Sequence record: KJ190157
DNA from: Escherichia phage vB_EcoS_FFH_1
Reading direction: 5' to 3' (one strand)
Length of the DNA stretch: 64,000 nt
In this document: positions 1-64,000 of the stretch, in pieces
Position numbering within the stretch: position 1 is the stretch's first letter
How the letters are laid out: each line of letters starts with the position of its first letter
Notes under the pieces: generated by a model
Databases searched by the model: none
Seen by the model: only the letters and a program-made list of their open reading frames with translations
What the model was told of the DNA's origin: nothing
Program-made: the position numbers and the translations under genes

Positions 1-322
1 TAACTGCTTTCTCGTAATCTTTCATGGCCATGCCATTACGAGGGAACAATTCTGCTCCAGCATTGAAACTCAGTGCTACTGGAACAGATTTGTGACCATA
101 ACCCTGTACATAGGTCACAAGGCGGGCTACAGAACGAGTGGCATTCTTAGCCTTCGGCTTTTGACGAATCGGAGCCGGATTATTCAGTGCTTGAGCAGCC
201 TGAGCATCAGTAGGGTGCTTGCGCAGGTGGCGTTCCAGACGAGCTTTGCGGTTAGCCTCAGTCTGCGGGAAAGTTTTAACTGTAGTAGCTGCTTGAGTTT
301 TTGCGTTTTTCTGCTTAGCCAT
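1..322 (-). CDS. hypothetical basic protein, N-terminal 107 codons only; CDS runs off the window start
   Basis: ATG at 322-320 (minus); frame stays open to position 1; translation begins MAKQKNAKTQAATTVKTF; codon usage strongly biased to ctg/cgt/gct/ccg, unlike the AT-rich neighbours. Confidence 0.45.
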   Translation of the reverse strand, partial: MAKQKNAKTQAATTVKTFPQTEANRKARLERHLRKHPTDAQAAQALNNPAPIRQKPKAKNATRSVARLVTYVQGYGHKSVPVALSFNAGAELFPRNGMAMKDYEKAV

Positions 323-405
323 TATTTGTTTTCCTTTTTGTTTATCAATTTATGAAGTATATTATACAAGAATTTGAAGCGTTTAGCAAATGAATTTTTT
401 AAAAA

Positions 406-684
406 TTATCTACCAACCATCTTGGCTTGTTCTGCATCGGAAACATATTGATACGCTCCTTTATTATACGCTGGAGCAGTACACATTTTCTTACGCTCAA
501 TCTCTTCTTGAGCTTTTCTTTCGCGTTCAGCTAATTCTTCATCCAGATAAACTAAACGTTGTTCTGGAGGAGGTGGAAGACGTGTTTCTGGCTCACCAAT
601 ATTAGCCTTTCTTATTTGACGAGGTGATTGTGCACGTTTTCTCAACGGTTTAAATCCTAATGAATTTGAGTTATAAATTCGCAT
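406..684 (-). CDS. hypothetical protein (92 aa), Arg/Pro-rich with charged helical C-terminal part
   Basis: ORF preceded on minus strand by TTGCTT-N17-TATAAT promoter and GAGGAG Shine-Dalgarno; overlapping plus-strand ORF 390..605 has no such signals. Confidence 0.45.
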   Translation of the reverse strand: MRIYNSNSLGFKPLRKRAQSPRQIRKANIGEPETRLPPPPEQRLVYLDEELAERERKAQEEIERKKMCTAPAYNKGAYQYVSDAEQAKMVGR

Positions 685-711
685 AAAGCCCTCCTCACTT
701 TCAATACGAAT

Positions 712-740
712 ATTATACTAAATTAGAGGGCTTTAAGCAA
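712..740 (-). promoter_or_regulatory. sigma70-type promoter (TTGCTT-N17-TATAAT) for the 406..684 gene
   Basis: minus-strand -35 at 740-735, -10 at 717-712, 17-nt spacer. Confidence 0.5.
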
Positions 741-760
741 GAAGATTTTTAATTTATTTA

Positions 761-1237
761 TCACATCTCGGCAAGTTCTTGCTCAGTAATAACTGTGTTA
801 CACAATGCATCTACAGCTTCATTACCACTAATACCAGAATGTCCTTTAACCTTAATAAAGGTAGGATTAGTATTATGAAAGTTGATATACTGCTGTGTTA
901 ATTTAAATGCTTCCTGCCAAAGTTCTAGATTAAGAGGAACTTCACCATCTGCTTTCTTCCAGCCTTTCCTTTGCCAAGAAAACATCCAACTTTCCATACC
1001 ATTTTTGCAATAAGCAGAGTCAGTATAGATAGCAATTGGTCTATTATCTTTTTTAACAGACCAACGTAGAGCTTCTACAATAGCTGTGAGTTCCATCTCA
1101 TTATTTGTAGTTTTAGGATTATAACCAGATTTAGAACCTAAACGATCGTCGTTATCATCATAGACAATAAAACCCCAAGCACCTGGACCTGGGTTAGACT
1201 TACAAGCACCATCTGTGTAAATGTGGAAAACCGACAT
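761..1237 (-). CDS. rnh: ribonuclease H (RNase HI family)
   Basis: MSVFHIYTDGACKSNPGPGAWG N-terminus typical of RNase HI; start ATG overlaps upstream stop as TAATG with GGAGG SD; the ORF-track start at 1249 lies inside the upstream gene. Confidence 0.85.
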   Translation of the reverse strand: MSVFHIYTDGACKSNPGPGAWGFIVYDDNDDRLGSKSGYNPKTTNNEMELTAIVEALRWSVKKDNRPIAIYTDSAYCKNGMESWMFSWQRKGWKKADGEVPLNLELWQEAFKLTQQYINFHNTNPTFIKVKGHSGISGNEAVDALCNTVITEQELAEM

Positions 1238-1518
1238 TATACCTCCCAACTAATTTTAAGACCCATGTCTACAAAGGCGGCTTCTCGGTAGTATTGTGAG
1301 AGATGATACCCCTTATCCGATAAGGTTTTTAGTACCGATTTAGCTGCTCCTGGCATTTCTCTAGGATTATATAGCCACCTAGCGTAAGGATTATCTCGAA
1401 TAATTACTTCTGTATTTCCAGACTTAGCAGCTTCTACAATCTTTTCTTCTATAAACTTTAGAAATGCGGGTACTTCTGTTAATCCTGCAAGTTCTTGGGC
1501 TTCTTTGGCTGAAATCAT
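1237..1518 (-). CDS. hypothetical protein (93 aa)
   Basis: ORF with own promoter (plus coords 1544..1572) and GGAGG SD; translationally coupled to rnh. Confidence 0.5.
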   Translation of the reverse strand: MISAKEAQELAGLTEVPAFLKFIEEKIVEAAKSGNTEVIIRDNPYARWLYNPREMPGAAKSVLKTLSDKGYHLSQYYREAAFVDMGLKISWEV

Positions 1519-1543
1519 TGTATACCTCCAATTTATAAAATAT

Positions 1544-1572
1544 ATTATATTTAAATTTCACTAAATAAGCAA
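1544..1572 (-). promoter_or_regulatory. early promoter TTGCTT-N17-TATAAT with downstream ATAAATTGGAGG box
   Basis: minus-strand -35 at 1572-1567, -10 at 1549-1544; just downstream of thyA terminator. Confidence 0.55.
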
Positions 1573-1580
1573 ATGAAATT

Positions 1581-1608
1581 TAAATATAATAGCCCCCGAA
1601 AGGGCTAT
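1581..1608 (-). terminator. intrinsic terminator after thyA
   Basis: hairpin TAGCCC-CCGAAA-GGGCTA (1590-1607) followed on minus strand by U-rich tract. Confidence 0.55.
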
Positions 1609-1613
1609 TTGAG

Positions 1614-2453
1614 TTAAGAAGACATCTTAGCTTTAAGAGCTGGGTGAGGATCGTACCCCTCTAAATGGAATGACCAAGCTGCCGTATTATTTTCTAGTAA
1701 GTCGTAAAGATCTACAAACTCTGGCATTACTAGAGTTGGTAAAGGACGAGGTTTACGTTTTACCTGTTCTTCTACCTGTTCCATGTGGTCATTATAGATA
1801 TGAGTATCACCGCCACTAAAGATAAGATAACGAGGTTTTAATCCTGTCAGTTTTGCTAATATATGCGTTAATAAAGCATAACTAGCAATATTGAAAGGTA
1901 AACCGAGGAAACAATCCACAGAGCGTTGTGTCCATTTAAGATCTAGGTATCCATCGTTACTTACATAGCACTGGAAGCCGTAGTGACAGGGTGGTAATGC
2001 CATTTTATCAAGTTCAGCTACGTTCCATGCAGAAACTAGATGTCTGCGGCCATGAGGATTATTCTTGAGTCCTTCAATAAGTTCTAGAATCTGATCTCGC
2101 CCACCAAAGTTGCGCCACTGTTTACCATATACTGGTCCTAGATTACCCTTATCATACCCCATACTTATAGCTTGGTCTTCATAATTTGGAGTCCAGATGG
2201 TCCACTGTCCTTCGTCACGACCAAATGTGAATACACGTAGATCATGGAGATTTGTGGAACCAGACAAGAACCATAAGAGTTCTCCTACTACGGATTTCCA
2301 AGCTAGACGTTTGGTAGTTACAGCCGGGAACCCTTCACGTAGGTCGAACTTAGCATAGGAATCAAAAATTGAAACTGTGCCTGTTCCTGTACGGTCATTA
2401 CGGGGTTCACCTAGTAAAATTACATCTGTCAAAATTTTTAAGTATTGTTGCAT
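1614..2453 (-). CDS. thyA: thymidylate synthase
   Basis: 279 aa; conserved LPPCHYGFQCYV active-site Cys-His motif and RNDRTGTGT N-terminal region. Confidence 0.9.
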   Translation of the reverse strand: MQQYLKILTDVILLGEPRNDRTGTGTVSIFDSYAKFDLREGFPAVTTKRLAWKSVVGELLWFLSGSTNLHDLRVFTFGRDEGQWTIWTPNYEDQAISMGYDKGNLGPVYGKQWRNFGGRDQILELIEGLKNNPHGRRHLVSAWNVAELDKMALPPCHYGFQCYVSNDGYLDLKWTQRSVDCFLGLPFNIASYALLTHILAKLTGLKPRYLIFSGGDTHIYNDHMEQVEEQVKRKPRPLPTLVMPEFVDLYDLLENNTAAWSFHLEGYDPHPALKAKMSS

Positions 2454-2986
2454 TAATAAGTAACCAATTCCTGTACAAATCGCAGGCTGTTATCACTGTT
2501 TGCGCCAACTGCATAGACTAATCGAGTGGATTCATAGTTATAATCCAGTATCATACTATCTAGGTGTATATCTGCCTCTAGCTTCTGTTCGCTAAAGATT
2601 GTAGATACAAAAGCACTTTCAATATGCCCATGTTGGTACATTTCTAGAAGAAGATTAGCTCCACCTAGAACTACTGTTTGCTGATCTTTTAGAAAAGTAG
2701 GTAATGTATCACCTATCATTGATATGGGAGTGTAAATATCATGTGTAATATCATCTGGCAGTGGACGATCAGCACGAATAAATAGGTCAGAAGCTCCAAT
2801 CATACGTTCCCTAACGGCGTATGGAAGAGCTAAATAAGTACCAGCACCAATGATGATGTTATCTGGATTCAACACGTCCAGTTGAGAATAGAAAGCATTC
2901 AGTTCTTCTTTGAAAGAGCCCCAAGGGAGCTTACCTCGGAGGCCGAACTCCCCATTCGGCCCAACTGCGTACATTGCTGTAATCAT
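2453..2986 (-). CDS. frd: dihydrofolate reductase
   Basis: 177 aa; MITAMYAVGPNGEFG N-terminus typical of DHFR; ATGA overlap with nrdB upstream and overlapping start/stop with thyA downstream (frd-td arrangement as in T4). Confidence 0.8.
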   Translation of the reverse strand: MITAMYAVGPNGEFGLRGKLPWGSFKEELNAFYSQLDVLNPDNIIIGAGTYLALPYAVRERMIGASDLFIRADRPLPDDITHDIYTPISMIGDTLPTFLKDQQTVVLGGANLLLEMYQHGHIESAFVSTIFSEQKLEADIHLDSMILDYNYESTRLVYAVGANSDNSLRFVQELVTY

Positions 2987-4128
2987 AAGAAATCTCCAAA
3001 TTCATTACCCAGATCTTTCAGAGTATCAGTAGAGGTCTCAGTTACCTGACCTACACGGTAGGCTGCACCAATCTGGATTTCTTGTGGAGCAGGCTGTAGA
3101 GAAGTAGTATCCAACCAGTTCATAATCCACGGAATAGGGTTTTTAGTGATTACTGGTAAGTGACTAGGCCATTCTACACCAATGTGCATAAATGCATTAC
3201 GCCCTACAAAGTACAAGTATTCTTCTAGAAGTTCTGCATTCAAACCAATCAGACTACGACCTTTGAAAATGAAATGACCCCATTCAATTTCAGTTTTCAG
3301 AGTTTTCAGGAGCTGTGCTGGTGCTTTAGCCACTGCTTCGTCTACCAGATCTTTGTCAAACTGCTGGAACATAATCTGGATGATTGCTTTGGACATCTGA
3401 GTGTGCAGAGCTTCATCTTTAGCGATTAATTGCAGATTTTTAGCAATACCTTGCAGAATATCGTTCTCTGCTAATGCAAAGGTACATGCAAAGGATGCGT
3501 AGAACTGCATTGCTTCCAGACCGTAGATTGCAAAATAAGCATCTAACAGTTTAGCCTGAGTTTCACGCTTAACTTCAGGGAACTCCGTTTCTGGGTATGT
3601 ATTGTCACCACGATGATCACGTACTGCGATGAAATACTGACCTAACTGGTACAGTTCATCGAATAGTTCAACAGAATCAGCGATGCGTGCGAATGCTTCT
3701 TGGTTTTTGGTTACAGAATCAATAAATTCTGCTGGATCAGTTAGCACATTACGAATAATATTGCTATAAGCACGACTGTGCAGATCTTCGAAGTAGCTCC
3801 ACTGCTTGAGCATACCTTCCAATTCTGGACGACTTACAAGCGGCATAATAGCTGCTTCAGGAGCACGACTGATGAAGGAATCTGTTTGAGTCTGCCATGC
3901 TAAGTTCAGGAGTGTAATTTCCTGAATTTCTCGTGGGAGATTAGGCCATTGTTTCTTATCTGCTTCCAGACTGATTTCAGTTTCAGTCCAAAATTGAGAG
4001 CGTTGCAGAAGTGCCAGACGTTCTAGTTCTGGATGTGCTACACGTACATAATCTGCGATACCTAGAGAATCTCCCAGGAAAAGGTCAGCGTTAGTATGAT
4101 CCCAATTCAGGTTTAGTAAAGTAGTCAT
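2983..4128 (-). CDS. nrdB: class I ribonucleotide reductase beta subunit (R2)
   Basis: 381 aa; ferritin-like R2 motifs (EAMQFYASFACTFALAEND); own TTGCTA-N17-TATAAT promoter and AGAGGA SD upstream. Confidence 0.9.
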   Translation of the reverse strand: MTTLLNLNWDHTNADLFLGDSLGIADYVRVAHPELERLALLQRSQFWTETEISLEADKKQWPNLPREIQEITLLNLAWQTQTDSFISRAPEAAIMPLVSRPELEGMLKQWSYFEDLHSRAYSNIIRNVLTDPAEFIDSVTKNQEAFARIADSVELFDELYQLGQYFIAVRDHRGDNTYPETEFPEVKRETQAKLLDAYFAIYGLEAMQFYASFACTFALAENDILQGIAKNLQLIAKDEALHTQMSKAIIQIMFQQFDKDLVDEAVAKAPAQLLKTLKTEIEWGHFIFKGRSLIGLNAELLEEYLYFVGRNAFMHIGVEWPSHLPVITKNPIPWIMNWLDTTSLQPAPQEIQIGAAYRVGQVTETSTDTLKDLGNEFGDFL

Positions 4129-4159
4129 TGATTTTCCTCTTTCTCACTATTTCAGGAAT

Positions 4160-4188
4160 ATTATAGCAAATCTGGTAGCGATTAGCAA
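4160..4188 (-). promoter_or_regulatory. sigma70-type promoter TTGCTA-N17-TATAAT for nrdB
   Basis: minus-strand -35 at 4188-4183, -10 at 4165-4160; lies at the 3' edge of the HNH gene. Confidence 0.55.
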
Positions 4189-4194
4189 ATAAAA

Positions 4195-4677
4195 TTATAA
4201 ACTATCAAGCTCCAATAGTTTAGCATCGCGCCATTCTATAGCATCCTCTAATTCTTTGAATGTTTTAGTATGTTTTACACCTTTTCTAGCAATCTGGACT
4301 TGGTAAGATCCGCTTGCTTTTTGGTGTATATTTTTAATACCTAACTTATTGTCTTTGTGCGCTCCGACATTCTTTCCATTGTTAAATCTATCAGATGCTA
4401 ATAAATTAATTGCTCTATTATCATGACGTATTCTGTTGTCATGGTCTACTTCTTTTGGAATGTATCCATGGGTGATATAGAATGCTAAGATATGTGCATA
4501 GTATTTTTTACCCCTTACTTGCATTACTATGTATCCTGAACATTTTTCTAGAGAACCTGCTTCTTTGTCAGCAAACTTAGTATTAAAGGATTTATCTTCT
4601 CTAGGTCTGTGGGTAAAGATTCCGGTTTCTGGATTATAGTCAAATAACTCAGCTATTTCTTTGTATTTTTCTTCCAT
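4195..4677 (-). CDS. free-standing HNH homing endonuclease with C-terminal AP2-like DNA-binding domain
   Basis: HNH_3-type motif VDHDNRIRHDNRAINL; C-terminal GSYQVQIARKGVKHTKTFKELEDAIEWRDAKL resembles AP2; sits between nrdA terminator and nrdB promoter. Confidence 0.75.
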   Translation of the reverse strand: MEEKYKEIAELFDYNPETGIFTHRPREDKSFNTKFADKEAGSLEKCSGYIVMQVRGKKYYAHILAFYITHGYIPKEVDHDNRIRHDNRAINLLASDRFNNGKNVGAHKDNKLGIKNIHQKASGSYQVQIARKGVKHTKTFKELEDAIEWRDAKLLELDSL

Positions 4678-4707
4678 AATCTAAAATTACAGCCGTTATA
4701 GGCCTAA

Positions 4708-4728
4708 TAAAAGGGGCTTTCGCCCCCT
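4708..4728 (-). terminator. intrinsic terminator after nrdA (hairpin usable on both strands)
   Basis: GGGGC-TTTC-GCCCC stem flanked by A4 and T-rich runs. Confidence 0.6.
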
Positions 4729-4734
4729 TATTTA

Positions 4735-7068
4735 TTATAATTGGCAACCACCTGATGCGCATCCAGCAGCAGCTTCCTCTCCTGCACCTCCACCGTTTGC
4801 GGTGTTGAAGTTAGCATAATAGAAAGTTTTCCACCCGTACTTAACAGCAGTCATGAAATCACGAACTACTACTGGGCCAGGAATAATTTCATTCTCAAAC
4901 TTGGTGTAGTCGTAGTACATATTAGTACTGATAGACTGGCTGAAGAATTTCTGCATAGTTGCTACCCATTTGATCCACTCGATACGATCTACATCATAAG
5001 CCAATTTATAGCTCATTAACGTTTCCCAATCGGTTGCACCTGGAGCAATTGCAATTACTTTATTTACTGCACTACCCTTGATAGATACAATCTTACGTGG
5101 TGGTTCGATAGAGTTAGTAACACCTAACAGAACAGAAGAACTTTCTCCCGGCATCTGAGCAGTCAGAACAGAGTTACGCATACCATATTTCAGAATATCT
5201 GCACGTAGAGACTCCCAATCCATTTCTAGACCTATGGATACCAGTTCATCAACAGTTTTCTTGTACGTGTCGATTACCAAAATTCCCTTAGATGGTTTAG
5301 TACGATCAAACCACTCACATGCACCCTGTTCTTTAGCTAGGCGTACAGAGGCTTTATGCAGGAAGTAAGACAGTTTTTCAGCCTCACGGTGAATCCAGTT
5401 ACGTGCTTCAATACCTTCATAAGCCAGACCTTCTGCGGCCATTGCACCTGCTGCGTTCATTAGGCCAATACCAACATTACGACGTTTCTTAGCCGTATAT
5501 TCCATAGTTGGGAACGGATAATCCTGAATTTCGATAATTGTATCAATGAATTTCAGAAGGATGTAGCAAGTTTTTTCCCACTCAGCCAGAGATTCCATGC
5601 GTCCAAGTACAACACCACCTAAGTTACACAGAGATACTTCACCAATATCCTCCGGCTTCATTTGATCAAGCTGCTCTTTTGTCTTATACAGCTCTGTGAT
5701 ATGATGGAACGGGCGTGTAGGCTGAGTAATCTCAACACAAAGGTTTGTCATACGGATCGGATCAAGGAAATTACCATGACGATTAGACTCCCCAATGTGA
5801 TGAGCATACATACGTCCTGTTTCCATTCGGATACGTAGCCAAGTATCTAGGATTTCTTTTGCAGAGACTTTAGGAGCTGCTGGAACTGTTTTTCCTTTGT
5901 GGTCGATCTTTGTAAGAGATGCCACACGTTTCTCCGCTGCCACATAGATTTCTTCAAATTTAGCCTCGTCATCACTATAAAACGCTTCATGAACTTCTGG
6001 AGCATAGAAGTATGACATTAGCGTAATATCTTCATTTTTCAGATAACGTTTTAACAAAAGATTGTTGAAGCTCAGAGAATAATCCATCTTATCGATTTTA
6101 TTCTCATCTGTAGCACGTTGTTGCTTAACCTGCATCAATTGAATGATTTCAGGGTCAAAGTATGGATAAGACACTGTAGCAGAACCACCACGAGTTTGCT
6201 GAGTATTGGCCTTTACTGAGCGGTCAATGTGTCGATAATATGGCAGTTTTCCGGAATGCGGGAATGCCCCATTTCGCACCGGATCAGCAATTGATCTGCT
6301 CTCAAGATGATACCCGATTCCCGCTCTGGCTGCGACCATTTTGAAGACGATGTGCTCGGCGGTGTCGATTGAATCCAACGTGTCAGTGGAATCCACGAGG
6401 CAGCAACTAGCAAATCCACGGTCACTAGAGCGCAGACCAACCAGTGGCGGCGTAGGAACGTTGATTTTGTGGAGCGACATTGCGTTGTAGAGGTCGATTG
6501 CATCTAGAATTGTCCAGTTAGGTTGAGATAACATCGCCATTGCCATACCCATGTAGGCAAACTGCGGGGTTTCATAAATTTCACCAGTGGCTATGTTACG
6601 ACGGGAATACTTATCAAAGAACTGCTTCAGCCCACCACTAGTAAAAAGACGGTCACGATCATGGTCGATAACCTGATTCAGAGCTTCAAATTGCTCATCG
6701 GTAATCCATGCACTCATGTCTTCCCATGCACCTACGCTAACCATGTGGTCATGGAAGAAACGTAGAGAAGGTGGTTCGAAGGAGTCATAAAGGCGCTTAC
6801 GCATTTGCGCAAGACGTAATTCCTTTGCTGGCACATCGTATGCTGGGTTATCTTTGATAAGACTTTCAGCAGCTTTAATTAATGCGTCCATCAGAGTGTC
6901 GGAATCTACAACCCCTTTAGGTAGAGTTTTTTGAGCAGCCATAGTAATGGCTGACCAACTTACATCAACTGTTTTGCAACCATACTCTGCCCAACCATTG
7001 AGTTTTTCAGGAGCAAAGTCTTCTACAGTACCGTCACGTTTAATTACTTTTTCAATGCGATGGCTCAT
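4735..7068 (-). CDS. nrdA: class I ribonucleotide reductase alpha subunit (R1)
   Basis: ATP-cone-like N-terminus (VIKRDGTVEDF), NLCVEIT active-site loop, C-terminal Cys pair CASGGCQL; start placed at internal ATG 7068 (AAGGAAA SD); the longest ORF extends to 7173. Confidence 0.88.
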   Translation of the reverse strand: MSHRIEKVIKRDGTVEDFAPEKLNGWAEYGCKTVDVSWSAITMAAQKTLPKGVVDSDTLMDALIKAAESLIKDNPAYDVPAKELRLAQMRKRLYDSFEPPSLRFFHDHMVSVGAWEDMSAWITDEQFEALNQVIDHDRDRLFTSGGLKQFFDKYSRRNIATGEIYETPQFAYMGMAMAMLSQPNWTILDAIDLYNAMSLHKINVPTPPLVGLRSSDRGFASCCLVDSTDTLDSIDTAEHIVFKMVAARAGIGYHLESRSIADPVRNGAFPHSGKLPYYRHIDRSVKANTQQTRGGSATVSYPYFDPEIIQLMQVKQQRATDENKIDKMDYSLSFNNLLLKRYLKNEDITLMSYFYAPEVHEAFYSDDEAKFEEIYVAAEKRVASLTKIDHKGKTVPAAPKVSAKEILDTWLRIRMETGRMYAHHIGESNRHGNFLDPIRMTNLCVEITQPTRPFHHITELYKTKEQLDQMKPEDIGEVSLCNLGGVVLGRMESLAEWEKTCYILLKFIDTIIEIQDYPFPTMEYTAKKRRNVGIGLMNAAGAMAAEGLAYEGIEARNWIHREAEKLSYFLHKASVRLAKEQGACEWFDRTKPSKGILVIDTYKKTVDELVSIGLEMDWESLRADILKYGMRNSVLTAQMPGESSSVLLGVTNSIEPPRKIVSIKGSAVNKVIAIAPGATDWETLMSYKLAYDVDRIEWIKWVATMQKFFSQSISTNMYYDYTKFENEIIPGPVVVRDFMTAVKYGWKTFYYANFNTANGGGAGEEAAAGCASGGCQL

Positions 7069-7106
7069 TTGGCTTTCCTTTTTATAGTTATCAGGATTTA
7101 AGGAAT

Positions 7107-7135
7107 ATTCTACTTTATTATCGGTCATTAGGCAA
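7107..7135 (-). promoter_or_regulatory. putative promoter TTGCCT-N17-TAGAAT for nrdA
   Basis: minus-strand hexamers with 17-nt spacer in the 7069..7209 intergenic region. Confidence 0.4.
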
Positions 7136-7209
7136 ATAAAATTTTCTGATAGAAAAGGCCCGAGTATTTTCATACCCAGGCCTGTATATTACCAGTCTAG
7201 CTTTTTAGC

Positions 7210-7431
7210 TTATTCAATTACTTTAGCTCTAGCTACTTCTTTTAATAGAATATCTATAGAGGTGCTCAGCTCATTATAATTGAATGGTTTATTTGGATTT
7301 GAGGTTACAATTTTCCACGCTAGGGTTGTCTTAGGACTTTCTTCCCCTTCCTTACGTGTAATCATATTAGCAGCACTCAGTGAAGTACGATGTATTTTAG
7401 TTTTACGGCTCAGATGAACGACGTTTCCCAT
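7210..7431 (-). CDS. hypothetical protein (~73 aa), translationally coupled to phoH
   Basis: ATG one nucleotide after phoH stop (TAATATG); longer ORF-track version (to 7500) would overlap phoH by 68 nt. Confidence 0.4.
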   Translation of the reverse strand: MGNVVHLSRKTKIHRTSLSAANMITRKEGEESPKTTLAWKIVTSNPNKPFNYNELSTSIDILLKEVARAKVIE

Positions 7432-7432
7432 A

Positions 7433-8194
7433 TTACACCTTCCCCATGTCTTTAAAAATGTCATAGAATGCTTTAGACTCAACAGAACGAACGTTATCAA
7501 TCAATTCGATCATTGAGAAGGGGGCATTTTCGTATTTCTCATAGACTTCCATAAGGAGTGCTAGACCTGAGTCACCTTTAATGTCTTTCTGAGCTATATC
7601 TCCGCAGATAATTAAACGGCAGTCTTGTCCTACACGGGTTAGGAGACAAATCATTGCCTCAACGGAAATATTCTGAGCTTCATCGACAATTACATAGGAG
7701 TTGTTGAAAGTTCTGCCACGAGCATGTTCGATAGCCAAAAATTTAATTTTCTGACGTTCGACATATCCTTTATATGCATGATCGCCGATGGCCCATTTCA
7801 TACCATCAGCTATTGGCTCCAACCAAGGCTCTAGCTTTTCCGCTAGATCACCAGGAAGCATACCAAGAGACTTACCTAGAGGTTCATTAGGACGTACGAG
7901 AATCACTTGCTCAATATCTGAGTGAATGTCTACTAGTTCCTGAGCTGCAAGAACGGACGGAATAAAGGTTTTACCAGTACCTGGCTCACCGATACCCACA
8001 GTCACTGTGTTGTTCTTGATCATATTGATATATGATTTTTGCTCGCGGTTTTTACCTACTAGGGATTTAGCAACTGGGTTAGCGTAATCATTAGAAAAAT
8101 CAGCCTGAATTACGTTATTCTCATATTTGTTGCCACGCTTTCTTGAACCATTGCGGTTCTCTCTTTTTTGACGTGCTTTTCCCATAAATAACAC
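7433..8194 (-). CDS. phoH: PhoH-like ATPase
   Basis: Walker A GEPGTGKTF and Walker B VIVDEAQN; 253 aa. Confidence 0.85.
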   Translation of the reverse strand: MLFMGKARQKRENRNGSRKRGNKYENNVIQADFSNDYANPVAKSLVGKNREQKSYINMIKNNTVTVGIGEPGTGKTFIPSVLAAQELVDIHSDIEQVILVRPNEPLGKSLGMLPGDLAEKLEPWLEPIADGMKWAIGDHAYKGYVERQKIKFLAIEHARGRTFNNSYVIVDEAQNISVEAMICLLTRVGQDCRLIICGDIAQKDIKGDSGLALLMEVYEKYENAPFSMIELIDNVRSVESKAFYDIFKDMGKV

Positions 8195-8261
8195 TCCTAT
8201 AGTGTACTTCGCTTCTAACAGAGGATCAACAAAGAGATCTTGTTTATCAACTTACAAATAT

Positions 8262-8290
8262 ATTATAACAAGGTTTACAGCAAAAAGCAA
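8262..8290 (-). promoter_or_regulatory. sigma70-type promoter TTGCTT-N17-TATAAT for phoH operon
   Basis: minus-strand -35 at 8290-8285, -10 at 8267-8262. Confidence 0.55.
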
Positions 8291-8482
8291 GTATAATTTT
8301 AAATAAACCTATGATATTGCTTTTAAGTAAAAAATTTACTTGCTTTTAACGTGAGATGTACGATACTAGATAATCATTTTATATCGCGTGCACGAGTGCG
8401 TGATTATACAATTTTTAATAGAGGTTGGCAAATAAAATTTTTTGACTCAGATCATGTTACAGAACTTTATAGTAAAATATTA

Positions 8483-8511
8483 TTGACATCCGCCCTCGAA
8501 TGAGTTATAAT
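8483..8511 (+). promoter_or_regulatory. consensus sigma70 promoter TTGACA-N17-TATAAT for nrdD
   Basis: perfect -35 (8483-8488) and -10 (8506-8511) hexamers, 17-nt spacer, ~30 nt upstream of SD. Confidence 0.65.
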
Positions 8512-8540
8512 AGTAGTCTTAGTTAGAGAAGGAGGGTGTA

Positions 8541-10415
8541 ATGAATCGTAATGAAGAACTAAAATATAAAGAAATGCAGGCGTTAATTAGAAACTGCAAA
8601 GAGATTATCGAAGGGTCAGCAGATGAAGAGCTGCTGTTTAATAATGCTAATAAACCCTCAGAACGTTTCCCTACACAAAGGGATATGCTTGCAGGTGAAT
8701 TGAGTAAGTATCTAATTCTAGAAGAAATGCCTATCCAGATTCGAAATGCTCATATGATTGGGGATATTCATTTCCACGATGCTGATTATGCTGCATTAGG
8801 CATGACTAACTGTTGTCTGGTAGCTTTGGAAGATATGTTGAAGAATGGTATGAAGGTTGGTAATGCTGAAATTAGCACTCCAAACTCTATCACTACTGCG
8901 GCGGCTATTACTGCTCAGATTATCACTCAGGTTAGCTCCCATCAGTATGGCGGTACTTCTGTAGATCGCCTTGATGAAGTATTAGCCCCTTATGTTCGTA
9001 AATCCTATGACAAAAATCATGCGTTTGCAAAACGTTGGACTAAGGATGAAGCCAAAGCATCAGTAATGGCTACGGAGATGACTGAAAAAGAAGTCTATGA
9101 CGCTTGTCAGGGTTTAGAATATGAAATCAATACCATGTTCAACTCTAATGGTCAGAGTCCATTTATTACCTTTGGTTTTGGTCTAGGAACTTCCTGGGAA
9201 GCACGTCTAGTACAGAAAGCAGTACTGAAAGTACGCATGGATGGTTTAGGTATCAATAAACGTACAGCTATCTTCCCGAAACTGGTATTTGTACTTCGCG
9301 ATGGCGTAAATATGAAACCAGGAGATGTTAATTATGACATCAAGAAGTTAGCTATGAAATGTACTGCTGAACGTATGTATCCAGATTATATCAGCTATGA
9401 CAAGGTTGTAGAAGTTACTGGAGACTATAAAGTTTCTATGGGCTGCCGTTCATTCCTAGCTGCTGCAGAAGATGGTGAAACTGCTGGCCGTAATAACTTA
9501 GGTGTTGTTTCTGTAAACTTGCCTAGAATTGCTATCGAAGCTGAAGGAAATATTGATCTATTCTTTGATTTGCTTGAGCTACGTGTGGATACAGCGTTAA
9601 AAGCATTGGAGTGGAGAGTTGATCGCTTAAAATACATCCAAGCTAAAGCTGCACCCATCCTCTATATGTCAGGAGCCTTTGGGTTACGCTTGGAGCCTGA
9701 TGAATATGTATTCGATCATTTCTATAACCGTGCTTCTGTATCTCTAGGGTATATTGGTTGCCATGAAATGCTACAGTTCATGTTCGGCAAAGATGTAGAC
9801 ACAATGTCAGAGACCTGCATCAAGTTTGTTCAGCGTGTATTGCAGTACATGCGAGATAGAGTCGATCAGAAGAAGGAAGAGACTAAGTTAGGTTATAGCC
9901 TGTATGCTACACCGTCAGAGTCCCTATGTGATAGGTTTTGCCGTTTAGACCGTGAATATTTCCCAGAGCATGAAGATATTCTGTCTAAAGGATACTACAC
10001 TAACTCGCACCACCTTGATGTAGAGCGTAAAGTTGCTCCTAACGTGAAATTTGATTATGAATCTAACTTTACGCCTATTGCTTCTGGTGGGTGCATTTCC
10101 TATGTAGAACTACCGGATATGAAACGATTCCCAGATGCACTGGAATGGGTTATTAATTATGCTGCTAGTAAGGTTCATTACTTCGGTATTAATACCCCAG
10201 TGGATTCTTGTGGTAAATGTGGATTCTTAGGTGAAACAATAGCATCCGAAGATGGATTCAAGTGCCCTATCTGTGGTAATCATGACCCCGAAACTCTTGA
10301 AGTAACTCGTCGAGTTTGTGGGTATCTTGGAAATCCAGGTGCTCGTCCGTTTAACCCAGGAAAACAACATGAGGTTATGGGCAGGGTGAAACATCAGGAT
10401 ATTCGAGCTAAGTAA
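8541..10415 (+). CDS. nrdD: anaerobic (class III) ribonucleotide reductase catalytic subunit
   Basis: C-terminal glycyl-radical motif RVCGYLG and Zn cluster CGKCGF...CPICG; consensus TTGACA-N17-TATAAT promoter and GGAGGG SD upstream. Confidence 0.9.
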   Translation: MNRNEELKYKEMQALIRNCKEIIEGSADEELLFNNANKPSERFPTQRDMLAGELSKYLILEEMPIQIRNAHMIGDIHFHDADYAALGMTNCCLVALEDMLKNGMKVGNAEISTPNSITTAAAITAQIITQVSSHQYGGTSVDRLDEVLAPYVRKSYDKNHAFAKRWTKDEAKASVMATEMTEKEVYDACQGLEYEINTMFNSNGQSPFITFGFGLGTSWEARLVQKAVLKVRMDGLGINKRTAIFPKLVFVLRDGVNMKPGDVNYDIKKLAMKCTAERMYPDYISYDKVVEVTGDYKVSMGCRSFLAAAEDGETAGRNNLGVVSVNLPRIAIEAEGNIDLFFDLLELRVDTALKALEWRVDRLKYIQAKAAPILYMSGAFGLRLEPDEYVFDHFYNRASVSLGYIGCHEMLQFMFGKDVDTMSETCIKFVQRVLQYMRDRVDQKKEETKLGYSLYATPSESLCDRFCRLDREYFPEHEDILSKGYYTNSHHLDVERKVAPNVKFDYESNFTPIASGGCISYVELPDMKRFPDALEWVINYAASKVHYFGINTPVDSCGKCGFLGETIASEDGFKCPICGNHDPETLEVTRRVCGYLGNPGARPFNPGKQHEVMGRVKHQDIRAK

Positions 10416-10422
10416 GCTAATC

Positions 10423-10456
10423 AGCCGGGTTGCTAGTCGACCTGGCTTTTATTTTA
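10423..10456 (+). terminator. putative intrinsic terminator after nrdD
   Basis: imperfect hairpin AGCCGGGTTGCTAGTCGACCTGGCT followed by TTTTATTTTATTT. Confidence 0.45.
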
Positions 10457-10457
10457 T

Positions 10458-10486
10458 TTGCTTTCAGCCAAAAATTTATATATAAT
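10458..10486 (+). promoter_or_regulatory. early promoter, PN25-like (TTGCTT-N17-TATAAT + ATAAATTTGAGGAGG)
   Basis: -35 10458-10463, -10 10481-10486; AT-rich upstream tract. Confidence 0.6.
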
Positions 10487-10515
10487 AGATTTATAAATTT
10501 GAGGAGGTAGGAATT

Positions 10516-10896
10516 ATGACTTTAAAACCGTATATAGTGGAGTCTACGTGTGGCAGTTTCCACCTGGGTGTGGATGATATTGCTGAGGCTGTCTTTGCTG
10601 CCACAGGTGATTACTCTCATATAGGGGGTGCTGGGTACCCCACCGTTATTGGCGATTGGGTGGAAACAAATCTAGATGTGTCGCCTTATAACCCGTATTG
10701 CTTGTTTGATGAAGACAGAGATGAGGTAAAGTGTAATCTTGAATTTGTGTATAATAGAGTATTAAAAGTATACCAACGTAGTCCCGAGGGGTACGGAGAT
10801 ATTACTTGTAGTATTAAACAGTATCTTAAAGATGTATACTCTAGTTTTTCTGACGAAGGCCTAGAAACAGTTGCAGTGGAGTTTAATAATGACTAA
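10516..10896 (+). CDS. hypothetical protein (126 aa)
   Basis: ORF preceded by PN25-like early promoter and GAGGAGG SD. Confidence 0.5.
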   Translation: MTLKPYIVESTCGSFHLGVDDIAEAVFAATGDYSHIGGAGYPTVIGDWVETNLDVSPYNPYCLFDEDRDEVKCNLEFVYNRVLKVYQRSPEGYGDITCSIKQYLKDVYSSFSDEGLETVAVEFNND

Positions 10897-11095
10897 GAAT
10901 GTGAAACACCTTAAATATCGCTTAATCTATAACGGACGTATGGAAACAGAAGATCTGGCCCAATTAGCTATTAATTCTAATGAGGTTATGGTGCGTGCGC
11001 TAGCAATTGAAAAGTTGCGTGCTTCTTATGAAAATCGTGTTATGGAACTAGAGGAGAAACTGTATGGACTTCTTGAATCAGAGTCTAAAAAGTAA
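10871..11095 (+). CDS. hypothetical protein (74 aa)
   Basis: ORF in operon context, overlaps neighbours by a few codons. Confidence 0.35.
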   Translation: MQWSLIMTKNVKHLKYRLIYNGRMETEDLAQLAINSNEVMVRALAIEKLRASYENRVMELEEKLYGLLESESKK

Positions 11096-11258
11096 TCCAG
11101 AAAACATGCTTATTGAGCAATGGAACTTTGGTTATAATGCCGGTATAGCTACTTGTATTGCTAGATTGGATATGCTTATTAAGCAAGAAAAGGTACGCCC
11201 GGAGGAAGCAATTTTACTCCGAAATATTATCGAAGGATTTAAGCAAGGAATCGTATAG
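11064..11258 (+). CDS. hypothetical protein (64 aa)
   Basis: ORF in operon context. Confidence 0.35.
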   Translation: MDFLNQSLKSNPENMLIEQWNFGYNAGIATCIARLDMLIKQEKVRPEEAILLRNIIEGFKQGIV

Positions 11259-12082
11259 TGCGTAGACTAATTATTATTAGCGGTGCGGGTTTGAGTGTTG
11301 AAAGTGGTGTACGAGCTTTTCGTACTGATACTGCTAGTGGTAAAGCATTGTGGGATGATTATAATCTAGAAGAAGTATGTAATATTCATGCCTTTCGTGG
11401 TAATTTTTATCATAAAACCCATATGTTTTACAACAAGCGACGTGAAGAGTTAGAAACTGTTGAACCTAACCTTGCGCATCTTCGTATTGGTGAGTGGTAT
11501 AAGAAATATCCGGGTCAAGTAGTAAATTTGACTACTAACATTGATGACCTTATTGAGCGTGCTGGTGTTCCACATAATGATATTCTCCACATTCATGGAT
11601 ACTTAAAGGAGGTTGTTGTAGCTGATAGCTACAATAGTAGTAATAAACGAATTATTGATGTTGGGTATAACTCTATTGACCCAGAGGATTATAAATGGGT
11701 TAAACCTAACGTTATCTTCTTTGGTGAGCATGCTCCAGCATATACAGAAATGTACAATGTTTTTGATGGTATTACCAGTCAAGATATGATCATTGTGGTT
11801 GGTTGCTCTAACCAAGTAATTAACTTCTACTGGGAATTATTTCCTGTTCTTAATTTGACTGCTGCCAAATTAATGGTAGTTAACTACTACGATAGTGCCC
11901 TAGCGGCAGAACCAGGCTATCAAGGTATGACTCGTAGTGAGATGTACCAGTTGGAAGATCGTGGTATTCCTTACTGGAGTAAAGGTGCGGTAGATGCTTT
12001 TAGTGACCCTGATTTTATTGCTCGTGTGGAAGCCCATTTAGAGGGTAGACCTTACGTGCCAGGGAAACAAATATGTCCATAA
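11258..12082 (+). CDS. Sir2-family (sirtuin-like) NAD-dependent enzyme, lacking the Zn-ribbon cysteines
   Basis: Sirtuin motifs in order: GAGLSVESGVRAFR, TTNIDDL, catalytic LHIHGYL, PNVIFFGEHAP, VVGCSNQV; no CxxC...CxxC; GTG start overlapping upstream stop. Confidence 0.75.
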   Translation: MRRLIIISGAGLSVESGVRAFRTDTASGKALWDDYNLEEVCNIHAFRGNFYHKTHMFYNKRREELETVEPNLAHLRIGEWYKKYPGQVVNLTTNIDDLIERAGVPHNDILHIHGYLKEVVVADSYNSSNKRIIDVGYNSIDPEDYKWVKPNVIFFGEHAPAYTEMYNVFDGITSQDMIIVVGCSNQVINFYWELFPVLNLTAAKLMVVNYYDSALAAEPGYQGMTRSEMYQLEDRGIPYWSKGAVDAFSDPDFIARVEAHLEGRPYVPGKQICP

Positions 12083-12255
12083 TTAAATCTGTGTATACAC
12101 ACCCTGATGATATATTTGTATGGGCGGACGGTAGTTGGTGCTATCGCTGTGAACTGTGGGAAATGGACTATAAATCCGATGACTATGGTGTCATATATGT
12201 TGATACGGCTGAGTATGATACGTTCTTAGAAAGGAACAAAAATGGAAATAAGTAA
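12073..12255 (+). CDS. hypothetical protein (60 aa)
   Basis: short ORF overlapping both neighbours; no motif. Confidence 0.3.
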   Translation: MSIIKSVYTHPDDIFVWADGSWCYRCELWEMDYKSDDYGVIYVDTAEYDTFLERNKNGNK

Positions 12256-12748
12256 TACTCCAATTATTTTTCTAGACATTGATGGGGTGCTCAATTCGAG
12301 CATCTCCCACCATCATGCACCTGATGATGAAAAGATTTTCTTTGGAAGTGACTGGGTTTTCAAACCGCTTCTCAAGGCTTTTCAGGACTTTATTCGTCCT
12401 TCTCCGATAATGATTGTTGGGGTATCCTCATGGTTCTCTGTCAGGAATGAGATGGAGAACGTTCAGATTATGACCGGATTAGGTCTTATCGATCGTTTTC
12501 TTGGTACAACGGATTTTACTGGTGGTGGGCTATCTAGGGGTAATTCTGTTCTTCGCTTCGTTGAAAAGCATAAGCTCAAACATTGGTGTGTACTGGATGA
12601 CGCTGGTGCTATGATGTATCAGTATCCAACGGTTATAGTCAATGGTAGAACTGGAATAAATCTTCAAGATTTAAAAGCTGTTAGCTATATGCTAGAATTT
12701 AGCCCAGATCTTGAAATGTGTAAATCCTTACAACAATTTAAGGTGTAA
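12242..12748 (+). CDS. HAD-superfamily hydrolase-like protein (putative phosphatase/nucleotidase)
   Basis: HAD motif I FLDIDGVLN near N-terminus and motif IV-like WCVLDD; 168 aa. Confidence 0.55.
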   Translation: MEISNTPIIFLDIDGVLNSSISHHHAPDDEKIFFGSDWVFKPLLKAFQDFIRPSPIMIVGVSSWFSVRNEMENVQIMTGLGLIDRFLGTTDFTGGGLSRGNSVLRFVEKHKLKHWCVLDDAGAMMYQYPTVIVNGRTGINLQDLKAVSYMLEFSPDLEMCKSLQQFKV

Positions 12749-12750
12749 AT

Positions 12751-13179
12751 ATGTTCAATAATGTATTCTCTAAAGAAGCTAACCCAATTTTGGTTAACTT
12801 TTGGCGTACTCTCCCAGCTAGCCTGTATAATGAGGCTATTAACTCTTTGAAAATATGGTGTGAGAATAACGAAATCTCCTTTGCTTTTAAAGATGATATT
12901 GATGAGGCTCCCTGTATTGTTTTAATTGTGCAGGTAGAGGAGGGTCTTGAAGAGATTGTGGGCTGGAAAGAGTTAGACGAAATGGGCTTAGTTTTTGCGT
13001 TAAATTATAAACTGTTTATGCCTGCTAAGCATCGCCTTGTTGTTAACTATAAAACTAGTGAATCTCCTGGTTTTCAGGTTAATGAACGTTATGGTTGGTC
13101 TTACTCACCGGAAGAAGTAAATGAGGGGATTCAGAAACTTCGACGTTTCGGGTATATGATCCCGGGTTTAACTGCTTAA
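12751..13179 (+). CDS. hypothetical protein, paralog A of tandem pair
   Basis: 142 aa; shares conserved blocks (SF.F...PCI, MGL..ALN..LF.P, L.R.G..PGL) with the next ORF. Confidence 0.5.
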   Translation: MFNNVFSKEANPILVNFWRTLPASLYNEAINSLKIWCENNEISFAFKDDIDEAPCIVLIVQVEEGLEEIVGWKELDEMGLVFALNYKLFMPAKHRLVVNYKTSESPGFQVNERYGWSYSPEEVNEGIQKLRRFGYMIPGLTA

Positions 13180-13188
13180 GGAGGCAGG

Positions 13189-13581
13189 ATGGAACAAGTA
13201 TATTGGCGTCAGATTGACCCTAGTTTGGTGAAACGTGCGGAGAAGCTGCTACAACGTTGGTTGGGGGTAAGGCAAGCCTCCTTCTCTTTTCCGGAGCAGC
13301 AAACGGATGATCCATGCATTGGCGTTTTCCTGTCTGGATATGCCGGGGAATGGGAGATGGATTGGAATGAATTGTCCGCTATGGGTTTAATTGTTGCCCT
13401 AAATTTCTCTTTGTTCCATCCACGTGGTTTGGCCATATGTCGTGTGCCTGATGACGGTTGTTCGCCCCATCTTTTACAGGTGGAAGATGATATTTGGGAG
13501 TACACTCCAGATATTCTCAAAGAAGCTAAAGAACAATTAAACCGTGTTGGGATTTATGTTCCAGGCCTAAATGATGAATGA
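13189..13581 (+). CDS. hypothetical protein, paralog B of tandem pair
   Basis: 130 aa; AGGAGG SD; homologous to 12751..13179; followed by intrinsic terminator. Confidence 0.5.
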   Translation: MEQVYWRQIDPSLVKRAEKLLQRWLGVRQASFSFPEQQTDDPCIGVFLSGYAGEWEMDWNELSAMGLIVALNFSLFHPRGLAICRVPDDGCSPHLLQVEDDIWEYTPDILKEAKEQLNRVGIYVPGLNDE

Positions 13582-13605
13582 TTTTTACTAGCTGAACTCT
13601 GATTA

Positions 13606-13628
13606 CCGAGTCAAAATGACTCGGTTTT
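13606..13628 (+). terminator. intrinsic terminator after paralog B
   Basis: CCGAGTCA-AAA-TGACTCGG 8-bp stem followed by TTTT. Confidence 0.65.
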
Positions 13629-13672
13629 ATCCGTACTCAAGACCAATGATAGCACCATCCGGAAAATTTTAC

Positions 13673-13701
13673 TTGCAGGATGCCCAAAATCTTGATATAA
13701 T
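13673..13701 (+). promoter_or_regulatory. strong sigma70-type promoter TTGCAG-N17-TATAAT with TGn extended -10, no ORF downstream
   Basis: -35 13673-13678, TGA 13693-13695, -10 13696-13701. Confidence 0.5.
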
Positions 13702-14193
13702 ATTTATATTGAGAGACATTAGTAAAAATTGATTTTGCTAATTTTTCTTGTTTACAATCCGCGATACGGAACAGTTAGGCTGCCCCATTAAGGGTTGTTT
13801 TAACTATTACTAGTGTTTATATTGCATTAGTTAATCTTCAATTAAGTGATCTGTGTACCCTGAATTCGGAAAGGTAAATCCAAACCGTGCATATTTAGCT
13901 CGTTATATAGGCAGAGCTTTATATGGGGGTGCGAACGAAAAGAGCAGCGAATGGCGGCACGTACAGTAGTCACCTACCAATAGGATAGTGAGGACAAATA
14001 GAATCGGCTTAGCGGCCAATGACCTAGGTTCTATTCTGTATATGAGCGAAGAGAGCACAGCACTGAGATATGATAACTTATTCATATTGTTTGATGATAA
14101 TTGATGTTTACGTAAATAGTAGTAATAGTTGTTCTATTCTTTCTGAATAGTCCTAAAGAAAAGATTTCTATTAATCAACACAGGAGTATTGTT

Positions 14194-16983
14194 GTGTTTT
14201 CTATCCTCCAAGGTCACGCCGGTTTTTCTCGTGATTTAGCAACAGGTATTTGGCGAGAAATCAAAGCGGAAGATTATACCTTTGCCAAACGATTCTCGAA
14301 AGAGCATCCAGAAGGTAAACCAGCTTCTATGCCCTTCAAATTTGATGTAATAGAAGAGCACGACCCACAAAGCCTTGCCGAAATGTTACCACTTATGAGA
14401 CGTTTAACGTCTGACCCTCATATCGTTGCGGTACGAGGTCGATGTCTTGCACCTAAAAATAATGTGCGACGTAAGAAAGGTAACTTTAATGTATCCAACC
14501 CTAGCAATATTATTGCTATGGACGTGGATGGTATCCTAGATACCGGTGGGTATGACAAGTTTAATCTTGTAGGTATGGCTCGCCACATTATTAAGATGTT
14601 GAATAGTATTAGTGAGGATATGTTTCCTCTTGATGCAGGGTTTATTGCTCATGCATCGTCTTCGGCTGGCCTAAAACCAGGTATCCGAATGCACTTAATG
14701 CTAGAATCTAACGTCAAGGTAACTCAAGGTCAGTTAAAGTTCTTATTTACGTCTATCAATGATAGTAGTAAGCAAAAATTCGGTTTTGATATTGCCGACT
14801 TAGCTTATTACTCATCTGTCCAGCTTCACTATTTTGCCGACCCTTTATTTAGCGATGGTATTGTTGATCCGTTTAAAGCGGAGAGTAAGCCACGTCTGGT
14901 ATATGTTAAAGGTTCGAAGGTAAATTTGCCCAATAATCTGGTTGACTATGAAACAACTAGAGGGGAATTTAAGGAAGAGTTTTATTCTTTACTTGATCAA
15001 ATTAAAGGCAAAAAGATTGCTTCTGATAAAGTAGAAGAAACCATCAGCGAATTGGAAGAAGCCGAGGATGGGGTGTACTTGCGTATTATCCCCAAACTCT
15101 ACCATAGAGCATTAGAGGATGGTGTTGATTTCGCATGGCTAGAACGCGAGATTAAACCCGCTTTATCTGAATATATTGCAACTAAAGATAACAGTCGTAA
15201 TATTCAAGATTACTTTAATAACGGTCGTAAGCAGGCTCTCAAAGCGTTTGTTAATAATTCTAAACGTGAGATCCCATTAAATCTGAAGGGTGTTCCACTC
15301 AAGAAATTAGAAGTGGATTCTCCACCAGAAGTTCCGTACCTGAAGATTAACATTGTGCCTCCAAAAGGCCATATAACATTTGTTAAGGCAAGTCTTGGTA
15401 CTGGTAAGACTACGGCAGTAACTAAATGGCTGGACGCAGGTGTTCTTCCTGGCAACTTTTTAGCAGTTACAAATACTAGAGCACTGGTATCTTCAAACGC
15501 TAAGAAATTTAGCGCAGGACAATATGATAAGTCTGTAGATATGCTCAACTTTAAACGTGGAGCTATTGATCGTATGTCTACAACTATCCACTCTTTGCAT
15601 AAGTTCAAAAGTTTTATTGGTCAAATAGATACCATTTTTATTGATGAATGTGATGCTGTAATGAATGATCTATTATTCGCACCTGTTGTTAAGCAACGTC
15701 GCGAATGTATTCAAGTTCTACGTGACATCCTCATGACAGCTAAAACTGTAATTCTATCAGATGGTGATATTAGTGCCGAAACTATTGAAGCATATGGTTC
15801 TCTAATTGATTTTGATAAACCAGTAGCATTTTATAATCATCACCGTAAGATGCTGTCAAAAGCTCATGCTTATGAGTTCCCGGATGAATCCAGTATTTGG
15901 GTTGCACTTCAGACCTCTCTAGAGATGGGTGAGAAATCTATCCTAGTATCTGATTGTGGGCCGGATGAACTGAATGAGAAGGGCATGGCATTGCGTCGTA
16001 ATACGGGTGCGCTAGTTAAGGAAATCCACTCAAACTCCACTTCAGATGTGGATATTAGACGTATTCTGGATTATACGACTAATGAGTTAATTGATCAACA
16101 AATTGACTGCTTATTATGTAGTCCATCCGTAACGAGTGGCGTTGATTTCAACTATTTTGATAACGTATTTGTTATTACTAGAACTAGTAATCAAGCGCCA
16201 AACATGCGTTTCCAAGCAATTAGGCGCGACCGTGGTGCTCAGAATATCTATTATTTTATTGATAAATCTACGAGTGGATTCTCCGCAGGTTCTGAACAAT
16301 ATAATATTGATGAGGGTTGGCTGGAGTTAGCACAGCAATTATACGCACGTCGCAGAGAGCTAGAATCTAGGAACTATACTAGTACTTTACGTTATTACTT
16401 GCTTGATCAGGGTGCAACTATTGATATTTTCAGTGAAAGTTGGGGAACTATTGAAGGTGCTGGTAAAGAGTACACAGAAGAGCGAATTAAAGCTATTCTA
16501 CATTCAACTCCTGATTATTGTGCTCCACGTCATGCGGATGCGTATGAAGCTAAACTACTTCTTGTCCGCTATTATCATCTTGAGTCTATTAAAGATGTAA
16601 CAGTTGAGCATGTTGAACAATATATCAAAGATAAACCGAATGATCGAGCTGCATTCTTCCATAAGATGCACGAGATGTTCTGGGAAGATATTAAGAAGTG
16701 TTCAAATGTGACCATTAAACCATTCATAGAGGCTCTGAAAGGTAAGAAGAAAGACTTCTTCCTTAAAACAGGTCAGAGTGCTAACCCAAAATATGCTAGA
16801 ATGTATCTTGGTATGATGGGTATTGGTAAGGATATGAACACTGAAAATATTGTAGACTGGTACAGAACCTATTGTAAAATCGAGTGTATGCCAATCCCAT
16901 ATAAGTTTATGACTGATGAGGAGAAACATATGCATGATGAAGCAATGGCAGAGCTAGGTGCTAGAAATGACAGTGAAGAATAA
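14194..16983 (+). CDS. large P-loop NTPase (929 aa), putative replication initiator / origin-binding helicase-like protein
   Basis: GTG start with AGGAG SD; central Walker A LGTGKTT and Walker B FIDECDAV; ~380-aa N-terminal domain of unknown fold. Confidence 0.55.
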   Translation: MFSILQGHAGFSRDLATGIWREIKAEDYTFAKRFSKEHPEGKPASMPFKFDVIEEHDPQSLAEMLPLMRRLTSDPHIVAVRGRCLAPKNNVRRKKGNFNVSNPSNIIAMDVDGILDTGGYDKFNLVGMARHIIKMLNSISEDMFPLDAGFIAHASSSAGLKPGIRMHLMLESNVKVTQGQLKFLFTSINDSSKQKFGFDIADLAYYSSVQLHYFADPLFSDGIVDPFKAESKPRLVYVKGSKVNLPNNLVDYETTRGEFKEEFYSLLDQIKGKKIASDKVEETISELEEAEDGVYLRIIPKLYHRALEDGVDFAWLEREIKPALSEYIATKDNSRNIQDYFNNGRKQALKAFVNNSKREIPLNLKGVPLKKLEVDSPPEVPYLKINIVPPKGHITFVKASLGTGKTTAVTKWLDAGVLPGNFLAVTNTRALVSSNAKKFSAGQYDKSVDMLNFKRGAIDRMSTTIHSLHKFKSFIGQIDTIFIDECDAVMNDLLFAPVVKQRRECIQVLRDILMTAKTVILSDGDISAETIEAYGSLIDFDKPVAFYNHHRKMLSKAHAYEFPDESSIWVALQTSLEMGEKSILVSDCGPDELNEKGMALRRNTGALVKEIHSNSTSDVDIRRILDYTTNELIDQQIDCLLCSPSVTSGVDFNYFDNVFVITRTSNQAPNMRFQAIRRDRGAQNIYYFIDKSTSGFSAGSEQYNIDEGWLELAQQLYARRRELESRNYTSTLRYYLLDQGATIDIFSESWGTIEGAGKEYTEERIKAILHSTPDYCAPRHADAYEAKLLLVRYYHLESIKDVTVEHVEQYIKDKPNDRAAFFHKMHEMFWEDIKKCSNVTIKPFIEALKGKKKDFFLKTGQSANPKYARMYLGMMGIGKDMNTENIVDWYRTYCKIECMPIPYKFMTDEEKHMHDEAMAELGARNDSEE

Positions 16984-17200
16984 AAAATGGGAAACAAGGA
17001 AGTTCCCAGTAAAAGAACGTAAAGTTCCTGTTTATGATACTTCGGAAAAGCTATGTAGGGTGGTACCGCATAGATTAGCTGGTATCCCTAACATATCCGA
17101 ATGGTTACTTAAACAACGGAAAACAAACGTGTCTCTTCGCATCGGCTTTGAGTTAGATAAAGTCTATGCTGAACTTGCTTCTTTGCTCAAGGAATCGTAA
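16958..17200 (+). CDS. hypothetical protein (80 aa)
   Basis: ORF overlapping the end of the 929-aa gene; no motif. Confidence 0.3.
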   Translation: MLEMTVKNKKWETRKFPVKERKVPVYDTSEKLCRVVPHRLAGIPNISEWLLKQRKTNVSLRIGFELDKVYAELASLLKES

Positions 17201-17208
17201 AAATTTAT

Positions 17209-17237
17209 TTGCATAGTTCAAAAAATTTCTGTATAAT
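17209..17237 (+). promoter_or_regulatory. early promoter nearly identical to T5 PN25 as remembered
   Basis: AAAATTTATTTGCAT...TTCTGTATAATAGATTCATAAATTTGAGAGAGGAGTT; -10 17232-17237. Confidence 0.7.
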
Positions 17238-17268
17238 AGATTCATAAATTTGAGAGAGGAGTTTAAAT

Positions 17269-17973
17269 ATGGCTGGTTCTCGCAGAAAGAAACATATCCA
17301 TGAAATCCCGGATGAAGTCTTTAAAAAAGTTATAGAGCATCTGGAGAACGGTGGTACTAAGAAAGCAGCATGTGAAATGCTTGGCGTATCATCCAACCCA
17401 ACTATGGAAAGGATGATAGAAGAGTGGCAAGATCGCCAAATTCAAGTTGCCGAGATGAAGAAAAAGAAACGTGGCACACTCATTGAAGGCATTGAGTTGG
17501 CCAACGTTATTGAACAGTATCTATCTGGCGATTCTTTTGAAGAGATTGCCGATCGTAATTACCGCTCTGTAGCAATGGTTAAATCTGTTCTGGAACGCTA
17601 TGGTGCTCTGCTTCGTTTGAACGATATTGTAGATCCATTGAATCCACCAATTATTCCTGATGATGCTGTAGCAGAAGAATTTGAGGTAGGTGAGCTTGTT
17701 TGGGTTCCTGGATACCAGTGTATCGGTGAAATCAAAAAAGCAATGGATACCCCTGTTGGTTGTTACCGTGTATGGCTTCTATCAGAAGGCAAACAACAGA
17801 ACGTTCATTATATGAATTATGAGTTGGCTTCTGTTAAACATCTGGAAAAGCTAGGGGTTGATGTAAAATCTCTAGGGTATAAGTGGACTCGTGAAGAAGT
17901 TATTACGTTGATTAACGAAGCTGTTAAGGCTGCCTTGAAACTTGATAAAGAAAAAGGAAAACGCCGTGAGTAG
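17269..17973 (+). CDS. helix-turn-helix protein, putative early regulator
   Basis: Downstream of near-PN25 promoter and GAGAGGAG SD; HTH-like segment TKKAACEMLGVS near N-terminus. Confidence 0.55.
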   Translation: MAGSRRKKHIHEIPDEVFKKVIEHLENGGTKKAACEMLGVSSNPTMERMIEEWQDRQIQVAEMKKKKRGTLIEGIELANVIEQYLSGDSFEEIADRNYRSVAMVKSVLERYGALLRLNDIVDPLNPPIIPDDAVAEEFEVGELVWVPGYQCIGEIKKAMDTPVGCYRVWLLSEGKQQNVHYMNYELASVKHLEKLGVDVKSLGYKWTREEVITLINEAVKAALKLDKEKGKRRE

Positions 17974-18217
17974 ACTAACTGATTTACTTAAAGATGGGGA
18001 AATAAAAACACTATATCGTAGAAGCTGGGATAACGATAATAACGGCTTAGTGTTACTAACTTTAGATGCTGACTCGGATGTAGCTACTCAGCATACCTGG
18101 GTAGCCGGTAACTATCCATATAGCGAGGTTGTTTCATTAACAGTATGCGAAGCTATTGCAGATGATTGGGAGGTTGCCAGCATCGAGGATATGCTCGCTG
18201 TTGGCCTGGTGGAGTAA
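17942..18217 (+). CDS. hypothetical protein (~83-91 aa)
   Basis: ORF; alternative GTG start at 17966 overlapping upstream stop. Confidence 0.35.
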   Translation: MIKKKENAVSRLTDLLKDGEIKTLYRRSWDNDNNGLVLLTLDADSDVATQHTWVAGNYPYSEVVSLTVCEAIADDWEVASIEDMLAVGLVE

Positions 18218-18234
18218 CTACTTAAAAATTTCAG

Positions 18235-18263
18235 TTGCTTAATCCTACAATTCTTGATATAAT
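18235..18263 (+). promoter_or_regulatory. early promoter TTGCTT-N17-TATAAT with TG extended -10
   Basis: -35 18235-18240, -10 18258-18263. Confidence 0.6.
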
Positions 18264-18320
18264 ATTCTCATAGTTTGAAAGAACTATTCTGTTTAATTCT
18301 TAATTAAGGAAATATAAAAT

Positions 18321-18731
18321 ATGACTACTCCAACTCAGTGGACTGATGAACTGTTCGAAAAAATGTCTTCCGAATACGTTGCTCGTATGGAGCAATTCCC
18401 AGAGGATGAACGTCCGGGTGTTAGCATGGAAATTGTTAGCGAAATTGCCCAGGAAAACGGTGTAACTCCGAACGGTTTTCGTATGAAGCTGACTAAAGCA
18501 GGTTTGTATATTAAGAAAGCTGCTGGTTCTACTTCTAAATCTAGCGCATCTACTGGAGAAAAAGCTTCTGGTGGTTCTCGTACCTCCAAAGCTCAAGCCC
18601 ATGCCGACCTTCGCGCAGCATTCTCTGACGCTGGCTTAGCACCAGATTTTCTGGATGATGCAATTATCGACAAACTGACCGGTAAAGCGGCTGCTCATCT
18701 GGCAGAAGCAATCCGAGCTATCACTAAGTAA
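18321..18731 (+). CDS. hypothetical protein (136 aa), probably highly expressed
   Basis: TTGCTT-N17-TATAAT promoter with TG extension upstream; E. coli-optimal codon bias; Ser/Ala/Gly-rich linker. Confidence 0.55.
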   Translation: MTTPTQWTDELFEKMSSEYVARMEQFPEDERPGVSMEIVSEIAQENGVTPNGFRMKLTKAGLYIKKAAGSTSKSSASTGEKASGGSRTSKAQAHADLRAAFSDAGLAPDFLDDAIIDKLTGKAAAHLAEAIRAITK

Positions 18732-18767
18732 TTTTTAGATAAATCCACCAACAAAAGGAACACAGTT

Positions 18768-19064
18768 ATGACCAAAGCTGAAATTATCGCACAATGTGAA
18801 AAATTTGGTGAGTTTTATCTTCATTACGAGAAACTTCGTCAGAAAGGAACCACGTACCTTCAGGGTACGATGGAATTTGATCCAGCCCAAGATAAATATC
18901 TGGCTGAGCGTATTAAACGTGAACGTATTCGTAAAGCGAAAGATGATGAGATCCTTGTCTTCTCTCGTACTAATGATAGCTTCCGTTTTATTCCTGTTGA
19001 GAAAGTCCGTCGTGTGACTAGCCTCCAATCAGAGTTAGATCGTGCTTCTCCAGTAGGCCGATAA
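18768..19064 (+). CDS. hypothetical protein (98 aa)
   Basis: ORF with AAAGGAA SD followed by intrinsic terminator; overlapping alternative-frame ORFs judged spurious. Confidence 0.5.
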   Translation: MTKAEIIAQCEKFGEFYLHYEKLRQKGTTYLQGTMEFDPAQDKYLAERIKRERIRKAKDDEILVFSRTNDSFRFIPVEKVRRVTSLQSELDRASPVGR

Positions 19065-19074
19065 GAAACCAATT

Positions 19075-19096
19075 AGCCCCTATATGGGGCTTTTTG
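19075..19096 (+). terminator. intrinsic terminator
   Basis: AGCCCC-TATAT-GGGGCT hairpin followed by TTTTTGTG. Confidence 0.6.
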
Positions 19097-19114
19097 TGTA
19101 TTTGGGATATGTAA

Positions 19115-19423
19115 ATGAGCGAACAGGTAAATCAAAACTATGAAGGACACGTTGATGACCAGTCCATCATACTTTGGGAGAAGGAGGGGGAACAAGTAAG
19201 ATTAACAGTATCGGAATTTCGTGGGAATCTATACATGGGTATTCGTTACTGGCTTCTTGATATTAATGATGAATGGTTTCCAACGAAATCTGGCTTCTCT
19301 TTTCCTTACACCCTAGAAACAACATCACAGCTTTTCTACGCGTTTACACAGATTCTTAGTGAATCTGAGGTTTTACATGAGGTACAGAAACGAGCTGAAG
19401 AACTCAAAGCCAAGAATGCCTAG
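19115..19423 (+). CDS. hypothetical protein (102 aa)
   Basis: ORF whose stop lies within an intrinsic terminator hairpin. Confidence 0.5.
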   Translation: MSEQVNQNYEGHVDDQSIILWEKEGEQVRLTVSEFRGNLYMGIRYWLLDINDEWFPTKSGFSFPYTLETTSQLFYAFTQILSESEVLHEVQKRAEELKAKNA

Positions 19424-19440
19424 TTCTTGGCTTTTTCTTT
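19408..19440 (+). terminator. intrinsic terminator overlapping stop codon of 19115..19423
   Basis: AGCCAAGAA / TTCTTGGCT 9-bp stem followed by TTTTCTTT. Confidence 0.6.
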
Positions 19441-19450
19441 ATAAATGTAT

Positions 19451-19479
19451 TTGCTTTCAACTCAGTTTTGTTATATAAT
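19451..19479 (+). promoter_or_regulatory. early promoter TTGCTT-N17-TATAAT + ATTTATATAAATTGATGAGAG box (ligase A)
   Basis: -35 19451-19456, -10 19474-19479. Confidence 0.6.
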
Positions 19480-19510
19480 ATTTATATAAATTGATGAGAG
19501 ATACAAATAA

Positions 19511-20482
19511 ATGACTAATGTAAAAAACTTTATTAAACGTTGCCAAGAAGCGTACTACCAGGGAATGTCTTTAATCTCTGACGAAGAATATGATCGTCTG
19601 ATTAAAAGATTTCCGTTAGAAGAAGAGATCGGTCCTAAGGGCGATATTCCACATCTGTATCGTATGTATTCTTTACAGAAAGTTTATTATAATCGTGGAG
19701 ATAAACCTCCGTTTAACCCATTAGGTCAGGTAGAAACTGATAAGTTAGATGGTTGTGCGATTTCTCTGCTATATATTAATGGCGAATTTGTTCAAGCACT
19801 AACTCGTGGTAATGGTATTCTAGGGAATGATGTCACAAGCAACGTAAGATTGCTGAACATTCCTAAAAAGATTTCCCAAAAAGTACCTACTCAAATCACT
19901 GGTGAAGTTCTAATTACAAAAGAAGTAGAAAATAAACGTAACTTTGCCTCTGGTGCTATTAACCTCAAAGATAGTGATGATTTCGTACAACGTATCGGGG
20001 AAGGTGGTTTAATCTTTGTTGCATATGGTATCCAGTGTTCTGCTGAATCTGTAGGTATTACAGAAGCATATTTAAAAGATATGCTTTGGCTAGAGAATGA
20101 GAACTTCTTAACAGTTGTTAATGTACGTTCCTTCTTTAAATGGATTCCGACGGACGGTAAAGTTGTTCGTATTAATGACAACAACAAATTCTTCCGCGAA
20201 GGCTGGACTAATAAATTCCCTCGCGGGGCGTTCGCTATTAAAGAGGATGAAGAAGGCGAGATTACAACTCTTACTAAAGTTGAATGGCAGGTAGGGGCTT
20301 CTGGTAAAGTAACTCCAGTTGGTTATTTCGAACCGGTAATTATTGATGATGCTACAATTGTTAAAGCGACTCTTAATAACGTTGATTATATTAACTCTCT
20401 CTATCTAGAGATCGGTTGCCAGATTCGAGTGATTCGTGCTGGTGGTGTAATCCCGTGTATAGTAGAGCGAGTATACGATTAA
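19511..20482 (+). CDS. lig: NAD-dependent DNA ligase, adenylation-domain subunit (N-terminal half of a split LigA)
   Basis: KxDG adenylation motif TDKLDGCA; 323 aa ending before Zn-finger/HhH/BRCT region; PN25-like promoter upstream. Confidence 0.8.
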   Translation: MTNVKNFIKRCQEAYYQGMSLISDEEYDRLIKRFPLEEEIGPKGDIPHLYRMYSLQKVYYNRGDKPPFNPLGQVETDKLDGCAISLLYINGEFVQALTRGNGILGNDVTSNVRLLNIPKKISQKVPTQITGEVLITKEVENKRNFASGAINLKDSDDFVQRIGEGGLIFVAYGIQCSAESVGITEAYLKDMLWLENENFLTVVNVRSFFKWIPTDGKVVRINDNNKFFREGWTNKFPRGAFAIKEDEEGEITTLTKVEWQVGASGKVTPVGYFEPVIIDDATIVKATLNNVDYINSLYLEIGCQIRVIRAGGVIPCIVERVYD

Positions 20483-20532
20483 TACATAACCCTTTGCTAC
20501 CCATCTACCATATCGGAATTATAAAGTGGTTA

Positions 20533-20561
20533 TTGACATTTTCGCCGCTTAGGTATATACT
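20533..20561 (+). promoter_or_regulatory. sigma70-type promoter TTGACA-N17-TATATA in inter-ligase spacer
   Basis: -35 20533-20538, -10 20556-20561. Confidence 0.45.
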
Positions 20562-20625
20562 ATTATCATTCAGTTGAGGGATAGAAAGTTATGGCGAGGG
20601 TAAGCAAAGTTAGTTAAAATTGTAG

Positions 20626-20654
20626 TTGCTAAATGCTTAAATACTTGCTATAAT
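20626..20654 (+). promoter_or_regulatory. early promoter TTGCTA-N17-TATAAT + ATTTATATAAATTGATAAGGAAG box (ligase B)
   Basis: -35 20626-20631, -10 20649-20654. Confidence 0.6.
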
Positions 20655-20684
20655 ATTTATATAAATTGATAAGGAAGAAATTTG

Positions 20685-21464
20685 ATGAAAATCGAAATTC
20701 CAACACAATGTCCCTCTTGTGGTTCTAAGCTAGATCTTGTCAACGGACAATTATTCTGTCGTAATAAGTCCAACTGTCCAGCGCAATCAAGCAAGTTAAT
20801 TGAGAACTTCTGTTCAAAAATGAAGTTAAAGGGCTTTGGCCCAAAAACTATTGAGAAGCTGGAGCTGACGAAGATTTCAGAACTATTTTACCTAACCGAA
20901 GAAGATTTGGTTAGAGTCGTGGGTAGCAAGGTTGCCGCTAAGTTAATTAGCGAATTAAATACTAAAGTTCGCGGAGACATTGACTTTGGTTCAGTTCTCG
21001 GTTCTTTAGGAATCCCTCTAATTGGAGAGGTTGCAGCAAAGAAATTATCCCAAAATTGCACTAGCTTCCACGATGTGAAGGCTGACGGCAAGGCTGGAGA
21101 AAATTACAAAGCCTGGCTAAATTCCCCACAAGGCAAGGATGTTATTGAACTACCGTGGAAATTTTCAACTGGTATTAAGGGCACTAAAGCTGACGTCATC
21201 ATTACAGATGAATTAGTTGCCCAGCCAAATGGAATCGCGGTATGTATTACCGGATCTTTGCAAGATTTTGCAAATCGAACGGATGCAACAAACTATTTAG
21301 AAGGTCTAGGGTATACGGTTAAGAAATCCGTTACTAAAGACGTCAAATACCTAATCTGTGAGGATGAATCAAAACGTTCTTCCTCATCTTATAAGAAAGC
21401 CGAAACGAATGGGATAGAAATCCTGTCGATTAAAGAACTATTGGAGAAAAATAATAATGTCTAA
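20685..21464 (+). CDS. lig: NAD-dependent DNA ligase, C-terminal subunit (Zn finger, HhH, BRCT-like)
   Basis: Four-Cys finger CPSCGSKL...CRNKSNCP, helix-hairpin-helix-like GFGPKTIEKL, BRCT-like C-terminus; own promoters in the 200-bp spacer. Confidence 0.75.
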   Translation: MKIEIPTQCPSCGSKLDLVNGQLFCRNKSNCPAQSSKLIENFCSKMKLKGFGPKTIEKLELTKISELFYLTEEDLVRVVGSKVAAKLISELNTKVRGDIDFGSVLGSLGIPLIGEVAAKKLSQNCTSFHDVKADGKAGENYKAWLNSPQGKDVIELPWKFSTGIKGTKADVIITDELVAQPNGIAVCITGSLQDFANRTDATNYLEGLGYTVKKSVTKDVKYLICEDESKRSSSSYKKAETNGIEILSIKELLEKNNNV

Positions 21465-22224
21465 ACTGAACTGGAACGTAGAAGGTGTAACCGAGTCTCT
21501 GAAAGCAAAAGCCACTGCTCTGGGTGTTGCTGTAATCTCTCAAGAACAAGTAGCTGCTATCGCTGCTGAACTGGCTGCTGAAACTGGTAAAGACGTTACA
21601 GCTCGCTCTGTTGGCTCTAAACTGCGTAAAGAAGGTTTTGAAGTACAGAAAGCTAACGAAGTACAGAAATCCCCGTGGACTCCTGAGCAGGAAGCTGAAC
21701 TGGTTGATTTCCTGAACGCTCATGCTGGTCAGTATACCTATGCTGAAATCGCTGCTGCTGTAGCTGGTGGTCAGTTCGGTGCTAAACAGGTACAGGGTAA
21801 GATCCTGAGTCTGGAAATGACCGCTTCTGTTAAACCAACTGAAAAAGCTGCTGCTGTTCGTTCCTTCACTCCTGATGAAGAAACTGATTTTGTTAATCAG
21901 GTTGTTGCTGGTGCTACTATTGAAGCTATCGCTGCTCACTTCGGTCGTAATATCAAGCAGATCCGTGGTAAAGCTCTGAGCCTGCTTCGTGAAGGTCGTA
22001 TCGCTGCTATGCCGGTACAGGAAACCTCAAGTGCTAAAACTCGTGAAGATCTGTTAGAAGGTCTGGATCTGGCTAACATGACTGTTGCTGAGATCGCTGA
22101 GAAAACTGGTAAATCTGAGCGCGGTGTTAAATCTATGCTGTCTCGTCGTGGTCTGGTTGCTAAGGACTATGATGGTGCTGCTAAGCGTGCTAAACTGGAT
22201 GCAAAAGCTGCGGCTGCTGAATAA
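21457..22224 (+). CDS. abundant repeat-containing HTH-like protein, putative DNA-binding protein
   Basis: Four ~60-aa internal repeats each ending in an HTH-like segment (e.g. TVAEIAEKTGKSERGVKSMLSRRGL); extreme codon bias; followed by strong terminator. Confidence 0.55.
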   Translation: MSKLNWNVEGVTESLKAKATALGVAVISQEQVAAIAAELAAETGKDVTARSVGSKLRKEGFEVQKANEVQKSPWTPEQEAELVDFLNAHAGQYTYAEIAAAVAGGQFGAKQVQGKILSLEMTASVKPTEKAAAVRSFTPDEETDFVNQVVAGATIEAIAAHFGRNIKQIRGKALSLLREGRIAAMPVQETSSAKTREDLLEGLDLANMTVAEIAEKTGKSERGVKSMLSRRGLVAKDYDGAAKRAKLDAKAAAAE

Positions 22225-22241
22225 TCTGGTAAATTAAACCT

Positions 22242-22276
22242 AAGGGGAGGGGGCTATGCTCCTTCCCCTTTTTGCA
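22242..22276 (+). terminator. intrinsic terminator after the HTH-repeat protein gene
   Basis: AAGGGGAGG ... CCTTCCCCTT hairpin followed by TTTTGC. Confidence 0.65.
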
Positions 22277-22306
22277 TTTAGAAGGCACGAAAGCGTGCAA
22301 AGGAGA

Positions 22307-23779
22307 ATGACCTTGTTTAACGTGCAAGCTGTAGTGTTGAAGATGCTTCTAGCTTCCGAACAGAAGCAGATAGCATTGGAAACATTCTCAAAACTGCATA
22401 AAGATCATTTTAATGACGCTTTCTCCTCAATTTACCAAGCCGTCCAGAATTATTATAAAAAATATAACACAATGCCGTCCATTGACGCACTGATGCTTGA
22501 GGCTAATAGGAACGCCCGCCTTTCTCAAGCTCTAGTCGTTTTAGCTAACACTCAAATTCCAGAAGTTAGCATGGAACAGGCACTTGAAGTCCTAGAGGCC
22601 GAGTATACACAGGATTTATTCCTGAAGCTTCTAGAAACAGACGTGCTTCAAGATTTAACAATGCTGGATCAGGGAGAAATTCTTAACCGAGTTGCCTCCC
22701 TTCACTTAAAATTAGAAGAGAAAGTAACGAATACTGGAAAAGTATTCAACGCAGATAACATGCGTATTTTCCAGAGAGAAGAAGATACCAAACTGAACTT
22801 AATCGCTCTTGGTATTTGTAATGAGTTCGACGCTCAAATTGGTTTAGCTCGCACAGAAACGTTACTGCTTGGTGGTTGGCGTGGTACTGGTAAATCCATT
22901 ATCTGTTCAAACATACAGGTTCAGCAATATTTGAATGGAGATATTGCTCCATACTTCTCAATTGAGATGAAAGAACATGAAGTATTTAGACGTAATCTAG
23001 CCATGTTAGCTGGTGTATCCGCACTAGCAATGCGTAATAATACTCTAGAAGGTGCAGCTCTGTTGAGATTAGCCAGAACTAGAGCTAGGATGTTTAACGG
23101 TGGTGAAGAGCTTTTCGATAACTTCGTTAAACAGTACACAATGGCTAAGATGAGTGATTTCTACGATATGGAGAGTAAGCTAATAGAAGGATATGAGCTA
23201 CATACTCCTATGATTATTGTTTATGATCCTGAGCTGTCTATTACAACAGTTGACGTAGAATTAAATAAATTAGTTGCTAGATATGGAGATAAAGTTACAG
23301 TAGCTTTACTGGACTATATTAACCAAACCCGACTTCCAGACTCTAAAACCATTGATATGTATGACTGGAAAGAACAGATGGTTGTTAGCTCGTCTTTCAA
23401 ATCTATCTGCCAGAAACATAACGTGGCTGGTGTAGCTCCTTACCAGATCGATCAAGATGGTAGAACACGTATGTCAAAGGGGATTCTTGATTCCGCAGAC
23501 ATGGCTGCTAATCTTAATGCTGCAAAAGCTGATAATGGTCAAGGTGCTATTATGTTTGACTTCGTTAAGACTCGTTCTTCTGATAGCGTGAAGTTTATGC
23601 CTAAGATGAACTGGGAAACTCTGCGAATGGATAATACAACTAACCTAGCAATGGAAGATATATCTCAAATGGAAGCTGAGTTCGTTATCCCTATTGAGAA
23701 GGATAAGCCGGCTCAACCTAAACGTGCTAAGAAAGACAAAACTGAAAATTCAACAGGTGAACAGGCCAGCGATATATGA
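22307..23779 (+). CDS. DnaB-like replicative DNA helicase
   Basis: Walker A GGWRGTGKS, LLDYINQ (H2-like) and downstream H3/H4-like blocks; start at ATG 22307 with AAAGGAG SD (the upstream ATG at 22256 sits in a terminator loop). Confidence 0.7.
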   Translation: MTLFNVQAVVLKMLLASEQKQIALETFSKLHKDHFNDAFSSIYQAVQNYYKKYNTMPSIDALMLEANRNARLSQALVVLANTQIPEVSMEQALEVLEAEYTQDLFLKLLETDVLQDLTMLDQGEILNRVASLHLKLEEKVTNTGKVFNADNMRIFQREEDTKLNLIALGICNEFDAQIGLARTETLLLGGWRGTGKSIICSNIQVQQYLNGDIAPYFSIEMKEHEVFRRNLAMLAGVSALAMRNNTLEGAALLRLARTRARMFNGGEELFDNFVKQYTMAKMSDFYDMESKLIEGYELHTPMIIVYDPELSITTVDVELNKLVARYGDKVTVALLDYINQTRLPDSKTIDMYDWKEQMVVSSSFKSICQKHNVAGVAPYQIDQDGRTRMSKGILDSADMAANLNAAKADNGQGAIMFDFVKTRSSDSVKFMPKMNWETLRMDNTTNLAMEDISQMEAEFVIPIEKDKPAQPKRAKKDKTENSTGEQASDI

Positions 23780-24666
23780 GTAGAATAACAGAACTACTTG
23801 ATCTGAAAGGCATTGAATATAAAGACACAGGTGGGGACATCCTCATCTGTTGTCTCAATCCAGATCATGACGATAAACACCCAAGTTTGCGTATTGATCC
23901 TGAAACAGGTATTATGCACTGCTTGAGTTGTGGCTTCGGTAAAGGTATACCGAGCATTTACCATTATTTTAATGAGACTCAGTACCGACAGTCTCCAAGA
24001 CTATCACAGGTACGTAAAAAGATTTCAGAGATTAGGAATGGATCAACGAATCTTGCAATTCCTGAATCTGCTTACCTTTTCGAAGGTGATTTCCGAGGTA
24101 TAAGTTCTAAGACCTTGAAGAAATATTTTGCTTTCCAACACCAAGCAGACTGGGAAGGCAGAATTGTATTCCCAATCACAGATGCTGTTGGACGCAATAT
24201 CCTATTTTTGGGTCGTTCTATAAACAGTTCTGCCCCTCCTAAATACTTAGTAAAACCAAAACAAGTTTCACCGCCAATTTTTCCTGTACGATATAATACT
24301 CCAGTTCTTATTCTAGTTGAAGGCATCTTTGATATGCTGAACCTAGAGGATAATGGTATAGACTATGCTTCTTGCTGCTTTGGTACACATCAGTTTACTT
24401 CGGATAACATTGCAGATAAGTTCAGTCCTTATATTATTGCTGGGGTAAAAGTTGTTGTTATCTTACTAGATAATGATGCTTCTGGTAATAAAGCTGCACA
24501 AGCATTGGCTAAGCTAATTCGTACAAAAACGCGTTTAACACCTGTAGTTGCTAACTTCCTCCTGCCTGAAGGCAAAGATCCAGGTGATTTAAACAAAGAT
24601 GAAATTGATATGTTAGCAAAACGTATTGAAATTTTAGTTGCTGAATCGCTTAAAGATTTGGTATAA
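23776..24666 (+). CDS. DNA primase (DnaG-like, zinc-binding + Toprim)
   Basis: Zn motif CCLNPDHDDKHP...HCLSCG and Toprim motifs EGIFDMLNL / LLDNDASGNKAA; ATGA overlap with helicase. Confidence 0.8.
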   Translation: MSRITELLDLKGIEYKDTGGDILICCLNPDHDDKHPSLRIDPETGIMHCLSCGFGKGIPSIYHYFNETQYRQSPRLSQVRKKISEIRNGSTNLAIPESAYLFEGDFRGISSKTLKKYFAFQHQADWEGRIVFPITDAVGRNILFLGRSINSSAPPKYLVKPKQVSPPIFPVRYNTPVLILVEGIFDMLNLEDNGIDYASCCFGTHQFTSDNIADKFSPYIIAGVKVVVILLDNDASGNKAAQALAKLIRTKTRLTPVVANFLLPEGKDPGDLNKDEIDMLAKRIEILVAESLKDLV

Positions 24667-24728
24667 TATATTGGTAAGTTAGAGAAGAAACACTGAAGTT
24701 ATACTTACTTACCAAGAGGAGATTAAAT

Positions 24729-27296
24729 TTGAAAATCGCAGTAGTTGATAAAGCTCTAAATAACACTCGTTACGATAAACATTTCCAGCTATACGGCGAG
24801 GAAGTTGATGTATTCCATATGTGTAACGAGAAGTTATCTGGTCGTTTGCTTAAAAAGCACATTACTATTGGAACACCAGAAAACCCATTTGATCCGAATG
24901 ATTATGATTTTGTTATACTAGTAGGTGCTGAACCTTTCCTGTATTTCGCAGGTAAGAAAGGCATTGGTGACTATACTGGTAAACGTGTAGAGTATAATGG
25001 ATATGCTAACTGGATTGCGAGTATCAGCCCAGCCCAGTTACACTTTAAGCCTGAAATGAAACCAGTTTTCGATGCAACAGTAGAGAATATCCACGATATT
25101 ATCAATGGTCGTGAGAAGATTGCAAAAGCTGGTGATTACCGTCCTATTACTGACCCTGACGAGGCGGAAGAATATATCAAGATGGTGTATAATATGGTTA
25201 TCGGACCTGTCGCATTCGACTCCGAAACCTCAGCACTATACTGTCGAGATGGTTATCTGCTTGGTGTTTCTATATCTCACCAAGAGTATCAGGGTGTATA
25301 TATCGATTCTGATTGTCTCACAGAGGTTGCAGTATATTATCTCCAGAAAATTCTGGATAGTGAAAACCACACTATTGTTTTTCACAACTTGAAGTTTGAT
25401 ATGCACTTTTATAAGTACCATCTGGGACTTACTTTTGATAAGGCACATAAAGAACGTAGGCTCCACGATACCATGTTGCAGCACTACGTTCTAGATGAAC
25501 GTCGTGGTACTCATGGCTTGAAATCTCTAGCAATGAAGTATACCGATATGGGTGACTATGACTTTGAACTAGATAAGTTCAAGGAGGATTACTGCAAAGC
25601 ACATAAAATCAAGAAAGAAGATTTCACATATGATTTAATTCCGTTTGATATTATGTGGCCTTACGCTGCAAAAGATACCGATGCCACCATACGTTTGCAC
25701 AATTTCTTCTTACCAAAAATTGAGAAGAATGAAAAACTTTGCAGTCTGTATTATGATGTTCTAATGCCTGGTTGTGTATTTCTCCAGCGTGTTGAGGATC
25801 GTGGTGTACCTATTTCTATTGATCGTTTAAAAGAAGCTCAGTACCAGTTAACCCATAATCTGAATAAAGCTCGTGAAAAGCTGTATACTTATCCAGAAGT
25901 CGTTCAGCTAGAGAAAGATCAGAACGAAGCGTTTAACCCAAACTCTGTTAAGCAGCTACGTGTTCTTCTGTTTGATTATGTTGGCTTAACTCCAACAGGT
26001 AAATTGACGGATACTGGAGCAGACTCTACAGATGCAGAAGCTCTGAACGAACTGTCTACGCAGCATCCAATTGCTAAAACTCTGCTAGAGATTCGTAAGC
26101 TAACTAAGCTGATCTCTACTTACGTTGAGAAGATTCTTCTGAGCATTGATGCTGATGGTTGCATTCGTACTGGCTTCCATGAACACATGACTACTTCTGG
26201 TCGTCTGAGTTCTTCTGGTAAACTGAACCTGCAACAGTTACCTCGTGATGAATCTATTATCAAGGGTTGTGTAGTAGCTCCTCCAGGGTATCGTGTAATC
26301 GCATGGGACTTAACAACTGCGGAAGTTTATTATGCTGCTGTTCTATCTGGTGATAGAAATATGCAACAAGTATTTATCAACATGAGAAATGAACCTGATA
26401 AATACCCTGACTTCCACTCTAACATCGCCCACATGGTATTTAAACTGCAATGTGAACCTCGTGATGTTAAGAAGCTGTTCCCAGCTCTACGTCAAGCAGC
26501 TAAGGCAATTACCTTTGGTATTTTGTATGGTTCTGGCCCGGCTAAAGTAGCACATTCTGTTAACGAAGCATTGCTAGAACAAGCAGCCAAAACTGGTGAA
26601 CCGTTTGTTGAATGTACTGTTGCAGATGCTAAAGAGTACATTGAAACTTACTTCGGTCAGTTCCCGCAGCTTAAGCGTTGGATTGATAAGTGCCACGATC
26701 AGATCAAGAATCATGGATTTATCTATAGTCACTTTGGTCGTAAGCGTCGTCTGCACAATATCCACTCCGAAGACCGTGGTGTTCAGGGTGAAGAAATTCG
26801 TTCTGGATTTAACGCAATCATTCAGTCTGCTTCCTCTGATAGCCTTCTTTTAGGTGCTGTAGATGCAGATAATGAGATCATTTCTCTTGGCCTGGAACAA
26901 GAGATGAAGATTGTTATGCTAGTTCACGACTCCGTAGTTGCTATTGTTCGTGAAGACTTGATTGATCAATACAATGAAATCCTGATTCGTAATATTCAGA
27001 AAGACCGTGGTATCAGTATTCCTGGCTGTCCGATTGGTATTGATTCAGATTCTGAAGCTGGAGGTTCTCGTGACTACTCTTGTGGTAAGATGAAGAAACA
27101 GCACCCATCAATCGCTTGTATTGATGATGATGAATATACTCATTATGTCAAGGGTGTATTACTTGATGCAGAATTCGAGTATAAGAAACTAGCTGCAATG
27201 GATAAAGAGCATCCAGATCATAGCAAATACAAGGATGATAAGTTTATTGCTGTATGTAAAGATTTGGATAACGTGAGAAGGATTCTCGGTGCTTGA
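24729..27296 (+). CDS. DNA polymerase, family A, with 3'-5' exonuclease domain
   Basis: 855 aa; Exo I FDSETSAL; pol motifs A (DLTTAEVYYAA), B (RQAAKAITFGILYGSG), C (LVHDSVV); TTG start with AAGAGGAG SD. Confidence 0.95.
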   Translation: MKIAVVDKALNNTRYDKHFQLYGEEVDVFHMCNEKLSGRLLKKHITIGTPENPFDPNDYDFVILVGAEPFLYFAGKKGIGDYTGKRVEYNGYANWIASISPAQLHFKPEMKPVFDATVENIHDIINGREKIAKAGDYRPITDPDEAEEYIKMVYNMVIGPVAFDSETSALYCRDGYLLGVSISHQEYQGVYIDSDCLTEVAVYYLQKILDSENHTIVFHNLKFDMHFYKYHLGLTFDKAHKERRLHDTMLQHYVLDERRGTHGLKSLAMKYTDMGDYDFELDKFKEDYCKAHKIKKEDFTYDLIPFDIMWPYAAKDTDATIRLHNFFLPKIEKNEKLCSLYYDVLMPGCVFLQRVEDRGVPISIDRLKEAQYQLTHNLNKAREKLYTYPEVVQLEKDQNEAFNPNSVKQLRVLLFDYVGLTPTGKLTDTGADSTDAEALNELSTQHPIAKTLLEIRKLTKLISTYVEKILLSIDADGCIRTGFHEHMTTSGRLSSSGKLNLQQLPRDESIIKGCVVAPPGYRVIAWDLTTAEVYYAAVLSGDRNMQQVFINMRNEPDKYPDFHSNIAHMVFKLQCEPRDVKKLFPALRQAAKAITFGILYGSGPAKVAHSVNEALLEQAAKTGEPFVECTVADAKEYIETYFGQFPQLKRWIDKCHDQIKNHGFIYSHFGRKRRLHNIHSEDRGVQGEEIRSGFNAIIQSASSDSLLLGAVDADNEIISLGLEQEMKIVMLVHDSVVAIVREDLIDQYNEILIRNIQKDRGISIPGCPIGIDSDSEAGGSRDYSCGKMKKQHPSIACIDDDEYTHYVKGVLLDAEFEYKKLAAMDKEHPDHSKYKDDKFIAVCKDLDNVRRILGA

Positions 27297-27786
27297 TTTC
27301 AAATTGCCCGTATATGCTTTACGGGCTTTTGTATCAATTGAGCAAGAAGGTGATTATTCCGTAATTACAACAAGATATAATAAATATGTGCTAGATAACA
27401 GGAAGTTGCCTGGCACGTTTTCTCAACGTAGGCTTATTCTATTTGAGAAACGGAAAGAATTACCATACAAGCTCTATCCTATTAGGGGTAGAATATCAAT
27501 GTTGTCTCAATTAGTTGGGTCAAAGCGTAACCAATTTATAGATTCTGATGGAAATCTTATTAATTGGAAGAAAACTACGTTCTATGATGTTGTCACCTCT
27601 AAAGTTTTGCATTCAGCTAGAATTTATAATGGAAAGTACCAATGCTATGTGGCTAAAGTTCCTTATCCATTTGTACTATCCTATGTTCCAGCTTATATAA
27701 GCTATATTCTGGTAAATAATAGCCCTGTTATTTATCAAGTCCATCAAGAGGAGCCTGAAATTCCTAGACTTAGAATAAAATTATGA
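27289..27786 (+). CDS. hypothetical protein (165 aa)
   Basis: ORF between polymerase and helicase, overlapping both ends. Confidence 0.4.
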   Translation: MLDFKLPVYALRAFVSIEQEGDYSVITTRYNKYVLDNRKLPGTFSQRRLILFEKRKELPYKLYPIRGRISMLSQLVGSKRNQFIDSDGNLINWKKTTFYDVVTSKVLHSARIYNGKYQCYVAKVPYPFVLSYVPAYISYILVNNSPVIYQVHQEEPEIPRLRIKL

Positions 27787-29135
27787 AGGTTGTTATATCT
27801 AATAAAGCCTATTTCAAGCCCGATGATGAACTTTGGGATTATTGTAGTAAGCAAACCACTTATCATATAGAGACAATGACTAGTAAATACCCTATTATGT
27901 ATAAGAATAGTGGTGTTGTTGCCAAAGAGATTAAGTGGATTCCTATTACGCGTCTGGACTTACTGGATGCTAAAGGAGTAAAATACGAATTAGTCGATAA
28001 ACGCACATTAGCTCCGGTAGGTATACCAAAACCTAAGTTCAAGCTGCGTGAAGAAGATCAGCTTCCAATATACGAAGAATGCGATGATACCTGTATTATT
28101 AATGGTAAGCCTGGATTTGGTAAAACTATCCTAGCCCTTGCACTTGCGTATAAATTTGGCCAGAAAACTTTGGTAATTTGTACCAACACATCTATTCGTG
28201 AAATGTGGGCGGCAGAAGTTCGTAAATGGTTTGGGTTTGAACCAGGTATCATAGGTTCTGGGAAATACAATATTGATCCACCAATTGTGGTCAGTAATAT
28301 TCAAACAGTGAATAAACATGCGAATAATCTTTCTAAAGTATTCGGTACTGTTATAGTTGATGAAGTTCACCATTGTGTGGCTACAACTTTCACTAACTTC
28401 CTAGAAATATCATGTGCTCGCTATAAGATTGGGCTATCTGGAACATTAAAACGTAAAGATGGTCTACAAGTTATGTTCAAAGATTTCTTTGGATATAAGA
28501 TATTTAGCCCACCGGTTAATAATACTGTTGCACCTACAATCCATAGATACTCCGTACCTGTTGAGTTATCAGGGAACCAAAACGTACCATGGGCATTACG
28601 TGCTAACGATGTATATAATCATCCTGAATATCGAGAGAATATTATAAATCTAGCACATTTATATGTGAATATGGGGCATAAAGTACTCATTGTAAGTGAC
28701 AGAACAGAGTTAATCCAAACAGTACTAGAAGCTCTTGCGCAGCGTGGTGTTACAACATATGAAATTATAGGGGCAACTCACTTAGATGACCGATTAAAAA
28801 TTCAGGAAGATATAGCAAAAGGTGGACCTTGTGTACTTGCAGCAGCTCAAAGTATCTTCTCTGAAGGTATTTCCCTTAATGAGCTATCTTGTTTAATAAT
28901 GGGAAGCCTCATTAATAATGAATCTCTCATTGAACAGCTTGCAGGCCGTGTTCAACGTATTGTCGATGGTAAACTCGACCCTATTGTTGTGGATCTGATT
29001 ATGAAAGGTGGCACTGGACTAAGACAGGCTTCTGGACGTATGGCAGTATATCGTAACAACGGGTGGAAAACTATTACTATGACTCCAGAGAAAGCAGTTC
29101 AATTAGCTAAAATTGCATTTGGCAACAGCTTATAA
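27783..29135 (+). CDS. SF2 DNA helicase (DExH-box)
   Basis: Walker A GKPGFGKT, DEVHH box, C-terminal helicase motifs; 450 aa. Confidence 0.8.
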   Translation: MKVVISNKAYFKPDDELWDYCSKQTTYHIETMTSKYPIMYKNSGVVAKEIKWIPITRLDLLDAKGVKYELVDKRTLAPVGIPKPKFKLREEDQLPIYEECDDTCIINGKPGFGKTILALALAYKFGQKTLVICTNTSIREMWAAEVRKWFGFEPGIIGSGKYNIDPPIVVSNIQTVNKHANNLSKVFGTVIVDEVHHCVATTFTNFLEISCARYKIGLSGTLKRKDGLQVMFKDFFGYKIFSPPVNNTVAPTIHRYSVPVELSGNQNVPWALRANDVYNHPEYRENIINLAHLYVNMGHKVLIVSDRTELIQTVLEALAQRGVTTYEIIGATHLDDRLKIQEDIAKGGPCVLAAAQSIFSEGISLNELSCLIMGSLINNESLIEQLAGRVQRIVDGKLDPIVVDLIMKGGTGLRQASGRMAVYRNNGWKTITMTPEKAVQLAKIAFGNSL

Positions 29136-29147
29136 ATGATGTATAAT
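29119..29147 (+). promoter_or_regulatory. early promoter (TTGGCA-N17-TATAAT + ACATAAATTTGAGAGAG box), first of tandem pair
   Basis: -10 29142-29147; conserved downstream box. Confidence 0.55.
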
Positions 29148-29218
29148 ATATACATAAATTTGAGAGAGAAAGTTTCGGATTGATAAGAAAGTCCAAAGCA
29201 GAAAAATAAAAATTTTAG

Positions 29219-29248
29219 TTGCTAAATTCTCTCGAAATATAGTATAAT
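29219..29248 (+). promoter_or_regulatory. early promoter (TTGCTA-N18-TATAAT + ACATAAATTCGAGGAG box), second of tandem pair
   Basis: -10 29243-29248; ~100 bp after the first copy. Confidence 0.55.
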
Positions 29249-29631
29249 ATATACATAAATTCGAGGAGAAAACAAAATTAAATTCTTCAATTATGAAAAG
29301 CTATACTTATTAGCTAGAGGAAATTCCGACCTAATTATTAAGCTATTCAAAAGAATGCTTACAGAGCCTGATGCTCACCAATTATTGGTAGGTTCCTCAT
29401 TCATTTTGAATGAATCAACAATAGTTGATAATCCAAATAAATTGTCTAATAGACAACTGGCAGAATATCTAGGAATTTTAAGTCTACGAAATTATGCCGA
29501 ATACAAGTTTACAAACGATCCTAGTTTGGACATACAATATGTTCCAGTATGGATACCACGTTTAGTAATCGACACTAACCCACTAATCGCAATTAACAAA
29601 TCGAAATTAATCTTTAAAGAGGAAATAAAAT

Positions 29632-30405
29632 ATGGCTAAGTCTTGGGGCGAAACTACTGGCGGTTCTAACGATAAAATCGAATTCCTGAAGTTCAACAAC
29701 GGTATCACTCGTGTTCGTATCGTTTCTGGTGTTCTTCCACGTTATGTCTATTGGCTGACTAATAAAGAGGGTAGCGTAGCTCCTTTCGAATGTCTTCGTT
29801 TCAACCGTGACAAAGAGAGCTTTGTTCGTGGTAAAGCTGATCCGGTTCATGAGATGGGCTTCTTTGAGAAGGAGCTGGATAAAGATGGTAATCGGGTTCC
29901 GCTGAAACCGAAGAAAAACTATATCGCTTTTGTTATTGACCGTTCTGATAACAAACTGAAAGTAATGGAAGTCAAGGCTACTATTCTGAAAGGCATCCAG
30001 TCTATCATGAAGCAGTTGAACCTGGCAACTCCGTTTGATATTGATATTTCTATCGAGAAAAAAGGTAAAGGTTTCGATACTGAGTATGATGTACAGCAGA
30101 TTGCTGCTATGCAGTTCCAGATTAAGCTGCAAGATCCTAACAGTGCGGAATCTAAGCAATATGCTGCGGATGTAGATCTGATCGGTGAAGCTATGTGTGA
30201 TGAAGATGGCGACATCATTAAGTTCGAAAAAGTTCCTTCTCTGGAACAAACCTATCCGGTTCCTACCTATGAAGAGCAGAAAGAAGCAATTCTAGCCTTC
30301 ATGGAAGGTCGTGAGAATAAAGATGATGATGCCAAATCTGGTAATAGCAATGCAGGTTCCCAGAAAGGTATTGACTCAGAAGCTGCAAGCGATCTGGACG
30401 ACTAA
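29632..30405 (+). CDS. abundant early protein with acidic C-terminal tail, candidate ssDNA-binding protein
   Basis: Strong codon bias, AGAGGA SD, tandem upstream promoters, terminator downstream; acidic tail ...EAASDLDD. Confidence 0.45.
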   Translation: MAKSWGETTGGSNDKIEFLKFNNGITRVRIVSGVLPRYVYWLTNKEGSVAPFECLRFNRDKESFVRGKADPVHEMGFFEKELDKDGNRVPLKPKKNYIAFVIDRSDNKLKVMEVKATILKGIQSIMKQLNLATPFDIDISIEKKGKGFDTEYDVQQIAAMQFQIKLQDPNSAESKQYAADVDLIGEAMCDEDGDIIKFEKVPSLEQTYPVPTYEEQKEAILAFMEGRENKDDDAKSGNSNAGSQKGIDSEAASDLDD

Positions 30406-30412
30406 TAAATAG

Positions 30413-30436
30413 AGGGGCTTCGGCCCCTTTCTTTTT
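30413..30436 (+). terminator. intrinsic terminator after SSB-like gene
   Basis: AGGGGC-TTCG-GCCCCT hairpin followed by TTCTTTTT. Confidence 0.7.
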
Positions 30437-30441
30437 AACCA

Positions 30442-31419
30442 ATGAGAATATTATTTAGTGCTGATCATCATATCAAACTAGGACAAGATAAAGTTCCAAA
30501 GGAATGGCAGAAGCGTCGTTTCCTGATGCTAGGAGAACGGTTAAATGATATATTCCATAATCATAACTGTGATCTTCATATTGCTGGTGGTGATATACTT
30601 GATGTTGCCGACCCGTCGTCAGAAGAAATAGAACTGCTTGAACAGTTCATGTCAAGACTCGACCATCCAGGAAAAATCTTTACTGGAAATCATGAAATGC
30701 TAACTAAAACCATTTCATGTCTATATCATTATGCAGGAGTTATTAATAAAGTAACTAGTGGGAAGTGGGAAGTAATTACCAAACCATATCGTTCCCCTGA
30801 ATTTGATATTGTTCCGTATGATGAGATTCATAAACCTAAGTGGAAACCATCTGAATCAAAACTATGTTTCACGCATGTTCGTGGTGAAATCCCTCCGCAT
30901 GTAAAACCAGAAATTGATCTAACTAAGTATAACTGTTATGATACTGTAATTGCTGGCGATTTACATTCTTATACTAATAGTCAGACTATCGGATCTACTA
31001 GACTTCTCTACCCAGGGTCTCCATTAACTACATCGTTCCATAGAGAACGCACAAAAGGTACAAATGGTTGCTTTATCGTTGATACCGACACATTAAAAGT
31101 AGAATGGATTGAACTAGGTGATTTACCACAACTGATTCGTAGAACAATCGGAGCCGGTGAAGAGATGGAACCTAGTGATTATGATCGTGTAGTCTATGAA
31201 GTTACTGGTGACGTTGTTCAATTAAAGTCTATCAAAGACTCTGATTTATTAGATAAGAAGATTAACCATCGAGTTACTAAAGACGCTAAGTTAAATCTTG
31301 TTGATCTTGATATGTTAGGTGAACTTGAACTTTACTTCCGTGAAGTCGAGAAGCTATCTCAAGGCGACATTGATAGAATCTTGGCTAGAGCTGCGAAATA
31401 TGTCAAAGATTACAATTAA
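30442..31419 (+). CDS. SbcD/Mre11-like nuclease (calcineurin-like phosphoesterase)
   Basis: Phosphoesterase motifs SADHH, GGDILDV, GNHE in order; 325 aa. Confidence 0.8.
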   Translation: MRILFSADHHIKLGQDKVPKEWQKRRFLMLGERLNDIFHNHNCDLHIAGGDILDVADPSSEEIELLEQFMSRLDHPGKIFTGNHEMLTKTISCLYHYAGVINKVTSGKWEVITKPYRSPEFDIVPYDEIHKPKWKPSESKLCFTHVRGEIPPHVKPEIDLTKYNCYDTVIAGDLHSYTNSQTIGSTRLLYPGSPLTTSFHRERTKGTNGCFIVDTDTLKVEWIELGDLPQLIRRTIGAGEEMEPSDYDRVVYEVTGDVVQLKSIKDSDLLDKKINHRVTKDAKLNLVDLDMLGELELYFREVEKLSQGDIDRILARAAKYVKDYN

Positions 31420-33238
31420 GACACTAAAATTTAGTAACGTTATGTCTTACGGTAAAGACATCGTAATTCATTTCGATAAGAATCCAGTTACTCAACTAAT
31501 TGGTGGCAATGGGCTAGGGAAATCTACTATCGCCACGGTTATAGAAGAGCTATTCTATAATAAAAATTCTCGCGGTATTAAAAAGGATGCATTGTTCTCT
31601 TGGAATGCCCCTAAGAAAGAATATGATATGCACGCTTATTTCTCGAAAGATGATGATGAGTATGAGCTGCATAAAGTAGTTAAGTCAACTGCTAAAGTAA
31701 CGTTGATTAAGAATGGGGAAGATATTAGTGGACACACTGCAACCCAAACATACAAGATGATTGAAGAGATTATGGGTGGTGACTTTCAAACATTCACCAA
31801 ACTGATTTATCAATCAGTGGGTTCCAACCTAGATTTTCTAAAAGCAACGGATGCAACACGTAAGGCTTTTCTTGTTAACTTGTTCAATCAAGAGCAATAC
31901 AAAGAAATGTCGGAAACTGTTAAGGCTGACCGTAAAGAAATAGCAAATACCTTAAATAATTTGCAGGGCCAGATGGCTGTAATTACGAAAATCCTTAATG
32001 GGAAAAATAATCTAGGAACTTTGCAGGAACCTGTAGAAGTACCGGAGTTTGATGAAGAACCATTAGCACAAGAACTTACTGAATCGAAAATTAAGGCGGC
32101 ATTAGCCAAGTCTCAAGAGGCTAATATTACTAAATTGCGTAATTTGGACAAAGCTGTACAAGTTGCCGAACAATCTTTCGAGCCTTTCAAAAATTTGCCT
32201 GCGCCCACTGACCAAAATGAAGAGATCTCGAGTGTTACGCGTGACCTAACGATTGTGACCTCACGTGCGAGCGAAGTTAAGAAACGTTATCAGAAGTTCA
32301 AGCAAGAGGCTTCAAATACTGAATGCCCTACTTGCGGTACTCACCTGGATACAACTGCTGCTAAAAAAGCAATGGATATGGCTAGAGTAGAATATGATCC
32401 TCTGTTCAAAGAGAAGCAATCTCTTGAAGCTAAGCTAGAACAGTTGAAGAAAGAACAACTTGAGTACGTTGCGTATACTAGAGCAAAGGATGCTTTGGAT
32501 AAAGCAGTGGTAGCTAGAGACGAGTTCAAAAATTCAATGAGTGATGCTTCTTTTGAAGAACTCAATGTGCAAATCCTACAGGTGCAAATCCGACAATTAG
32601 AACAGGAAATCGCTGATGGCCGCTCTAAAGTTGCAATTGCCAAAGAGCATAATGCAAATGTTGAATTAGCCAATGCAAAATATAAAGCGAAACTAGAACA
32701 GATTGAGAAAGCTGAGGCAGAAATGTCTGAGATTACTTCCAAACTGGATGGAGTATCAGAGGCTGTTGCTGATCTGGATATTCTGATCGCCGCATTGAAA
32801 AATCTGGTAGGGTATAAACTAGAACATAGTGTGAAAGTATTTGAAGAGCTTATCAATAAATACCTTTCCATTATGACTGGCGGTAAGTTCGCACTTGGAT
32901 TTGAGCTTGATGAAACAAAATTACAAGTAGTAATCTTCAATGATGGAAACCGTACCAGTATGGAGAACTGCTCTACTGGCCAGCAAAGTCGAATCAACCT
33001 AGCAACTCTGTTAGCTATTCGAATGCTACTAACATCTATTAGTAAAGTTAATATTAATCTTCTATTCCTTGATGAAGTAATTAGCTTTATTGATACTAAA
33101 GGACTTGACACTCTTGTTGAACTATTAAATGAGGAAGAAAGTCTAAACTCTATCATTGTTTCTCATGGGCATACGCATCCATTAGCTCATAAGATTACTG
33201 TCAAAAAAGATGCAGAAGGATTTTCCTACTTAGAATAA
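31400..33238 (+). CDS. SbcC/Rad50-like ATPase with zinc hook
   Basis: N-terminal Walker A GGNGLGKST, central coiled coil with CPTCG zinc hook, C-terminal Walker B LLFLDEV; start at ATG 31400 (MSKITIKTLKF), not the upstream in-frame ATG at 31319. Confidence 0.8.
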   Translation: MSKITIKTLKFSNVMSYGKDIVIHFDKNPVTQLIGGNGLGKSTIATVIEELFYNKNSRGIKKDALFSWNAPKKEYDMHAYFSKDDDEYELHKVVKSTAKVTLIKNGEDISGHTATQTYKMIEEIMGGDFQTFTKLIYQSVGSNLDFLKATDATRKAFLVNLFNQEQYKEMSETVKADRKEIANTLNNLQGQMAVITKILNGKNNLGTLQEPVEVPEFDEEPLAQELTESKIKAALAKSQEANITKLRNLDKAVQVAEQSFEPFKNLPAPTDQNEEISSVTRDLTIVTSRASEVKKRYQKFKQEASNTECPTCGTHLDTTAAKKAMDMARVEYDPLFKEKQSLEAKLEQLKKEQLEYVAYTRAKDALDKAVVARDEFKNSMSDASFEELNVQILQVQIRQLEQEIADGRSKVAIAKEHNANVELANAKYKAKLEQIEKAEAEMSEITSKLDGVSEAVADLDILIAALKNLVGYKLEHSVKVFEELINKYLSIMTGGKFALGFELDETKLQVVIFNDGNRTSMENCSTGQQSRINLATLLAIRMLLTSISKVNINLLFLDEVISFIDTKGLDTLVELLNEEESLNSIIVSHGHTHPLAHKITVKKDAEGFSYLE

Positions 33239-33241
33239 AAC

Positions 33242-33724
33242 ATGGCTGTAGATAGTAGAGAGAAAGGTAAACGTGGTGAATATCAGGTAAGAGATATTTT
33301 ACGTGAACGTACGGGTCTTGAGTGGGAACGTGTTCCTGGTTCTGGTGCTTTTGGCCAGAGCCACGGATTGAAGGGTGACATCTACCTTCCACCACAAAGC
33401 GGACACATTAGTAAATACTGCTTCGAAGTTAAGTGGTATAAAGATGATAATATATCAAGTAATTTATTTAATGTTGGTGAATCCACTCTAGAGAAATGGT
33501 GGCAGCAGTGCTCACGTGAAGGTGAGCAGATGAACTCTAAACCTGCATTAATATTCAAAAAAGACAGAGGACAGTGGTTAATAGCTTTGGATAGCTCAGA
33601 CCCGATGGTTGACAACTTAATGAGTCGTACCCATATGGTGTTAAATAAGAAAGACATGGAAATCGTAATTGGTTTATTTGAGCCGTGGCTACATCATGCA
33701 TCTGTTGAGGACTTAGTTAAATAA
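33242..33724 (+). CDS. putative junction-resolving nuclease-like protein (160 aa)
   Basis: Position between SbcC-like and flap endonuclease genes; N-terminal REKGKRGEY...GSGAFGQSHGLKGD reminiscent of small resolvases; weak. Confidence 0.4.
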   Translation: MAVDSREKGKRGEYQVRDILRERTGLEWERVPGSGAFGQSHGLKGDIYLPPQSGHISKYCFEVKWYKDDNISSNLFNVGESTLEKWWQQCSREGEQMNSKPALIFKKDRGQWLIALDSSDPMVDNLMSRTHMVLNKKDMEIVIGLFEPWLHHASVEDLVK

Positions 33725-34599
33725 TGAGTAAATCCTGGGGAAAATTTATTGAAGAAGAGGAAGCTGAAATGGCTTCCCGTCGTAACCTAATGATTGTCGA
33801 TGGAACTAACTTAGGCTTTCGCTTCAAACATAACAATAGTAAAAAACCATTTGCCTCAAGTTATGTTTCCACTATTCAGTCTCTAGCAAAATCTTATTCT
33901 GCTAGAACTACAATAGTTTTAGGGGATAAAGGGAAGTCTGCATTTCGCCTAGAACATCTTCCAGAGTATAAGGGGAATCGAGATGAGAAATACTCTCAGC
34001 GTACGGAAGAGGAGAAAGCGTTAGATGAGCAGTTCTTCGAGTATTTGAAAGATGCTTTCGAACTATGTGAAACTACATTCCCAACCTTCACTATTCGTGG
34101 CGTAGAAGCAGATGATATGGCAGCTTATATTGTTAAGCTGATTGGGCATCTATATGATCATGTTTGGCTAATTTCTACCGATGGTGACTGGGATACTTTA
34201 TTAACTGATAAAGTTTCTCGCTTCTCTTTCACAACACGTCGTGAATATCATCTTCGTGATATGTATGAGCATCATAATGTTGACGATGTAGAGCAGTTCA
34301 TCTCCCTGAAAGCAATTATGGGTGATCTAGGGGATAATATCCGAGGTGTTGAAGGTATTGGGGCAAAACGCGGATATAATATTATTCGTGAATTTGGTAA
34401 CGTTCTGGATATTATTGATCAGCTTCCACTGCCTGGAAAACAGAAATATATACAGAATTTAAATGCTTCGGAAGAATTGCTTTATCGAAACCTAATTCTG
34501 GTTGATTTACCTACCTACTGTGTGGATGCTATTGCTGCTGTAGGTCAAGATGTATTAGATAAGTTTACAAAAGATATTTTGGAGATTGCAGAACAATGA
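33724..34599 (+). CDS. D15: 5'-3' exonuclease / flap endonuclease
   Basis: 291 aa; FEN-family acidic clusters (VDGTNL, EADD, DGDWD) and H3TH-like GIGAKRG; size matches T5 exonuclease from memory. Confidence 0.85.
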   Translation: MSKSWGKFIEEEEAEMASRRNLMIVDGTNLGFRFKHNNSKKPFASSYVSTIQSLAKSYSARTTIVLGDKGKSAFRLEHLPEYKGNRDEKYSQRTEEEKALDEQFFEYLKDAFELCETTFPTFTIRGVEADDMAAYIVKLIGHLYDHVWLISTDGDWDTLLTDKVSRFSFTTRREYHLRDMYEHHNVDDVEQFISLKAIMGDLGDNIRGVEGIGAKRGYNIIREFGNVLDIIDQLPLPGKQKYIQNLNASEELLYRNLILVDLPTYCVDAIAAVGQDVLDKFTKDILEIAEQ

Positions 34600-35042
34600 T
34601 TAAAATTAAACTAACCCATCCAGATTGTATGCCTAAGATTGGTTCCGAAAATGCTGCAGGTATGGATCTGCGAGCATTCTTTGGTACTAACCCTGCTGCA
34701 GATTTACGTGCTATTGCACCAGGCAAATCCTTAATGATTGACACCGGTGTCGCGGTGGAAATTCCGCGAGGTTGGTTCGGTTTGGTAGTTCCACGTAGTT
34801 CTTTAGGTAAACGCCATCTGATGATTGCAAATACCGCAGGTGTGATCGACTCAGATTATCGTGGGACTATTAAGATGAACCTGTTTAACTACGGTTCTGA
34901 AATTCAAACTCTGGAAAATTTTGAAAGACTTTGTCAGTTGGTAGTAGTACCACACTACTCAACACATAATTTTGAAATTGTTGATGAACTAGGGGAAACT
35001 GATCGTGGTGAAGGCGGGTTTGGAAGCTCCGGAAGCAGATAA
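34596..35042 (+). CDS. dut: dUTPase
   Basis: 148 aa; dUTPase motifs AAGMDLRA, PRSSLG, GVIDSDYRG, C-terminal GGFGSSG. Confidence 0.9.
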   Translation: MIKIKLTHPDCMPKIGSENAAGMDLRAFFGTNPAADLRAIAPGKSLMIDTGVAVEIPRGWFGLVVPRSSLGKRHLMIANTAGVIDSDYRGTIKMNLFNYGSEIQTLENFERLCQLVVVPHYSTHNFEIVDELGETDRGEGGFGSSGSR

Positions 35043-35268
35043 TTTTAGTGATCCTAATATGGTAGGTATTGATACTAGTATGTCAGCTTATCAGATTAAA
35101 ACTACTAAACCAGAAACGTTTGTGCTAAAAACAGATAAAGAAGGTAATGTTACTTTCTGGGATCCTGAAGGTTTTGTAGAGTTTTGTACTAATACTAATA
35201 ATGAGCATTTAAAAATACTATTAACTATCTATAATCTTGGTATTATAGAAGGTTGTAGAAGCAAGTAA
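35005..35268 (+). CDS. hypothetical protein (87 aa or shorter)
   Basis: last plus-strand ORF before bidirectional terminator; start uncertain. Confidence 0.3.
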   Translation: MVKAGLEAPEADNFSDPNMVGIDTSMSAYQIKTTKPETFVLKTDKEGNVTFWDPEGFVEFCTNTNNEHLKILLTIYNLGIIEGCRSK

Positions 35269-35272
35269 TATA

Positions 35273-35310
35273 AAAACCCCAGCGGACAAAATCCGCTGGG
35301 GTTTCTTTTT
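35273..35310. terminator. bidirectional intrinsic terminator at the early/late convergence point
   Basis: AAAAA-CCCCAGCGGA-CAAAA-TCCGCTGGGG-TTTCTTTTT; U-tracts available on both strands. Confidence 0.75.
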
Positions 35311-35391
35311 ACTATGCGTATATAATTATCTATCTGGATTATTGAGCTGGTTCACAAGTTTTTCAGTTCGATTAATTCTTGCTCAAATTTG

Positions 35392-37134
35392 TTAGGAACC
35401 ATTCGCTTCTTTTAATGCAGCTAATTCTGCTTCTAGGTTTTCCACCTTTTCCATCAAAGCAAGTATCGCCTCGTGGTGCAGTGCAGCTGCTACACCTGGC
35501 GTATTAACAGATTTTATGTTATCCAACGTCGAACCGTCGCGCAGAGTAACAGGTGATGACTGAGTTTCAGATACTGCTTCAGGAAAGTCTTTCTCTACAT
35601 CCTGAGCAATAAATCCATACCCAACTGAGCCGTTTGTTTCTAGCACCCATTTAACCCCTTTAATGTTTCGCATCTTAGATAGTGGATCGTTTATACGCTC
35701 AATATTACTTTTAATGCGTTTGTCGGATAAGTTTCTCCATTCTTGACCTTTTGCTATACCATCCGTCCCAAAAAGATAAGATGCAGCTCCTCCGATTCCG
35801 TTATAGACATTAAGCTGTACTCTATCTAACAACGTATTACCGGAGCGAATACCACCAAACATCCAGTTTCCATCGTACCAATCGCCGCTTATAGTGTTTA
35901 CATAATACCCTTCTGACACATTCGCGTAGTTAATCATTCTGATGGCGTTTCTTTCTATAGCGGCAACTCCAACAGAGTTTAATGGCTGTGCAACGAAGTC
36001 TTTTGCTCGTATGTATGCGTTAACCTGTAGCTCGCCATCAGACCTTAGCGTGCCAATTTGAGTTTCTGCGCTTGGGAAGTACAAAGTCCCAGCTTGATTA
36101 AATGACCACTCTTGAACCCCGTTTGATATAACTGCACCTTGTTCAGACGTCAATCCATCAATCTTTCCGTAAGATTGCAGATATGCTTGATGCGTAGTAG
36201 TTGTGCCAATCTTGTATTCTGACTTCACACTACCACCCCTTACAACTGTCCCAGTAGGAGGTTTGACAGCATCAGCGTTTATTACACTCCATGATGTATT
36301 TGCCGCAACGAAACCACCGGACGCCCGTATTACCCACACCCCGACAAAGTTTCGTGTAAGAATCTCGTCGGTTGATGCTCCGTAAATCGGACTTGACATT
36401 GAGGCATTGAAGTCGCAGGTATTATAACGCCCGGCGAGCGCCGCTGTGCCTGGGGGTATACCGTCTCCTTTTCCTTCCGGAAATACATTATTACTTGCGG
36501 TAAAAGAACCGCCTGTCATACCTAATACCTGGCCGTAAGTTTGAGCGGAATATGTGGTGAAAAAGCCTGTAATATTAGGCGCAGCAGATTCGAACAGTTG
36601 CCCATTTGCACCACTATTCCCGCCATCTCCACGGCCATAAAGAGCACGTATTGATCCCTCCTGCACCCCATTCTTATCTGGAACACGAAAAGTTGTTGCT
36701 CCGTCACCATTAGAGTATTTGCCACGCTGGAATTTATCCGCTAACCATACGGAATCCTCTATAACACCAACCATTTGAGCGTATGCCCAAAGCTCCGGCC
36801 AGTCAGCCCTGTTAAGAAGCTGCCCATCAGAAACTACTTCATAAGGTTGAATATACGCACGGCTATCGCGAAGGTGGAAATCACCAACACCGTAATTCAT
36901 AACACCATTCATAGTGGGACCGACTGTACCGGTGTTAATCTTATTCTCTACCCAACGTTTAGTTGCGGCATCATAGTCCCCAACAGGATCTCCCGCAAGA
37001 GGGGTGGACCCAATAGGACGCACATTTAACCATGCTGCTGCACGGTCTGCAAGATCGGATAAATTGTTGTTTTTATCCATCTTTTCGTCTTTAAGTTTTG
37101 TAATATCCTGGGGGATATTAGTATAAGTAGTCAT
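35392..37134 (-). CDS. tail fibre protein with tail-collar-like domain and C-terminal S74-type intramolecular chaperone
   Basis: Collar-like segment (WPELWAYA...GDGATTFRVPD); C-terminal SDKRIKS...GYGFIAQDVEKDFPE...LEAELAALK typical of auto-cleaving chaperone domains. Confidence 0.75.
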   Translation of the reverse strand: MTTYTNIPQDITKLKDEKMDKNNNLSDLADRAAAWLNVRPIGSTPLAGDPVGDYDAATKRWVENKINTGTVGPTMNGVMNYGVGDFHLRDSRAYIQPYEVVSDGQLLNRADWPELWAYAQMVGVIEDSVWLADKFQRGKYSNGDGATTFRVPDKNGVQEGSIRALYGRGDGGNSGANGQLFESAAPNITGFFTTYSAQTYGQVLGMTGGSFTASNNVFPEGKGDGIPPGTAALAGRYNTCDFNASMSSPIYGASTDEILTRNFVGVWVIRASGGFVAANTSWSVINADAVKPPTGTVVRGGSVKSEYKIGTTTTHQAYLQSYGKIDGLTSEQGAVISNGVQEWSFNQAGTLYFPSAETQIGTLRSDGELQVNAYIRAKDFVAQPLNSVGVAAIERNAIRMINYANVSEGYYVNTISGDWYDGNWMFGGIRSGNTLLDRVQLNVYNGIGGAASYLFGTDGIAKGQEWRNLSDKRIKSNIERINDPLSKMRNIKGVKWVLETNGSVGYGFIAQDVEKDFPEAVSETQSSPVTLRDGSTLDNIKSVNTPGVAAALHHEAILALMEKVENLEAELAALKEANGS

Positions 37135-37144
37135 TAATCACCTC

Positions 37145-37411
37145 TTATGCCCATTTGCGTACACCGGGATTCTCAATAATGAATTGTTCGATGTCTGACA
37201 AGTCTATATTATCTCCTACTATCCTTATATTTATGTAATAACCTTCTTTACCAATAATAGCAGGGGTTTTACTTTTAGGGTCGTCTACCACAGGGATAAA
37301 ACCAATTTCATCTATAAACACGTTACCGTAGTTTGTCTTAAGCCACCCACTATCAACGACAACATCCAGATAATGTTTTTCATCCTTGAATTGTAAATTA
37401 ATATCTTTCAC
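37145..37411 (-). CDS. small hypothetical protein between the two fibre genes (88 aa)
   Basis: ORF filling the gap between fibre genes; stop/start adjacency with both. Confidence 0.45.
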   Translation of the reverse strand: MKDINLQFKDEKHYLDVVVDSGWLKTNYGNVFIDEIGFIPVVDDPKSKTPAIIGKEGYYINIRIVGDNIDLSDIEQFIIENPGVRKWA

Positions 37412-39862
37412 TTAAACTTTCTCCCGCATTTGACTATCTGTTAATACTCTATTCCATATTCTAAGGTTTCGCACATGACCATATAATTTAGTTGAATCGG
37501 AGGGTCTTCCTCCTATCTCCAGCAAGGAATCCGGAGGTAGCCCTTCCCACGTTGAACCGGAGGATGTTATATTCTTAAGACCATTCAAAAACGATGTTAC
37601 ATCTCCATCTTTTGTATGAATGAACCCCCATATAGACGGGACACCTACCCCACTAAATGAAGATCCGTTCGATCCTATGGAGGTTCCAGTTTCTTTATTT
37701 AAAAAGTAAACGCTGGGAACCCTTGTACCTATGACAACTTCGGATACAAAAGATTCACCAGCAGTATTGTAACGGTTGTTATCAATTATCATCGGGTATG
37801 TATTATCCAATTGAAAGCTATCCCAGTTAGTGCTTACCTCAACAAGGAATGAAATGTTCAACCCTGAGAAATTATTTCTTGCGGGTATAGTAACATAATC
37901 TAGAGCCCTTGTTGCAGGAGTGCTTCCCGTAATAATGAAGGAGGATGCACAAAAACCCTTTTCAAATTGTGGAGTACAAAATGATATCGTGTCCCCAACT
38001 TGCACAGGTTGATCATTATTCCGACAATAATTTACAGATCCAATAGAACTACCTCCACGTTCTACAAATTTACACATAGCTTCAACTTTCAACCATCCGT
38101 TGTCTTCTCTATATATTCTATGTGCTATAGTCCCTCTCCCTTCTACTATAGAAGAAACTTCGCCGGTTTCGCAATTTATGAAAGATCTAGCGCCGAGAAT
38201 AAGACCCCCATCCTCACCTACTAAATAAAATTGTGGGGTGATATAGATATCCAAGTTTGCCTTTACTCGTATAGATAAAGAAACGTATTCATTTTGCTGA
38301 CAGTTGATTGCATTTACTGTTTCACAATAAAATAATGGGGGATACTCACCTTGTGACTTTTCGTTTGCTGTCGCCGTTGCATATGCAAAACCATACTTAT
38401 CGACATTATAAGTAACATCACTACGGTATTTATCTGTATTTAATGAAGCGGGGTCATTACTGAAAGTAATGTGATTTGTCCTCTGGCCCTCAATCAAGAG
38501 TCCTTGCTTTTCAAATCTAGGTTCATCGATATTAGCAATGCAAAATTCACCATGCTTATTTATGTATGTTGCATTTGACGCACGTGAGAAACTAACAACC
38601 TTATCAGAAGGCATTGTAATAACATCTGCACCAACTGTTATTTTCTTATAGCCGGGTGAGTAACCTGCTAGCATATCAAGCGAGTCATTAAATGGAATCC
38701 ATACGTCAGGGAATGGTTGAAGATCCGGAGCCCTGTTAGCTGCAATTTCCGCACGGTCTGCTTCTGCTTTTGCACGGTCTGCTTCTGCTTTAGAGCTGTT
38801 TGCACTACCAGCAGCATTGCTAGCTTGTTGCCCGGCCTCAATAGCACTATTACCAGCTTGTGTAGCAGAAGCAGCAGCTTGGTTTTTTAAAGCTGTTGTA
38901 TCAGATACCGCGCTATCCTTAATACCTTGTGTATCCGTTTTTAATTGCTCAACATCTGCTTTTAAAGTTGTTATCTCGGATACCGCGCTATTTTTAATGG
39001 CCTGGGTATCAGATTTTAACTGTTCTACATCCGCTTTTAAAGCTGTTGTCTCTGTTACAGCACTATTTTTAATGGCCTGGGTATCAGATTTTAACTGTTC
39101 GACATCTGATTTAAGTCCTTGAATAGCAGCTACAGATTGGCTGGCAGAAGTTGCAGATCCCGCAGCATTAGTTTCACTAGCCTTAGCTTTTGTTTCCGAG
39201 GTTTTTGCATTGGTTTCAGAGATTTTTGCCGCAGATGCCGATGCAGCAGCTTGCCCAGAAAATATTTCCGCCTCATTCCTAAAACCGCTAGAATCATCCG
39301 CTGATTGAGCTGCATTAGTCTCACTGACCTTTGCGTTACCCTCGCTAAGTTTTGCATCAGCCGCTGATTGAGCTGCATTAGTCTCACTTGCCTTTGCATT
39401 AGTCTCACTAATTTTTGCAGCAGCAGCTGATGCGTCAGCGTTAGTTTCACTAGTCTTTGCATTAGTTTCACTAGTCTTCGCATTAGCTTCACTAGTCTTC
39501 GAGTTAGTCTCGGATGTTTTAGCTGCGGCAGCGGATTCTGCAGACTTATTGGCTGATGCTGCAGACTGAGTAGCAGAAGTAGCTGATTGAGTAGCAGAAG
39601 CTTCTGAAGCTCCAGCGGAAATAGCAGCATCATTTTCAGATTCTTTAGCATTAAGTTCTGAGGTTTTAGCAGCTACTTCAGAATCTTTTGCAGCCGCAGC
39701 AGATTTAGCGGCGGCCTCTATAGAAGATACTAACTCATTAGCAGTAATAGAGCTAATAGAATTTCCAAGAGTTACTGTGTATCTAGGAAATTTACTAGCA
39801 GTAGTTTTAGTATCATCAATATTTAATATTTGTTGTACAATAATCTTAGTAGTTATTGCCAT
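37412..39862 (-). CDS. ltf: L-shaped tail fibre-like protein (proximal part) with fibre repeats and C-terminal LamG-like domain
   Basis: 816 aa; N-terminal repetitive SETNAK(T/A)SETN units, three 25-aa tandem repeats, C-terminal jelly-roll-like segment ending HVRNLRIWNRVLTDSQM. Confidence 0.7.
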   Translation of the reverse strand: MAITTKIIVQQILNIDDTKTTASKFPRYTVTLGNSISSITANELVSSIEAAAKSAAAAKDSEVAAKTSELNAKESENDAAISAGASEASATQSATSATQSAASANKSAESAAAAKTSETNSKTSEANAKTSETNAKTSETNADASAAAAKISETNAKASETNAAQSAADAKLSEGNAKVSETNAAQSADDSSGFRNEAEIFSGQAAASASAAKISETNAKTSETKAKASETNAAGSATSASQSVAAIQGLKSDVEQLKSDTQAIKNSAVTETTALKADVEQLKSDTQAIKNSAVSEITTLKADVEQLKTDTQGIKDSAVSDTTALKNQAAASATQAGNSAIEAGQQASNAAGSANSSKAEADRAKAEADRAEIAANRAPDLQPFPDVWIPFNDSLDMLAGYSPGYKKITVGADVITMPSDKVVSFSRASNATYINKHGEFCIANIDEPRFEKQGLLIEGQRTNHITFSNDPASLNTDKYRSDVTYNVDKYGFAYATATANEKSQGEYPPLFYCETVNAINCQQNEYVSLSIRVKANLDIYITPQFYLVGEDGGLILGARSFINCETGEVSSIVEGRGTIAHRIYREDNGWLKVEAMCKFVERGGSSIGSVNYCRNNDQPVQVGDTISFCTPQFEKGFCASSFIITGSTPATRALDYVTIPARNNFSGLNISFLVEVSTNWDSFQLDNTYPMIIDNNRYNTAGESFVSEVVIGTRVPSVYFLNKETGTSIGSNGSSFSGVGVPSIWGFIHTKDGDVTSFLNGLKNITSSGSTWEGLPPDSLLEIGGRPSDSTKLYGHVRNLRIWNRVLTDSQMREKV
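38885..39109 (-). repeat. three tandem 75-bp direct repeats inside the tail fibre gene
   Basis: units start at 38885, 38960, 39035; each encodes a 25-aa repeat (..DVEQLKSDTQAIKNSAV..TALKA). Confidence 0.8.
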
Positions 39863-40284
39863 TATCTAGTTACCCCATCACTGATAAATACTTTACCCTC
39901 CATTATACGAAAAGAGCTAATAGCTGATCCTATGACATCTCGTGTCATAATTATATCATAGTATCCTGCAAAACGTTGGCGAGGGTTATACTTATCTCTC
40001 TCTTTGGTAGCTTTTTCGCCGATATTATCTACCGCCTCTACAGGTAAACTTATAGCTATAGCACCTTGAGCAGCATCAATAATTTTAGTAGTAAAAGATG
40101 CCAAAGTTTCCGCGTCCTCATCAAGCCCGGCCTTTATAGTACCCCTTAGGGAATACCCTGTTAAGTTAACAGGGGTATTTGTAGGTGGATAAGTACTATC
40201 ATCAACATCTAAGAATTGCATCATTAGACCATAAGGTACTTTCTCATCTATCACTAAGTCTATAACTCTATTTTCAGTACTCAT
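39862..40284 (-). CDS. small tail (collar-like) protein (140 aa)
   Basis: Position between fibre and baseplate genes; size matches T5 p132 from memory. Confidence 0.45.
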
Positions 40285-40290
40285 TATTTA

Positions 40291-42348
40291 TTACCTTATA
40301 TGGATATACCCACTATTTAGGTCTATCTTCATCTTGTAGTATGCCTCAGGGTTTCCGGATAATGCAGCGTTCCTATCATAAATGATGTTAACACCGATCT
40401 GGGATAAAAAAGCATTTCCTGCTACAATTTTATCTGCCGTCACCGTTCCGTTAACAATCATGTTTCCGTGGAGAACCATTGCAGGGTTAACCCACCCAGA
40501 TCCATTCCATTGTCTGGTAAATGCTGATTGGGGGGCATTACTATTAAATTCAGTTAATACATCGTATTTAACTGGTGGAGAACCGAAGTTACTTTGAAAG
40601 AAGGAATTAGCTTGTCCATCATCCCAACCACCTAAACCTGCTATACCTACAGAATACATCCCAGGACCACGTTGTCCATCATGCCCTATAGTACCTTCAG
40701 TACCACTCCACTGAACTACATCCGACCAGCTAGTACCCTCTAATAACCTATTAGTAACTGGATCAAGCGTACCTGTAGTGGCATAGATATTTTGTGCCAT
40801 ATCTGTACGGTTAGGCGGAGTTTTTGACCAACCAGGAGGCGGATAATCTTGTTCTAGTGGTTTAGCAGGTAGAGATGTTGCTAACTTATAAACAAATACT
40901 GTTTGCTTACCTTGCATACCAGTACCCAGATCTACATCGCCATTAGGAGTTCCAATTACTACACCACTAGAGATACGCAAAGTAGTACCATCATAACGTA
41001 TCCATTGTGTAGCGTTACCAATGTCTAGTTTAGCTTTGGCAGAAGTATTATCCATACCCATCCAAATACCGGAGTTATTATCACCCCAAGATTTACCTTG
41101 AGTGTAAATTGCTGGATTATCCTTACCAGATAAGTTAGTCATGATAAAGCTCGCAGCATTAATATCTCTAGTAATTACTTTACCATCAACGTTAACAACA
41201 CGGTTTATAGGGTCAAAAGAAATAGGTGCTTTTCCTTCTTCATCTAGCAGACCAATGTTAATAGCACCAGTAGCTGCGTCGATTAAGAATGTCTGTCTCC
41301 AGATTTCTCCATCTTTCATGCTGCCCTTAATAAAGGCATAGTTAACATCAATACCAGTCTCATTGACAAAGCTGTTGTCTAGAGGAGTATCTTCATTTAA
41401 TATAAATGTTACAGGAGCTGATTCTGTTATATCTTGCTTATTTGGTCCCCAGGCAATTGATGATACCTTAAAAGTATGCTCAACTTTCCACGGGAATGAT
41501 ATAATCGTTGCAGCTCTAGCAGCCCCAACGTTTATCTTTTGAGCTTTAGCCCAGCCAGTCTTAGCGTATTCTTCAGAGTTTATATAAGTAACCAGAAATT
41601 CACGGACATTAGCACCCGCACCACGTTCCCAGTCCCACTCTATTCTGACATCATATCGTTCCTTACCATCTGCAATTCGTGCAGCTTTAAAGGCAATGTT
41701 AGTAGGTGCAGTAGGTGGTACAAAATTATAAGCTACAGTGAAAATGCTAGGATATTCATAATAACCAGATGAGTCAACTGTAACACCATCTGGCATCGTA
41801 ATTTGACCAGATATTCTGATCTTATAGTCGCCAACAGGAACACCACCAAATTTGATAGTAGGTCCCAGTGCGCCTATATAATATTTAACCCATTCACTAT
41901 CTTCTGATGCAGTACTTTTTAATTCAATAGTGCAGTAACTAGCTTCACCAGCAGTCTCTACAACAACTATTGGAGCACCAACACCAACGTCAACGGGTTC
42001 TGATTCAGATCTTGCTGCAGTAATTATTGGCTTTTCCTTTGTTCTAAAGTTAGTTTCATTAGAGAGGTTGATACCAATCTTAGCTTCCAGTAACTCTGAG
42101 TCAATAATTGAGTCATAGAAAGCCCCCTGAATCTCATAGGAGGTAGAGGGGGTTAGATTATTAATCATTACGAAGAAAGTATCTATACCGGTGTAATCAC
42201 GTCTATCTATACTTTCTCCTATTTTTAACCAAAAAGATCTACCAATAACATCATAATCAGTATAAATGGAGTGCTGGACATAAGCCAAAGTATATCCAGT
42301 CATTATACTATTTAAGACCATTTTGGCTGGTGCATTATTTGAAATCAT
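40291..42348 (-). CDS. tail tip / baseplate protein (pb4-like)
   Basis: ~685 aa in tail module; ATG overlaps upstream stop (TAATG); ORF-track GTG start at 42363 is the alternative. Confidence 0.55.
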   Translation of the reverse strand: MISNNAPAKMVLNSIMTGYTLAYVQHSIYTDYDVIGRSFWLKIGESIDRRDYTGIDTFFVMINNLTPSTSYEIQGAFYDSIIDSELLEAKIGINLSNETNFRTKEKPIITAARSESEPVDVGVGAPIVVVETAGEASYCTIELKSTASEDSEWVKYYIGALGPTIKFGGVPVGDYKIRISGQITMPDGVTVDSSGYYEYPSIFTVAYNFVPPTAPTNIAFKAARIADGKERYDVRIEWDWERGAGANVREFLVTYINSEEYAKTGWAKAQKINVGAARAATIISFPWKVEHTFKVSSIAWGPNKQDITESAPVTFILNEDTPLDNSFVNETGIDVNYAFIKGSMKDGEIWRQTFLIDAATGAINIGLLDEEGKAPISFDPINRVVNVDGKVITRDINAASFIMTNLSGKDNPAIYTQGKSWGDNNSGIWMGMDNTSAKAKLDIGNATQWIRYDGTTLRISSGVVIGTPNGDVDLGTGMQGKQTVFVYKLATSLPAKPLEQDYPPPGWSKTPPNRTDMAQNIYATTGTLDPVTNRLLEGTSWSDVVQWSGTEGTIGHDGQRGPGMYSVGIAGLGGWDDGQANSFFQSNFGSPPVKYDVLTEFNSNAPQSAFTRQWNGSGWVNPAMVLHGNMIVNGTVTADKIVAGNAFLSQIGVNIIYDRNAALSGNPEAYYKMKIDLNSGYIHIR

Positions 42349-45197
42349 TAAATGGATGCCCACTCCACAGACTGTTCTCCATCATCCCCTTCAGCCCTAA
42401 TACGAAAATACAATTTTCTATTTATACCTAGAGCACCACTGTTCTGGAGAGCAAAGTCTGCCTTATTATACGTTAATAAATAGTCATAAGTATACTGATT
42501 TTCAATACGTACACTTCTTAACATCCTATTTTGTGAATCGTGTATTTCAAGGGTATAAAATATACTCTCTATTATATCTTCTTCAGGTATTCTATCCCAG
42601 GCTAGTTTCACATCTGGGCCAACAAACTCAGTTACATCTCCGGAAGCAGTATTAGTTACCCTAAAATTAGATACTACACTAAGGTTTTTAGCAGAGTTAA
42701 GTTCTATAGACAGAGTCACCGGGGAACTTCTTCTACCATTAATATCTACTGCCCTTATCTCAAATATAGCCAGACCTGCTGGTTCTCCAATTATTTCTTG
42801 GATCATACGTTCGTTAGGGTTGGTCTCTAACTGTTGTACTATGTAAGGTTCGGCATGGCCTGAGTGCACGATAGAGTAATAAACTACATTATTGGTTAGA
42901 CTCGGAAGCCAGGATAACTCACCATTTTTACCTATAGAACCAACTAAGCCACCGGGTGTAGGAGTATACTTAAAATCTCTAGGAGGAAGAACATTGTTAC
43001 TAATATCTGGTATATCATTACCGCTATTATCAACCTGCTCAGAGTTAATGAATACATCTTCTCCATACTCCTGTAGAGTAACATTTATCTTACCCTCTCT
43101 AGAGTTTTCAACCTCATCAACTAGGAAATACTTTTTGTCCCATCCATAACGATCATATGTGAATGCAATAGCATCATTAGGCTCAATACCAATGAATTGA
43201 TATGGCAATGAGAAAGAAAGTGTTCTTGAGTATCTGGATTTCTTAAGTTCTCTATCCGCAAAACTTCTTGCAGTATAGTAATTAGTAATATTAGCAAAAG
43301 ATAGTTGTAATTTTTTATCCAGGTTCTTGTCCTGTTCCTTATACTTGGAGTTATAGAATGTAATGGAATTAGTTTTCCAGCTAAGGGCTGGGTCTACGAT
43401 AGATGCTTGAACTGAGTTGAATTTATTTCTACCAGTAGTATCTGATAGCTCCAAATCACCATAAGTATCTAGAAAATTAATCTCTAATGGAGTATTAGAG
43501 TATTTTTCTACAGTAACCCTGTACTGGCCAGATAAGTTGTTAATAGCCCCACCGTAGGACTCTAATAAACCTTGCACATTTTTAAATACTGATTCAGATG
43601 TATCCAGAATAGTATTCATTTGTACTATTTGTCTATTTTCTGCTAGTGGATCAGTCCACCCAACGTATCTCCAATATGGCTGCCAAGATACCTGATAGGA
43701 TTCATCTATAATATCTAAAATAGCTGCTTCCTGTATTAATTGCTGAAGGGGGAACTGATCAATGGTAATATTAGCGCCATATCTATCAGAGGTTAAGTAA
43801 TCAAGTGTTTGCCAAATACCATTTAAACTAGTACTATTAGCAGTTACTCTACCATCAGAATGATAGACTTTTACTTTTTTACCTTGAATTTCAGCACTAA
43901 CTTCAGGAATCTCAGTCCTATTTTCATTAATAGTGAAGCGCACCACTGCGTATGCAGTATCTAATAGTTTATACCTAGCATCCCAGTACTCCGGTCCATT
44001 GCCATTCATATTCTGAAGGTAGAACCCACGTTCTTTAGCTATATCTACTAGTACTTCAGAAGCCGTTTGATCAGATTTTCCATGATACGTCCAAATTCTT
44101 ATGTCACCATTACCATCATTATACTTATATTCCTGCCCATGCACGGAAGGACTACTAGAAGGTGTTCCTGACGCTATTCTTTGCATGGTGTCCCCAGCCA
44201 CTTTTTTAGTACCAAAGCAGGTTCTAGCGGAGCTATCATTAGCATCTACGCAGATCATAGGGTTATCACCAAAGGAGAAATCAAGAAAACCATCAATCTC
44301 CCCCTCAGCAAAGGCATATACGACATAAACTATGTTGGGATTGTGTAGTTCTGTATCAGCAAAAATGGGTATTCCAGGAATTTTTTGAACTCCATAAACC
44401 ACCGGTATGTATTTAGCAGCAAGGTTAAAATCTATATCCACTTCCTTAGTGACAGTTTCATAGTATTTTTTAAGGCTGTAGCTTCTAGATAAACCAAATA
44501 GCTTTTTCTTAGACTTTAGCTTGTATCTTTCTTCCTGTACCTGATATTTTGCTAGAATAGAGATACTTTTATTGGCATGAAAGAACCCATAATCTTCTTG
44601 GTATTCAAGTCTTTTAGCCCCGTTAGATGGAACTAACTGCCCTGCTACAACCTCAAGCCCTCTATGAGAAGCATCATCAGTAAATCTACCATTAACCCTA
44701 TCAAAATCATAGAACTGGTTAGAACAATTCCAAGTAATTGTGGATGTTCCAACCCCAGAAGTACTAATGTTGTCCTTAATACCACCACCGGTAATTCTTC
44801 CTCTAAAGTATAATAAAGGGCCATTTGTGTCTGGGTCTACCGGTAAAATAGAACCATCTTCTGTAATAATTGCTTGGTGGATTGATACTATTCTATCTAA
44901 AAAGGACACACCATTCTGCACTAATTTAAGTACTTCATCCTGCGCTGTACCTGTAATAGTAAAAGATAGACTGCCAATAGATAAATCTCTATTTTGTTTA
45001 TGTGTGCTAATGGACTTAACCTTACCGGCCTGGTACAAAATACCATTATATAGTACATCTCTAAAATAATCAGTTAAATAAATAAAAGCAGTACTAGTAC
45101 CAGTAGAGCCAGGTAATTCTAGGGAAATTAGACTAGCAGTTTTTATTCTGCTATTATTTTTTAAGTAGTTTCTAGCACTATCTAGTATTTTCTTCAT
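42348..45197 (-). CDS. baseplate hub protein (pb3-like)
   Basis: 949 aa, downstream of Dit-like gene with ATGA overlap; size equals T5 pb3 from memory. Confidence 0.6.
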   Translation of the reverse strand: MKKILDSARNYLKNNSRIKTASLISLELPGSTGTSTAFIYLTDYFRDVLYNGILYQAGKVKSISTHKQNRDLSIGSLSFTITGTAQDEVLKLVQNGVSFLDRIVSIHQAIITEDGSILPVDPDTNGPLLYFRGRITGGGIKDNISTSGVGTSTITWNCSNQFYDFDRVNGRFTDDASHRGLEVVAGQLVPSNGAKRLEYQEDYGFFHANKSISILAKYQVQEERYKLKSKKKLFGLSRSYSLKKYYETVTKEVDIDFNLAAKYIPVVYGVQKIPGIPIFADTELHNPNIVYVVYAFAEGEIDGFLDFSFGDNPMICVDANDSSARTCFGTKKVAGDTMQRIASGTPSSSPSVHGQEYKYNDGNGDIRIWTYHGKSDQTASEVLVDIAKERGFYLQNMNGNGPEYWDARYKLLDTAYAVVRFTINENRTEIPEVSAEIQGKKVKVYHSDGRVTANSTSLNGIWQTLDYLTSDRYGANITIDQFPLQQLIQEAAILDIIDESYQVSWQPYWRYVGWTDPLAENRQIVQMNTILDTSESVFKNVQGLLESYGGAINNLSGQYRVTVEKYSNTPLEINFLDTYGDLELSDTTGRNKFNSVQASIVDPALSWKTNSITFYNSKYKEQDKNLDKKLQLSFANITNYYTARSFADRELKKSRYSRTLSFSLPYQFIGIEPNDAIAFTYDRYGWDKKYFLVDEVENSREGKINVTLQEYGEDVFINSEQVDNSGNDIPDISNNVLPPRDFKYTPTPGGLVGSIGKNGELSWLPSLTNNVVYYSIVHSGHAEPYIVQQLETNPNERMIQEIIGEPAGLAIFEIRAVDINGRRSSPVTLSIELNSAKNLSVVSNFRVTNTASGDVTEFVGPDVKLAWDRIPEEDIIESIFYTLEIHDSQNRMLRSVRIENQYTYDYLLTYNKADFALQNSGALGINRKLYFRIRAEGDDGEQSVEWASI

Positions 45198-45808
45198 AAA
45201 CTTTCCCGTAAATTTAATGAGATGCCGGAATATGTTCCGTTATTATTTAATGTAGATCCGAAAGCATCACCATTCATGAGTTTTGTTCTAAATAGTATTC
45301 CGTTAAATACGGGTTTCTCAGCCCCAGTAGTAGTTATAAATAAATCAGGATATAAGTTTATAGACCACGTATTACCTGATTTATTGAATGATGTTATTTT
45401 ATATACTTTTGGATGGTTAGATAGCTTAAATAGATCCCCTGGTTTTGGAGTACCGATAAGAAGTCCTTTTGTATCCATAGTTATATTAGAACCCTTCTGT
45501 CCAGCAGGTATATTTACTAGACTAGTATTACCTCTAACTCTAAAAGCTTCGTATTGTGGTAATATAACATCTATATAACTACCAGTCCTTTTGTATTCTA
45601 GAATAAAAGCATCTAGAACATTATATTCATCTGGAAATAATTCTGGATAAGAAATATTTATACCCCAGTATTGAGCAGATACCTTAACTTCGTTAACTTT
45701 ACCATTTGGTAACTCATCACGAATTACTGGGTCATTATCAATCAGGTTAACACTTTCGAATCCTAATCCTGAAAGTTCTGGATTCGTGTATGGGTCTGGT
45801 AATCTCAT
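45194..45808 (-). CDS. distal tail protein (Dit, pb9-like)
   Basis: 204 aa immediately after tape measure gene; TTGATA-N17-TATAAT promoter upstream. Confidence 0.55.
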   Translation of the reverse strand: MRLPDPYTNPELSGLGFESVNLIDNDPVIRDELPNGKVNEVKVSAQYWGINISYPELFPDEYNVLDAFILEYKRTGSYIDVILPQYEAFRVRGNTSLVNIPAGQKGSNITMDTKGLLIGTPKPGDLFKLSNHPKVYKITSFNKSGNTWSINLYPDLFITTTGAEKPVFNGILFRTKLMNGDAFGSTLNNNGTYSGISLNLRESL

Positions 45809-45835
45809 AGTTAATTTCTCCTCTTTAATAACAAT

Positions 45836-45864
45836 ATTATAATAGTATTAGAAAATTTTATCAA
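45836..45864 (-). promoter_or_regulatory. sigma70-type promoter TTGATA-N17-TATAAT upstream of Dit/baseplate genes
   Basis: minus-strand -35 at 45864-45859, -10 at 45841-45836; just after tape-measure terminator. Confidence 0.45.
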
Positions 45865-45883
45865 GAAATTTTTATTTTTCCAT

Positions 45884-45911
45884 AAAGAAAAGGAGGACTC
45901 AAAGTCCTCCT
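45884..45911 (-). terminator. intrinsic terminator after tape measure gene
   Basis: GGAGGAC-TTTGA-GTCCTCC on minus strand followed by TTTTCTTT. Confidence 0.65.
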
Positions 45912-45917
45912 CCAGTT

Positions 45918-48900
45918 TTAAGAATTTCCTAATGTTTTCAGACTAGCACCGTTCTCATTCAGAGCTAATTCTACTGCGTCTCTTAGAGCACCACTATTAC
46001 TAGAAGCAAACTCTCTAAAACTTGCAGCATCCATAGCACTAATATTCAGGATGATAGGTCTTCCTGAAGTTGAGTTAGACGAGGTTTTTAGCTCATCATT
46101 AGGTGTAGCTTTCATAGGAACCATAGGGGTAACTACTTCTGTACCATGCTCACCCATTTGATAGCTAACCCCTGGATACATATTACCACCCTCAGCACGA
46201 GGAACGAAAGAGTTGGCACTACCTATACCTTGATCGCCACGAATATAAGATAGTTCACCTGCATTAGCAGACATGGACACATCTATATTCTTCTGACGCT
46301 CTCCTAAGGTTAAGTAACTAGTTGTATCCGCCCCAGAATCAGCAATACTTGACATACCAGATGCAGAAGATGCTTGTGCTAATGCCAATGCACCCGCTAA
46401 ACCTGCCGCAACCATTAAAGGAATAGAGAACGGGTATGGTACAGCTGTTGCCGCTTGCATTACAGCTACTGCAGTTTGGATGATAATCTGCTTCTTAGCT
46501 GCGTCTTGTTGAATCTTCAGCTTTTCAGCTTCCAACTTCTTCAACTTAGCTTTAGATGCTTCTGATTTACCATCACGTTTCTGTTCTGCTGCGATAGCTG
46601 CATCAATAGCACTAACCTGTTGACTAGTACTATACTGAATCATAGAAGATACAGTTTGCATGCCAGAAGCAATCAAGGAGGTAGTATCTAGGGATCCCTG
46701 AGAGAACTGGATCATAGCGTTAGTTAAGTTACCCATACTTTGAGCCACAGCGGTTGCTTCAGAATTTAATTCAGATAGCTTAGAGATTGCCTGATCATAA
46801 GAAGCCATTCTATTTTGCATATCTGCAAAATCTTTGTCTTCCCCCGATAGTCCAGTTGTAGGAGTGTACACAGCACCCACAGAAGATCCTACCTGTTGCT
46901 GCATTTGGCCTTCTCTTTGCTTTCTAAGTTGCTCTAGAGCAGCAGCAGTTTTATAGATCTCATTACGATACTTGATCTCTTCTTCGGTATTGCCCTTAGA
47001 TAGTTCTAGCTGTTCTTGCAAAACAGATAATCTTTCCGTAAGAATCTGAGCTTGGCCAGTAACATTTCTTTGTGTTTGGCTGACTTCTAGTGCATCCATG
47101 AGAGCTGATACATGTGAGGCAGTTGCCTGCTTCTCCGTTTCCCATAGTTCCCTACTTATTTGTGCTTGAGCACGTCTAGACTGTTCCGCCTCTTTCTGTT
47201 TGTCCGCTTGTTTTGTATACCATTCGTACTTCTCTTTCTCTACAGTTAGTTCTAGTTTTAGCTGAGCTAATCTATATTGAGTAGTAGTCATAGTACGGTC
47301 ATTCAGAAGAGCTATCTCACGATCTACACCAAGAATTTTATCTGTGTAATCCTTGACCTTCTTCTGAGCTTCCATACCCTGATTGGTAAGTTTAAGTTTC
47401 TCCAGCTGAATTTTTTCAATTTCTTTCTCAACAGCTTTATTCCCCTGGTTTGTTTGAAGAACACGGCGTAAAGCAGCTTCTTGCTCTTCTAACTGTTGCA
47501 ACTCTAAACGTCTACCAGCTTCCTGAGCCTTTTCCTTATCCTTAGTTTGAGTGTATACATCAGCTATCTTCTGTTGAACTGCTAACTGATTTTTAGTTTC
47601 ATTACCAGTTAGTTTAACATACTCAGATAGAGCCTGAGATGCAGTTTTCATTTCAGACAGGGTGTTATAACCCAGGTTAAGGTTTTTAACATACTCATCG
47701 GCACTCTTACCGGTACCTAAGGATAGAGATTCTATATTTTTTATAGCATCAGCTAAAGTGGCACTAGTTTTAGCCGCAGTATCTGTATTCTGAGCAACGT
47801 TCTGTATATCATTAGCTAAGTCACTAGCAGTTTTCTTAGTTTGATTATACGCTTTCTGTTGTTCAGTTAGTCCTTTTAATACTGTGGAGTTAAAGTCATA
47901 TACAGCACCAGGATCAGTAGTATCCCTCTGTAGATTAATTTGCTTCTGAAACTCTGGACTAGCCTTTGCAGCAGCGGCCCCAGCAGCTTGATACGCTGAT
48001 TTCCAAGCATTGAGATTCTCTGTAGAATCCTCTACTTCCTTACCAAGTCTAGTTACTTGTAGACCCATAGCTGCAGTTTCTGCTACAAATTGCTTATTGG
48101 CCTCCGAAGCACCTGCTGCTGCAAGACCAACAGGAATACCTTCACCAACTTGACGTATAGCTAGTTTTGTATAGAAATCTGCTTGTTCCATTCGTTTATC
48201 GAACTCAGATTTTAGCTTATTACGCTTATCAAGAGATTCCTTATACATATCTAGAGCTTTATTATACCCTTCTTCAGAAGCGGCTAAACTTAAAGCAACA
48301 GCACCAACGTTGGTAGGATCTATCTGTCTATTAGTTTTTTCTTGAGCTCTAGCTGCTTCAGCAGATACAGAAGCCTGAGAAGTATAAAATACTGTGTTGA
48401 TAGCATCAATTACGGGCCCTAAGTATTTAGCAGCAGCCTGCTGAATCTTTCTCAGTGCGGCATCAGCATTAGCGGCAAATTGCTCCCACGGAGTAGCACG
48501 TAAAACTTCATCTAAGTAGCCAAAACGTTTAGTAGACTCTGCTATAACAGCATTAGCATACGCCTGCTGTTTCTGGAAAGTAGTAAGGCTGTTAATATTA
48601 TATGTTATACCTGTGTTTGCAGCATTTAACTGCTTAACGTAATCAGCATAAGCATCATTAAGACGAATAGTAACACCAAGTTCATCCAGAAGTTCGATTT
48701 CTTGTTTAGATACACCCTTAATTACACGGTTAAGTGCATCAGTCATATCAACGCCAAGAACAGCAGCAGCACGACGAGCTACTAAACCAAATTTATTAAG
48801 TTGTTCGGCGTCAAATCCATAAGCGGACGCTGAGGATGCTTGCCTCATAGCTTCTTCAAAAGAGATTGCATAGCCAGCTGCCTCTTGTAGTGATCTAGCA

Positions 48901-49598
48901 AGGGACTGAACAGGAGTACCTGTCTGAGTACCTACTATAACACCAAATTTTTCTAGACGATTTAGCTGATCACCTAGTTTAAGTTGCTCGAATGCAGATT
49001 GCAAAACGAAGATGTTGGAAGCAAGAGCTGCGTACATAATAGGTAAACTACCACCGATCTTAGCCATTGCTGCAAAATCACGAGTTGCACCGCGTGCCGA
49101 ACCAGAAGTATTACCGATAGCTCTGGAAGCTCTTCCAGCAGCACCAGTAGTATCATTAAAGCCCTTAGCTGTACCACCTAAAGCTCTATTAGTATCGTAT
49201 AACCTATCTTGAACTTTCTCTGTTGCAGCTGCAACATCATTGCCCATTGTTTTAACAGATCTAGAAACTCCATCGAATCCAACTTCTAGTTTATCTGCTA
49301 CTTCAATCATTGTAATAGCTAGGTCATCCAGCTTAGTCCCTATATCATTAATAGATTTAGTAATACTAAGCATGCCCCTACTAGCCTGCATTTTAGTAAG
49401 ACTTTTCGCTGCTCTATCTGCTGCCCTCTCAATGGAATAAAGAGTTCTGGGCATTTTACCTAACTGCTCATTTGTCAGTTCGGAAGCAGCAGCAGCATTT
49501 TCCAACGCATCAGATACGTTTTCAATAGACTTTGCAGTACGAGTTGCCCCCTTCTGTTTAACGTCTATTAGTAATTCTCGTATTAGCTTATCAGTCAT
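45918..49598 (-). CDS. tail tape measure protein (pb2-like)
   Basis: 1226 aa, long helical/coiled-coil stretches, Ala/Gln-rich, hydrophobic segment near C-terminal third; between chaperone-sized ORFs and Dit. Confidence 0.85.
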   Translation of the reverse strand: MTDKLIRELLIDVKQKGATRTAKSIENVSDALENAAAASELTNEQLGKMPRTLYSIERAADRAAKSLTKMQASRGMLSITKSINDIGTKLDDLAITMIEVADKLEVGFDGVSRSVKTMGNDVAAATEKVQDRLYDTNRALGGTAKGFNDTTGAAGRASRAIGNTSGSARGATRDFAAMAKIGGSLPIMYAALASNIFVLQSAFEQLKLGDQLNRLEKFGVIVGTQTGTPVQSLARSLQEAAGYAISFEEAMRQASSASAYGFDAEQLNKFGLVARRAAAVLGVDMTDALNRVIKGVSKQEIELLDELGVTIRLNDAYADYVKQLNAANTGITYNINSLTTFQKQQAYANAVIAESTKRFGYLDEVLRATPWEQFAANADAALRKIQQAAAKYLGPVIDAINTVFYTSQASVSAEAARAQEKTNRQIDPTNVGAVALSLAASEEGYNKALDMYKESLDKRNKLKSEFDKRMEQADFYTKLAIRQVGEGIPVGLAAAGASEANKQFVAETAAMGLQVTRLGKEVEDSTENLNAWKSAYQAAGAAAAKASPEFQKQINLQRDTTDPGAVYDFNSTVLKGLTEQQKAYNQTKKTASDLANDIQNVAQNTDTAAKTSATLADAIKNIESLSLGTGKSADEYVKNLNLGYNTLSEMKTASQALSEYVKLTGNETKNQLAVQQKIADVYTQTKDKEKAQEAGRRLELQQLEEQEAALRRVLQTNQGNKAVEKEIEKIQLEKLKLTNQGMEAQKKVKDYTDKILGVDREIALLNDRTMTTTQYRLAQLKLELTVEKEKYEWYTKQADKQKEAEQSRRAQAQISRELWETEKQATASHVSALMDALEVSQTQRNVTGQAQILTERLSVLQEQLELSKGNTEEEIKYRNEIYKTAAALEQLRKQREGQMQQQVGSSVGAVYTPTTGLSGEDKDFADMQNRMASYDQAISKLSELNSEATAVAQSMGNLTNAMIQFSQGSLDTTSLIASGMQTVSSMIQYSTSQQVSAIDAAIAAEQKRDGKSEASKAKLKKLEAEKLKIQQDAAKKQIIIQTAVAVMQAATAVPYPFSIPLMVAAGLAGALALAQASSASGMSSIADSGADTTSYLTLGERQKNIDVSMSANAGELSYIRGDQGIGSANSFVPRAEGGNMYPGVSYQMGEHGTEVVTPMVPMKATPNDELKTSSNSTSGRPIILNISAMDAASFREFASSNSGALRDAVELALNENGASLKTLGNS

Positions 49599-49612
49599 GT
49601 TTTATTTTTCCC

Positions 49613-49646
49613 AATAAAAAAGGCTCTGGGCAAATCACCCAGAGCC
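49613..49646 (-). terminator. intrinsic terminator immediately upstream of tape measure start
   Basis: GGCTCTGGG-TGATTTG-CCCAGAGCC on minus strand followed by TTTTTTATT. Confidence 0.65.
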
Positions 49647-49681
49647 AAGCCTCATCGTGGAACGCCCATTGGAGGAAACTT

Positions 49682-50050
49682 TTACCGTGCACGAGATCTA
49701 GCATGTGGCTTAACGTTAGGAATCCTTCCGTTTTGCGGTTTATGCTTCTCAGCACGTTTACGTGCAGCATCTACAGCTTTAGCATCAAATATATTGATAA
49801 TGTGTAGAACAAATTCTTTCTCTATAGGATCAGTAATCCCATAAATATCAAATAAAACACCTAGAGCAGCCTTATCTTTACCTATAAAGATAGGAAAGTC
49901 ACCTGGTATGAAGCAGTCAATTAGACTGTTATAAATATTCATACTAGTAGCTACAATAGGTGGAAAGTCTTCAAGTTCAACAGGCATGGCCTTAGGATCA
50001 GGCTCTATACCCATTGATTCACAAAGTATTAAATATTGTTGTTTAGTCAT
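49682..50050 (-). CDS. hypothetical tail-module protein (122 aa), possible tail assembly chaperone
   Basis: Position directly upstream of tape measure gene; basic C-terminus. Confidence 0.4.
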   Translation of the reverse strand: MTKQQYLILCESMGIEPDPKAMPVELEDFPPIVATSMNIYNSLIDCFIPGDFPIFIGKDKAALGVLFDIYGITDPIEKEFVLHIINIFDAKAVDAARKRAEKHKPQNGRIPNVKPHARSRAR

Positions 50051-50111
50051 TTTAGATGCTGAGCTTTTAATACACTTATCTGCAAAATCAGCAACAGCAT
50101 CTAGGAGTTCT

Positions 50112-50531
50112 TTACGCTTTTGGGCTACGAAAAGTGTCTAAGTGGAACACTGTCTGGTTGATCCAAGAATCAAACGCAGCAGAGTTCTGCATGAGCATTA
50201 TAGCATTATCGCGGCTAAAAGGAACTTCAGTAGCAGGATCAGCATCTGTTTCAATCAGCATCAGTTTTTCAACGTCACCTACAGTCAAACCGGTCCAACC
50301 TTTAATAGCTGCGTCAACGAAGGCTTCAATGAACTTATCATCATCCTGTACCTGAATCAAAGTACCATTAACCCATTCATCGCGTTTAGCAGAAGAAATA
50401 ACACGTTTAGAGGTAGCACGAGACATATAGTTAAGTTCTAATTTAAAGTTCGGCATACCTGGGTAGGAAAGAGTAATAGTACGAGTATCAAGAGTAATAT
50501 CTTTTAAATTAATCATTTTTAATTTCTCCAA
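50112..50531 (-). CDS. hypothetical tail-module protein (139 aa)
   Basis: ORF between tail tube and tape measure genes. Confidence 0.4.
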   Translation of the reverse strand: MEKLKMINLKDITLDTRTITLSYPGMPNFKLELNYMSRATSKRVISSAKRDEWVNGTLIQVQDDDKFIEAFVDAAIKGWTGLTVGDVEKLMLIETDADPATEVPFSRDNAIMLMQNSAAFDSWINQTVFHLDTFRSPKA

Positions 50532-51411
50532 AGAAATCTATTCTCACTGGGTCTGAAGAAGCAGTAGGTATAATATCCCACTCAACTCTATACACATCTG
50601 AGAAATCTAGGCGTTTTGTAATACGTGCTGAAGGAAAATCTATAGAAATATTATTATTTCTTATATTTAAAGGTACATCTGTCTCCGGTTCGATATTGTA
50701 AACCATACCTCCTGCAAAACGTTTTAAGTAATATAGAGAAATGGTTGCCGAAGCATTCATTTCATTTACATAAGCTCTTTTATTATTATAAATTTTATTT
50801 ATATCAAAAACACTCTTATCCTCTCTCCAGGAGCACTGCTGTTGGAAAGATAAAGAGGCAGAAATAAGACCGGGTAAGATGCTGCCATTAGTAGAAGCTA
50901 TTACTGGGCTGTAAGACATTACTTCACCCTGTATAATAGAAGCTGCTTCTCTATAGGTAGATACTTCTGAGAATTTCCCAGACTCAATACCAACATTAAG
51001 AATTGGTATGTTCTTATCTAAAGAAAAATCTACCGTAGATACATAACAGTTTTCAAAATATACACAGTTATTATCTTTATTTACTATATAGATATTGAAC
51101 ATAATAGGTTCAATATTACTACTATATAGTGGGAGTAAGAAAGTATTACCTTTTCTATCAAAACCTAACCATTCAAAGAAGTTAGCCTCTGTAAGAGTAT
51201 TACTGAAATTTATTGCTAGAGAGATAGAAGAGGGGGTTTGAGCATTTATAATAGAGTCTGCATAGTTAGTTCTACGATGAACAGTCCTACGAAGAGTCTT
51301 GAATTCCTCGTAGGAAGTCTGTATATCATAGTTTGATAGGGCATCAAAATGAAATGCCCTACCATCATACTCAACTATAACTTTTGACTCTCGCATTAGA
51401 GAGTAGTACAT
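50509..51411 (-). CDS. hypothetical tail protein (300 aa)
   Basis: ORF immediately after tail tube gene. Confidence 0.4.
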   Translation of the reverse strand: MYYSLMRESKVIVEYDGRAFHFDALSNYDIQTSYEEFKTLRRTVHRRTNYADSIINAQTPSSISLAINFSNTLTEANFFEWLGFDRKGNTFLLPLYSSNIEPIMFNIYIVNKDNNCVYFENCYVSTVDFSLDKNIPILNVGIESGKFSEVSTYREAASIIQGEVMSYSPVIASTNGSILPGLISASLSFQQQCSWREDKSVFDINKIYNNKRAYVNEMNASATISLYYLKRFAGGMVYNIEPETDVPLNIRNNNISIDFPSARITKRLDFSDVYRVEWDIIPTASSDPVRIDFFGEIKND

Positions 51412-51415
51412 TTAT

Positions 51416-52822
51416 TTAACCACCAGCACTAACTGTGATAGTTTTAGTACCTTCTACACCAGAACCGTCTTTAGCTACAGCCTTCACAGTAACTGCACCA
51501 GTTTTAGAAACATCAGCAGTTAATAGTCCAGATTCTGCGTCAATCGTAGCTGCGTTACCACTAGAAATAGACCAAGTTACAGCCTTATTAGTAGCTTCTG
51601 GAGGTGTTACCTCAACAGACATCTGTAAAGTATTACTATTTGTTACAGAAACAGCTTCACCTGCTGATTTAACTGTAATGGATTTAACGGGAACTGGAGG
51701 AGTTTTAGCACCATCCCCCGTAGCAATCAGATTAGCTACAGTAGTTTTTGTATACTTATTAGAAAATCCAAGATAACCTTCGTCACCAGTATCCAAATCA
51801 GTAGGAATAGCTTTAAACTCTACTGAAGTACCAAGTACATCATCAGTCTCAATAGTAGGGATATTAACGTGCGCCTGTTTAGCAACTAACACAGCTGCCG
51901 GACGTTCCTCGTCATATTCTCCACCCAAAATAAGTGCGATTTCAAAACGGTTAACTACCTTAAGGGTTTTAATCAGATCTTTGTACAGTTCCATAGAACC
52001 AAGAGACTTATCATTAAGGTATGCTGTCAAAGAACCCGTTAACTCAAACGCACCCGTAAATGAGCCGATTGGAATATTTACACGTGACATAATATTCGGG
52101 GTTAGGTACGTGATGTTGTTATTAATGGTAAAAGTACCACCAGTAATAGGAATATCATATGCCTTATCAGAATCCATATCCTTAATTTTTAGGATAGTTA
52201 ACTTGTTCTTAATGTAAGAACTCTGAATAGTCATATAAGTTTCATCATCAATACCTAATGCATCAGGGTCAAATGGTTGGCTATCTAACGGAATGAGCTG
52301 ATTACCGTTACCAGACCAAGTTACACGACCAATATCTTCAATATCAACGTTAACTTCTGCCTGGTTGATCTGGCAAGAGTCAATGTAACTCCACGCATTG
52401 TCAGTTAGAATGTAAATATGCAGCATAGCCAGTTCGTGATATGCGTTATCTTTGAAGTTAACCATGAAGTTAGTAGCATTATTATGTGCTCCAGTATTTC
52501 CCTCAAGATTAATAGCTTTACCACTAGAAAGTGCATGCCATAACATATAGTCAGGAACAATTTGTTTGCTAGTAGTTTTATCCTTGTAGGGCAGGATATA
52601 GGTGGAGAAGCTCCACTCAGCCGCATTCAAGGAATCGTTAAAACGTTTAGAACCACGAGTAGGACGCGGACCAGCTTCATTAACAGTAATATCTGTTGAG
52701 TTACTGTCCTGACCCCAAGAAATATCATCCTGAACTAGAATCTCTTGCGTGTTGGTCTTATTATGACCAGTCTTAACCGTAGACACGAAGATTCGAGTAT
52801 TACGTAATAGTTGTAAAGACAT
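51416..52822 (-). CDS. major tail tube protein with C-terminal Ig-like (Big_2-type) domain (pb6-like)
   Basis: 468 aa; AGGAG SD; C-terminal ~90 aa VKSITVKSAGEAVSV...KAVTWSISSGNAATIDAESGLLTA...TVKAVAKDGSG typical of Big_2 Ig-like domains. Confidence 0.7.
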   Translation of the reverse strand: MSLQLLRNTRIFVSTVKTGHNKTNTQEILVQDDISWGQDSNSTDITVNEAGPRPTRGSKRFNDSLNAAEWSFSTYILPYKDKTTSKQIVPDYMLWHALSSGKAINLEGNTGAHNNATNFMVNFKDNAYHELAMLHIYILTDNAWSYIDSCQINQAEVNVDIEDIGRVTWSGNGNQLIPLDSQPFDPDALGIDDETYMTIQSSYIKNKLTILKIKDMDSDKAYDIPITGGTFTINNNITYLTPNIMSRVNIPIGSFTGAFELTGSLTAYLNDKSLGSMELYKDLIKTLKVVNRFEIALILGGEYDEERPAAVLVAKQAHVNIPTIETDDVLGTSVEFKAIPTDLDTGDEGYLGFSNKYTKTTVANLIATGDGAKTPPVPVKSITVKSAGEAVSVTNSNTLQMSVEVTPPEATNKAVTWSISSGNAATIDAESGLLTADVSKTGAVTVKAVAKDGSGVEGTKTITVSAGG

Positions 52823-52848
52823 TTAATTATTTTCTCCTAATCTGTAAC

Positions 52849-53334
52849 TTATCTGCGAAGTGACCTACGTGGAGGCTGATACCTCACTGTTACATTTATT
52901 TCTGCTAAACCATATGGGGCCAGTAGACCCTCATCTGTACTAACTGATGTAATGCTCATATCAGTCGCCTCACATGGGAAGGTCGATCCATTAGGTTTAC
53001 TAACAGTATATTCTAAATTTCCACCTGTGTCAATAACGGTTTTTATATCCGCTACGAGTTTTTCAAGTTGCTCTTGAATGTCTGTTTTCTCTTTATCGTA
53101 TACCAGGATAGGAAGTTCTAAAAACATCCACTGTTGACCTGAGGGAAGATACTGCCCAGTTTCAGTTCCGATATGAACTGCAACATAAGGAAACTCTCGT
53201 ATCTCCTCAAACTTATAAGTTTGACGTGAGACGTTTCCATACAAGTTATTAAAATATTCATCTGGTTGGGAGCCATCCATTTGTTTGGCTATTCGATCAA
53301 CCAGAGCTTGTGCTATACTTGTTCTGTGATCCAT
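52849..53334 (-). CDS. head-tail joining / tail completion protein (161 aa)
   Basis: Position between capsid and tail tube genes. Confidence 0.4.
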   Translation of the reverse strand: MDHRTSIAQALVDRIAKQMDGSQPDEYFNNLYGNVSRQTYKFEEIREFPYVAVHIGTETGQYLPSGQQWMFLELPILVYDKEKTDIQEQLEKLVADIKTVIDTGGNLEYTVSKPNGSTFPCEATDMSITSVSTDEGLLAPYGLAEINVTVRYQPPRRSLRR

Positions 53335-53337
53335 TTA

Positions 53338-54105
53338 TTAGGTTCCTTGATTAACCTTAATTTTGTATCTGGAGTGAATTAAGTCTCTTGCAGCTTTAGC
53401 TATCGCCTCTCCAATTAGTCTTTGAGGGTTTCTAGCACCTGGGTAGGGTCGTAATGACAATCTTCGATATGTGGATACTGCAGGATTAAATACTGAATAT
53501 GGACGTACCATATAATTATATGTAACATTTAATTCAGGAGCACCTTTGCTAGTTCCAGCATCTCTAAGCATAACATCTTTAACTTTTAGAGAATTTGCAA
53601 AACGACCTGTTCTAAATTTAAGTGGAGCTCCTGCTTTTTTCATATCCTTTATTAAGTATTCTTTAGCAACCAATTCCAGAATAACCTTCATATTACTATT
53701 TGATACAAAACGACCAGAAGCACCTGTTACTGCACCAGAATATCCGTCTTCTACGTCTCTAGGATCCCCAAAGTTTACTTGAACCCTACCAGTAGAACGT
53801 TTTTTACCTACAGAGGATTTTTTACCAGCGGTTGCTTGAATAAGACTTTCTAAAGCACCTAAATCTCCAGAAAGATCTAAACTAGAGGATACAGCTTTTA
53901 ATATAGAAGCTGTTCTAATGTTAAGTAGATCTTGTGATACAGGTTTTGAGAATTTAAAAGATACCTGAGCAACAGTACCATCTCTAGTAGGATCTTTCAG
54001 TCCTGTTTCAACAAAGTATACAACAGTATTCTTATTGTTCTCGGAACGCCCAACATTATCTAGCTGCTCCTTAATAATTTGTGTAGCTAAATCAGAAAGA
54101 GACAT
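53338..54105 (-). CDS. head-tail joining protein (255 aa)
   Basis: Position in neck-gene block. Confidence 0.4.
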   Translation of the reverse strand: MSLSDLATQIIKEQLDNVGRSENNKNTVVYFVETGLKDPTRDGTVAQVSFKFSKPVSQDLLNIRTASILKAVSSSLDLSGDLGALESLIQATAGKKSSVGKKRSTGRVQVNFGDPRDVEDGYSGAVTGASGRFVSNSNMKVILELVAKEYLIKDMKKAGAPLKFRTGRFANSLKVKDVMLRDAGTSKGAPELNVTYNYMVRPYSVFNPAVSTYRRLSLRPYPGARNPQRLIGEAIAKAARDLIHSRYKIKVNQGT

Positions 54106-54617
54106 TATACTCTCCTGTAAACTTCAATAATAGTACGAATATGCTCTGGAATACCAGACTTAGTATTATTAAAAGTAACTGTTTCTCCGCCAATTGTTTT
54201 AGCTTGACGGTAATCCTGTTTGTGCCAATGATCTACTAGCATACATGCTGCAAGTTTGAGATCCTCAGGTATTGGATTAAATCCACCTTGTGTGTATTCT
54301 ATATCCATATAACCTTCTGGAGGGTTAAATTTAAGAAGTATAACCCCATCAGAATACAACCTATACTGTTCGGGATCTATCTCCTTGTCGTTAATAGTCA
54401 TTTTGGTTACTGAAGTAGCCGAGGGAGAACTTAAGAAGTATTTTTTACGAGTAGGTTTTGTATTGATTAACTGGTCTACCGCATCAGCATCATCCATACC
54501 TAAAAGGCTAGTAATCAGCGCATTGGCAGCAGTAATCATCATCTCTACTCCCGATTCTAGTTCAGGTCGTTTTAACCCGCCATATAATCTATAGTCTTCA
54601 GCTGTGATTATTTGCAT
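54105..54617 (-). CDS. head completion / connector protein (170 aa)
   Basis: First gene after capsid-gene terminator; ATGA-type overlap with next gene. Confidence 0.45.
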   Translation of the reverse strand: MQIITAEDYRLYGGLKRPELESGVEMMITAANALITSLLGMDDADAVDQLINTKPTRKKYFLSSPSATSVTKMTINDKEIDPEQYRLYSDGVILLKFNPPEGYMDIEYTQGGFNPIPEDLKLAACMLVDHWHKQDYRQAKTIGGETVTFNNTKSGIPEHIRTIIEVYRRV

Positions 54618-54628
54618 TTATTTTTCCC

Positions 54629-54657
54629 AATAAAAAAGGAGAGCCGAAGCTCTCCTT
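54629..54657 (-). terminator. intrinsic terminator after major capsid gene
   Basis: AGGAGAGC-TTCG-GCTCTCCT on minus strand followed by TTTTTTATT. Confidence 0.7.
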
Positions 54658-54676
54658 ATCGGCTGAAAAGCCTGTA

Positions 54677-56053
54677 TTAAGATGCAGCGTAAGCACCAGA
54701 TACAACACCATTACTAAAGTAACGTTGCAGGTTAACACGCTGAGTAACATAGTATGCATCACGCTGTTTACCAGCTTGACGCTCACGTTCAACAGTAACA
54801 GCACGCTGACGTGGCATTACGAAGTTATCTTTATAAACGATAACTGCGAACTCTTTATCAGCAGCTTTAGCTGGGAAGTACTCAGAAACTACAACCGGCA
54901 GACCGTAAATACGACCAACCTGACCCTGTAGTTTAACAGCATCATTACCAACCTGGGCAACATCCTGCCATTCTTCATCTTCCAGCAGATCGTAGTAAGC
55001 ATCCATAGATACGATCAGTACTAGTTTGCTCAATTTCAGACCATGACGGCCCAGTTTACGACGCAGTTTAGAGATAGTTTTAGCAGTTACCAGTACGGAA
55101 CCATCAGCTTTAGCTTCAGTAGTAACTTTAGCACTATCTTCACTAGCCAGAGTCAACAGACCTTTCGGCTGACCCGTACCATTACCAGTCATAAACGCTT
55201 CTTCGATAGAAACAGCATGTGCTTCGATCAGACGCTTACGCAGCAGAGGCAGCAGGGAGAAGATTGCATCTTCTTCAGTTTCGTCAGTGATGAAGGACTT
55301 AGCAGCCAGCTTGTAAGTTTTGAAGCTGATTTCAGTCAGGGCACCTTTAACTTCGTCACCAACAGTTTCGTCAGTACCAAATTTGGAAGCATCTACCCAA
55401 GTAGCTTTTCCAGCTTCTGGTTCAACGAGCATAGTAAGAATTTTGCTGGACATTGGCAGTTCATCGAACAGTGCACCAACTACTAATTCTTTCTGCAGAT
55501 CACGGATAATACGGGTGGAGAAGATAGTTTCGTATGCTTCGCTAGACATAGAAACGGAAGAAGAACCATTGACAGCCTTAACGTGGGCTTTACCATGTTC
55601 AGTTTCGAATACGTCCTTCTCCATCATATAAGACAGAAGAACTAGTTTTTCAACTTCATCTTCAAAAGCTTCCTGAGTACCGTATAGTGCTTTAGCTACG
55701 CTATCACCGACGAAGGAACGTCCTTCACGAGCTGCCAGCAGAGATTTGATTTCGTCCTGAAGACCAACAATAGTTTCCTGCTGCTTTTCTACAGTCTGTG
55801 CGAACAGTTCTGCACTCTTTTTAGATTTTTCATCCAGGGACTTAACCAGTTCCAGAGCTTCTTCTAGCTTCTGACGATCTTCGCCAACTGCTTTAGAAAC
55901 CAGATCATTCATACGAGCCAGTTCTTTTTCTTCCTGCTCTTTGCGCATACGTTCAGCTTCAGCAGCTTTCTGAGCAGCGGTCAGACCTTCCAGAGATTTA
56001 GCCAGATCACCCAGACCAAGTTCTTCTTTCAGCTTATTAATATCAATAGTCAT
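54677..56053 (-). CDS. major capsid protein with N-terminal scaffolding (delta) domain (pb8-like)
   Basis: 458 aa; first ~150 aa is a charged coiled coil (KLKEELGLGDLAKSLEGLTAAQKAAEAERMRKEQEEKE...), then globular domain; follows prohead protease gene; strong terminator downstream. Confidence 0.85.
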   Translation of the reverse strand: MTIDINKLKEELGLGDLAKSLEGLTAAQKAAEAERMRKEQEEKELARMNDLVSKAVGEDRQKLEEALELVKSLDEKSKKSAELFAQTVEKQQETIVGLQDEIKSLLAAREGRSFVGDSVAKALYGTQEAFEDEVEKLVLLSYMMEKDVFETEHGKAHVKAVNGSSSVSMSSEAYETIFSTRIIRDLQKELVVGALFDELPMSSKILTMLVEPEAGKATWVDASKFGTDETVGDEVKGALTEISFKTYKLAAKSFITDETEEDAIFSLLPLLRKRLIEAHAVSIEEAFMTGNGTGQPKGLLTLASEDSAKVTTEAKADGSVLVTAKTISKLRRKLGRHGLKLSKLVLIVSMDAYYDLLEDEEWQDVAQVGNDAVKLQGQVGRIYGLPVVVSEYFPAKAADKEFAVIVYKDNFVMPRQRAVTVERERQAGKQRDAYYVTQRVNLQRYFSNGVVSGAYAAS

Positions 56054-56070
56054 TTTTAAATAATTCTCCG

Positions 56071-56703
56071 TTATTCTTTAACGTAGCCTAAAGCTATCGC
56101 AAGTTTTTCTAGTTCAGAAAGATTACGTTCTTGAGCTGGGACAGCTTTAGAACTTATTGCAGTAAAAGATTTACGCCATTCAGTATAATCATGACCATTC
56201 ATGCTCTTAGCGAGATTGAACGTTGAGTCCTGATTACAAGGTACAGAAACTACCGAAACTTCGTATAGCTCTAAATCTTTAATAATAAATATATCAGTAG
56301 CTTCATCCCACTCTGCATCCAGGCAGCGGAATCCGATACTAAAAGTTTTCAGTACACCGTTTTTAATTAGTGAAAAGATAGCCGGGTCAGAACTTTCATA
56401 GATCTCGCATTCGATTTCGAGACCCATTTCAGTAGGGTTAAGATCAATACACTTACCGATTGGACGACGATGATCGTGTCCGAAAAGAATAATCGGGTTT
56501 TTCATATAGTTAGTAAGTGCATTAGATGTTTTCCATGCGGAAGCAGGGATTACATCGCCAGCGCGATCTTTACTAATTGTATTAGCGAATCCACGTATTT
56601 TTACAACGCCCTCTTTGGATTCACTATCAATAGATTTAATATAAGCATCTAAATGAACGGGTGCTGATTTTAACTTGTTATAGTCAATAGCAGCTTGTGT
56701 CAT
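56071..56703 (-). CDS. prohead maturation protease (pb11-like)
   Basis: 210 aa between portal/decoration genes and capsid gene. Confidence 0.65.
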   Translation of the reverse strand: MTQAAIDYNKLKSAPVHLDAYIKSIDSESKEGVVKIRGFANTISKDRAGDVIPASAWKTSNALTNYMKNPIILFGHDHRRPIGKCIDLNPTEMGLEIECEIYESSDPAIFSLIKNGVLKTFSIGFRCLDAEWDEATDIFIIKDLELYEVSVVSVPCNQDSTFNLAKSMNGHDYTEWRKSFTAISSKAVPAQERNLSELEKLAIALGYVKE

Positions 56704-56706
56704 TTA

Positions 56707-57201
56707 TTAGCCTCCAGGAACAGTAGGATTAACTGTCACAGCACATGCAGTAGAATCCTTACTTACTTGCTTACTATCTGTTACAGTTACTTTATAGGCT
56801 CCAGAATCCTCCGTAGCTGCTGCAGGCTTAGTATAGGTAGCTCCTGAAGCTTCCGGAATAGGAGAACCATCTTTAGTCCATGCATAAGTATATGGACTAG
56901 TACCACCAGTTGCAGTAACAGAAAGTGTTAATGCTGCTCCCTCTTCAACTGACATGCTAGTAGTTAAATCTTTAGAAAGAGTTAACGGTGGGGCCGGTGG
57001 AGCAGGAGGAACTGCTTTACCATAAGCCTCTACAAATTTCTTCCATACTTTACGGTTAGTATGCGCAGATGAAAGTCCTAGTTCTCTACGCAGAAAAGCA
57101 TAGCTAGGAACATATTTATGCGCAGCGACCGTAGCAAAGAAGATATGAGATTCTGGCAGTTTTTCACCAAAAATGGTCTTTAGACCATTATAATCAATCA
57201 T
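56707..57201 (-). CDS. capsid decoration protein with Ig-like domain (pb10-like)
   Basis: 164 aa; C-terminal Ig-like segment TLSVTATGGTSPYTYAWTKDGSPIPEASGATYTK...YKVTVTD. Confidence 0.6.
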   Translation of the reverse strand: MIDYNGLKTIFGEKLPESHIFFATVAAHKYVPSYAFLRRELGLSSAHTNRKVWKKFVEAYGKAVPPAPPAPPLTLSKDLTTSMSVEEGAALTLSVTATGGTSPYTYAWTKDGSPIPEASGATYTKPAAATEDSGAYKVTVTDSKQVSKDSTACAVTVNPTVPGG

Positions 57202-58415
57202 TCTTTATCTCCCTCGGTGGAACCTTGAGGTCTACCACCTTCTTGACCAGATACACCTGTTGCAGAACCAGCAACGTTAGCAGGAATACGAATCCTATCC
57301 ATCTGCTCATCATCTAAAGGTTCAAGGTTCAGCTCTAAACGAGCTTCGTTACCAGTCATAATACCATTATTAACCAATGAGGTTAAATGTTTAGCCTCAG
57401 CTTCTTTATCTGGTGTTAATGCAGCTACCTCCTTAGTATTAGGAGTAATCTTATAACCAAAAAAGAAAGTAAGAGAACTAGTCAGTTTGTTCAGCATAGG
57501 AATGATAGTCATATAATAGAACAATTCGATGTTTGGTCGAATATTCGCATTATTACCACCATCAAGCAGTACTTGCGGAACTCCAAAGGCTAGACAAATA
57601 GATTTATTAAATCCTTCGATGTCTTCCTTAAAGTCTAGATCTTTAAAAGAGGATATTTGGGAGTACGGTTTAGCTTTCATACCACCATCTAGAATCAGGA
57701 CAGAAGACTGACCAGTACTAGGATTATAATCGAGTTGTAATTCTTCTTGTTTACGCTCACGCAATTTCTTGTTCAGGATTTCATCCGTTTCAAGAATAAG
57801 ACCAATCACGGTTCCATTATCTAGGAATTTCTCTTTAAAGTTAAGCATCTTAGAACGCTTCTCAAGAGAATCAATAACAGTAGCAACACGAGATTGTCCA
57901 GAAATTTGAGAGTTTGTGCCGCACACGTAACTGTTATCCTTTATAAAGATAATCTCATCTACGCGATAGTCTATCTGATTATTAAATATAAATTTTTTGA
58001 TAAACTTATTGGCATCTGCCTCGACCTGCATAAGAGCAGCCGGGACATGGTAAAGCGATGTGCCATCCCAATAGATGTATGCACAACCTTCAAAAAGTAG
58101 GTCAGTGACTACAAGTCTACGGAATGTGCTTATATCCATGAATGGATTAGGTCGTACATTTAAGAGAGTGTCTAGAGTCTTTGTTTTGACGCCATTAGCG
58201 TACGTAACAATATTATATTTATCTCCGACAGTATAAGAACACTCCGCCGCACTATCTATAACCATATTGGCAGTTCGATTGAGAATCTCAATCTTGCTAT
58301 AGGCTTGTCCAGTGGTAAAAGGCTTACGGTTAGTGCGATGACTAACTGGTTCCATGTCTCTTATAATACGTTGACCCGGATTTAACTTTTCAGTAATCCA
58401 GCTTTTTAAACCCAT
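57198..58415 (-). CDS. portal protein (pb7-like)
   Basis: 405 aa downstream of terminase/HNH; overlaps neighbours (TAATG, ATGA). Confidence 0.75.
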   Translation of the reverse strand: MGLKSWITEKLNPGQRIIRDMEPVSHRTNRKPFTTGQAYSKIEILNRTANMVIDSAAECSYTVGDKYNIVTYANGVKTKTLDTLLNVRPNPFMDISTFRRLVVTDLLFEGCAYIYWDGTSLYHVPAALMQVEADANKFIKKFIFNNQIDYRVDEIIFIKDNSYVCGTNSQISGQSRVATVIDSLEKRSKMLNFKEKFLDNGTVIGLILETDEILNKKLRERKQEELQLDYNPSTGQSSVLILDGGMKAKPYSQISSFKDLDFKEDIEGFNKSICLAFGVPQVLLDGGNNANIRPNIELFYYMTIIPMLNKLTSSLTFFFGYKITPNTKEVAALTPDKEAEAKHLTSLVNNGIMTGNEARLELNLEPLDDEQMDRIRIPANVAGSATGVSGQEGGRPQGSTEGDKE

Positions 58416-58852
58416 TATAAGAACCTTGCGAATCCTGATTTTATTTCAGTCTTGACTTGTGTCTTTTCTTGAGGATTCTGTAATTTGTCTTTCTGCTTTT
58501 GAACCCACACTTTTTGCTTATTAGCAGAAAATAAAGGAGGTTCTTTTGTGTAAACCTTATGTAATAATTGGTGATGGTGTACACAAAGGGTAACAGTGTC
58601 TTCTACTAGCTCATGCCTATATCGATCATAGAATGCCGTCCTATTTGAAAGGACTATTTCTTCGTCAGTGAAATCCAATTGGAGTTCTTTAGCAAATTTT
58701 TTAACTAGTAGAGACACCGTATGGTAATGATGAAGCTCTAATTCTTCAGCACAACCGCAGATAGCACATTGAGAGTCTTTTTTATATTGACTTTTTATTC
58801 CGTCTCTCATAAGGGATATAGCATCGCGTTTATATTTTATATTGCTTGCCAT
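58415..58852 (-). CDS. HNH endonuclease (terminase-associated type)
   Basis: Cys/His-rich HNH-like motifs CAICGCAEELELHHYH ... LCVHHHQLLH; start at ATG 58852 with GAGGAG SD (ORF track extends to 58939). Confidence 0.7.
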   Translation of the reverse strand: MASNIKYKRDAISLMRDGIKSQYKKDSQCAICGCAEELELHHYHTVSLLVKKFAKELQLDFTDEEIVLSNRTAFYDRYRHELVEDTVTLCVHHHQLLHKVYTKEPPLFSANKQKVWVQKQKDKLQNPQEKTQVKTEIKSGFARFL

Positions 58853-58966
58853 AGTGTTCTCCTCAACTGTATGAATATAGTATACATAATCGTATCGAAT
58901 TTGTAAAGGGGATTTTAAAATACAGGAATGGGATACCAACTGAGTAGTATCCCATCCTATACTTAT

Positions 58967-60283
58967 TTATTTACCACGGGAAATAGAATAAATTCCATAG
59001 CGGAGCGCATCACAAAGGTGAGAGTTAGCATCATGACGTGGTTTTTCACGTGATAATTTCTCTTCACCTTCTTGGAAATCCCACTTATAGTTCTGCAGTG
59101 CATGGATTAAGGAGGAACATGAGGCATCCACAATAATCTTACCCTGCTGGAATAGCGCTTGTAGGCATGCTAGACCATCCAGGACAGATTTTTTAGCTGG
59201 AGCTGATGCAATTTCATGCTCATAAGCTAAATCCTGGCGGAACTGAGCAGCGGCAGAGTCAACAAAAATACGATCAACTTTATAACGATCTATACAGTGC
59301 TGAATATAAGCAGCATGCTGAGCTGTGGTTTTCTCCGCCTGCTGGTACTCTTCTAATACATAGTAAGTATCCGTATCATAGTGATATTTAATAGTAAGAA
59401 CTGCTGTAGGATCACGATAACCAACGTCAATACCAAGCAATGTTTCGAATGCTTCATCATCTTTAAAGAAGTGACGCATACCTTTGAGGTCTTTAACATG
59501 ATCAATAGCATTAAAGGTATCAAAGATCTGGCCTTCGAATACAGAGAAGTCAGCCTCGTATTCCTGGCGGAAATAGTTTTTACTAACCGTACGACGTGCT
59601 TCCTCAATGTCATTCAAATCAGCACGCGGGTTATCACGATATGTACCATGAATAGACACCCAATTAGGCAACGTATCATCAAATCCGTAGGCGTAAAACT
59701 CTTTAAACCAGTTACCTCCACGAGGGGTGGAAATAAATAGAGCCTTAGAATTAGGTTTATCTAGGGTAGGACGCAGCTGAACCCTGAAGGCATCACCACC
59801 CACATCGGAAATTGCCGCCTCGTCAAAGATGATAAAATCATATGAACGTCCAACCGCGGAGTCAGCCTGAGCCGCGGAAGCTAGTTTAAATAGAGAACCA
59901 TTAGCTAACTCAATCTCTTTATCTTTAGCGTTTTCACGTTCGGTTTGTAGGCCGTACTTCTTAATAAGACCACGAATCTGAGACCATCCGATATTAGCTA
60001 GTGAATAGTTAGGGGCAACTACTAGCACCTTCACATTAGGTTCCAGCAATTTTAGGAACCCAAGTGTATACGCTATAAAAGATTTACCTACACGGCGTGA
60101 TACACACGCCGTTACAAAACGATGTCTAGGGTCTTCTAGGGCATTGATAATTGCTATTTGAGGGCCATTAGGCGTGATACCTTCTTGCGCTAGTATTCCG
60201 GAAACTGGTAAACGAAAGAAACGCTTATCTATTCCGAAATCAATAACATCTACTGTGTTAACATAGGGTCTTGATACTTCCAT
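58967..60283 (-). CDS. terminase large subunit
   Basis: 438 aa; Walker A SRRVGKSF, Walker B FIIFDEAA, C-terminal nuclease-like acidic residues. Confidence 0.9.
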   Translation of the reverse strand: MEVSRPYVNTVDVIDFGIDKRFFRLPVSGILAQEGITPNGPQIAIINALEDPRHRFVTACVSRRVGKSFIAYTLGFLKLLEPNVKVLVVAPNYSLANIGWSQIRGLIKKYGLQTERENAKDKEIELANGSLFKLASAAQADSAVGRSYDFIIFDEAAISDVGGDAFRVQLRPTLDKPNSKALFISTPRGGNWFKEFYAYGFDDTLPNWVSIHGTYRDNPRADLNDIEEARRTVSKNYFRQEYEADFSVFEGQIFDTFNAIDHVKDLKGMRHFFKDDEAFETLLGIDVGYRDPTAVLTIKYHYDTDTYYVLEEYQQAEKTTAQHAAYIQHCIDRYKVDRIFVDSAAAQFRQDLAYEHEIASAPAKKSVLDGLACLQALFQQGKIIVDASCSSLIHALQNYKWDFQEGEEKLSREKPRHDANSHLCDALRYGIYSISRGK

Positions 60284-60765
60284 TACTTCTTACCTCCAGT
60301 AGCTAGGGAAGTAATTAAATCCATGTAGTTTTGATCCCCAGCTCCAGCAATAATGTTATTCTGGATATTAGTCTGATTAGCAGGAGCTCGAACGGCAGCT
60401 TTAGCTTTTTCTAACTCTACCATCATCTTCATTTCTTCCATCTTCATTTTGTGTGCTTTCCAGAGAATATCCATAATATCTTGGTCAGAACCCATGCCGG
60501 TTTCTTCCAGTTCCTCTAGTTTACGCTTGATAACTTCATCCAGAACACCAAATAAACGATCCCTATTACGGAAACCACTCTCCATAAAAATATCATTTAA
60601 GTAGTTCTTAACTTCACTACGATTCATAATATCTCGGAAAGCAATTTCGGACATTCCAAGACTACGTGCGGCAGAAGGCACATCGCTGCCGCACTGTAAA
60701 TAAGCTTCAATTACATCCATCCCTTCAGGGGACATAAGATCTGGTACTAATACATCATTTGCCAT
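60283..60765 (-). CDS. terminase small subunit (putative)
   Basis: 160 aa directly upstream of and overlapping the large subunit gene; N-terminal HTH-like [17 protein letters not shown]. Confidence 0.55.
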
Positions 60766-60775
60766 ATTTCCTCCT

Positions 60776-62698
60776 TTAGGTAAGGCGTTGAATTATAAGT
60801 TTAATATTTGGTAAGCATGCTTTCATGCCAATTATATTGCTCATAGAGGATTCTAACCAAATAGAGATATTATTATTTCCATCATTTCTCATATAGTATG
60901 TTAGAGTATAGTAACCCGTTTGACCTACGGATCCTGGCAACCCAGATACCCAGTACGGAGTTGGAGTATACCCAGCAGCCTGTAATTTACAAGCATTTAC
61001 TACAGTACCTTTAATAGTAAAAAATGGTACATATTCTCCTGCAGGTAGGGACAATATTTGGTGAAGTTTTTTATCAATAGTATTGCCACCCATTCTAAAC
61101 CTACTATCGCCATATTCAGCGCCTTTAGATAGCATTTCCGTAGGATTAAAGCAGCCAATACCTCCTGCAGACAACCATGTGTCATCTAGGAACTCCATAG
61201 TACATACAATTGCACCATTTCTGCTACTATTAAGATCTAGTCCCACGGTACCAACATGCACGGAACCATTACCCTGAAATACTATGTTACCAGATAGTAC
61301 AGTACTTCCGCTACCACCTAGAAGTCTTAAAGGTAGAAGATTTTCACTCCAAACGTCCCCATAATTACTCCCTATTTTTGGAGGATTACTAGAAACATAC
61401 CAAGATGCTGAAGGTAAAAAGTTATAAATACTAACTACATTAGTATTTAAACCACCAACGTTACCACCCTTAATACTTGGTGCGTTATTGCTTTCTGTGG
61501 TTGGTAGTCCAAATGTTGCTATGCCAGAGATCCCAGTAGAGGGGCCACCCATACTCAAGTTACACCCAACATCACGAAAATCAGCTCTGCTCCCTACATT
61601 AAAGTTTTTCTCAACAAAGTTGATAAACTTCCAAGATGTATTATTAACGTTAATACCTTTAATAATAAATTCAGTGGGGCTTAATTTTATATCATTACCT
61701 GTAAATAATCCAGCATCAATACTATAACCTGAACCATTATACACTAAGTTAGTAACATACCAGGTAATTTTAGATGGATAAATACCGAGGTGCTCACTAT
61801 ATATACCTATGGGCCCATTAGCAGCATCATTCGGATCACCCATACTTTCCCAATACGCATAGTTAGTGGGATCAGCACGTGCGAAACCTACAGAGTACTT
61901 AGGAGCCGAGGGATTGCTAGGATTAGACATAAAGTTAAGAGCCCCTGAACTCGACGCCCCATGTACAGCTCCAGCAGTGGTGTAGTTGGGCCCTTCCATA
62001 CCATAAAGAACTCTATTACAAGACCTACCACGAACATATATGGCGTTAAATCCAAAGTTTCTAGCTCCTGGATGCCTAACGTAGTCGCTAGGGATAGTTA
62101 GAGTTCCTGAATCCGGCACTACATATCCTGAACCATCCCAGGCAGATTTGTAAAGAGCGGCACCGCCTAAGTACATTGCACTAGATGCAAATCCTCTACG
62201 CCCACTAAAGGCTCCAAACATATGCTGACATCCAGTACCATCTCTAAGCTTCTGGGGGATCGTACCGCTAGTACCACTATTAAAATAGCCTACATCAAGA
62301 GATAGATCAGCACTAGCTGTTATTTGTGTTTTTAAACCACCTTGAGACATGACCTGCGGATTTATAATTCCATACGCTTTAGCTCCTACCCCCATAGACA
62401 TGCCAGATAGCATATGTCTAGAGCCATCTGAGAACTCAATTTCTGTTAGCACAACTCTATTGGGGTCATTATTATGTAGCTGTGTAATTCTACTAGGCAT
62501 CTCAGACCAGTAATAGTCACCAGCACCCTGATCCAACCTTAACCCAGTAGAATGAGTTTCCGTTATAATTACGTGCGGCATATCTGAGTGAAAGATGGTT
62601 TGGGAATCAGGGTTGATATGTTGGTTAGTATCCCCACCACTACCCCTTCGCAGTGAGAGTATAGATTTGTTATTTAGCTTACCAGCGAAAAAACTCAT
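60776..62698 (-). CDS. oad: receptor-binding tail protein (pb5-like)
   Basis: 640 aa, Gly/Ser/Asn-rich; first gene of the minus-strand late block, divergent from lipoprotein gene; size equals T5 pb5 from memory. Confidence 0.65.
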
Positions 62699-62717
62699 AA
62701 GTTCTCCAAAAATTTAG

Positions 62718-62746
62718 TTGCTTATACTGCCATAATTCTGTATAAT
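62718..62746 (+). promoter_or_regulatory. early promoter TTGCTT-N17-TATAAT for llp
   Basis: -35 62718-62723, -10 62741-62746, downstream TATTATAAATT box. Confidence 0.6.
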
Positions 62747-62777
62747 AGTATTATAAATTAAATAGAGGAGAATGTAA

Positions 62778-63011
62778 ATGAAAAAATTATTTTTAGCTCT
62801 GGCAGTGGTAATTCTTTCGGCTTGCTCTACTTTTGGGCCTAAAGATATTAAATGTGAGGCCTACTATATGCAGGATCATGTGAAATATAAGGCCAATGTT
62901 TTTGATAGGAAAGGGGATATGTTTCTGGTGTCACCAATCATGGCCTATGGATCTTTCTGGGCTCCAGTAAGCTACTTTACCGAGGGGAATACATGTGAAG
63001 GAGTTTTCTGA
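62778..63011 (+). CDS. llp: lytic-conversion lipoprotein (Llp-like), predicted receptor-blocking
   Basis: 77 aa; signal peptide with lipobox MKKLFLALAVVILSAC; TTGCTT-N17-TATAAT promoter and AGGAG SD; adjacent and divergent to receptor-binding protein gene. Confidence 0.75.
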   Translation: MKKLFLALAVVILSACSTFGPKDIKCEAYYMQDHVKYKANVFDRKGDMFLVSPIMAYGSFWAPVSYFTEGNTCEGVF

Positions 63012-63165
63012 GGAGAATCCCTCCCATAAACCCATACCACTTAGGGTGGATCCTAGGTCAAAACTAGTTCACAATGCAATTGAGGTCATTCAGAACACCA
63101 TATAAGATAAAATGTTATGACTCGTGCAATTGCTAGAATATTTCAAAAATCACAATTATAGGAGC

Positions 63166-63303
63166 ATGAAAGATATGTCAAACAAAAGAAAGAGCAGACG
63201 CGGAGAAGTGTACGAAGAGTGGATTAATATTTACGGATTTGGTTTTGTATTATTCCTAATCTTCGTAGGTTTTTGGTTAGCAGCTATGGCGGGGTGGATT
63301 TAA
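63166..63303 (+). CDS. small membrane protein (45 aa)
   Basis: Not in ORF track (too short); AGGAG SD; basic N-terminus then hydrophobic helix FGFVLFLIFVGFWLAAMAGW. Confidence 0.35.
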   Translation: MKDMSNKRKSRRGEVYEEWINIYGFGFVLFLIFVGFWLAAMAGWI

Positions 63304-63410
63304 TGGAATGGGTAATTATTGCATTACTAGGGATTGTGATTGTTGGGCAATGTATCTTAGATAATCACTTAGCTAGAATCGAAACCTTACTATCGGAGAA
63401 ATGTAAATGA
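63303..63410 (+). CDS. small membrane protein (35 aa)
   Basis: Not in ORF track; ATG overlaps upstream stop (TAATG); hydrophobic helix WVIIALLGIVIVGQCIL. Confidence 0.35.
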   Translation: MEWVIIALLGIVIVGQCILDNHLARIETLLSEKCK

Positions 63411-63598
63411 TGGAAGTAGTAGCTACACTAATAGTAATACTAGTCTGGGCAACTTTCATTGTTTCTTATAACGCGTATGTTCGCCTAAAAACTCTAGAGG
63501 CTCAGGTAAAACAACAATTTGCTCTAGAAAAATTAGTAGAACTCCAACGTTGTGATAGTACCCGTATTCTGCAAATTGAGAGGGAATTAGATGTTTAG
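63407..63598 (+). CDS. small membrane protein (63 aa)
   Basis: ATGA overlap with upstream gene; N-terminal TM helix VVATLIVILVWATFIVSY then amphipathic helix. Confidence 0.4.
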   Translation: MMEVVATLIVILVWATFIVSYNAYVRLKTLEAQVKQQFALEKLVELQRCDSTRILQIERELDV

Positions 63599-63836
63599 TA
63601 TTATAATTGCTTTTATTATCGGGGTACTTGCGGGAATTTTCGGAATGACCGCGGCAATCAACAAGCATCGTAAATATATTGTGGAAGTATCGCGGGAGAT
63701 TGCGGAAAGGGAGCGGAAGTTTGACGAGAAACGTGAGAAGTTTGAGCGGGAGTGGTCAGATGGATCTCGGGCGTCGCGGAAGAGATTTCGTGAGTTTAGA
63801 CCCGAACACCGGTTTGATGACCCTTCTATGCGCTAA
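63591..63836 (+). CDS. small membrane protein with charged C-terminal domain (81 aa)
   Basis: Overlaps upstream gene by 8 nt; N-terminal TM helix FSIIIAFIIGVLAGIFGMTAAI, Arg/Glu-rich tail. Confidence 0.4.
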   Translation: MFSIIIAFIIGVLAGIFGMTAAINKHRKYIVEVSREIAERERKFDEKREKFEREWSDGSRASRKRFREFRPEHRFDDPSMR

Positions 63837-64000
63837 TTAACTTTTTGCCAAATTTCATAAGATTACACATGAGGATGTGCTCACTGCCTCCGGCGAAAAT
63901 ACTTAGTCTGCTAACCGCCACCCCTGTTACTATTACCATGCTAACTGTTTCACCCTGCAACCATTTTAATTGCAAGGTGAAACAATTTCAACTTTAATTA

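Follow-up and report, generated by a model that had tools for sequence, protein, structure and literature searches.

A free-standing HNH-AP2 endonuclease gene, probably a homing element, in place of the nrdA terminator of a T5-like phage

Introduction

How a small endonuclease gene came to lie between the RNR genes nrdA and nrdB, and whether it spreads there by homing, is the question raised by the locus described here. The DNA analysed, hereafter the window, is a stretch of 64,000 nucleotides from Escherichia phage vB_EcoS_FFH_1 (record KJ190157). T5 itself has a gene of this kind, hegH, at the nrdA-nrdB locus (record NC_005859), and the HNH gene of AKFV33/T5 was described by Niu et al. (2012) as separating nrdA from nrdB, in parallel to mobE of the T-even phages (PMC3326045). 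More generally, homing endonuclease genes (HEGs) make up most of the local differences among T5-like genomes (PMC10644984). A preliminary description, made from the letters of the window, had interpreted positions 4195-4728 as a free-standing HNH endonuclease gene with an AP2-like domain, set between a terminator following nrdA and a sigma70-type promoter of nrdB, and as the result of an invasion convergent with that of T4. It proposed that the nrdA-nrdB junction be compared across T5-like phages and that the protein be searched against the HNH_3 and AP2 profiles. Here we report both analyses, together with a comparison of alleles and of the other endonuclease genes found in the same spacer.

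Results

Protein and domain make-up

The features of the locus are collected in Table 1. The gene is already deposited in GenBank and named: the encoded protein matches the "H-N-H endonuclease" of Escherichia phage vB_EcoS_FFH_1 at 100% identity from end to end. It is 96% identical to its counterpart in phiR2-01. The FFH_1 entry and the genes of EPS7, phiR2-01, SP01 and NBEco001, annotated by similarity as 'H-N-H endonuclease F-TflVI' or 'homing endonuclease', all represent the window gene type, for which the searched literature yielded no experimental characterisation. Database names for this type are inconsistent and include 'F-TfIVI', 'P-TflVIII', 'homing endonuclease' and 'hypothetical protein' (e.g. 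in vB_Sen-E22 and EPS7). The P-TflVIII label was transferred from a T5 gene that is just 35% identical and occupies a different insertion point. Orthology of the window gene with T5 hegH/P-TflVIII was considered and rejected on this identity and on the position of the window gene, inserted upstream and not downstream of the nrdB promoter.

Table 1. Positions of the features of the nrdA-nrdB locus in the window
Feature	Position	Strand	Details
nrdB (context)	2983..4128	-	
nrdB promoter	4160..4188	-	TTGCTA-17-TATAAT with TG extension; backbone, not cassette
HEG coding sequence	4195..4677	-	160 aa + stop, ATG start
Inserted cassette	4197..4725	-	529 bp; alignment with BB1 (empty site), EPS7 and SB6; coding-strand comparison of junction types
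AP2-type DNA-binding domain (predicted)	4204-4350	-	aa 110-158; family profile and predicted structure
HNH_3 nuclease domain	4363-4503	-	aa 59-105; D78, H79, N91, N100, N103
N-terminal beta-rich domain	4504-4677	-	aa 1-58
HEG leader	4678..4704	-	3' part of T-run and bases up to ATG
Terminator-like hairpin of cassette	4713..4727 (stem)	-	GGGGGC-GAAA-GCCCC, then T-run TTTTATTA at 4712-4705
nrdA (context)	4735..7068	-	ORF listed as 4735..7173; start probably 7068
Divergent tract, last ~34 nrdA codons	4744..4837	-	94 bp; 15 mismatches vs NBEco002, all at third codon positions

The window protein matched the Pfam HNH_3 model (PF13392) over residues 59-95 with 34.5 bits, well above the gathering cutoff of 24.8 (E=1.6e-8), the match spanning positions 1-39 of the 46 in the profile; PHROG 99, 'HNH endonuclease', was matched with E=5.6e-49. 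Across 97 aligned homologues, H79 and N91 did not vary, and conservation of D78, N100 and N103 was 90% or higher. All five residues are present in the window protein and provide the catalytic set of the HNH_3 or I-HmuI-like His-Me finger endonucleases, namely the D-H general base, a structural Asn and a metal-binding Asn. From this alignment the I-HmuI-type HNH active site is intact, as the original reading of the gene supposed. Pfam AP2 gave no match at E<=1 when the window protein was used alone, its AP2 domain being too diverged for that model by itself, whereas 70 of the 97 aligned homologues were matched. Searched against the PDB, the family profile identified plant AP2 domains at the C-terminal positions (WRI1, E=8.4e-10; TEM1, E=9.8e-6; ERF1, E=0.028) as well as I-HmuI (1u3e; E=3.5e-7), with the D-H dyads aligned. 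The family profile was needed for this result; a phmmer search of the PDB with the single protein returned nothing meaningful.

An AlphaFold model (mean pLDDT 93.2) presented the whole protein, including the HNH core, at high confidence and supported a beta-beta-alpha-metal fold, the top Foldseek match in the PDB being I-HmuI 1u3e (probability 0.97, 152 columns and 20% identity, with an E-value of just 0.018). The C-terminus of the model comprises strands 117-119, 125-131 and 134-140 and a helix at 143-159; this three-stranded sheet and helix superposed on the AP2 domain of TEM1 (probability 0.99, rmsd 1.4 A, 38 columns). The "HNH-AP2" label of the preliminary description is thus correct, its HNH half borne out by a Pfam match above the cutoff and its AP2 half by the family profile, the homologues and the structural model rather than by Pfam on the window protein alone.

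I-HmuI, a nicking enzyme of SPO1, is the best structural match to the window protein, with the D-H...N...N motif aligned. It is encoded in an intron, and its C-terminal DNA-binding domain is a helix-turn-helix, not AP2. The arrangement found in the family of the window protein, with AP2 at the C-terminus after an HNH domain, is that of the HNH-AP2 homing endonucleases, known in cyanobacteria, protists and phages according to Magnani et al. (2004) as cited in PMC10448857. When all six-frame ORFs of 60 aa or longer in the 64-kb window were examined with hmmsearch, no other paralogue of the HNH_3-AP2 family was detected.

The cassette and the empty site

The 4.4-kb region around the gene matched 528 phage records, almost all of them Demerecviridae, with SUT_E1520, vB_Sen-E22, NBEco001 and SP01 as best matches (97% identical). 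By these matches the source genome is plainly that of a T5-like phage. The insert DNA matched 53 records, of which 46 contain it at near full length; all of these come from T5-like phages. Since the flanks are present in ~523 records, ~46 of ~523 (about one in eleven) carry the window allele, and the gene is far from universal among relatives that share its surroundings: more than 90% of the related records (~91%) are without it, and the site is empty in about half of those compared. Carriers of the allele are found in Tequintavirus as well as Epseptimavirus, and include a Yersinia phage; the identity of the cassette DNA across the ~46 same-position records ranges from 78 to 98%.

Empty sites were found in relatives whose flanks are 97-97.7% identical to those of the window (EH1, NBSal005, NBEco002, BB1, JLBYU40 and T5_ev212). 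As judged from record spans, empty-site relatives are shorter by 502 bp at exactly the cassette position. Alignment with BB1 showed that HEG-less relatives have at this place 27 bp, AGATCTTCGGGTCTCCTTTTTCTTTGA, which in the empty allele make up the T-run and the 3' part of the stem of the backbone terminator of nrdA; in the BB1 record, a terminator is annotated after nrdA at this site. The ends 4195 and 4728 given in the preliminary description lie no more than 3 bases from those of the cassette delimited in this way. The downstream edge is identical across alleles, the HEG stop codon preceding the -35 hexamer of nrdB by 6 nt. The HEG is intergenic, bounded by the stop codon of nrdA (4735) and the promoter of nrdB (4188), and outside any intron or intein, so that its description as free-standing in the nrdA-nrdB spacer holds. 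Comparison of the junction across T5-like phages, with the cassette present in some and a clean empty site in close relatives, indicates that the gene is an insertion relative to the latter.

The opposite polarity was also considered, namely that the gene is an ancestral member of an nrdA-nrdB operon that was lost repeatedly. Its presence in two genera, with a divergence similar to that of the flanks, would fit such a history. However, the empty sites do not look like deletions of the cassette, for they carry a different, well-formed terminator, GGAGATC-TTCG-GGTCTCC, which is also found upstream of the promoter in the loci of T5, Th1 and SLAM45 type. Together with the absence of the gene from ~91% of the records and the confinement of the difference between the window and NBEco002 to the cassette and a short adjacent tract (see below), this makes repeated loss highly improbable in our judgement.

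Two observations concern annotation at the edges of the locus. In Salmonella phage vB_SenS_SB6 (MK809530), at 2252-2578, a tandem repeat of ~300 bp partly duplicates the 5' half of the HEG cassette, and this apparent duplication is annotated with two overlapping CDS named 'homing endonuclease'. In the window, the nrdA ORF listed from 7173 comprises 812 aa, and its upstream ATG sits in a terminator-like hairpin (7183..7156) followed by a promoter-like TTGCCT-17-TAGAAT (7135..7107), both on the minus strand. The start at 7068 (MSHRIEK...) has AAGGA just before it and is probably the true one.

Terminator and promoter signals

The terminator-like hairpin of the cassette lies 7 nt past the nrdA stop codon and 35 nt ahead of the HEG ATG. 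Hairpin and T-run are kept in all eight alleles examined (the window and seven others), with three different stem sequences: GGGGC in the window/EPS7 group, GGGGAC in FGS017 and AGAGGGTTA in phC17. Folding of the single sequence was only modestly better than that of shuffles (z = -1.84), and the hairpin appears better supported by the allele comparison than by such fold statistics. The terminator reported after nrdA in the preliminary description was therefore retained as a conserved element, with the amendment that it is borne by the cassette and is not the ancestral terminator of nrdA.

A consensus scan of the minus strand from 4735 to 4678 revealed no sigma-70 promoter for the HEG, and no purine-rich Shine-Dalgarno sequence precedes its ATG (GTAATTTTAGATTATG; the ATG is preceded by GTAATTTTAGATT). 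While nrdA and nrdB each have a terminator of their own, an AAATTTTAyTTGCyTAAT-type promoter and a strong ribosome-binding site, the HEG is, at the level of consensus, the only gene of the nrdA-nrdB stretch without recognisable signals of its own. Promoter and terminator calls were made by consensus scans, complemented with conservation across alleles and relatives. In the interval 2900-7600 the best promoter-like site, matching the consensus at 10 of 12 positions, was that of nrdB. Since the number of such sites was no higher than in shuffles (11 versus 11.9), the call draws its support from conservation: with at most 1-2 bases changed, the promoter is present in the empty-site phage BB1 and in the T5-, Th1- and SLAM45-type loci, and it is annotated at the same place in the T5 record NC_005859. 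Thus, the sigma70-type promoter that had been noted at the 3' edge of the gene was confirmed. Its retention in empty and otherwise occupied sites implies that it belongs, with the nrdB 5' UTR, to the backbone, and both are unaltered by the insertion.

Comparison with T4 mobE

The T4 record lists nrdA, mobE, nrdB.1 and nrdB in this order on one strand, which corroborates the position of mobE invoked in the preliminary description. As in the window, a free-standing gene for an endonuclease of the HNH superfamily occupies the nrdA-nrdB interval and is co-oriented with both neighbours. The two proteins showed no detectable homology (BLASTP E=0.82; hhalign probability 0.1). MobE matches Pfam HNH (PF01844), not HNH_3, at its N-terminus and lacks an AP2 domain, in contrast to the HNH_3 plus AP2-type composition of the window protein. 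The T4 mob family was accordingly rejected as the home of the window gene. Since homology between the two proteins is undetectable, the common position is convergent, in line with the earlier suggestion. In T4, mobE was shown experimentally to be promoterless, to depend on upstream transcription and to be limited by an intrinsic terminator; in mixed infections the gene is mobile, and its product nicks the nrdB gene of T2 (PMC2790892). By consensus scans and conservation, the window HEG likewise appears promoterless and preceded by a terminator. The mobE terminator is internal to the gene, whereas that of the window HEG lies upstream.

Selection and integrity of the alleles

Among seven HEG alleles, dN/dS ranged from 0.02 to 0.11, with a synonymous divergence of ~0.5 between the window and EPS7 and ~1.1 between the window and FGS017. 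The ORF was full length and the catalytic residues were intact in all eight alleles examined. These figures show that the protein is under strong purifying selection and kept functional, rather than being a decaying remnant. An inactive HEG can persist through linkage to RNR genes, as exemplified by I-TevIII in the T4 nrdB intron, and the window gene could be conceived as another such relic, held in place by the essential genes on either side. The lack of a promoter and Shine-Dalgarno sequence of its own, the terminator immediately upstream and the restriction of the HNH_3 match to part of the profile are compatible with this idea. It is at odds with the preservation of the ORF and of the catalytic D-H, N and N, with the low dN/dS, and with a model in which the whole protein, HNH core included, reaches high confidence; we regard it as very unlikely.

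The same figures bear on a different explanation, in which a former HEG has been domesticated and is kept as a nuclease or DNA-binding protein for a benefit to the phage, not through super-Mendelian spread. It might, for example, exclude competing T5-like phages, or its AP2 domain might bind near the adjacent nrdB promoter. The usual life cycle of a HEG predicts decay after fixation, and strong purifying selection over a large synonymous divergence (dS up to 1.1) would suit a domesticated gene. So would the finding that the divergence of the alleles tracks that of the backbones between the two genera, and the proximity of the end of the gene to the -35 hexamer of nrdB. On the other hand, the frequency of records without the allele, many of them with an empty site, indicates that the gene is dispensable, and a clean replacement-type polymorphism in near-identical backbones is, on these comparisons, what homing predicts. 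Exclusion of competitors by cleavage is, for its part, indistinguishable from homing on these data. Altogether, domestication appears unlikely to us, and a gene propagated by homing remains the preferred reading.

The nrdA tail and mosaic tracts

Comparison of the window with the HEG-less phage NBEco002 showed no mismatch from 3620 to 4188 and a single one at 4189, followed by the cassette. On the other side, the divergent tract at the end of nrdA (Table 1) is followed by one mismatch at 4894 and none until 5235. The difference between the two genomes thus amounts essentially to the cassette and an adjacent 94-bp tract of synonymous sites in nrdA. The window haplotype of the nrdA 3' end is also present in HEG-less BB1, while other HEG carriers have other haplotypes. 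The tract might represent co-conversion or a polymorphism of the target site, possibilities to be set beside the occurrence of the same haplotype in BB1. A search of the flanks for polymorphisms tied to HEG status, which could have pointed to the target site, gave a single consistent difference, the replaced 27-bp terminator segment.

The segment 4744-4837 is hypervariable at synonymous sites, with at least five haplotypes among 14 genomes, unlinked to HEG status, and it includes an indel of 3 nt where the C-terminal tail of NrdA has its Ala run. Sequence patches were also seen on the nrdB side. SP01, otherwise ~96% identical to the window, differs from it at ~40 positions over the initial ~180 bp of nrdB (window 3944-4123), and phC17 has a similar divergent patch at the nrdB 5' end, from ~3850 to 4100. 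These patches are mosaic tracts next to the HEG locus, and the region is a mosaic boundary. Mosaic boundaries have been described generally for phage nuclease genes (PMC10448857).

Other endonuclease genes in the same spacer

About 140 records carry in the nrdA-nrdB spacer one of three other paralogues of HNH_3/AP2 type, which share 32-42% identity with the window protein and 30-45% among themselves: the T5 hegH (P-TflVIII/F-TflVIII) type in 75 records, the Th1/AKFV33-ORF96 type in ~33 and the SLAM_phiST45 type in 34-35. The other records compared, apart from carriers of the window allele, are empty at the locus. Like the window protein, the three paralogues combine HNH_3 with an AP2-type C-terminus (165-172 aa) and come from the same phage family. 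Their slot differs. It lies ~70 bp from that of the window cassette, downstream of the same nrdB promoter, and the genes run from just after the -10 hexamer to the nrdB ATG, replacing the nrdB 5' UTR. From this layout they would be co-transcribed with nrdB from its promoter, whereas the window type, the only one upstream of that promoter, sits behind its own terminator. The paralogue types, as represented by T5, DT571/2, Th1 and SLAM_phiST45, have a common 5' junction, TATAATATCT.

In 30 of 35 records, from phages of Salmonella, Escherichia and Citrobacter, the gene of SLAM_phiST45 type reaches at least 99% identity, which suggests a very recent spread. Recent horizontal spread appears less obvious for the window allele, because the identity of the HEG between the window group and the EPS7 group (~92%) barely exceeds that of the flanks (~90%). 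None of the 40 window-type records listed had a second gene in the other slot, their record spans being equal to the query span except in SB6 with its internal duplication; this absence of double occupancy is a raw record comparison, uncorrected for phylogeny. The AP2 domains of the four same-locus types are only mildly more conserved (37-60% identical) than their N-terminal domains (20-35%). A stronger difference would hint at shared targeting; with paralogues at other loci equally similar overall, no such conclusion was drawn.

Discussion

The observations reported here are best accounted for by a free-standing HNH_3-AP2 homing endonuclease gene whose 529-bp cassette has taken the place of the nrdA terminator in a T5-like phage, an interpretation that we hold to be probable. 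Transcription from nrdA that reads through the hairpin would give the HEG a low level of expression, as the precedent of T4 mobE suggests. When a carrier and a HEG-less T5-like phage infect the same cell, the enzyme would nick or cut the empty allele near the nrdA-nrdB spacer, and repair by recombination from the HEG-carrying genome would copy the cassette, with some of the flanking nrdA, into the recipient. The carrier would probably be immune through replacement of the 27-bp segment, since this is the only consistent difference between filled and empty sites.

The comparison with the other endonuclease genes of the spacer allows a wider and more tentative picture. The nrdA-nrdB spacer might be an arena with two slots contested by four mutually excluding HNH-AP2 lineages, with the saturated synonymous polymorphism of the nrdA tail marking the cleavage target and resistance alleles; we see this as possible but doubtful. 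If it were true, the distance of ~70 bp between the slots would mean that homing of one lineage co-converts the other away. The window lineage would have its own strategy, bringing an upstream terminator, doing without a promoter or Shine-Dalgarno sequence and sparing the nrdB promoter and 5' UTR, while each of the other three would be the first gene of the nrdB transcript.

As to novelty, a free-standing HNH-AP2 gene of this kind, taken to be a homing endonuclease gene from its sequence, is ordinary and already known, and has little significance beyond correct annotation. Statements of the two sub-sites, of the cassette-borne terminator or of the synonymous hypervariability of the nrdA tail were not found in the literature searched, and these points are modest refinements. 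The comparative picture of two insertion sub-sites, four paralogous alleles and a self-insulating cassette likewise adds modest value. The locus provides a further example of RNR genes as favoured landing sites of homing endonucleases, and one in which unrelated HNH enzymes of T4-like and T5-like phages have reached the nrdA-nrdB interval independently. With HEG-carrying and HEG-less phages already isolated that are ~97% identical over the 4.4-kb region compared, it may also be a convenient natural system for the study of competition between homing endonucleases.

Follow-up and report, generated by a model that had tools for sequence, protein, structure and literature searches.

The E. coli enzyme CobB (PDB 1S5P and 6RXJ) is an NAD-dependent protein deacylase, and human SIRT5 and Archaeoglobus Sir2Af1 are class III, desuccinylase-type sirtuins that bind zinc through four cysteines and have no phage context. 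Among phages, the Sir2/CobB proteins of the Vibrio phages phiSt2, phiGrn1 and KVP40 lack the zinc ligands (Skliros et al. 2016, PMC5107563); the same study places T5 among the carriers of a CobB-like sirtuin and proposes, as a prediction, that the Vibrio-phage sirtuin activates acetyl-CoA synthetase. A role in RNA repair has been predicted for phage sirtuins by Iyer, Burroughs, Anantharaman and Aravind (2022, PMC9503650).

The sirtuin examined here is encoded in a 64,000-nucleotide stretch of DNA (the window) from Escherichia phage vB_EcoS_FFH_1, which is a Tequintavirus (T5-like phage). It differs from the Vibrio-phage sirtuins in phage family and gene neighbourhood, and Vibrio jumbo-phage homologues are ~40% identical. 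Its locus is the same as that of the T5-like phage SP15, which has the type-3 neighbourhood of PMC9503650, with genes for Sir2, a 60-aa ORF, a HAD phosphatase and two DUF7415 proteins; the HAD proteins of SP15 and the window are 97.6% identical. The gene, its absent zinc site and its neighbourhood are thus all in the literature already, and little is added to them here.

Results

A sirtuin related to CobB that lacks the zinc site

The original prediction, made from the DNA sequence, described a Sir2-like protein with the ordered sirtuin motifs GAGLSVESGVRAFR, TTNIDDL (residues 92-98), HG, PNVIFFGE (residues 150-157) and VVGCS (residues 180-184), and all of these are present, in that order, in 11258-12082 (Table 1). 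The Pfam search that it proposed gave a significant match to SIR2 (PF02146; E=4e-25, 89.2 bits with a cut-off of 24) that spans profile positions 1-178 of 180, and the protein also matched PHROG 2162, 'Sir2' (E=8e-121). CobB was the best match by sequence (E=3e-18) and by structure, with an AlphaFold model (pLDDT 86, pTM 0.85) aligning to it at a Foldseek E=2e-17 and a TM of 0.84. In the model the fold is of the Rossmann NAD-binding type, with the GAGxS loop and the F-R cofactor loop. The defence Sir2 domains with which a structural comparison had been suggested were not the nearest structures.

Table 1. Sequence features of the sirtuin and its transcription unit. Positions are those of the window; residue numbers are those of the sirtuin.
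Feature	Position	Strand	Remarks
Intrinsic terminator after nrdD, upstream unit boundary	10423..10447	+	
Promoter-like TTGCTT-17 nt-TATAAT	10458..10486	+	Homologue of the T5-annotated 'putative early promoter T5P31'
Three small ORFs upstream in the sirtuin unit	10516..11258	+	126, 74 and 64 aa; PHROGs of unknown function
Shine-Dalgarno AAGGA	11245..11249	+	8 nt 5' of the sirtuin GTG; read from the sequence
Sir2/CobB-like sirtuin CDS	11258..12082	+	274 aa, GTG start, no Zn cysteines
NAD-binding motif GAGLSVESGVRAFR	11282..11323	+	Residues 9-22
Cys41	11378..11380	+	Invariant; aligned with the CobB acyl-pocket residue Ala76
Y58-N-K-R61-R62, class III Tyr-x-x-Arg motif	11429..11443	+	Equivalent of CobB Y92/R95; invariant
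TTNIDD	11531..11548	+	Residues 92-97; Asn94 and Asp96 invariant
Catalytic His113-Gly114	11594..11599	+	His113 aligned with CobB His147
Small-module segment in place of the Zn ribbon	11600..11701	+	Residues 115-148; no Cys, D(I/V)GY motif conserved
KPNVIFFGE, substrate/NAD loop	11702..11728	+	Residues 149-157; identical to canonical sirtuins
VVGCSNQVINF	11795..11827	+	Residues 180-190; GxS kept, canonical V-Y-P substrate loop replaced by V-I-N-F
60-aa ORF (phrog_5116) between Sir2 and HAD	12073..12255	+	Variably present; missing where the Sir2 and HAD CDS overlap
Capless HAD phosphatase, Pfam HAD_SAK_2	12242..12748	+	DxDGV, SS and DD motif residues invariant
DUF7415 protein, first tandem paralogue	12751..13179	+	
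DUF7415 protein, second tandem paralogue	13189..13581	+	
Hairpin and T-run, end of unit	13606..13624 (about)	+	Conserved homologue of T5-annotated terminator

The phage protein shares with CobB the GAG, FR and NxD motifs, the catalytic His, the FGE loop and the Y92/R95 pair. However, the two are only ~25% identical, and they differ in the zinc cysteines, in the changes of TQN to TTN and VYP to VINF, and in a 60-residue C-terminal extension. Because its scores fall far below the NCBIfam CobB equivalog cut-offs (89.6 versus 320 bits and 99.5 versus 243 bits for NF040867 and NF001753), the protein is not a CobB orthologue. A profile search found no solved structure from the phage branch, leaving CobB as the best, and the domains fused to longer relatives (300-530 aa), which might have revealed a substrate, were only tandem Sir2, a WG repeat and unannotated extensions.

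The absence of zinc-binding cysteines, also part of the original prediction, was borne out. The protein has only three cysteines (C41, C183 and C273). Residues 115-148, the counterpart of the CobB zinc module in the alignment, contain none of them and are modelled as three beta strands with a pLDDT of 87-94. Val121 stands where CobB has its first zinc ligand, C155, and an alignment gap takes the place of the second knuckle, CHCC. None of the 25 phage homologues in the alignment, which reach down to ~55% identity, has the zinc cysteines either. The sequence features of the SIR2 family that are present include the catalytic His and the Asn and Asp of TQNxD, with Thr93 in place of the canonical Gln throughout the phage branch, and the one that is missing is the four-cysteine ribbon (CxxC...CxxC).

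Conservation is strong elsewhere in the protein. Residues invariant in the 25 phage homologues (55-85% identity) include the GAG motif, F21/R22, N94/D96, H113-G114, F154-F155-x-E157, G182/S184 and N209, and within GAGLSVESGVRAFR they are G9, A10, G11, S13, S16, G17, F21 and R22; some 60 positions, all catalytic residues among them, do not vary in homologues down to 55% identity. The hallmarks of class III sirtuins are also invariant, with Y58/R61 corresponding to CobB Y92/R95 and C41 to A76, a position that we take to be that of SIRT5 Ala86. Both A76 and Y92 are among the acyl-selectivity positions of CobB named in the PDB titles of the Foldseek matches (A76, Y92, I131, V162 and V187), with A76 appearing there as an engineered residue of the active site, and the hydrophobic residues of the lysine tunnel are kept in the alignments with CobB and the phage homologues. 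These comparisons show a class III-like sirtuin of canonical fold, of the CobB/SIRT5/Sir2Af1 kind, in which the residues for NAD+ binding and nicotinamide cleavage are all conserved. The enzyme is apparently of the ordinary protein-deacylase type, active and NAD-using, and its zinc site is gone.

Relatives and distribution

Homologues are present in ~1000 phage genomes, and in T5 the gene has borne the label 'cobb / Sir2' from the GenBank record of the 2005 era onwards. The closest cellular relatives, at ~35-47% identity, are chromosomal four-cysteine sirtuins of Campylobacterota (Helicobacter, including H. pylori, Arcobacter and Sulfurimonas), Mycoplasma-like bacteria, Verrucomicrobiota, Rhodobacterales and others. 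They carry the same subfamily signature as the phage proteins (V-C-N, FYxxRR, (D/N)IGY in the ribbon and GTSGxV(I/L) without Y-P) but, unlike the phage branch, are cellular genes that keep both CxxC...CxxC and TQN. Because the nearest cellular relatives have four cysteines, loss of the zinc site is derived in the phage branch, where the cysteines are gone, the ribbon-shaped module is kept and TQN has become TTN. The 'IGY' motif was considered as a phage-specific character and rejected, since the cellular four-cysteine relatives carry it as well.

Composition gave no sign of recent foreign origin over 8.5-15 kb, where GC is an unremarkable 0.36-0.44. Phage DT57C is a natural Sir2-HAD deletion chimera, and this loss of both genes indicates that they are accessory and dispensable, at least in DT57C. 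We also observed sharp allele swapping at the sirtuin locus between otherwise near-identical T5-like phages. The gene had been put forward as a candidate for an uncharacterised function; it was annotated long ago in T5, and no study of the function of a T5-type sirtuin turned up in our literature search.

An early transcription unit shared with a HAD phosphatase

The original prediction placed the gene in the early operon of a virulent phage, and homology to T5 agrees with this. Upstream of 10516, the sequence matches the annotated T5 terminator and 'putative early promoter T5P31' at 94% identity, and a T5-homologous terminator closes the unit. The promoter was placed by T5 alignment; a generic promoter scan performed at chance (12 found versus 11.9 expected) and missed the T5P31 homologue. 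The start codon of the sirtuin overlaps the TAG stop of the upstream ORF by one base, and no RNA genes were found in the whole window with Rfam at the gathering threshold and a tRNA scan. By homology to T5, the sirtuin is probably an early gene cotranscribed with the capless HAD phosphatase.

The HAD gene begins 160 nt 3' of the sirtuin (HAD_SAK_2, E=4e-20). A HAD_SAK_2 gene is present at all 22 Tequintavirus loci, at 4 of 4 Epseptimavirus-like loci and in phage My1, and its linkage to Sir2 is found in several forms: Sir2 comes first in the window, KPP2018 has the two CDS overlapping by 20 nt, and HAD comes first in two divergent T5-like contigs. Klebsiella T5-like phages have Sir2 without HAD. 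A sequence search for a solved structure of the HAD partner gave nothing significant; by fold, its nearest neighbours are protein and sugar-phosphate phosphatases, and T4 Pnkp was not among the top 60.

Discussion

Our best guess, which we hold tentatively, is that the sirtuin is an NAD-dependent deacylase of acidic acyl-lysines. The best solved relatives in both sequence and fold, CobB, SIRT5 and Sir2Af1, favor this assignment, as do the match of Y58/R61 to the CobB pair that recognizes acidic acyl groups and the alignment of C41 with the small pocket residue A76. Early in infection, such an enzyme would use NAD+ to remove acyl groups, probably the acidic succinyl, malonyl or glutaryl, from lysines of host or phage proteins. 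The acyl oxygen would attack C1' of the nicotinamide ribose, His113 would activate a ribose hydroxyl, and the products would be nicotinamide, O-acyl-ADP-ribose and the free lysine. Host enzymes inhibited by acylation might thereby be reset to the benefit of the phage, and the neighbouring capless HAD phosphatase may likewise erase modifications from macromolecules. However, several observations count against a deacylase. Features that shape the peptide cleft have changed (the zinc cysteines are lost, V-Y-P has become V-I-N-F, and Thr stands in place of the Gln of TQNxD), the protein is not a CobB orthologue, the Pfam family of the T5 partner HAD takes its name from RNA repair, and in two other phage lineages the sirtuin lies inside or beside an RNA-repair cassette. 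The Tyr/Arg pair, moreover, could take a phosphate in place of a carboxylate.

The main rival, predicted by Iyer et al. (2022) and in our view rather unlikely, is that the sirtuin heals RNA ends by moving ADP-ribose from NAD+ onto an RNA 2'-phosphate, as a sirtuin-fold analogue of Tpt1/KptA. The HAD protein would then trim terminal phosphates or process the by-product, and together the two might help mend tRNAs cut by host anticodon nucleases. Tpt1/KptA belongs to the ART superfamily, a fold unrelated to the sirtuins, and only an analogy of reaction is possible, in which NAD+ strips an anionic group via an ADP-ribosyl intermediate to give a 1'',2''-cyclic product. The two-step chemistry of sirtuins parallels that of Tpt1, and the invariant Y58, R61 and R62 could hold a phosphate. 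Gene context adds to this: the operon has the layout of SP15, the type example in section 3.7.3 of PMC9503650, including the conserved HAD_SAK_2 neighbor, the Sir2-HAD linkage outlasts rearrangement, and in Mydovirus and rV5-like phages a homologue (58-60% identity) lies in a tight run of Metallophos, T4-type RNA ligase, cREC, AAA_33 kinase, Sir2 and DNA ligase genes.

Several points count against an RNA substrate. Sirtuins are not known to act on RNA, HAD_SAK_2 carries its 'RNA repair' label as a prediction, and the HAD structure is closest to phosphatases of proteins and sugar phosphates rather than to T4 Pnkp. We saw no gene for an RNA ligase, a polynucleotide kinase or a 2H protein in the operon or among the annotated genes of the corresponding 46 kb in phage oldekolle. 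Sir2 lies ~30 kb from an intact RNA-repair cassette in phi92/ECO340P2-like phages, Klebsiella T5-like phages have Sir2 but no HAD, and the cassettes of the myoviruses may go back to a single ancestral gene order and not to repeated selection. The retained hydrophobic residues of the lysine tunnel also count against RNA. About as unlikely is the fuller proposal that the zinc loss, TTN and VINF mark a phage branch re-tooled for nucleic-acid phosphate, which with HAD would heal cut tRNAs; allele swapping at the locus would fit a gene at such a host-phage interface.

It is improbable that the sirtuin and HAD instead process NAD-derived small molecules, such as signals or toxic ADPr-phosphates, and not macromolecules. 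In Mydovirus loci, genes for NAPRTase and PRPP synthetase precede Sir2 by ~5 kb and one for NADAR follows it by ~5 kb, and in Serratia phage ChuuTotoro a HAD_SAK_2 gene overlaps that for PRPP synthetase, with NAPRTase following. Yet these Mydovirus genes are kilobases from Sir2 and not adjacent to it, we saw no gene for NAD salvage in the T5 operon, a HAD fold without a cap suggests a large substrate, and canonical sirtuins require an acceptor, whether an acyl group or another nucleophile.

ADP-ribosylation of a target, raised in the original prediction, would make the protein a SirTM-like mono-ADP-ribosyltransferase of protein or DNA, which we consider about as improbable. In SirTM enzymes the catalytic His is replaced, whereas His113 is kept here; no macrodomain partner is encoded in the operon; and similarity to deacylases far exceeds that to other classes in both the Foldseek and the sequence rankings.

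The original prediction also allowed that the protein acts on host NAD pools or serves as a decoy or mimic of a host defence component. Its lack of a zinc ribbon recalls the defence SIR2 NADases (ThsA, DSR1/2, Sir2-HerA, SPARSA and Avs5), whose likeness to it is the Rossmann-type Sir2 core without that ribbon, and its predicted early expression would suit such a role. However, the proposed search of defence-system profiles with PADLOC matched no Sir2 model and gave only a chance match (E=0.06) to a restriction enzyme, and defence Sir2 structures ranked well below the deacylases, with none in the Foldseek top 50. The protein has a single domain, and no SLOG, HerA, pAgo/APAZ, TIR or STAND partner is fused or adjacent to it. 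Furthermore, the window encodes a split NAD-dependent DNA ligase (19511-20482 and 20682-21464), so that depleting NAD would also halt replication of the phage itself. A role in NAD depletion or mimicry is therefore very unlikely, and we conclude that the sirtuin is not a defence-type NAD-depleting effector. The earlier observation is confirmed, and its interpretation is supported in part.

Least likely of all is a decaying remnant, as the lost zinc site and the deletion in DT57C might suggest, given the ~60 invariant positions, the ~1000 phage genomes that carry the gene and the confident AlphaFold model.

The ~1000 sequenced phages with this sirtuin include the model phage T5 and many used in biocontrol or therapy. 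If it is a deacylase, these phages would reset host protein acylation as a step of takeover. If RNA phosphates are the substrate, it would be the first sirtuin that works on RNA and would bring a new enzyme chemistry to this fold, as well as, with HAD, a new phage counter-defence module and anti-defence route. The protein is also a natural test case for whether the fold of canonical sirtuins can function once its structural zinc is lost.

Sirtuin motifs and the missing zinc site

The ORF in which the original prediction saw a Zn-less Sir2-like protein has an AAGGA ribosome-binding site 8 nt 5′ of its GTG, and its start shares 1 base with the stop codon of the ORF before it. Its product contains every motif that had been quoted, in the order quoted: GAGLSVESGVRAFR (residues 9-22), TTNIDDL (92-98), HG (113-114), PNVIFFGE (150-157) and VVGCS (180-184). 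Because it matched the full Pfam SIR2 profile (89 bits against a cut-off of 24, E=4e-25) and PHROG 2162 'Sir2' (E=8e-121), we conclude that the Sir2 match is not due to chance. The absence of the four zinc-binding cysteines was likewise confirmed. Only three cysteines are present (41, 183 and 273), none of them in the segment from the catalytic HG to the KPNV strand, the site of CxxC...CxxC in sirtuins; in a residue-level alignment to the E. coli deacylase CobB, Val121 stands in place of the first zinc ligand (Cys155) and a gap in place of the second knuckle (CHCC). Also unlike canonical sirtuins, the protein has Thr for the Gln of TQNxD and V-I-N-F for the V-Y-P of the substrate loop.

Coordinates of features in the window
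Feature	Position	Strand	Remarks
Terminator after nrdD	10423-10447		alignment to T5 annotation
Promoter TTGCTT-17-TATAAT	10458-10486		homologous to T5 'putative early promoter T5P31'
Sirtuin ORF	11258-12082	+	274 codons, GTG start
60-aa ORF (phrog_5116)	12073-12255		within variable Sir2-HAD spacer
HAD phosphatase	12242-12748	+	168 aa
DUF7415 protein 1	12751-13179		tandem paralogue, two repeats
DUF7415 protein 2	13189-13581		tandem paralogue, two repeats
Non-coding stretch	13582-14193		~600 nt
Terminator hairpin, conserved	~13606-13624		alignment to T5 annotation
Split NAD-dependent DNA ligase	19511-20482 and 20682-21464		two ORFs

Active site, fold and ancestry

Among 25 phage homologues (55-85% identical), GAG, F21/R22, N94/D96, H113-G114, F154-F155-x-E157, G182/S184 and N209 are invariant, positions that comprise the whole predicted NAD-binding and catalytic apparatus. 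In the CobB alignment, Y58 and R61 correspond to Y92 and R95, the class-III pair recognising acidic acyl groups, and I95 and the invariant C41 correspond to I131 and A76. According to the titles of PDB matches, A76, Y92, I131, V162 and V187 are CobB positions engineered for altered acyl selectivity.

The AlphaFold model (pLDDT 86, pTM 0.85) has the predicted fold of a canonical sirtuin; the Foldseek top 50 consisted of canonical sirtuins only, led by CobB (E=2e-17, TM 0.84) and followed by SIRT5 and Sir2Af1. In a ranking of Sir2 structures, Sir2Af1 scored 21.2, PfSir2A, SIRT1, SIRT2, SIRT4, Hst2 and ySir2 16-19, and the ADP-ribosylating SirTM 14.7, as against 14.4 for PsSIR2, 12.7 for Sir2-HerA, 12.3 for ThsA and 9.4-9.7 for Avs5, all defence proteins. 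No PADLOC defence model matched the sirtuin. The proposed kinship with defence-type Sir2 effectors is thus unsupported by these comparisons.

When 1.8 billion representative proteins were searched exhaustively, 2910 relatives were found; the closest are Zn-less with TTN and the more distant have four cysteines and TQN. Many relatives of both kinds share FYxxRR and, inside the ribbon, a (D/N)IGY motif, and V-C-N is also common to the aligned four-cysteine set. In a bacterial genome scan, the four-cysteine members were chromosomal sirtuins of Helicobacter (including a contig labelled H. pylori), Arcobacter, Sulfurimonas and Sulfurovum, and of Mycoplasma-like bacteria, Verrucomicrobiota, Rhodobacterales and others. 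Since these relatives are chromosomal and share motifs with the phage protein, we conclude that the latter belongs to a subfamily of cellular sirtuins, as a derived branch in which the zinc ligands were replaced. Despite this replacement, the three-stranded module is still predicted (pLDDT 87-94 in the AlphaFold model).

Previous descriptions of the gene

The gene has 93-96% DNA identity to ~200 T5-like phages (Tequintavirus), with Salmonella phage oldekolle the best match. Nearly all T5-like records label it 'Sir2-like protein' or 'NAD-dependent deacetylase, SIR2 family', and that of T5 (AY587007) reads 'cobb, putative transferase, IPR003000 Sir2'. A translated search found homologues in 1007 phage records, including T5-like, rV5-like, Mydovirus, phi92-like and 7-11 phages and jumbo phages of Erwinia, Vibrio and Xanthomonas. 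In a Vibrio-phage Sir2/CobB that they modelled, and also in KVP40, Skliros et al. 2016 (PMC5107563) reported a missing zinc ligand; T5 was among the carriers that they listed. Iyer et al. 2022 (PMC9503650, section 3.7.3) placed most viral sirtuins in a distinct clade with a proposed RNA repair role, the T5-like phage SP15, whose sirtuin adjoins a 'Swiss-army-knife' HAD phosphatase, being the type of one neighbourhood; the SP15 layout is identical to that in the window. Full-text literature searches found no experimental work on any T5-type sirtuin. The gene, its Sir2 assignment, the missing zinc site and the neighbourhood had thus all been described before; the finding is real, but as a discovery it is ordinary.

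Operon and gene neighbourhood

Operon limits were placed by alignment to T5's annotated features. As predicted, the unit appears to be early, judging by the homology of its promoter to T5P31. Nine ORFs lie between this promoter and the terminator hairpin, and the products include three small proteins without known function, the sirtuin, the 60-aa protein, the HAD phosphatase and the DUF7415 pair. The HAD protein matches Pfam HAD_SAK_2 (E=4e-20), with invariant DxDGV, SS and DD motif residues. KPP2018-type phages lack the Sir2-HAD spacer, which measures 160 nt in the window and 322 nt in T5. In all T5-like lineages checked, HAD-less ones included, the DUF7415 pair lies 3′ of the sirtuin; the T5 record notes their resemblance to ORF298c of Aeromonas phage Aeh1, an ORF near the HAD homologue of that phage (ORF302c).

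Overall identity to T5 is 98% in the non-coding stretch that separates the operon from the origin-binding-protein gene, and one 300-column run has a single mismatch; this exceeds the protein identity of its neighbours to T5 (sirtuin 93%, DUF7415 92-95%). It contains T5's annotated promoter P32, had no Rfam or tRNA match, and at its equivalent in SP15 an HNH endonuclease gene is inserted. The stretch may serve as a replication origin or encode a regulatory RNA.

We re-derived the published neighbourhood associations and added limits to them. The idea that the sirtuin is an RNA 2′-phosphate (Tpt1-like) enzyme draws on the altered substrate cleft and on these neighbourhoods. HAD_SAK_2 and DUF7415 genes lie 3′ of the sirtuin in 22/22 Tequintavirus, 4/4 Epseptimavirus-like loci and Pectobacterium phage My1, and the sirtuin and HAD genes of KPP2018 share 20 nt of coding sequence. 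The pairing survives rearrangement, because two divergent T5-like contigs have the reversed order nrdD, HAD_SAK_2, small ORFs, Sir2 (L081 5243-7149; L083 6001-7591). (For the few called neighbours on these contigs no Pfam family, DUF7415 included, is on record.) In Mydovirus and rV5-like phages, a Sir2 with 58-60% identity to ours stands in a run of Metallophos, T4-type RNA ligase, cREC, AAA_33 kinase, Sir2 and ATP-dependent DNA ligase. However, Klebsiella T5-like phages have Sir2 and DUF7415 but no HAD, phi92/ECO340P2-like phages keep the RNA-repair cassette with Sir2 ~30 kb off on the same contigs, and 7-11-like phages have no RNA-end-processing neighbours at Sir2. Moreover, NAPRTase, PRPP synthetase and NADAR lie within ~5 kb of the Mydovirus Sir2 (L002/L003 592-3133, ~14000-14700), and in Serratia phage ChuuTotoro (L082 8001-11217) HAD_SAK_2 sits immediately beside PRPP synthetase and NAPRTase, so an NAD/ADP-ribose theme is possible beside the RNA-repair theme. 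The HAD model, a capless HAD (pLDDT 94), is nearest to MDP-1 and the protein phosphatases SCP1/FCP1/UBLCP1, with T4 Pnkp absent from the top 60 structural matches. HADs of the capless type tend to have macromolecular substrates, which is consistent with RNA as well as with protein.

Dispensability and allele exchange

The 90-aa 'defective Sir2' of phage DT57C (L165 2354-2626; window equivalent 11258-12748) is a chimera of Sir2 residues ~172-212 and HAD residues ~131-168. Because this deposited T5-like genome is a natural double knock-out of sirtuin and HAD phosphatase, we conclude that the pair is accessory. The RefSeq label of the HAD gene, 'Sir2 (NAD-dependent deacetylase)', is a propagating annotation error; its source is PHROG 18062, a 92-position profile apparently built from DT57C-like chimeras, whose match to the HAD C-terminus has E=6e-58 and whose match to Sir2 residues 169-216 is weak.

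The divergence of the sirtuin stands out sharply in comparisons with phage sequences L044, L046, L038 and L020. Against a HildyBeyeler-like contig, amino acid identity is 98% for nrdD, 89-91% for the upstream small ORFs, 90% for the HAD and 95% for the origin-binding protein but 51% for Sir2, lower than the 61% to Sir2 of the far more distant My1. These values argue for an exchange of two deep Sir2 alleles between T5-like phages at a single locus. One allele has a ~26-aa insert in the helical small domain.

Possible functions

The intact deacylase active site, class-III pocket residues, nearest structures and cellular ancestry lead us to favour, tentatively, a putative NAD+-dependent lysine deacylase that would act on proteins of the host or the phage early in infection, with a probable preference for acidic acyl groups. 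The published RNA 2′-phosphate role is its main rival, yet we consider it rather unlikely. The other readings are less likely than both: action on small-molecule NAD/ADPr is improbable, and SirTM-like ADP-ribosylation ranks just behind it. The originally proposed NADase or decoy is very improbable, given the defence comparisons and the phage's own split DNA ligase (adenylation and OB domains in one ORF; SAM, HhH and BRCT in the other); this enzyme needs NAD, so the phage depends on NAD, and a phage-made NAD-destroying enzyme would harm its own replication. A decaying gene is the least credible reading.

Follow-up and report, generated by a model that had tools for sequence, protein, structure and literature searches.

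A predicted cap-less HAD phosphatase in the sirtuin operon of T5-like phages: genomic context and possible substrates

Escherichia phage vB_EcoS_FFH_1 (sequence record KJ190157) carries, shortly behind a sirtuin-like gene, a small ORF that a preliminary description read as a HAD-like phosphatase. Its proximity to an NAD+-consuming enzyme raises the question of which phosphate such a protein might remove, and whether the two genes are functionally coupled or simply inherited side by side. Here we address this question for a stretch of 64,000 nucleotides of the phage genome (the window), using homologous loci of other phages and bacteria.

A HAD-family gene in an early sirtuin operon

The ORF encodes 168 amino acids, starts with ATG and is preceded by AGGA six nucleotides 5' of the start, as read directly from the sequence. 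The profile search proposed in the preliminary description assigned its product to Pfam family PF18143 (HAD_SAK_2), with an E value of 4e-20 and a score of 73 bits compared to a curated gathering threshold of 27.5 bits. The match covers profile positions 1-138 of 139 and hence the whole domain. PF18143 was the sole Pfam match to the protein at E ≤ 0.1, and its homologues likewise match this family.

The suggestion that FLDIDGVLN and a DD motif fit a small HAD hydrolase is borne out by the alignment and the structural model, in which motifs I, II, III and IV of the superfamily could all be located (Table 1). In motif I, D12 and D14 follow strand 8-11 of the model and are invariant in 13 sequences with identities down to 37%; they are the predicted nucleophile and the predicted general acid/base, respectively. 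The invariant S62 and S63 of motif II lie at the end of strand 2 (after strand 57-60) and are followed by an invariant W64 and F65. Residues G95, G96, R99 and G100 are also invariant in the alignment down to 37% identity. R99 is a motif III candidate by position only, located in the model at the N-terminus of helix 97-110, before strand 115-119. Motif IV reads V117-L-D119-D120-A-G122, with its invariant DD at the end of strand 4, where D119/D120 would coordinate Mg2+ by analogy with other HAD enzymes. Judged from alignment and model, the putative catalytic set of D12, D14, S62/S63, R99 and D119/D120 is intact. Because these residues are conserved in the homologues, the lack of conservation that the preliminary description had named as evidence against a HAD enzyme was not observed.

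The AlphaFold2 model, which is confident (pLDDT 94.5), has a short helix and a beta-hairpin flap after strand 1, in agreement with the Rossmannoid alpha/beta core, squiggle and flap after strand 1 of the HAD superfamily, and contains no C1 or C2 cap insert. The ORF product is a genuine HAD-superfamily and PF18143 protein, and conservation and model together indicate that the ORF is a real gene for a small HAD-family phosphatase, which is probably active. Searching the PDB sequences with a profile of the alignment gave no significant relative, Foldseek returned only weak, generic HAD matches from the PDB (E ≥ 0.015), and a fold search of BFVD matched only uncharacterised phage HADs.

The upstream neighbour was correctly recognized as Sir2-like in the preliminary description. 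Its GAGxS motif, N94, D96 and H113 are invariant in an eight-sequence alignment. The protein lacks the Zn-binding cysteine tetrad, and among solved structures E. coli CobB (1s5p, E 2e-24) comes closest to it. The HAD gene does lie downstream of this sirtuin gene, but not immediately downstream as had been stated. A conserved 60-aa ORF, which accompanies Sir2, intervenes and shares 10 nt with the end of Sir2 and 14 nt with the beginning of HAD.

In total, eight tightly packed ORFs share this strand: three small ORFs of unknown function, Sir2, the 60-aa ORF, HAD, and two DUF7415 genes that are tandem paralogues. Because the ORFs overlap or abut, are framed by a promoter-like site and a terminator-like hairpin, and match the annotation of T5, the sequence indicates that they form one early transcription unit in which HAD is co-transcribed with the sirtuin. 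T5 has an annotated early promoter upstream of T5.100, homologous to the promoter-like site, and an annotated rho-independent terminator at the position homologous to the hairpin, which we read by eye and which a simple terminator scan missed. The operon sits between nucleotide-reductase genes and the gene for the replication-origin-binding protein.

Table 1. Features of the sirtuin operon and of the HAD gene (positions in the window)
Feature	Position	Strand	Basis
nrdD terminator	10423-10447		terminator scan
Early-promoter-like site TTGCTT, 17 nt spacer, TATAAT; proposed operon start	10458..10486	+	direct sequence reading
First operon ORF, 126 aa, T5.100 homologue	10516..10896	+	phrog_11748, E 4e-74
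Small ORF, 74 aa, T5.101-like	10871..11095	+	
Small ORF, 64 aa	11064..11258	+	phrog_5827
CobB-like sirtuin, 274 aa, T5.102 homologue	11258..12082	+	PF02146, E 4e-25; phrog_2162, E 8e-121
60-aa ORF with 'DGSWCYR' motif	12073..12255	+	phrog_5116
Cap-less HAD phosphatase (predicted), T5.105 orthologue	12242..12748	+	Pfam PF18143 HAD_SAK_2
HAD motif I, FLDIDGVLN, residues 10-18	12269..12295	+	invariant in alignment
HAD motif II region, VGVSSWF	12416..12436	+	alignment and model
TGGGLSRG loop with motif III (K/R) candidate R99	12515..12541	+	alignment and model secondary structure
HAD motif IV, VLDDAG, D119/D120	12590..12607	+	alignment and model
DUF7415 protein A, 142 aa, T5.106 homologue	12751..13179	+	PF24187, E 2e-33; phrog_2502
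DUF7415 protein B, 130 aa, T5.107 homologue	13189..13581	+	PF24187, E 2e-31; phrog_2502
Intrinsic-terminator-like hairpin ACCGAGTC / AAAAT loop / GACTCGGT, then TTTTAT; proposed operon end	13605..13630	+	sequence reading

Distribution of the sirtuin-HAD pair

At the DNA level, the region is 93-95% identical to many Tequintavirus genomes (e.g., phiLLS, VSe12 and JLBYU40), and the HAD protein is 98.8% identical to T5 protein AAX12034/YP_006933 (T5.105, 'Aeh1ORF302c-like'). T5 has the same operon, T5.100-T5.107, between nrdD and the origin-binding protein, with the same neighbours. It differs in what separates Sir2 from HAD, namely a pair of small ORFs (T5.103 and T5.104) in T5 and a single one in the window. 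HADs of at least 60% identity were found in ~439 phage records, essentially all of them from T5-like phages of Salmonella, Escherichia and Shigella.

RefSeq T5 and many of its relatives mislabel this HAD gene as 'Sir2'. We rejected the corresponding reading of the ORF as a Sir2 fragment and traced the label to phrog_18062, a family that appears to have been built on deletion chimeras such as the 'defective Sir2' of DT57C. The present analysis thereby puts right a widely propagated mis-annotation.

The preliminary description had proposed co-occurrence in related phages as a check on the association. This was found for Markadamsvirinae, for Pectobacterium phage My1 and for divergent T5-like phages. 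HAD was present in all 27 Sir2-anchored Markadamsvirinae/My1 loci, and Sir2 lay within ~1.2 kb of HAD in 13 of 14 HAD-anchored T5-like loci from IMG/VR. My1, which belongs to a different subfamily and has a HAD of 43% identity, retains the order Sir2-small ORF-HAD. In three divergent T5-like metagenomic contigs (HAD identity 39-42%) the order is inverted to HAD, small ORF, Sir2, and the DUF7415 genes are absent. Furthermore, two independent natural deletions affect both genes together: a chimera in DT57C joins Sir2 residues 172-212 to HAD residues 133-168, and in SHSML-45 Sir2 has been lost along with HAD residues 1-63.

Elsewhere the expected co-occurrence failed. HAD is missing from Klebsiella Sugarlandvirus, which retains Sir2, the small ORF and the DUF7415 pair. 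The sirtuin clade of the window also occurs in rV5-like and Mydovirus phages (58-61% identity), where HAD is absent, and our own HMMs, applied to 52 viral HAD_SAK_2 loci from outside Demerecviridae, detected no Sir2 of this clade within 8 kb at any of them. Both genes are missing from Vibrio T5-like phages. Distant HAD homologues in T4-like Aeromonas and Proteus phages are located beside td, frd, nrdA.1 and denA, or beside dUTPase/primase genes, and have no Sir2 nearby. Proteus phage gp023, just 5' of the HAD gene, was considered as a hidden Sir2 and rejected, as it has no Pfam match.

Our results show that the Sir2-HAD association is real within Demerecviridae and is restricted to this lineage. 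All Demerecviridae pairs occupy one syntenic slot and therefore much of the co-occurrence could be inheritance; the pairing may reflect a single ancestral juxtaposition. Conversely, the pair has outlasted an inversion and a sequence divergence of 60%, which speaks for a degree of selective linkage.

Relatives in NAD+ and ADP-ribose contexts

The closest HAD relatives outside Demerecviridae share 37-43% identity, and their own reciprocal best matches are the T5-like HADs. They are encoded by myophages of ~130-150 kb, four of which are metagenomic contigs and the fifth Serratia phage ChuuTotoro. At each of the five loci examined (P0015, P0016, P0018, P0024 and P0029), HAD lies on the same strand directly upstream of a gene pair consisting of a Prs-like and a NAPRTase-family gene, with zero to two small ORFs before the Prs-like gene; in ChuuTotoro, the stop of HAD overlaps with the start of the Prs-like gene. 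Neither the gene upstream of HAD in these ChuuTotoro-like operons nor the small intervening ORFs matched a significant family, and they gave only a weak wHTH hint.

A Prs-like gene paired with a NAPRTase-family gene is the composition of NARP1 (Adps and Namat) as defined by Osterman et al. (bioRxiv 2026), which rebuilds NAD+ from ADP-ribose (ADPR) and nicotinamide. These authors showed experimentally that an additional phosphatase with a Macro domain, Adpp, is encoded in some NARP1 operons and converts ADPR-1''-phosphate (ADPR-1''-P), the product of RES-type NAD+ cleavage, to ADPR. Their text mentions no HAD. The outgroup HADs hold an equivalent place in Adps-Namat operons, where, like Adpp of NARP1-AP with its yeast counterpart Poa1p, each is a small phosphatase gene accessory to the NAD+/ADPR module of a phage. 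Yet, Adpp has a Macro fold whereas the fold of the window protein is that of a HAD, and Adpp is encoded between Adps and Namat whereas HAD precedes Adps. Any relationship between the two phosphatases would be analogy, not homology. The window itself contains neither Adps nor Namat, and only the closest outgroup homologues are found at a NARP1 location.

The combination is rare, as the HAD-bearing clade represents only 3 of the 1489 phage records with an Adps-like gene. Mydovirus-type phages have Sir2, an RNA-repair cassette and a divergent NARP1 pair together in a segment of ~8 kb. HAD is obligatory for neither partner, because Sugarlandvirus (with Sir2) and Mydovirus (with Sir2 and NARP1) do without it.

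Among bacteria, our own HMMs found Sir2 nearby in 2 of 49 HAD_SAK_2 loci. One of the two, in a Prevotellaceae MAG, encodes on one strand MoxR, vWA, HAD_SAK_2, Metallophos, a Zn ribbon, SIR2 and an ADP-ribosylglycohydrolase. The HAD thus has relatives that are linked to NAD+/ADP-ribose enzymes in no fewer than three different genomic settings. The NAD+/ADP-ribose idea of the preliminary description gains independent support from the NARP1 operons of its nearest relatives and from the Prevotellaceae operon.

Most members of the HAD_SAK_2 family show no such link. When 150 phage and 141 bacterial neighbour proteins were assigned to Pfam families, the result was heterogeneous, with no dominant partner. 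This census considers the best 25 of 86 phage and 131 bacterial families, so that rare SIR2 or ligase matches could be hidden. Among the families listed, Metallophos was the most frequent neighbour in both samples. Fusions among 150 profile matches were mostly tandem HAD_SAK_2 domains, with one fusion to Metallophos and one to DUF2442; none of these 150 matches was fused to a ligase, kinase or NAD enzyme.

Possible substrates and biological role

Because its motifs are intact and the chemistry of HAD enzymes is well established, the protein should be a Mg2+-dependent phosphomonoesterase. In this reaction, D12 would form the phospho-aspartyl intermediate and D14 would serve as general acid/base, while D119/D120 would hold the metal. 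As for the substrate, we tentatively favour a ribose-linked phosphate arising from NAD+-dependent ADP-ribosyl transfer, most likely a small ADPR derivative such as ADPR-1''-P, by analogy with Adpp and as a choice that may well prove wrong. ADPR-1''-P, possibly after ring-opening of ADPR-1'',2''-cyclic phosphate, would then be converted by the HAD to plain ADP-ribose. The neighbouring sirtuin or a host NAD+-cleaving enzyme would supply the substrate in T5-like phages. In ChuuTotoro-like myophages, the HAD encoded before Adps-Namat would feed ADPR into NAD+ reconstitution. The HAD would thus be a non-homologous counterpart of the Macro-domain phosphatase of NARP1-AP.

We favour ADPR-1''-P for three reasons. 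First, the T5 annotation (positions 1-85,000) lists neither an RNA ligase nor a polynucleotide kinase, and the window has no match to an Rnl1-type RNA ligase, to cREC or to an AAA_33-type (polynucleotide-kinase-like) kinase. Second, the sister clade is transcribed with Adps-Namat and not with the nearby ligase cassette of the ChuuTotoro-like phages, an RNA-repair cassette that has its own Metallophos. Third, some NARP1 operons are known from experiment to include an accessory ADPR-1''-P phosphatase.

Several observations count against this ADPR model. T5-like phages have no Adps or Namat, and therefore ADPR production alone would not restore NAD+. In addition, HAD is absent from Sugarlandvirus and Mydovirus, and the HAD-NARP1 clade is as rare as described above. 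The CobB-like sirtuin might also be a plain deacylase, in which case its products carry no extra phosphate.

The main rival is RNA-end healing, a possible reading that we hold to be rather unlikely. The Sir2-HAD association was already known as a published prediction with this interpretation. [quoted passage not shown] Accordingly, the sirtuin would strip the 2'-phosphate from RNA cut by a metal-independent nuclease, and the HAD would hydrolyse a terminal 2'/3'-phosphate of the RNA or clean up ADPR>P, after which a ligase would reseal the tRNA. In the literature we found no experimental work on T5.102, T5.105, a phage sirtuin or any PF18143 protein.

The name of the Pfam family, after RNA-repair 'Swiss Army Knife' proteins, agrees with RNA-end healing, and a cap-less HAD suits a polymer end. 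T5 has ~25 tRNA genes, and tRNA-cleaving defences have been reported in the literature. The same sirtuin clade is embedded in a cassette of Metallophos, Rnl1-type RNA ligase, cREC and AAA_33 kinase in Vequintavirinae (rV5-like phages), and in Mydovirus phages. The prominence of Metallophos among HAD_SAK_2 neighbours, and its one fusion, would fit a two-step route of cyclic phosphodiesterase and monoesterase. However, the lack of a matching ligase, cREC or kinase in the window, and of an annotated ligase or kinase in T5 (positions 1-85,000), speaks against RNA-end healing, as does the grouping of the ChuuTotoro-like HADs with Adps-Namat. RNA ligase was not among the best 25 families of the neighbour census (of 86 and 131, respectively). 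The window HAD is stand-alone, with no linked or fused RNA ligase or polynucleotide kinase of the kind that defines RNA-repair systems sensu Burroughs and Aravind.

T4 Pnkp is the classic example of a HAD that takes 3'-phosphates off nucleic-acid ends. Its phosphatase domain resembles the window protein in belonging to the HAD superfamily, in the DxDG(T/V) nucleophile motif, and in being phage-encoded and cap-poor. In contrast to Pnkp, the window protein is a single 168-aa domain with no fused P-loop 5'-kinase, and no partner RNA ligase is annotated in the T5 region analysed. The fold match (2ia5) is weak, with a Foldseek E of ~0.1 and a TM of ~0.4, and the PDB-wide profile search gave no sequence match. 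RNA-end healing and the ADPR model share the same ribose-phosphate chemistry, and a HAD acting on ADPR>P, which is part of the RNA-repair model, merges with the explanation that we favour.

An alternative explanation, which we consider unlikely, is that the HAD is a nucleotide-pool phosphatase, i.e., a 5'- or 3'-nucleotidase for dNMP, NMP or NMN, and that its Sir2 neighbour is inherited synteny, functionally uncoupled. The operon is indeed located between nrdA/nrdB/nrdD/thy/frd and replication genes, and the T4-like Aeromonas and Proteus homologues keep similar company without Sir2. The heterogeneous neighbours of HAD_SAK_2 elsewhere, and the single genomic slot shared by every Demerecviridae case, would also be in line with uncoupled inheritance. 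Yet, T5 already encodes a deoxynucleoside-5'-monophosphatase, dmp (T5.001), and at the level of Pfam families the protein, with PF18143 as its only match at E ≤ 0.1, does not fall among the nucleotidase HADs of the NT5C or T5 dmp type. Moreover, the adjacency to Sir2 outlasts order inversion and deep sequence divergence, and the nearest outgroup clade resides in NARP1 operons. Finally, a protein phosphatase with a phage or host phosphoprotein as its substrate, like the cap-less HADs of the MDP-1 or CTD-phosphatase-like type, is very improbable, since that reading depends solely on unselective fold similarity. The best structural match, magnesium-dependent phosphatase 1 (MDP-1, PDB 1u7o), is a eukaryotic enzyme of just 15% identity without a genomic or functional tie to NAD+ or phage biology. 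It is a sugar-phosphate phosphatase, which counts in favour of the ADPR model.

The linkage of the HAD family to NARP1 and the ADPR-phosphate hypothesis that results from it are new here, and are the parts worth experiment. NAD+ is central to the conflict of phages with bacteria, and T5-like phages need it for their NAD-dependent DNA ligase. Phage Bas30 of the BASEL collection, whether or not it is itself T5-like, carries the NARP3 NAD+ pathway. In its general form, the ADPR model states that T5.105-type HADs are phosphatases of ADPR-1''-P (or of products derived from ADPR-cyclic phosphate), and hence a second, non-homologous solution to the reaction of the Macro-domain proteins Adpp and Poa1p; this generalization we regard as distinctly doubtful. 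If true, these HADs would be plugged either beside a Zn-less CobB-like sirtuin, as in T5-like phages, or before Adps-Namat, as in ChuuTotoro-like phages. The latter would amount to a NARP1-AP with a HAD as its phosphatase, able to act against RES-type NAD+ phosphorylase defences, and the phage sirtuin would generate a phosphorylated ADPR product. A HAD that processes phosphorylated ADP-ribose would define what the phage sirtuin makes, and would add a new enzyme class to the toolkit of NAD+ reconstitution and anti-defence. The sirtuin and the phosphatase are conserved in hundreds of T5-like phages that are candidates for therapy.

The sirtuin gene and its loss together with the HAD gene

The sirtuin encoded at 11258-12082 is CobB-like (match to 1s5p, E 2e-24). 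It retains GAGxS, N94, D96 and H113, and the four Zn-binding cysteines are absent. T5-like phages carry at least two alleles of this gene, which share only 51–52% identity with each other while the neighbouring HAD is ~90% identical. This comparison of sequences indicates that the sirtuin gene of T5-like phages has been swapped by mosaic replacement.

In DT57C and SHSML-45, two independent deletions of natural origin took out the sirtuin together with the catalytic N-terminal part of the HAD protein (see the table). Neither gene is therefore needed to form plaques on laboratory hosts.

The label 'Sir2 (NAD-dependent deacetylase)' is attached to the HAD gene in RefSeq T5.105 and in many RefSeq- or pharokka-annotated T5-like records. 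Its source is phrog_18062, which matches HAD over residues 77-168 (E 6e-58) and Sir2 weakly over residues 169-216. This family appears to have been built on deletion chimeras, for instance the 'defective Sir2' of DT57C.

Coordinates of the features discussed (L-numbers denote the genomic loci compared)
Feature	Locus	Coordinates	Remarks
HAD gene carrying the Sir2 label	window; T5 NC_005859	12242-12748; 57588-58094 (= L078 7589-8095)	
60-aa ORF, phrog_5116	window	12073-12255	conserved 'DGSWCYR' motif; overlaps Sir2 stop and HAD start
DUF7415 tandem paralogues (T5.106, T5.107)	window	12751-13179, 13189-13581	last genes of operon
Non-coding gap, ~600 nt	window	13582-14193	between operon terminator and origin-binding-protein gene
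Near-consensus promoter, TTGCAG...TATAAT	window	~13673-13702	inside the gap
Deletion in DT57C	L003	3354-3626	Sir2(172-212)::HAD(133-168) fusion
SHSML-45-like deletion	L024	7917-8315	Sir2, small ORF and HAD residues 1-63 gone
bpMoxR AAA+, vWA, HAD_SAK_2, Metallophos, Zn-ribbon protein, SIR2, ADP-ribosylglycohydrolase	L157	1891-8611	same strand; Prevotellaceae MAG CADCBZ010000005.1
HAD_SAK_2-Adps-Namat operons	L081; L082; L144; L145; L146	8001-11217; 8001-11519; 472-3978; 6001-9569; 6001-9708	
Sir2, RNA-repair and Adps-Namat clusters	L111, L113-L115, L133, L139		IMG/VR Mydovirus-like contigs

Small ORFs and the downstream gap

The 60-aa ORF stays linked to Sir2 rather than to HAD, as the ORF is kept in Sugarlandvirus and is placed after Sir2 in locus L084. 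It is missing from some T5-like phages (L097, L099, L104, L105), where Sir2 directly abuts HAD. Sugarlandvirus also has the DUF7415 genes alongside Sir2, with HAD missing. The DUF7415 genes are themselves missing from T5-like contigs with reversed gene order, and Aeromonas phage AsFcp_2 has a DUF7415-like ORF (L007 6260-6526) at 1.8 kb from a HAD pseudogene. The gap downstream of the operon is interrupted by an HNH homing endonuclease in related phages such as JLBYU40.

HAD_SAK_2 relatives and NAD+ metabolism

The commonest neighbour of HAD_SAK_2 genes was a calcineurin-like metallophosphoesterase, found in 3 of 150 phage and 4 of 141 bacterial cases in our neighbour-protein censuses. The two domains are fused in one 417-aa homologue (P0039), and longer family members commonly have two or three tandem HAD_SAK_2 copies. 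The Prevotellaceae array looks like a MoxR-vWA conflict system joined to an NAD+/ADPR effector module, which includes a HAD_SAK_2 relative of the HAD studied here.

HAD_SAK_2 is the first gene of a NARP1-type operon in ChuuTotoro-like myophages (~130–150 kb), followed by Adps-like and Namat-like genes. This arrangement was not found in the NARP1 literature examined. Directly 5' of HAD_SAK_2 lies an ORF of ~125–140 aa, with sub-threshold winged-helix matches in two of the three copies scanned and none in the third. Of the five loci, L082 and L146 have a divergent Rnl1/AAA_33 kinase/Metallophos/DNA-ligase cassette, lacking Sir2 and cREC, at a distance of ~4 kb; ChuuTotoro (L081) and L145 have only the DNA ligase at that position, and L144 is too short to score.

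Within ~8 kb, Mydovirus-like contigs from IMG/VR combine a member of this Sir2 clade with a divergently transcribed Adps-Namat pair and with an RNA-repair cassette made up of Metallophos, Rnl1 and AAA_33 kinase; cREC is also present in five of the six loci. This clustering suggests that, in Mydovirus-like phages, NAD+ consumption by the sirtuin is physically linked to NAD+ reconstitution.

Follow-up and report, generated by a model that had tools for sequence, protein, structure and literature searches.

Two adjacent early genes of Escherichia phage vB_EcoS_FFH_1, here called ORF A and ORF B, form a genuine tandem pair of diverged DUF7415 paralogs. Their divergence is asymmetric: ORF B is canonical, whereas ORF A is degenerate yet conserved. 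The pair lies in the window that we analyzed, a 64,000-nucleotide stretch of this Tequintavirus (record KJ190157), and exactly matches the annotated proteins gp107 (ORF A) and gp106 (ORF B). It was already known, as T5.106/T5.107, Pfam DUF7415 and PHROG 2502. The reading that we favor, at a probability of roughly 40%, is that the DUF7415 core serves replication or nucleotide supply as a binding module without enzymatic activity, with ORF B as its canonical form and ORF A as a diverged partner. The coordinates of the pair, its parts and its surroundings are collected in Table 1.

Table 1. Features of the DUF7415 gene pair and its operon (positions are those of the window)
Feature	Position	Strand	Basis and remarks
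Sir2-family gene, T5.102 ortholog	11258..12082	+	PF02146, E = 4e-25
HAD_SAK_2 phosphatase-like gene, T5.105 ortholog	12242..12748	+	PF18143, E = 4e-20
ORF A	12751..13179	+	ORF list; 142 aa; upstream paralog with degenerate motif; T5.106 ortholog
ORF A N-terminal lobe, residues 15-65	12793..12945	+	Pfam on this half alone, E = 1.5e-17; predicted strand-helix-strand-strand (AF2)
ORF A C-terminal lobe, residues 69-112	12955..13086	+	Degenerate DUF7415 core; Pfam on this half alone, E = 2.7e-15
ORF A C-terminal helix and G(Y/F)x(I/V)PGL tail	13108..13176	+	Predicted helix 120-132 (AF2)
Shine-Dalgarno site of ORF B, AAGGAGG	13178..13184	+	Read from sequence; 4 nt ahead of ATG
ORF B	13189..13581	+	ORF list; 130 aa; downstream paralog keeping the canonical motif; T5.107 ortholog
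ORF B N-terminal lobe, residues 3-54	13195..13350	+	Pfam on this half alone, E = 5.8e-16
Mosaic hypervariable cassette, ORF B residues ~27-57, N-lobe hairpin	13267..13359	+	Column entropy
ORF B canonical DUF7415 core, residues 55-106	13351..13506	+	hhalign against single-domain family, 99.9%, E = 1.5e-31
ORF B C-terminal helix and GIYVPGL tail	13507..13578	+	Predicted helix 107-120 (AF2); in both paralogs
Intrinsic terminator, CCGAGTC-AAAAT-GACTCGG then TTTTAT	13606..13630	+	Read from sequence; closes the operon of the pair

An old gene pair at the end of an early operon

The original prediction had described the two ORFs as tandem, diverged paralogs of unknown function. Both ORFs are present where it placed them, and BLASTP aligns 124 residues of their products with a single gap and 32% identity (E = 4e-20), far beyond chance. 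All three shared blocks that it had named (SF.F...PCI, MGL..ALN..LF.P and, at the C terminus, L.R.G...PGL) are seen in this pairwise alignment. The dot spacing originally given for the first and the last block was slightly off. The accompanying statement that no known domain is recognizable is out of date, as both proteins match PF24187 (DUF7415; 115 bits for ORF A and 108.3 bits for ORF B, against a curated gathering cutoff of 27 bits) and phrog_2502 (E ~ 1e-61; annotated "unknown function"). Because one PHROG (2502) and one pVOG (VOG3964) hold both paralogs, their relatedness was already implicit in the databases.

In phage T5, the genes T5.106 (YP_006934.1) and T5.107 (YP_006935.1) share position, order, strand and length with ORF A and ORF B, respectively, at amino acid identities of 92% and 95%. 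They are annotated as hypothetical and differ in no biological respect from the pair studied here, although T5 carries an extra small phrog_5116 gene upstream. Searches of the main texts of the literature returned nothing relevant on DUF7415, on T5.106/T5.107 or on their RefSeq accessions, and the pair is not mentioned in the daunorubicin/Bas33, phiR2-01 proteogenomics or transposon-essentiality studies.

ORF A and ORF B are early genes, cotranscribed at the 3′ end of an operon that begins after the nrdD terminator and passes through the Sir2 and HAD_SAK_2 genes, the latter directly upstream of ORF A. Only 9 nt separate the two paralogs, with a strong Shine-Dalgarno site that overlaps the stop codon of ORF A (13177-13179); the corresponding genes of Klebsiella phage Sugarland overlap by ATGA. 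ORF B is followed by a terminator, also annotated at the same site in HdH2, T5 and Sugarland, and by a 612-nt gap in which a repeat scan found weak two-copy matches only. The next coding gene is that of the Obp helicase. An Rfam scan of the whole window returned no family, and PADLOC gave 0 matches among the eight operon proteins.

The order Sir2, DUF7415 gene(s), terminator, Obp recurs in T5, beppo, Sugarland, Kamaji and DU_PP_V, and the Sir2 gene is the constant upstream neighbor of the DUF7415 gene(s) across the Demerecviridae. The HAD_SAK_2 gene is present in the Markadamsvirinae and absent in Sugarland, Kamaji and DU_PP_V. Copy number, which the original prediction had singled out as worth comparing in relatives, does vary among the Demerecviridae: at a site that is constantly flanked by Sir2 and the Obp helicase, there are two genes in the Markadamsvirinae and in Sugarlandvirus (Sugarland) versus one in Kamaji and DU_PP_V. 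The duplication is thus old, being common to the Markadamsvirinae and Sugarlandvirus, and genes of the T5.106/T5.107 type occur in 524 phage records, at about two copies each. For ORF A and ORF B, dN/dS is 0.08 to 0.23 (against T5 and an Epseptimavirus). This purifying selection resembles that on the neighboring Sir2 gene, and both paralogs are therefore real coding genes.

Fold, motif loss and a hypervariable hairpin

ORF A and ORF B are confidently predicted to have the same compact, two-lobed alpha/beta fold. The AF2 models reach a pLDDT of 87.3 and a pTM of 0.82 for ORF A, in which residues 1 to 12 are disordered, and 92.4 and 0.86 for ORF B. No significant neighbor of the predicted fold was found among solved structures, and profile searches of PDB sequences gave nothing or noise. 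Each half of each protein is matched separately by the Pfam model (E values of 1e-15 to 1e-17), and the two lobes have the same predicted order of elements, which in the N lobe of ORF B are E2-4, H11-25, E29-33 and E45-49 (AF2). An internal duplication, with the N lobe as an old copy of the core, would account for this, yet hhalign/HMM comparisons of the N halves with canonical domains, in which the probability was at most 20%, and mostly about 1% or less, with E values above 0.04, establish no such link. The PGL tail is invariant among ORF A orthologs and common to ORF B. Both proteins are acidic (pI 4.75 for ORF A and 4.53 for ORF B), and the range of 4.5 to 4.9 holds for the pair and for 79% of relatives.

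The asymmetry between the paralogs lies in the core. That of ORF B reads DWNELSxMGLxxALNxxxFHPxGLAxxRxPxxGxSP...W.Y and agrees at every position with the family motif W-N-E-x-S-x-x-G-L...N...H-P-x-G-x-A-x-x-R-x-P-x-x-G-x-S...W-x-Y. ORF A keeps the motif positions W, E, G, L, N, P78, S92, W and Y and carries seven changes (N60K, S63D, H77M, G80K, A82R, R85V and P87Y in ORF B numbering). The residues N60, S63, H77, G80, A82, R85 and P87 are kept in ORF B and in all single-copy relatives, and the same seven positions have been lost by the upstream paralog in the Markadamsvirinae and in Sugarlandvirus.

ORF B has a variable part of its own in the N-lobe hairpin. Between conserved flanks, this cassette contains indels and falls into four or more sequence types, and column entropy rises to 1.2 to 1.25 bits within it versus 0.24 to 0.40 in the flanks. 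Its mosaic nature is seen in the ORF B homologs P0008 and P0011, in which flanks of the window type are joined to foreign cassettes.

The DUF7415 core in other phages

An exhaustive profile search collected 153 representative relatives, most of which match the C lobe alone. The family is dominated by stand-alone forms of 57 to 95 aa in P2-like prophages and T4-like phages, and the canonical core motif is found in hundreds of such stand-alone phage and prophage proteins. A typical member of DUF7415, PHROG 2502 or VOG3964 thus consists of one canonical core, to which ORF A and ORF B add a family-specific N lobe and the C-terminal helix with its PGL tail. The canonical core is ~45 to 64% identical when phages from different families and hosts are compared, and about 50% identical when T5-like phages are set against P2-like prophages of other hosts. 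Among the closest known relatives are single-lobed proteins of 57 to 69 aa from temperate myovirus contexts, encoded in the early operon directly upstream of gene A in P2/186-like prophages and between L and X in phiCTX-like Pseudomonas prophages, whose core is ~46 to 53% identical to residues 55 to 106 of ORF B. In some relatives, an N-terminal Lar-type restriction-alleviation domain had been considered; it was dropped for want of Pfam or NCBIfam support at an E value of 1e-3 or below.

The genomic settings of the core are diverse. In P2/186-like prophages, the DUF7415 gene lies directly upstream of the gene for the replication initiator gpA, which is found within two genes of it in 31 of 80 IMG/VR loci. 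Klebsiella T4-like phages carry it between nrdD and nrdG, and other neighbors include NudE and Td. Occasional fusions join the domain to dATP/dGTP pyrophosphohydrolase, dTMP kinase or PUA-like DUF3850/ASCH, and DUF3850 is a separate neighbor in five loci. In Pseudomonas P2-like (phiCTX-like) prophages, the gene sits in the late operon between those for the head-completion protein gpL and the tail protein gpX. The domain also adjoins plasmid-partition genes, and one locus is 4 kb from an Acb1 gene. Finally, Aeromonas T4-like phages encode a HAD_SAK_2 homolog, RnlA and a single-domain DUF7415 protein on one strand within ~2.3 kb, the HAD_SAK_2 homolog lying ~2 kb upstream of the DUF7415 gene.

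Possible functions of the pair

In the reading that we favor, the DUF7415 core would bind a partner that is conserved across Gammaproteobacteria or their phages and that acts, most likely, in DNA replication or nucleotide supply. The acidic pI and the small size of the core (only ~50 aa) suggest binding rather than catalysis or contact with nucleic acid. ORF B would supply the canonical binding surface plus the variable hairpin, and ORF A may be a subfunctionalized partner working with it. The two would probably form a hetero-oligomer, with its subunits produced in equal quantity from two genes that lie close together; it is hinted at, indirectly, by the 9-nt gap with its strong Shine-Dalgarno site, the ATGA overlap in Sugarland and the asymmetric loss of the motif. 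The theme of replication and nucleotides draws on the adjacency to gpA, the nrdD-nrdG position, the fusions to dNTP enzymes and DUF3850/ASCH, the place of the pair as the close of an operon after nrdD with the Obp helicase as the next gene, and a "Fit" call for T5.107. Such genomic associations are weak evidence, because P2-like and T4-like phages have early operons that, in any case, are either small or full of genes for replication and nucleotide metabolism, and because the core also sits in the gpL-gpX late operon and beside plasmid-partition genes.

The "Fit" call comes from a genome-wide CRISPRi-ART knock-down screen of T5, in which T5.107 was "Fit" and T5.106 "Not Fit"; T5.107 is 1 of 17 "Fit" T5 genes, together with pol, D11, D15, D3 and D5 (PMC11879866 supplements). 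Among these 17, T5.107 has the weakest call, with a score of −2.90 and an uncorrected KS P value of 0.0215 among ~160 genes, and the screen fails to detect primase, Obp and a good many structural genes (PMC11879866). Its authors state that an anti-defense gene with no bearing on the strain used is not scored as Fit (PMC11879866).

This last point bears on the possibility that the paralogs are anti-defense or host-takeover inhibitors, each blocking a different but related host protein, with the ORF B hairpin tuning specificity. The original prediction had taken the pattern as typical of duplicated modules for specificity, for instance inhibitors of host targets that are related. ORF A and ORF B encode small, acidic, early proteins, the family is found at accessory or moron-like sites of phages and prophages unrelated to one another (including the locus near Acb1), and ORF B carries a mosaic hypervariable cassette. 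Yet the duplication is old and stable with purifying selection on both copies, and the divergence is one-sided, with only ORF A lacking the seven motif positions. The conservation of the core across families and hosts suggests that the target is itself highly conserved and not a variable protein of immunity, and a weak fitness effect of T5.107 in a laboratory E. coli strain (PMC11879866) is not expected of a strain-specific anti-defense gene. Likeness of the pair to AcrIC4 (PDB 8dfo_M), a 57-aa anti-CRISPR protein that blocks type I-C Cascade, is at noise level. We consider these inhibitors possible but doubtful. It is unlikely, in turn, that the core acts as an oligomeric enzyme of small size or as a "sponge" for nucleotides or small molecules (dNTPs, modified or signaling nucleotides). 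The elements N, H-P-x-G, R-D, G-x-S and D-G-x-W-x-Y are invariant or nearly so, and the conserved polar residues (N, H, R, D and S) would also suit a small enzyme or a ligand pocket; the fusions to dNTP enzymes and DUF3850/ASCH, the five loci with a DUF3850 neighbor and the proximity of nrdD/nrdG, NudE and Td point the same way. The domain is very small, however, and resembles no known enzyme or sponge fold or family. Moreover, ORF A lacks most of the conserved polar positions and is nevertheless maintained by selection, which fits the role of a scaffold or partner better than catalysis.

An accessory role in RNA repair, alongside the HAD_SAK_2 phosphatase-like protein and, in other phages, RNA ligase 1, seems very improbable to us. 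It would account for the HAD_SAK_2 gene that immediately precedes the pair here and in every member of the Markadamsvirinae, for the clustering with RnlA in Aeromonas phages and for the fusion to and adjacency with ASCH-type DUF3850. But Sugarland, Kamaji and DU_PP_V have DUF7415 genes without the HAD gene, most family members reside in P2-like prophages with no RNA-repair genes nearby, the Aeromonas phages are close relatives that count as one observation, and the acidic pI speaks against RNA binding. GenBank and RefSeq labels suggest yet other identities: "tail protein" or "tail tube protein" in the records of vB_EcoD-Elw, LmqsSP1, JLBYU43 and DU_PP_V and "exonuclease (ACLAME 70)" in several others. 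These are effectively refuted. The pair lies in the early region, on the early strand, between nrdD and the origin-binding helicase and far from the structural module; Pfam and NCBIfam give DUF7415 alone, with no tail-tube or nuclease family; and neither PDB nor BFVD holds a significant tail-tube or nuclease structure neighbor. The labels "tail tube protein," "tail protein" and "exonuclease," like "Sir2" where it is applied to the neighboring HAD gene, are not to be trusted.

A binding module with a conserved partner would have a functional parallel in T7 gp1.2, a small early protein with which this phage inhibits the host dGTPase. The likeness would be one of function only, to a small acidic early protein that guards dNTP supply via a conserved host enzyme, and it would fit the dNTP-enzyme fusions of DUF7415. 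The canonical 50-aa core shows unusual conservation among unrelated phage families (T5-like, T4-like and P2-like) and has no relative of solved structure. The pair is therefore a reasonable and cheap target for deletion, pull-down and structural work, in which a canonical and a degenerate paralog side by side provide a built-in control. More speculatively, and in our view rather unlikely as a whole, DUF7415 may be an orphan fold that binds one universally conserved host or phage factor of replication or dNTP supply; in T5-like phages, T5.107 as the canonical and T5.106 as the degenerate subunit would act as a heterodimer whose recombining hypervariable hairpin retunes a second specificity. If this is true, DUF7415 would represent a new class of host-takeover or counter-defense proteins, present in about 900 sequenced phages and in many prophages.

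The tandem pair and its operon

The phage is T5-like, with the 2.2 kb around the pair sharing 96-97% DNA identity with Salmonella phage oldekolle and Escherichia phage HdH2 (both Tequintavirus/Demerecviridae). The original prediction placed a tandem pair of diverged paralogs between 12751 and 13581. Both open reading frames, A upstream and B downstream, lie there, and their proteins align by BLASTP over 124 residues with one gap (32% identity, E = 4e-20) in an alignment that contains the conserved blocks first pointed out. This similarity is far above chance, so A and B are genuine paralogs. Protein A has exactly the sequence of vB_EcoS_FFH_1 gp107 and protein B that of gp106; their T5 orthologs are T5.106 and T5.107 (NC_005859), with the same order and flanks and amino acid identities of 92% and 95%.

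Both proteins match Pfam PF24187 (DUF7415; 115 bits for A and 108 bits for B, with a cutoff of 27) and phrog_2502 (about 1e-61 each), so the earlier view that they hold no known domain is outdated. One record also assigns both to pVOG VOG3964. All three families are annotated without known function, and neither DUF7415 nor the genes of the pair were found in the main text of any paper. The genes, the family and, implicitly, the relatedness of A and B are already in public databases, and the pair as such is not new.

Together, A and B make up the 3′ end of an early operon that begins after the nrdD terminator and continues with three small ORFs, the Sir2-family gene, a 60-aa ORF, HAD_SAK_2, A, B and a terminator. 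A terminator is annotated at the site of the last element in HdH2, T5 and Sugarland as well. The gap before the helicase gene is conserved in T5 and holds sigma-70-like promoter sites near 13673-13700 and 13729-13758. It has no Rfam family, as no family reached the gathering score anywhere within the 64-kb window, and a repeat scan of the gap gave only weak two-copy matches.

Coordinates of the pair and its surroundings
Feature	Position	Strand	Size	Details
nrdD terminator	10423-10447			operon starts beyond
Sir2-family gene	11258-12082			upstream in the pair's operon
60-aa ORF	12073-12255		60 aa	phrog_5116 family; between the Sir2 and HAD_SAK_2 genes
HAD_SAK_2 gene	12242-12748		168 aa	PF18143, E = 4e-20; ortholog of T5.105
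ORF A	12751-13179	+	142 aa	from ORF list
ORF B ribosome-binding site	13178-13184			AAGGAGG, strong; overlaps A stop; 4 nt from B start codon
ORF B	13189-13581	+	130 aa	from ORF list
Noncoding gap	13582-14193		612 nt	between the pair's operon and the helicase gene
Intrinsic terminator	13606-13630			operon end; read from sequence
Origin-binding helicase gene	14194-16983		929 aa

Several observations concern the neighborhood itself. Instead of the single 60-aa ORF, T5 has two tandem small genes at 57243-57601 (T5.103 and T5.104, both phrog_5116), and this family is a second small tandem paralog of varying copy number adjoining the pair's stretch of the operon. An antisense ORF of 103 aa (13209-13520, minus strand) lies entirely within ORF B and is probably a chance ORF, because the B frame is under purifying selection and widely conserved. 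The RefSeq/PHROG-derived label "Sir2 (NAD-dependent deacetylase)" on the HAD_SAK_2 protein looks wrong, the real Sir2-family gene being the separate one listed in the table. That gene is the constant upstream neighbor of DUF7415 in all Demerecviridae examined (T5, beppo, Sugarland, Kamaji and DU_PP_V), and its protein shows 48-54% identity between genera.

Two lobes and a widespread core

AlphaFold2 models, built from an input alignment of 24 sequences, are confident for both B (pLDDT 92.4, pTM 0.86) and A (pLDDT 87.3, pTM 0.82, with disorder only at residues 1-12). They share a predicted order of strand-helix-strand-strand, strand-(kinked) helix-strand-strand, a C-terminal helix and a conserved ...PGL tail. 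Foldseek against the PDB gave no significant match (best E, 0.49), sequence and profile searches of the PDB found no relative, and structural matches in BFVD were other DUF7415 proteins only. As modeled, A and B have an orphan fold with no significant relative among solved structures.

With a cutoff of E ≤ 1e-3, an exhaustive profile search of 1.84 billion representatives yielded 153 relatives, of which about twenty match over the full length. Most others cover only profile positions ~56-110, i.e., the C lobe; a few very long, repeat-rich sequences with only short matches near positions ~81-125 were set aside as apparently spurious. The C lobe is a core of ~50 aa (consensus IDWNExSxxGLIxRINxEILHPLGLAxxRDPxTGxSxGxLVxDDGxWEY) with full conservation of N and one G and nearly full conservation of W, S, H-P, G-L, G-x-S and D. 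This core is found mainly as a stand-alone protein of 57-95 aa in genomes of Pseudomonas, Klebsiella, Salmonella, Enterobacter and Vibrio and in phages, under the name "hypothetical" or "DUF7415" in every case, and hhalign matches residues 55-106 of B to it with 99.9% probability. The N-terminal halves of A and B also score alone against the Pfam model (E, 1e-16 to 1e-17) and repeat the secondary-structure order, which suggests that the N lobe is an internal duplicate of the core. Since hhalign and HMM comparisons of these halves with canonical domains do not confirm the duplication (probability of about 20% or less; E > 0.04), we describe the proteins as two-lobed, with an internal repeat as a possibility.

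The stand-alone form is an early-operon gene in P2/186-like prophages of Salmonella and Klebsiella, positioned immediately 5′ of replication gene A. Among 80 IMG/VR loci, gpA is at most two genes away in 31, the next gene encodes a DPPY-motif (Dam-like) protein in 10, and a DUF3850/ASCH neighbor occurs in 5. Pseudomonas P2-like prophages, phiCTX included, place the gene within the late operon, with gpL (head completion) on one side and gpX (tail) on the other, and these two different slots suggest independent insertions of a mobile accessory gene. Elsewhere, it is flanked by nrdD and nrdG (Klebsiella T4-like phages) or lies near NudE (phage Lw1).

History and divergence of the two copies

Copy number varies among relatives, a comparison proposed in the original prediction. 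By tblastn, there are about two copies per genome in 524 phage records, most of them from Markadamsvirinae and from T5-like phages of Klebsiella (Sugarland-type). Two copies are present in T5-like phages, an Epseptimavirus (beppo) and Klebsiella phage Sugarland (its two genes overlapping by ATGA); Serratia phage Kamaji and Pectobacterium phage DU_PP_V have one. Synteny is constant across Demerecviridae: Sir2, DUF7415 gene(s), a terminator where annotated and the origin-binding helicase. Given this distribution, the duplication is old and not a recent expansion. Within the family, the HAD gene is confined to Markadamsvirinae.

Divergence of the copies is asymmetric, with B canonical and A degenerate. 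Residues N60, S63, H77, G80, A82, R85 and P87 (ORF B numbering) are kept in B, in the downstream copy of Sugarland and in every single-copy protein, and all seven are lost from the upstream copy in Markadamsvirinae and Sugarland alike. Both genes are under purifying selection (dN/dS of 0.08-0.11 for A and 0.08-0.23 for B, from comparisons with T5 and an Epseptimavirus), at values comparable to those of Sir2 (0.10-0.20) and higher than those of HAD (0.05-0.07). While the canonical core is almost invariant among B orthologs, residues ~27-57, the N-lobe hairpin, form a hypervariable cassette with at least four sequence types and indels, and mosaic proteins carry foreign cassettes between window-type flanks. 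The matching stretch is also the most variable region of A, to a lesser degree.

Possible roles of the pair

The sole functional datum on the pair is a CRISPRi-ART knock-down screen of T5 (Adler et al., Nat Microbiol 2025, PMC11879866), which lists T5.107, "of entirely unknown function," among 17 "Fit" genes that include A1, A2, pol, D11, D15, D3 and D5, and T5.106 as "Not Fit" (supplementary files 1 and 16). The T5.107 result is borderline, with a score of −2.90 (KS P = 0.0215, uncorrected, with about 160 genes) against −3.28 (P = 0.17) for T5.106, and the screen also gives "Not Fit" for primase, Obp helicase and many structural genes. The screen agrees with the sequence asymmetry, as the effect is detectable in the paralog that retains the canonical motif.

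The pair is thus an old, stably kept tandem of early genes for acidic two-lobed proteins of predicted orphan fold, one canonical and one degenerate. We propose, with a probability of roughly 0.4, that the core is a non-enzymatic binding module whose partner would be conserved across Gammaproteobacteria or their phages and would most likely act in DNA replication or nucleotide supply. Of the pair in T5-like phages, B would provide the canonical surface and the variable hairpin, and A would be a sub-functionalized partner, probably in a hetero-oligomer with B.

The genomic associations of DUF7415 are weak evidence here, since replication and nucleotide genes abound in the early operons of phages and late operons can carry the domain too. 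That the two proteins are anti-defense or host takeover inhibitors of related targets, as originally suggested, is possible at a somewhat lower probability. PADLOC matched none of the operon's proteins, Sir2 included. The authors of the screen state that anti-defense genes without relevance in the strain used are not scored as Fit (PMC11879866). A small enzyme or nucleotide sponge is unlikely. Fusions among the relatives join the domain to dATP/dGTP pyrophosphohydrolase (two), DUF3850/ASCH (two), dTMP kinase, Phage_Cox, PGDYG, DUF551 and a ClpX-type zinc finger. Still less probable is an RNA repair accessory factor. In Aeromonas T4-like phages, a single-domain DUF7415 gene does lie immediately 3′ of RNA ligase 1, which separates it from a HAD_SAK_2 homolog ~2 kb upstream (32-35% identity to that of the window), and the acidity of the proteins (pI of 4.75 for A and 4.53 for B; median of relatives, 4.87) argues against direct nucleic acid binding. 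The labels "tail protein," "tail tube protein" and "exonuclease (ACLAME 70)" in some GenBank/RefSeq records are unsupported, because these are early-region genes with no structural or nuclease family match and no such fold, and a tail tube or exonuclease role is effectively refuted.

This analysis adds the two-lobe anatomy, the confinement of canonical-motif loss to the upstream paralog, the copy number history in Demerecviridae, the mosaic hypervariable hairpin of B, the absence of a solved structural relative and the tie to a published weak fitness signal. The pair consists of ordinary uncharacterized phage genes, yet with a core domain this widespread and this conserved, it is a reasonable candidate for pull-down, deletion and structural studies.
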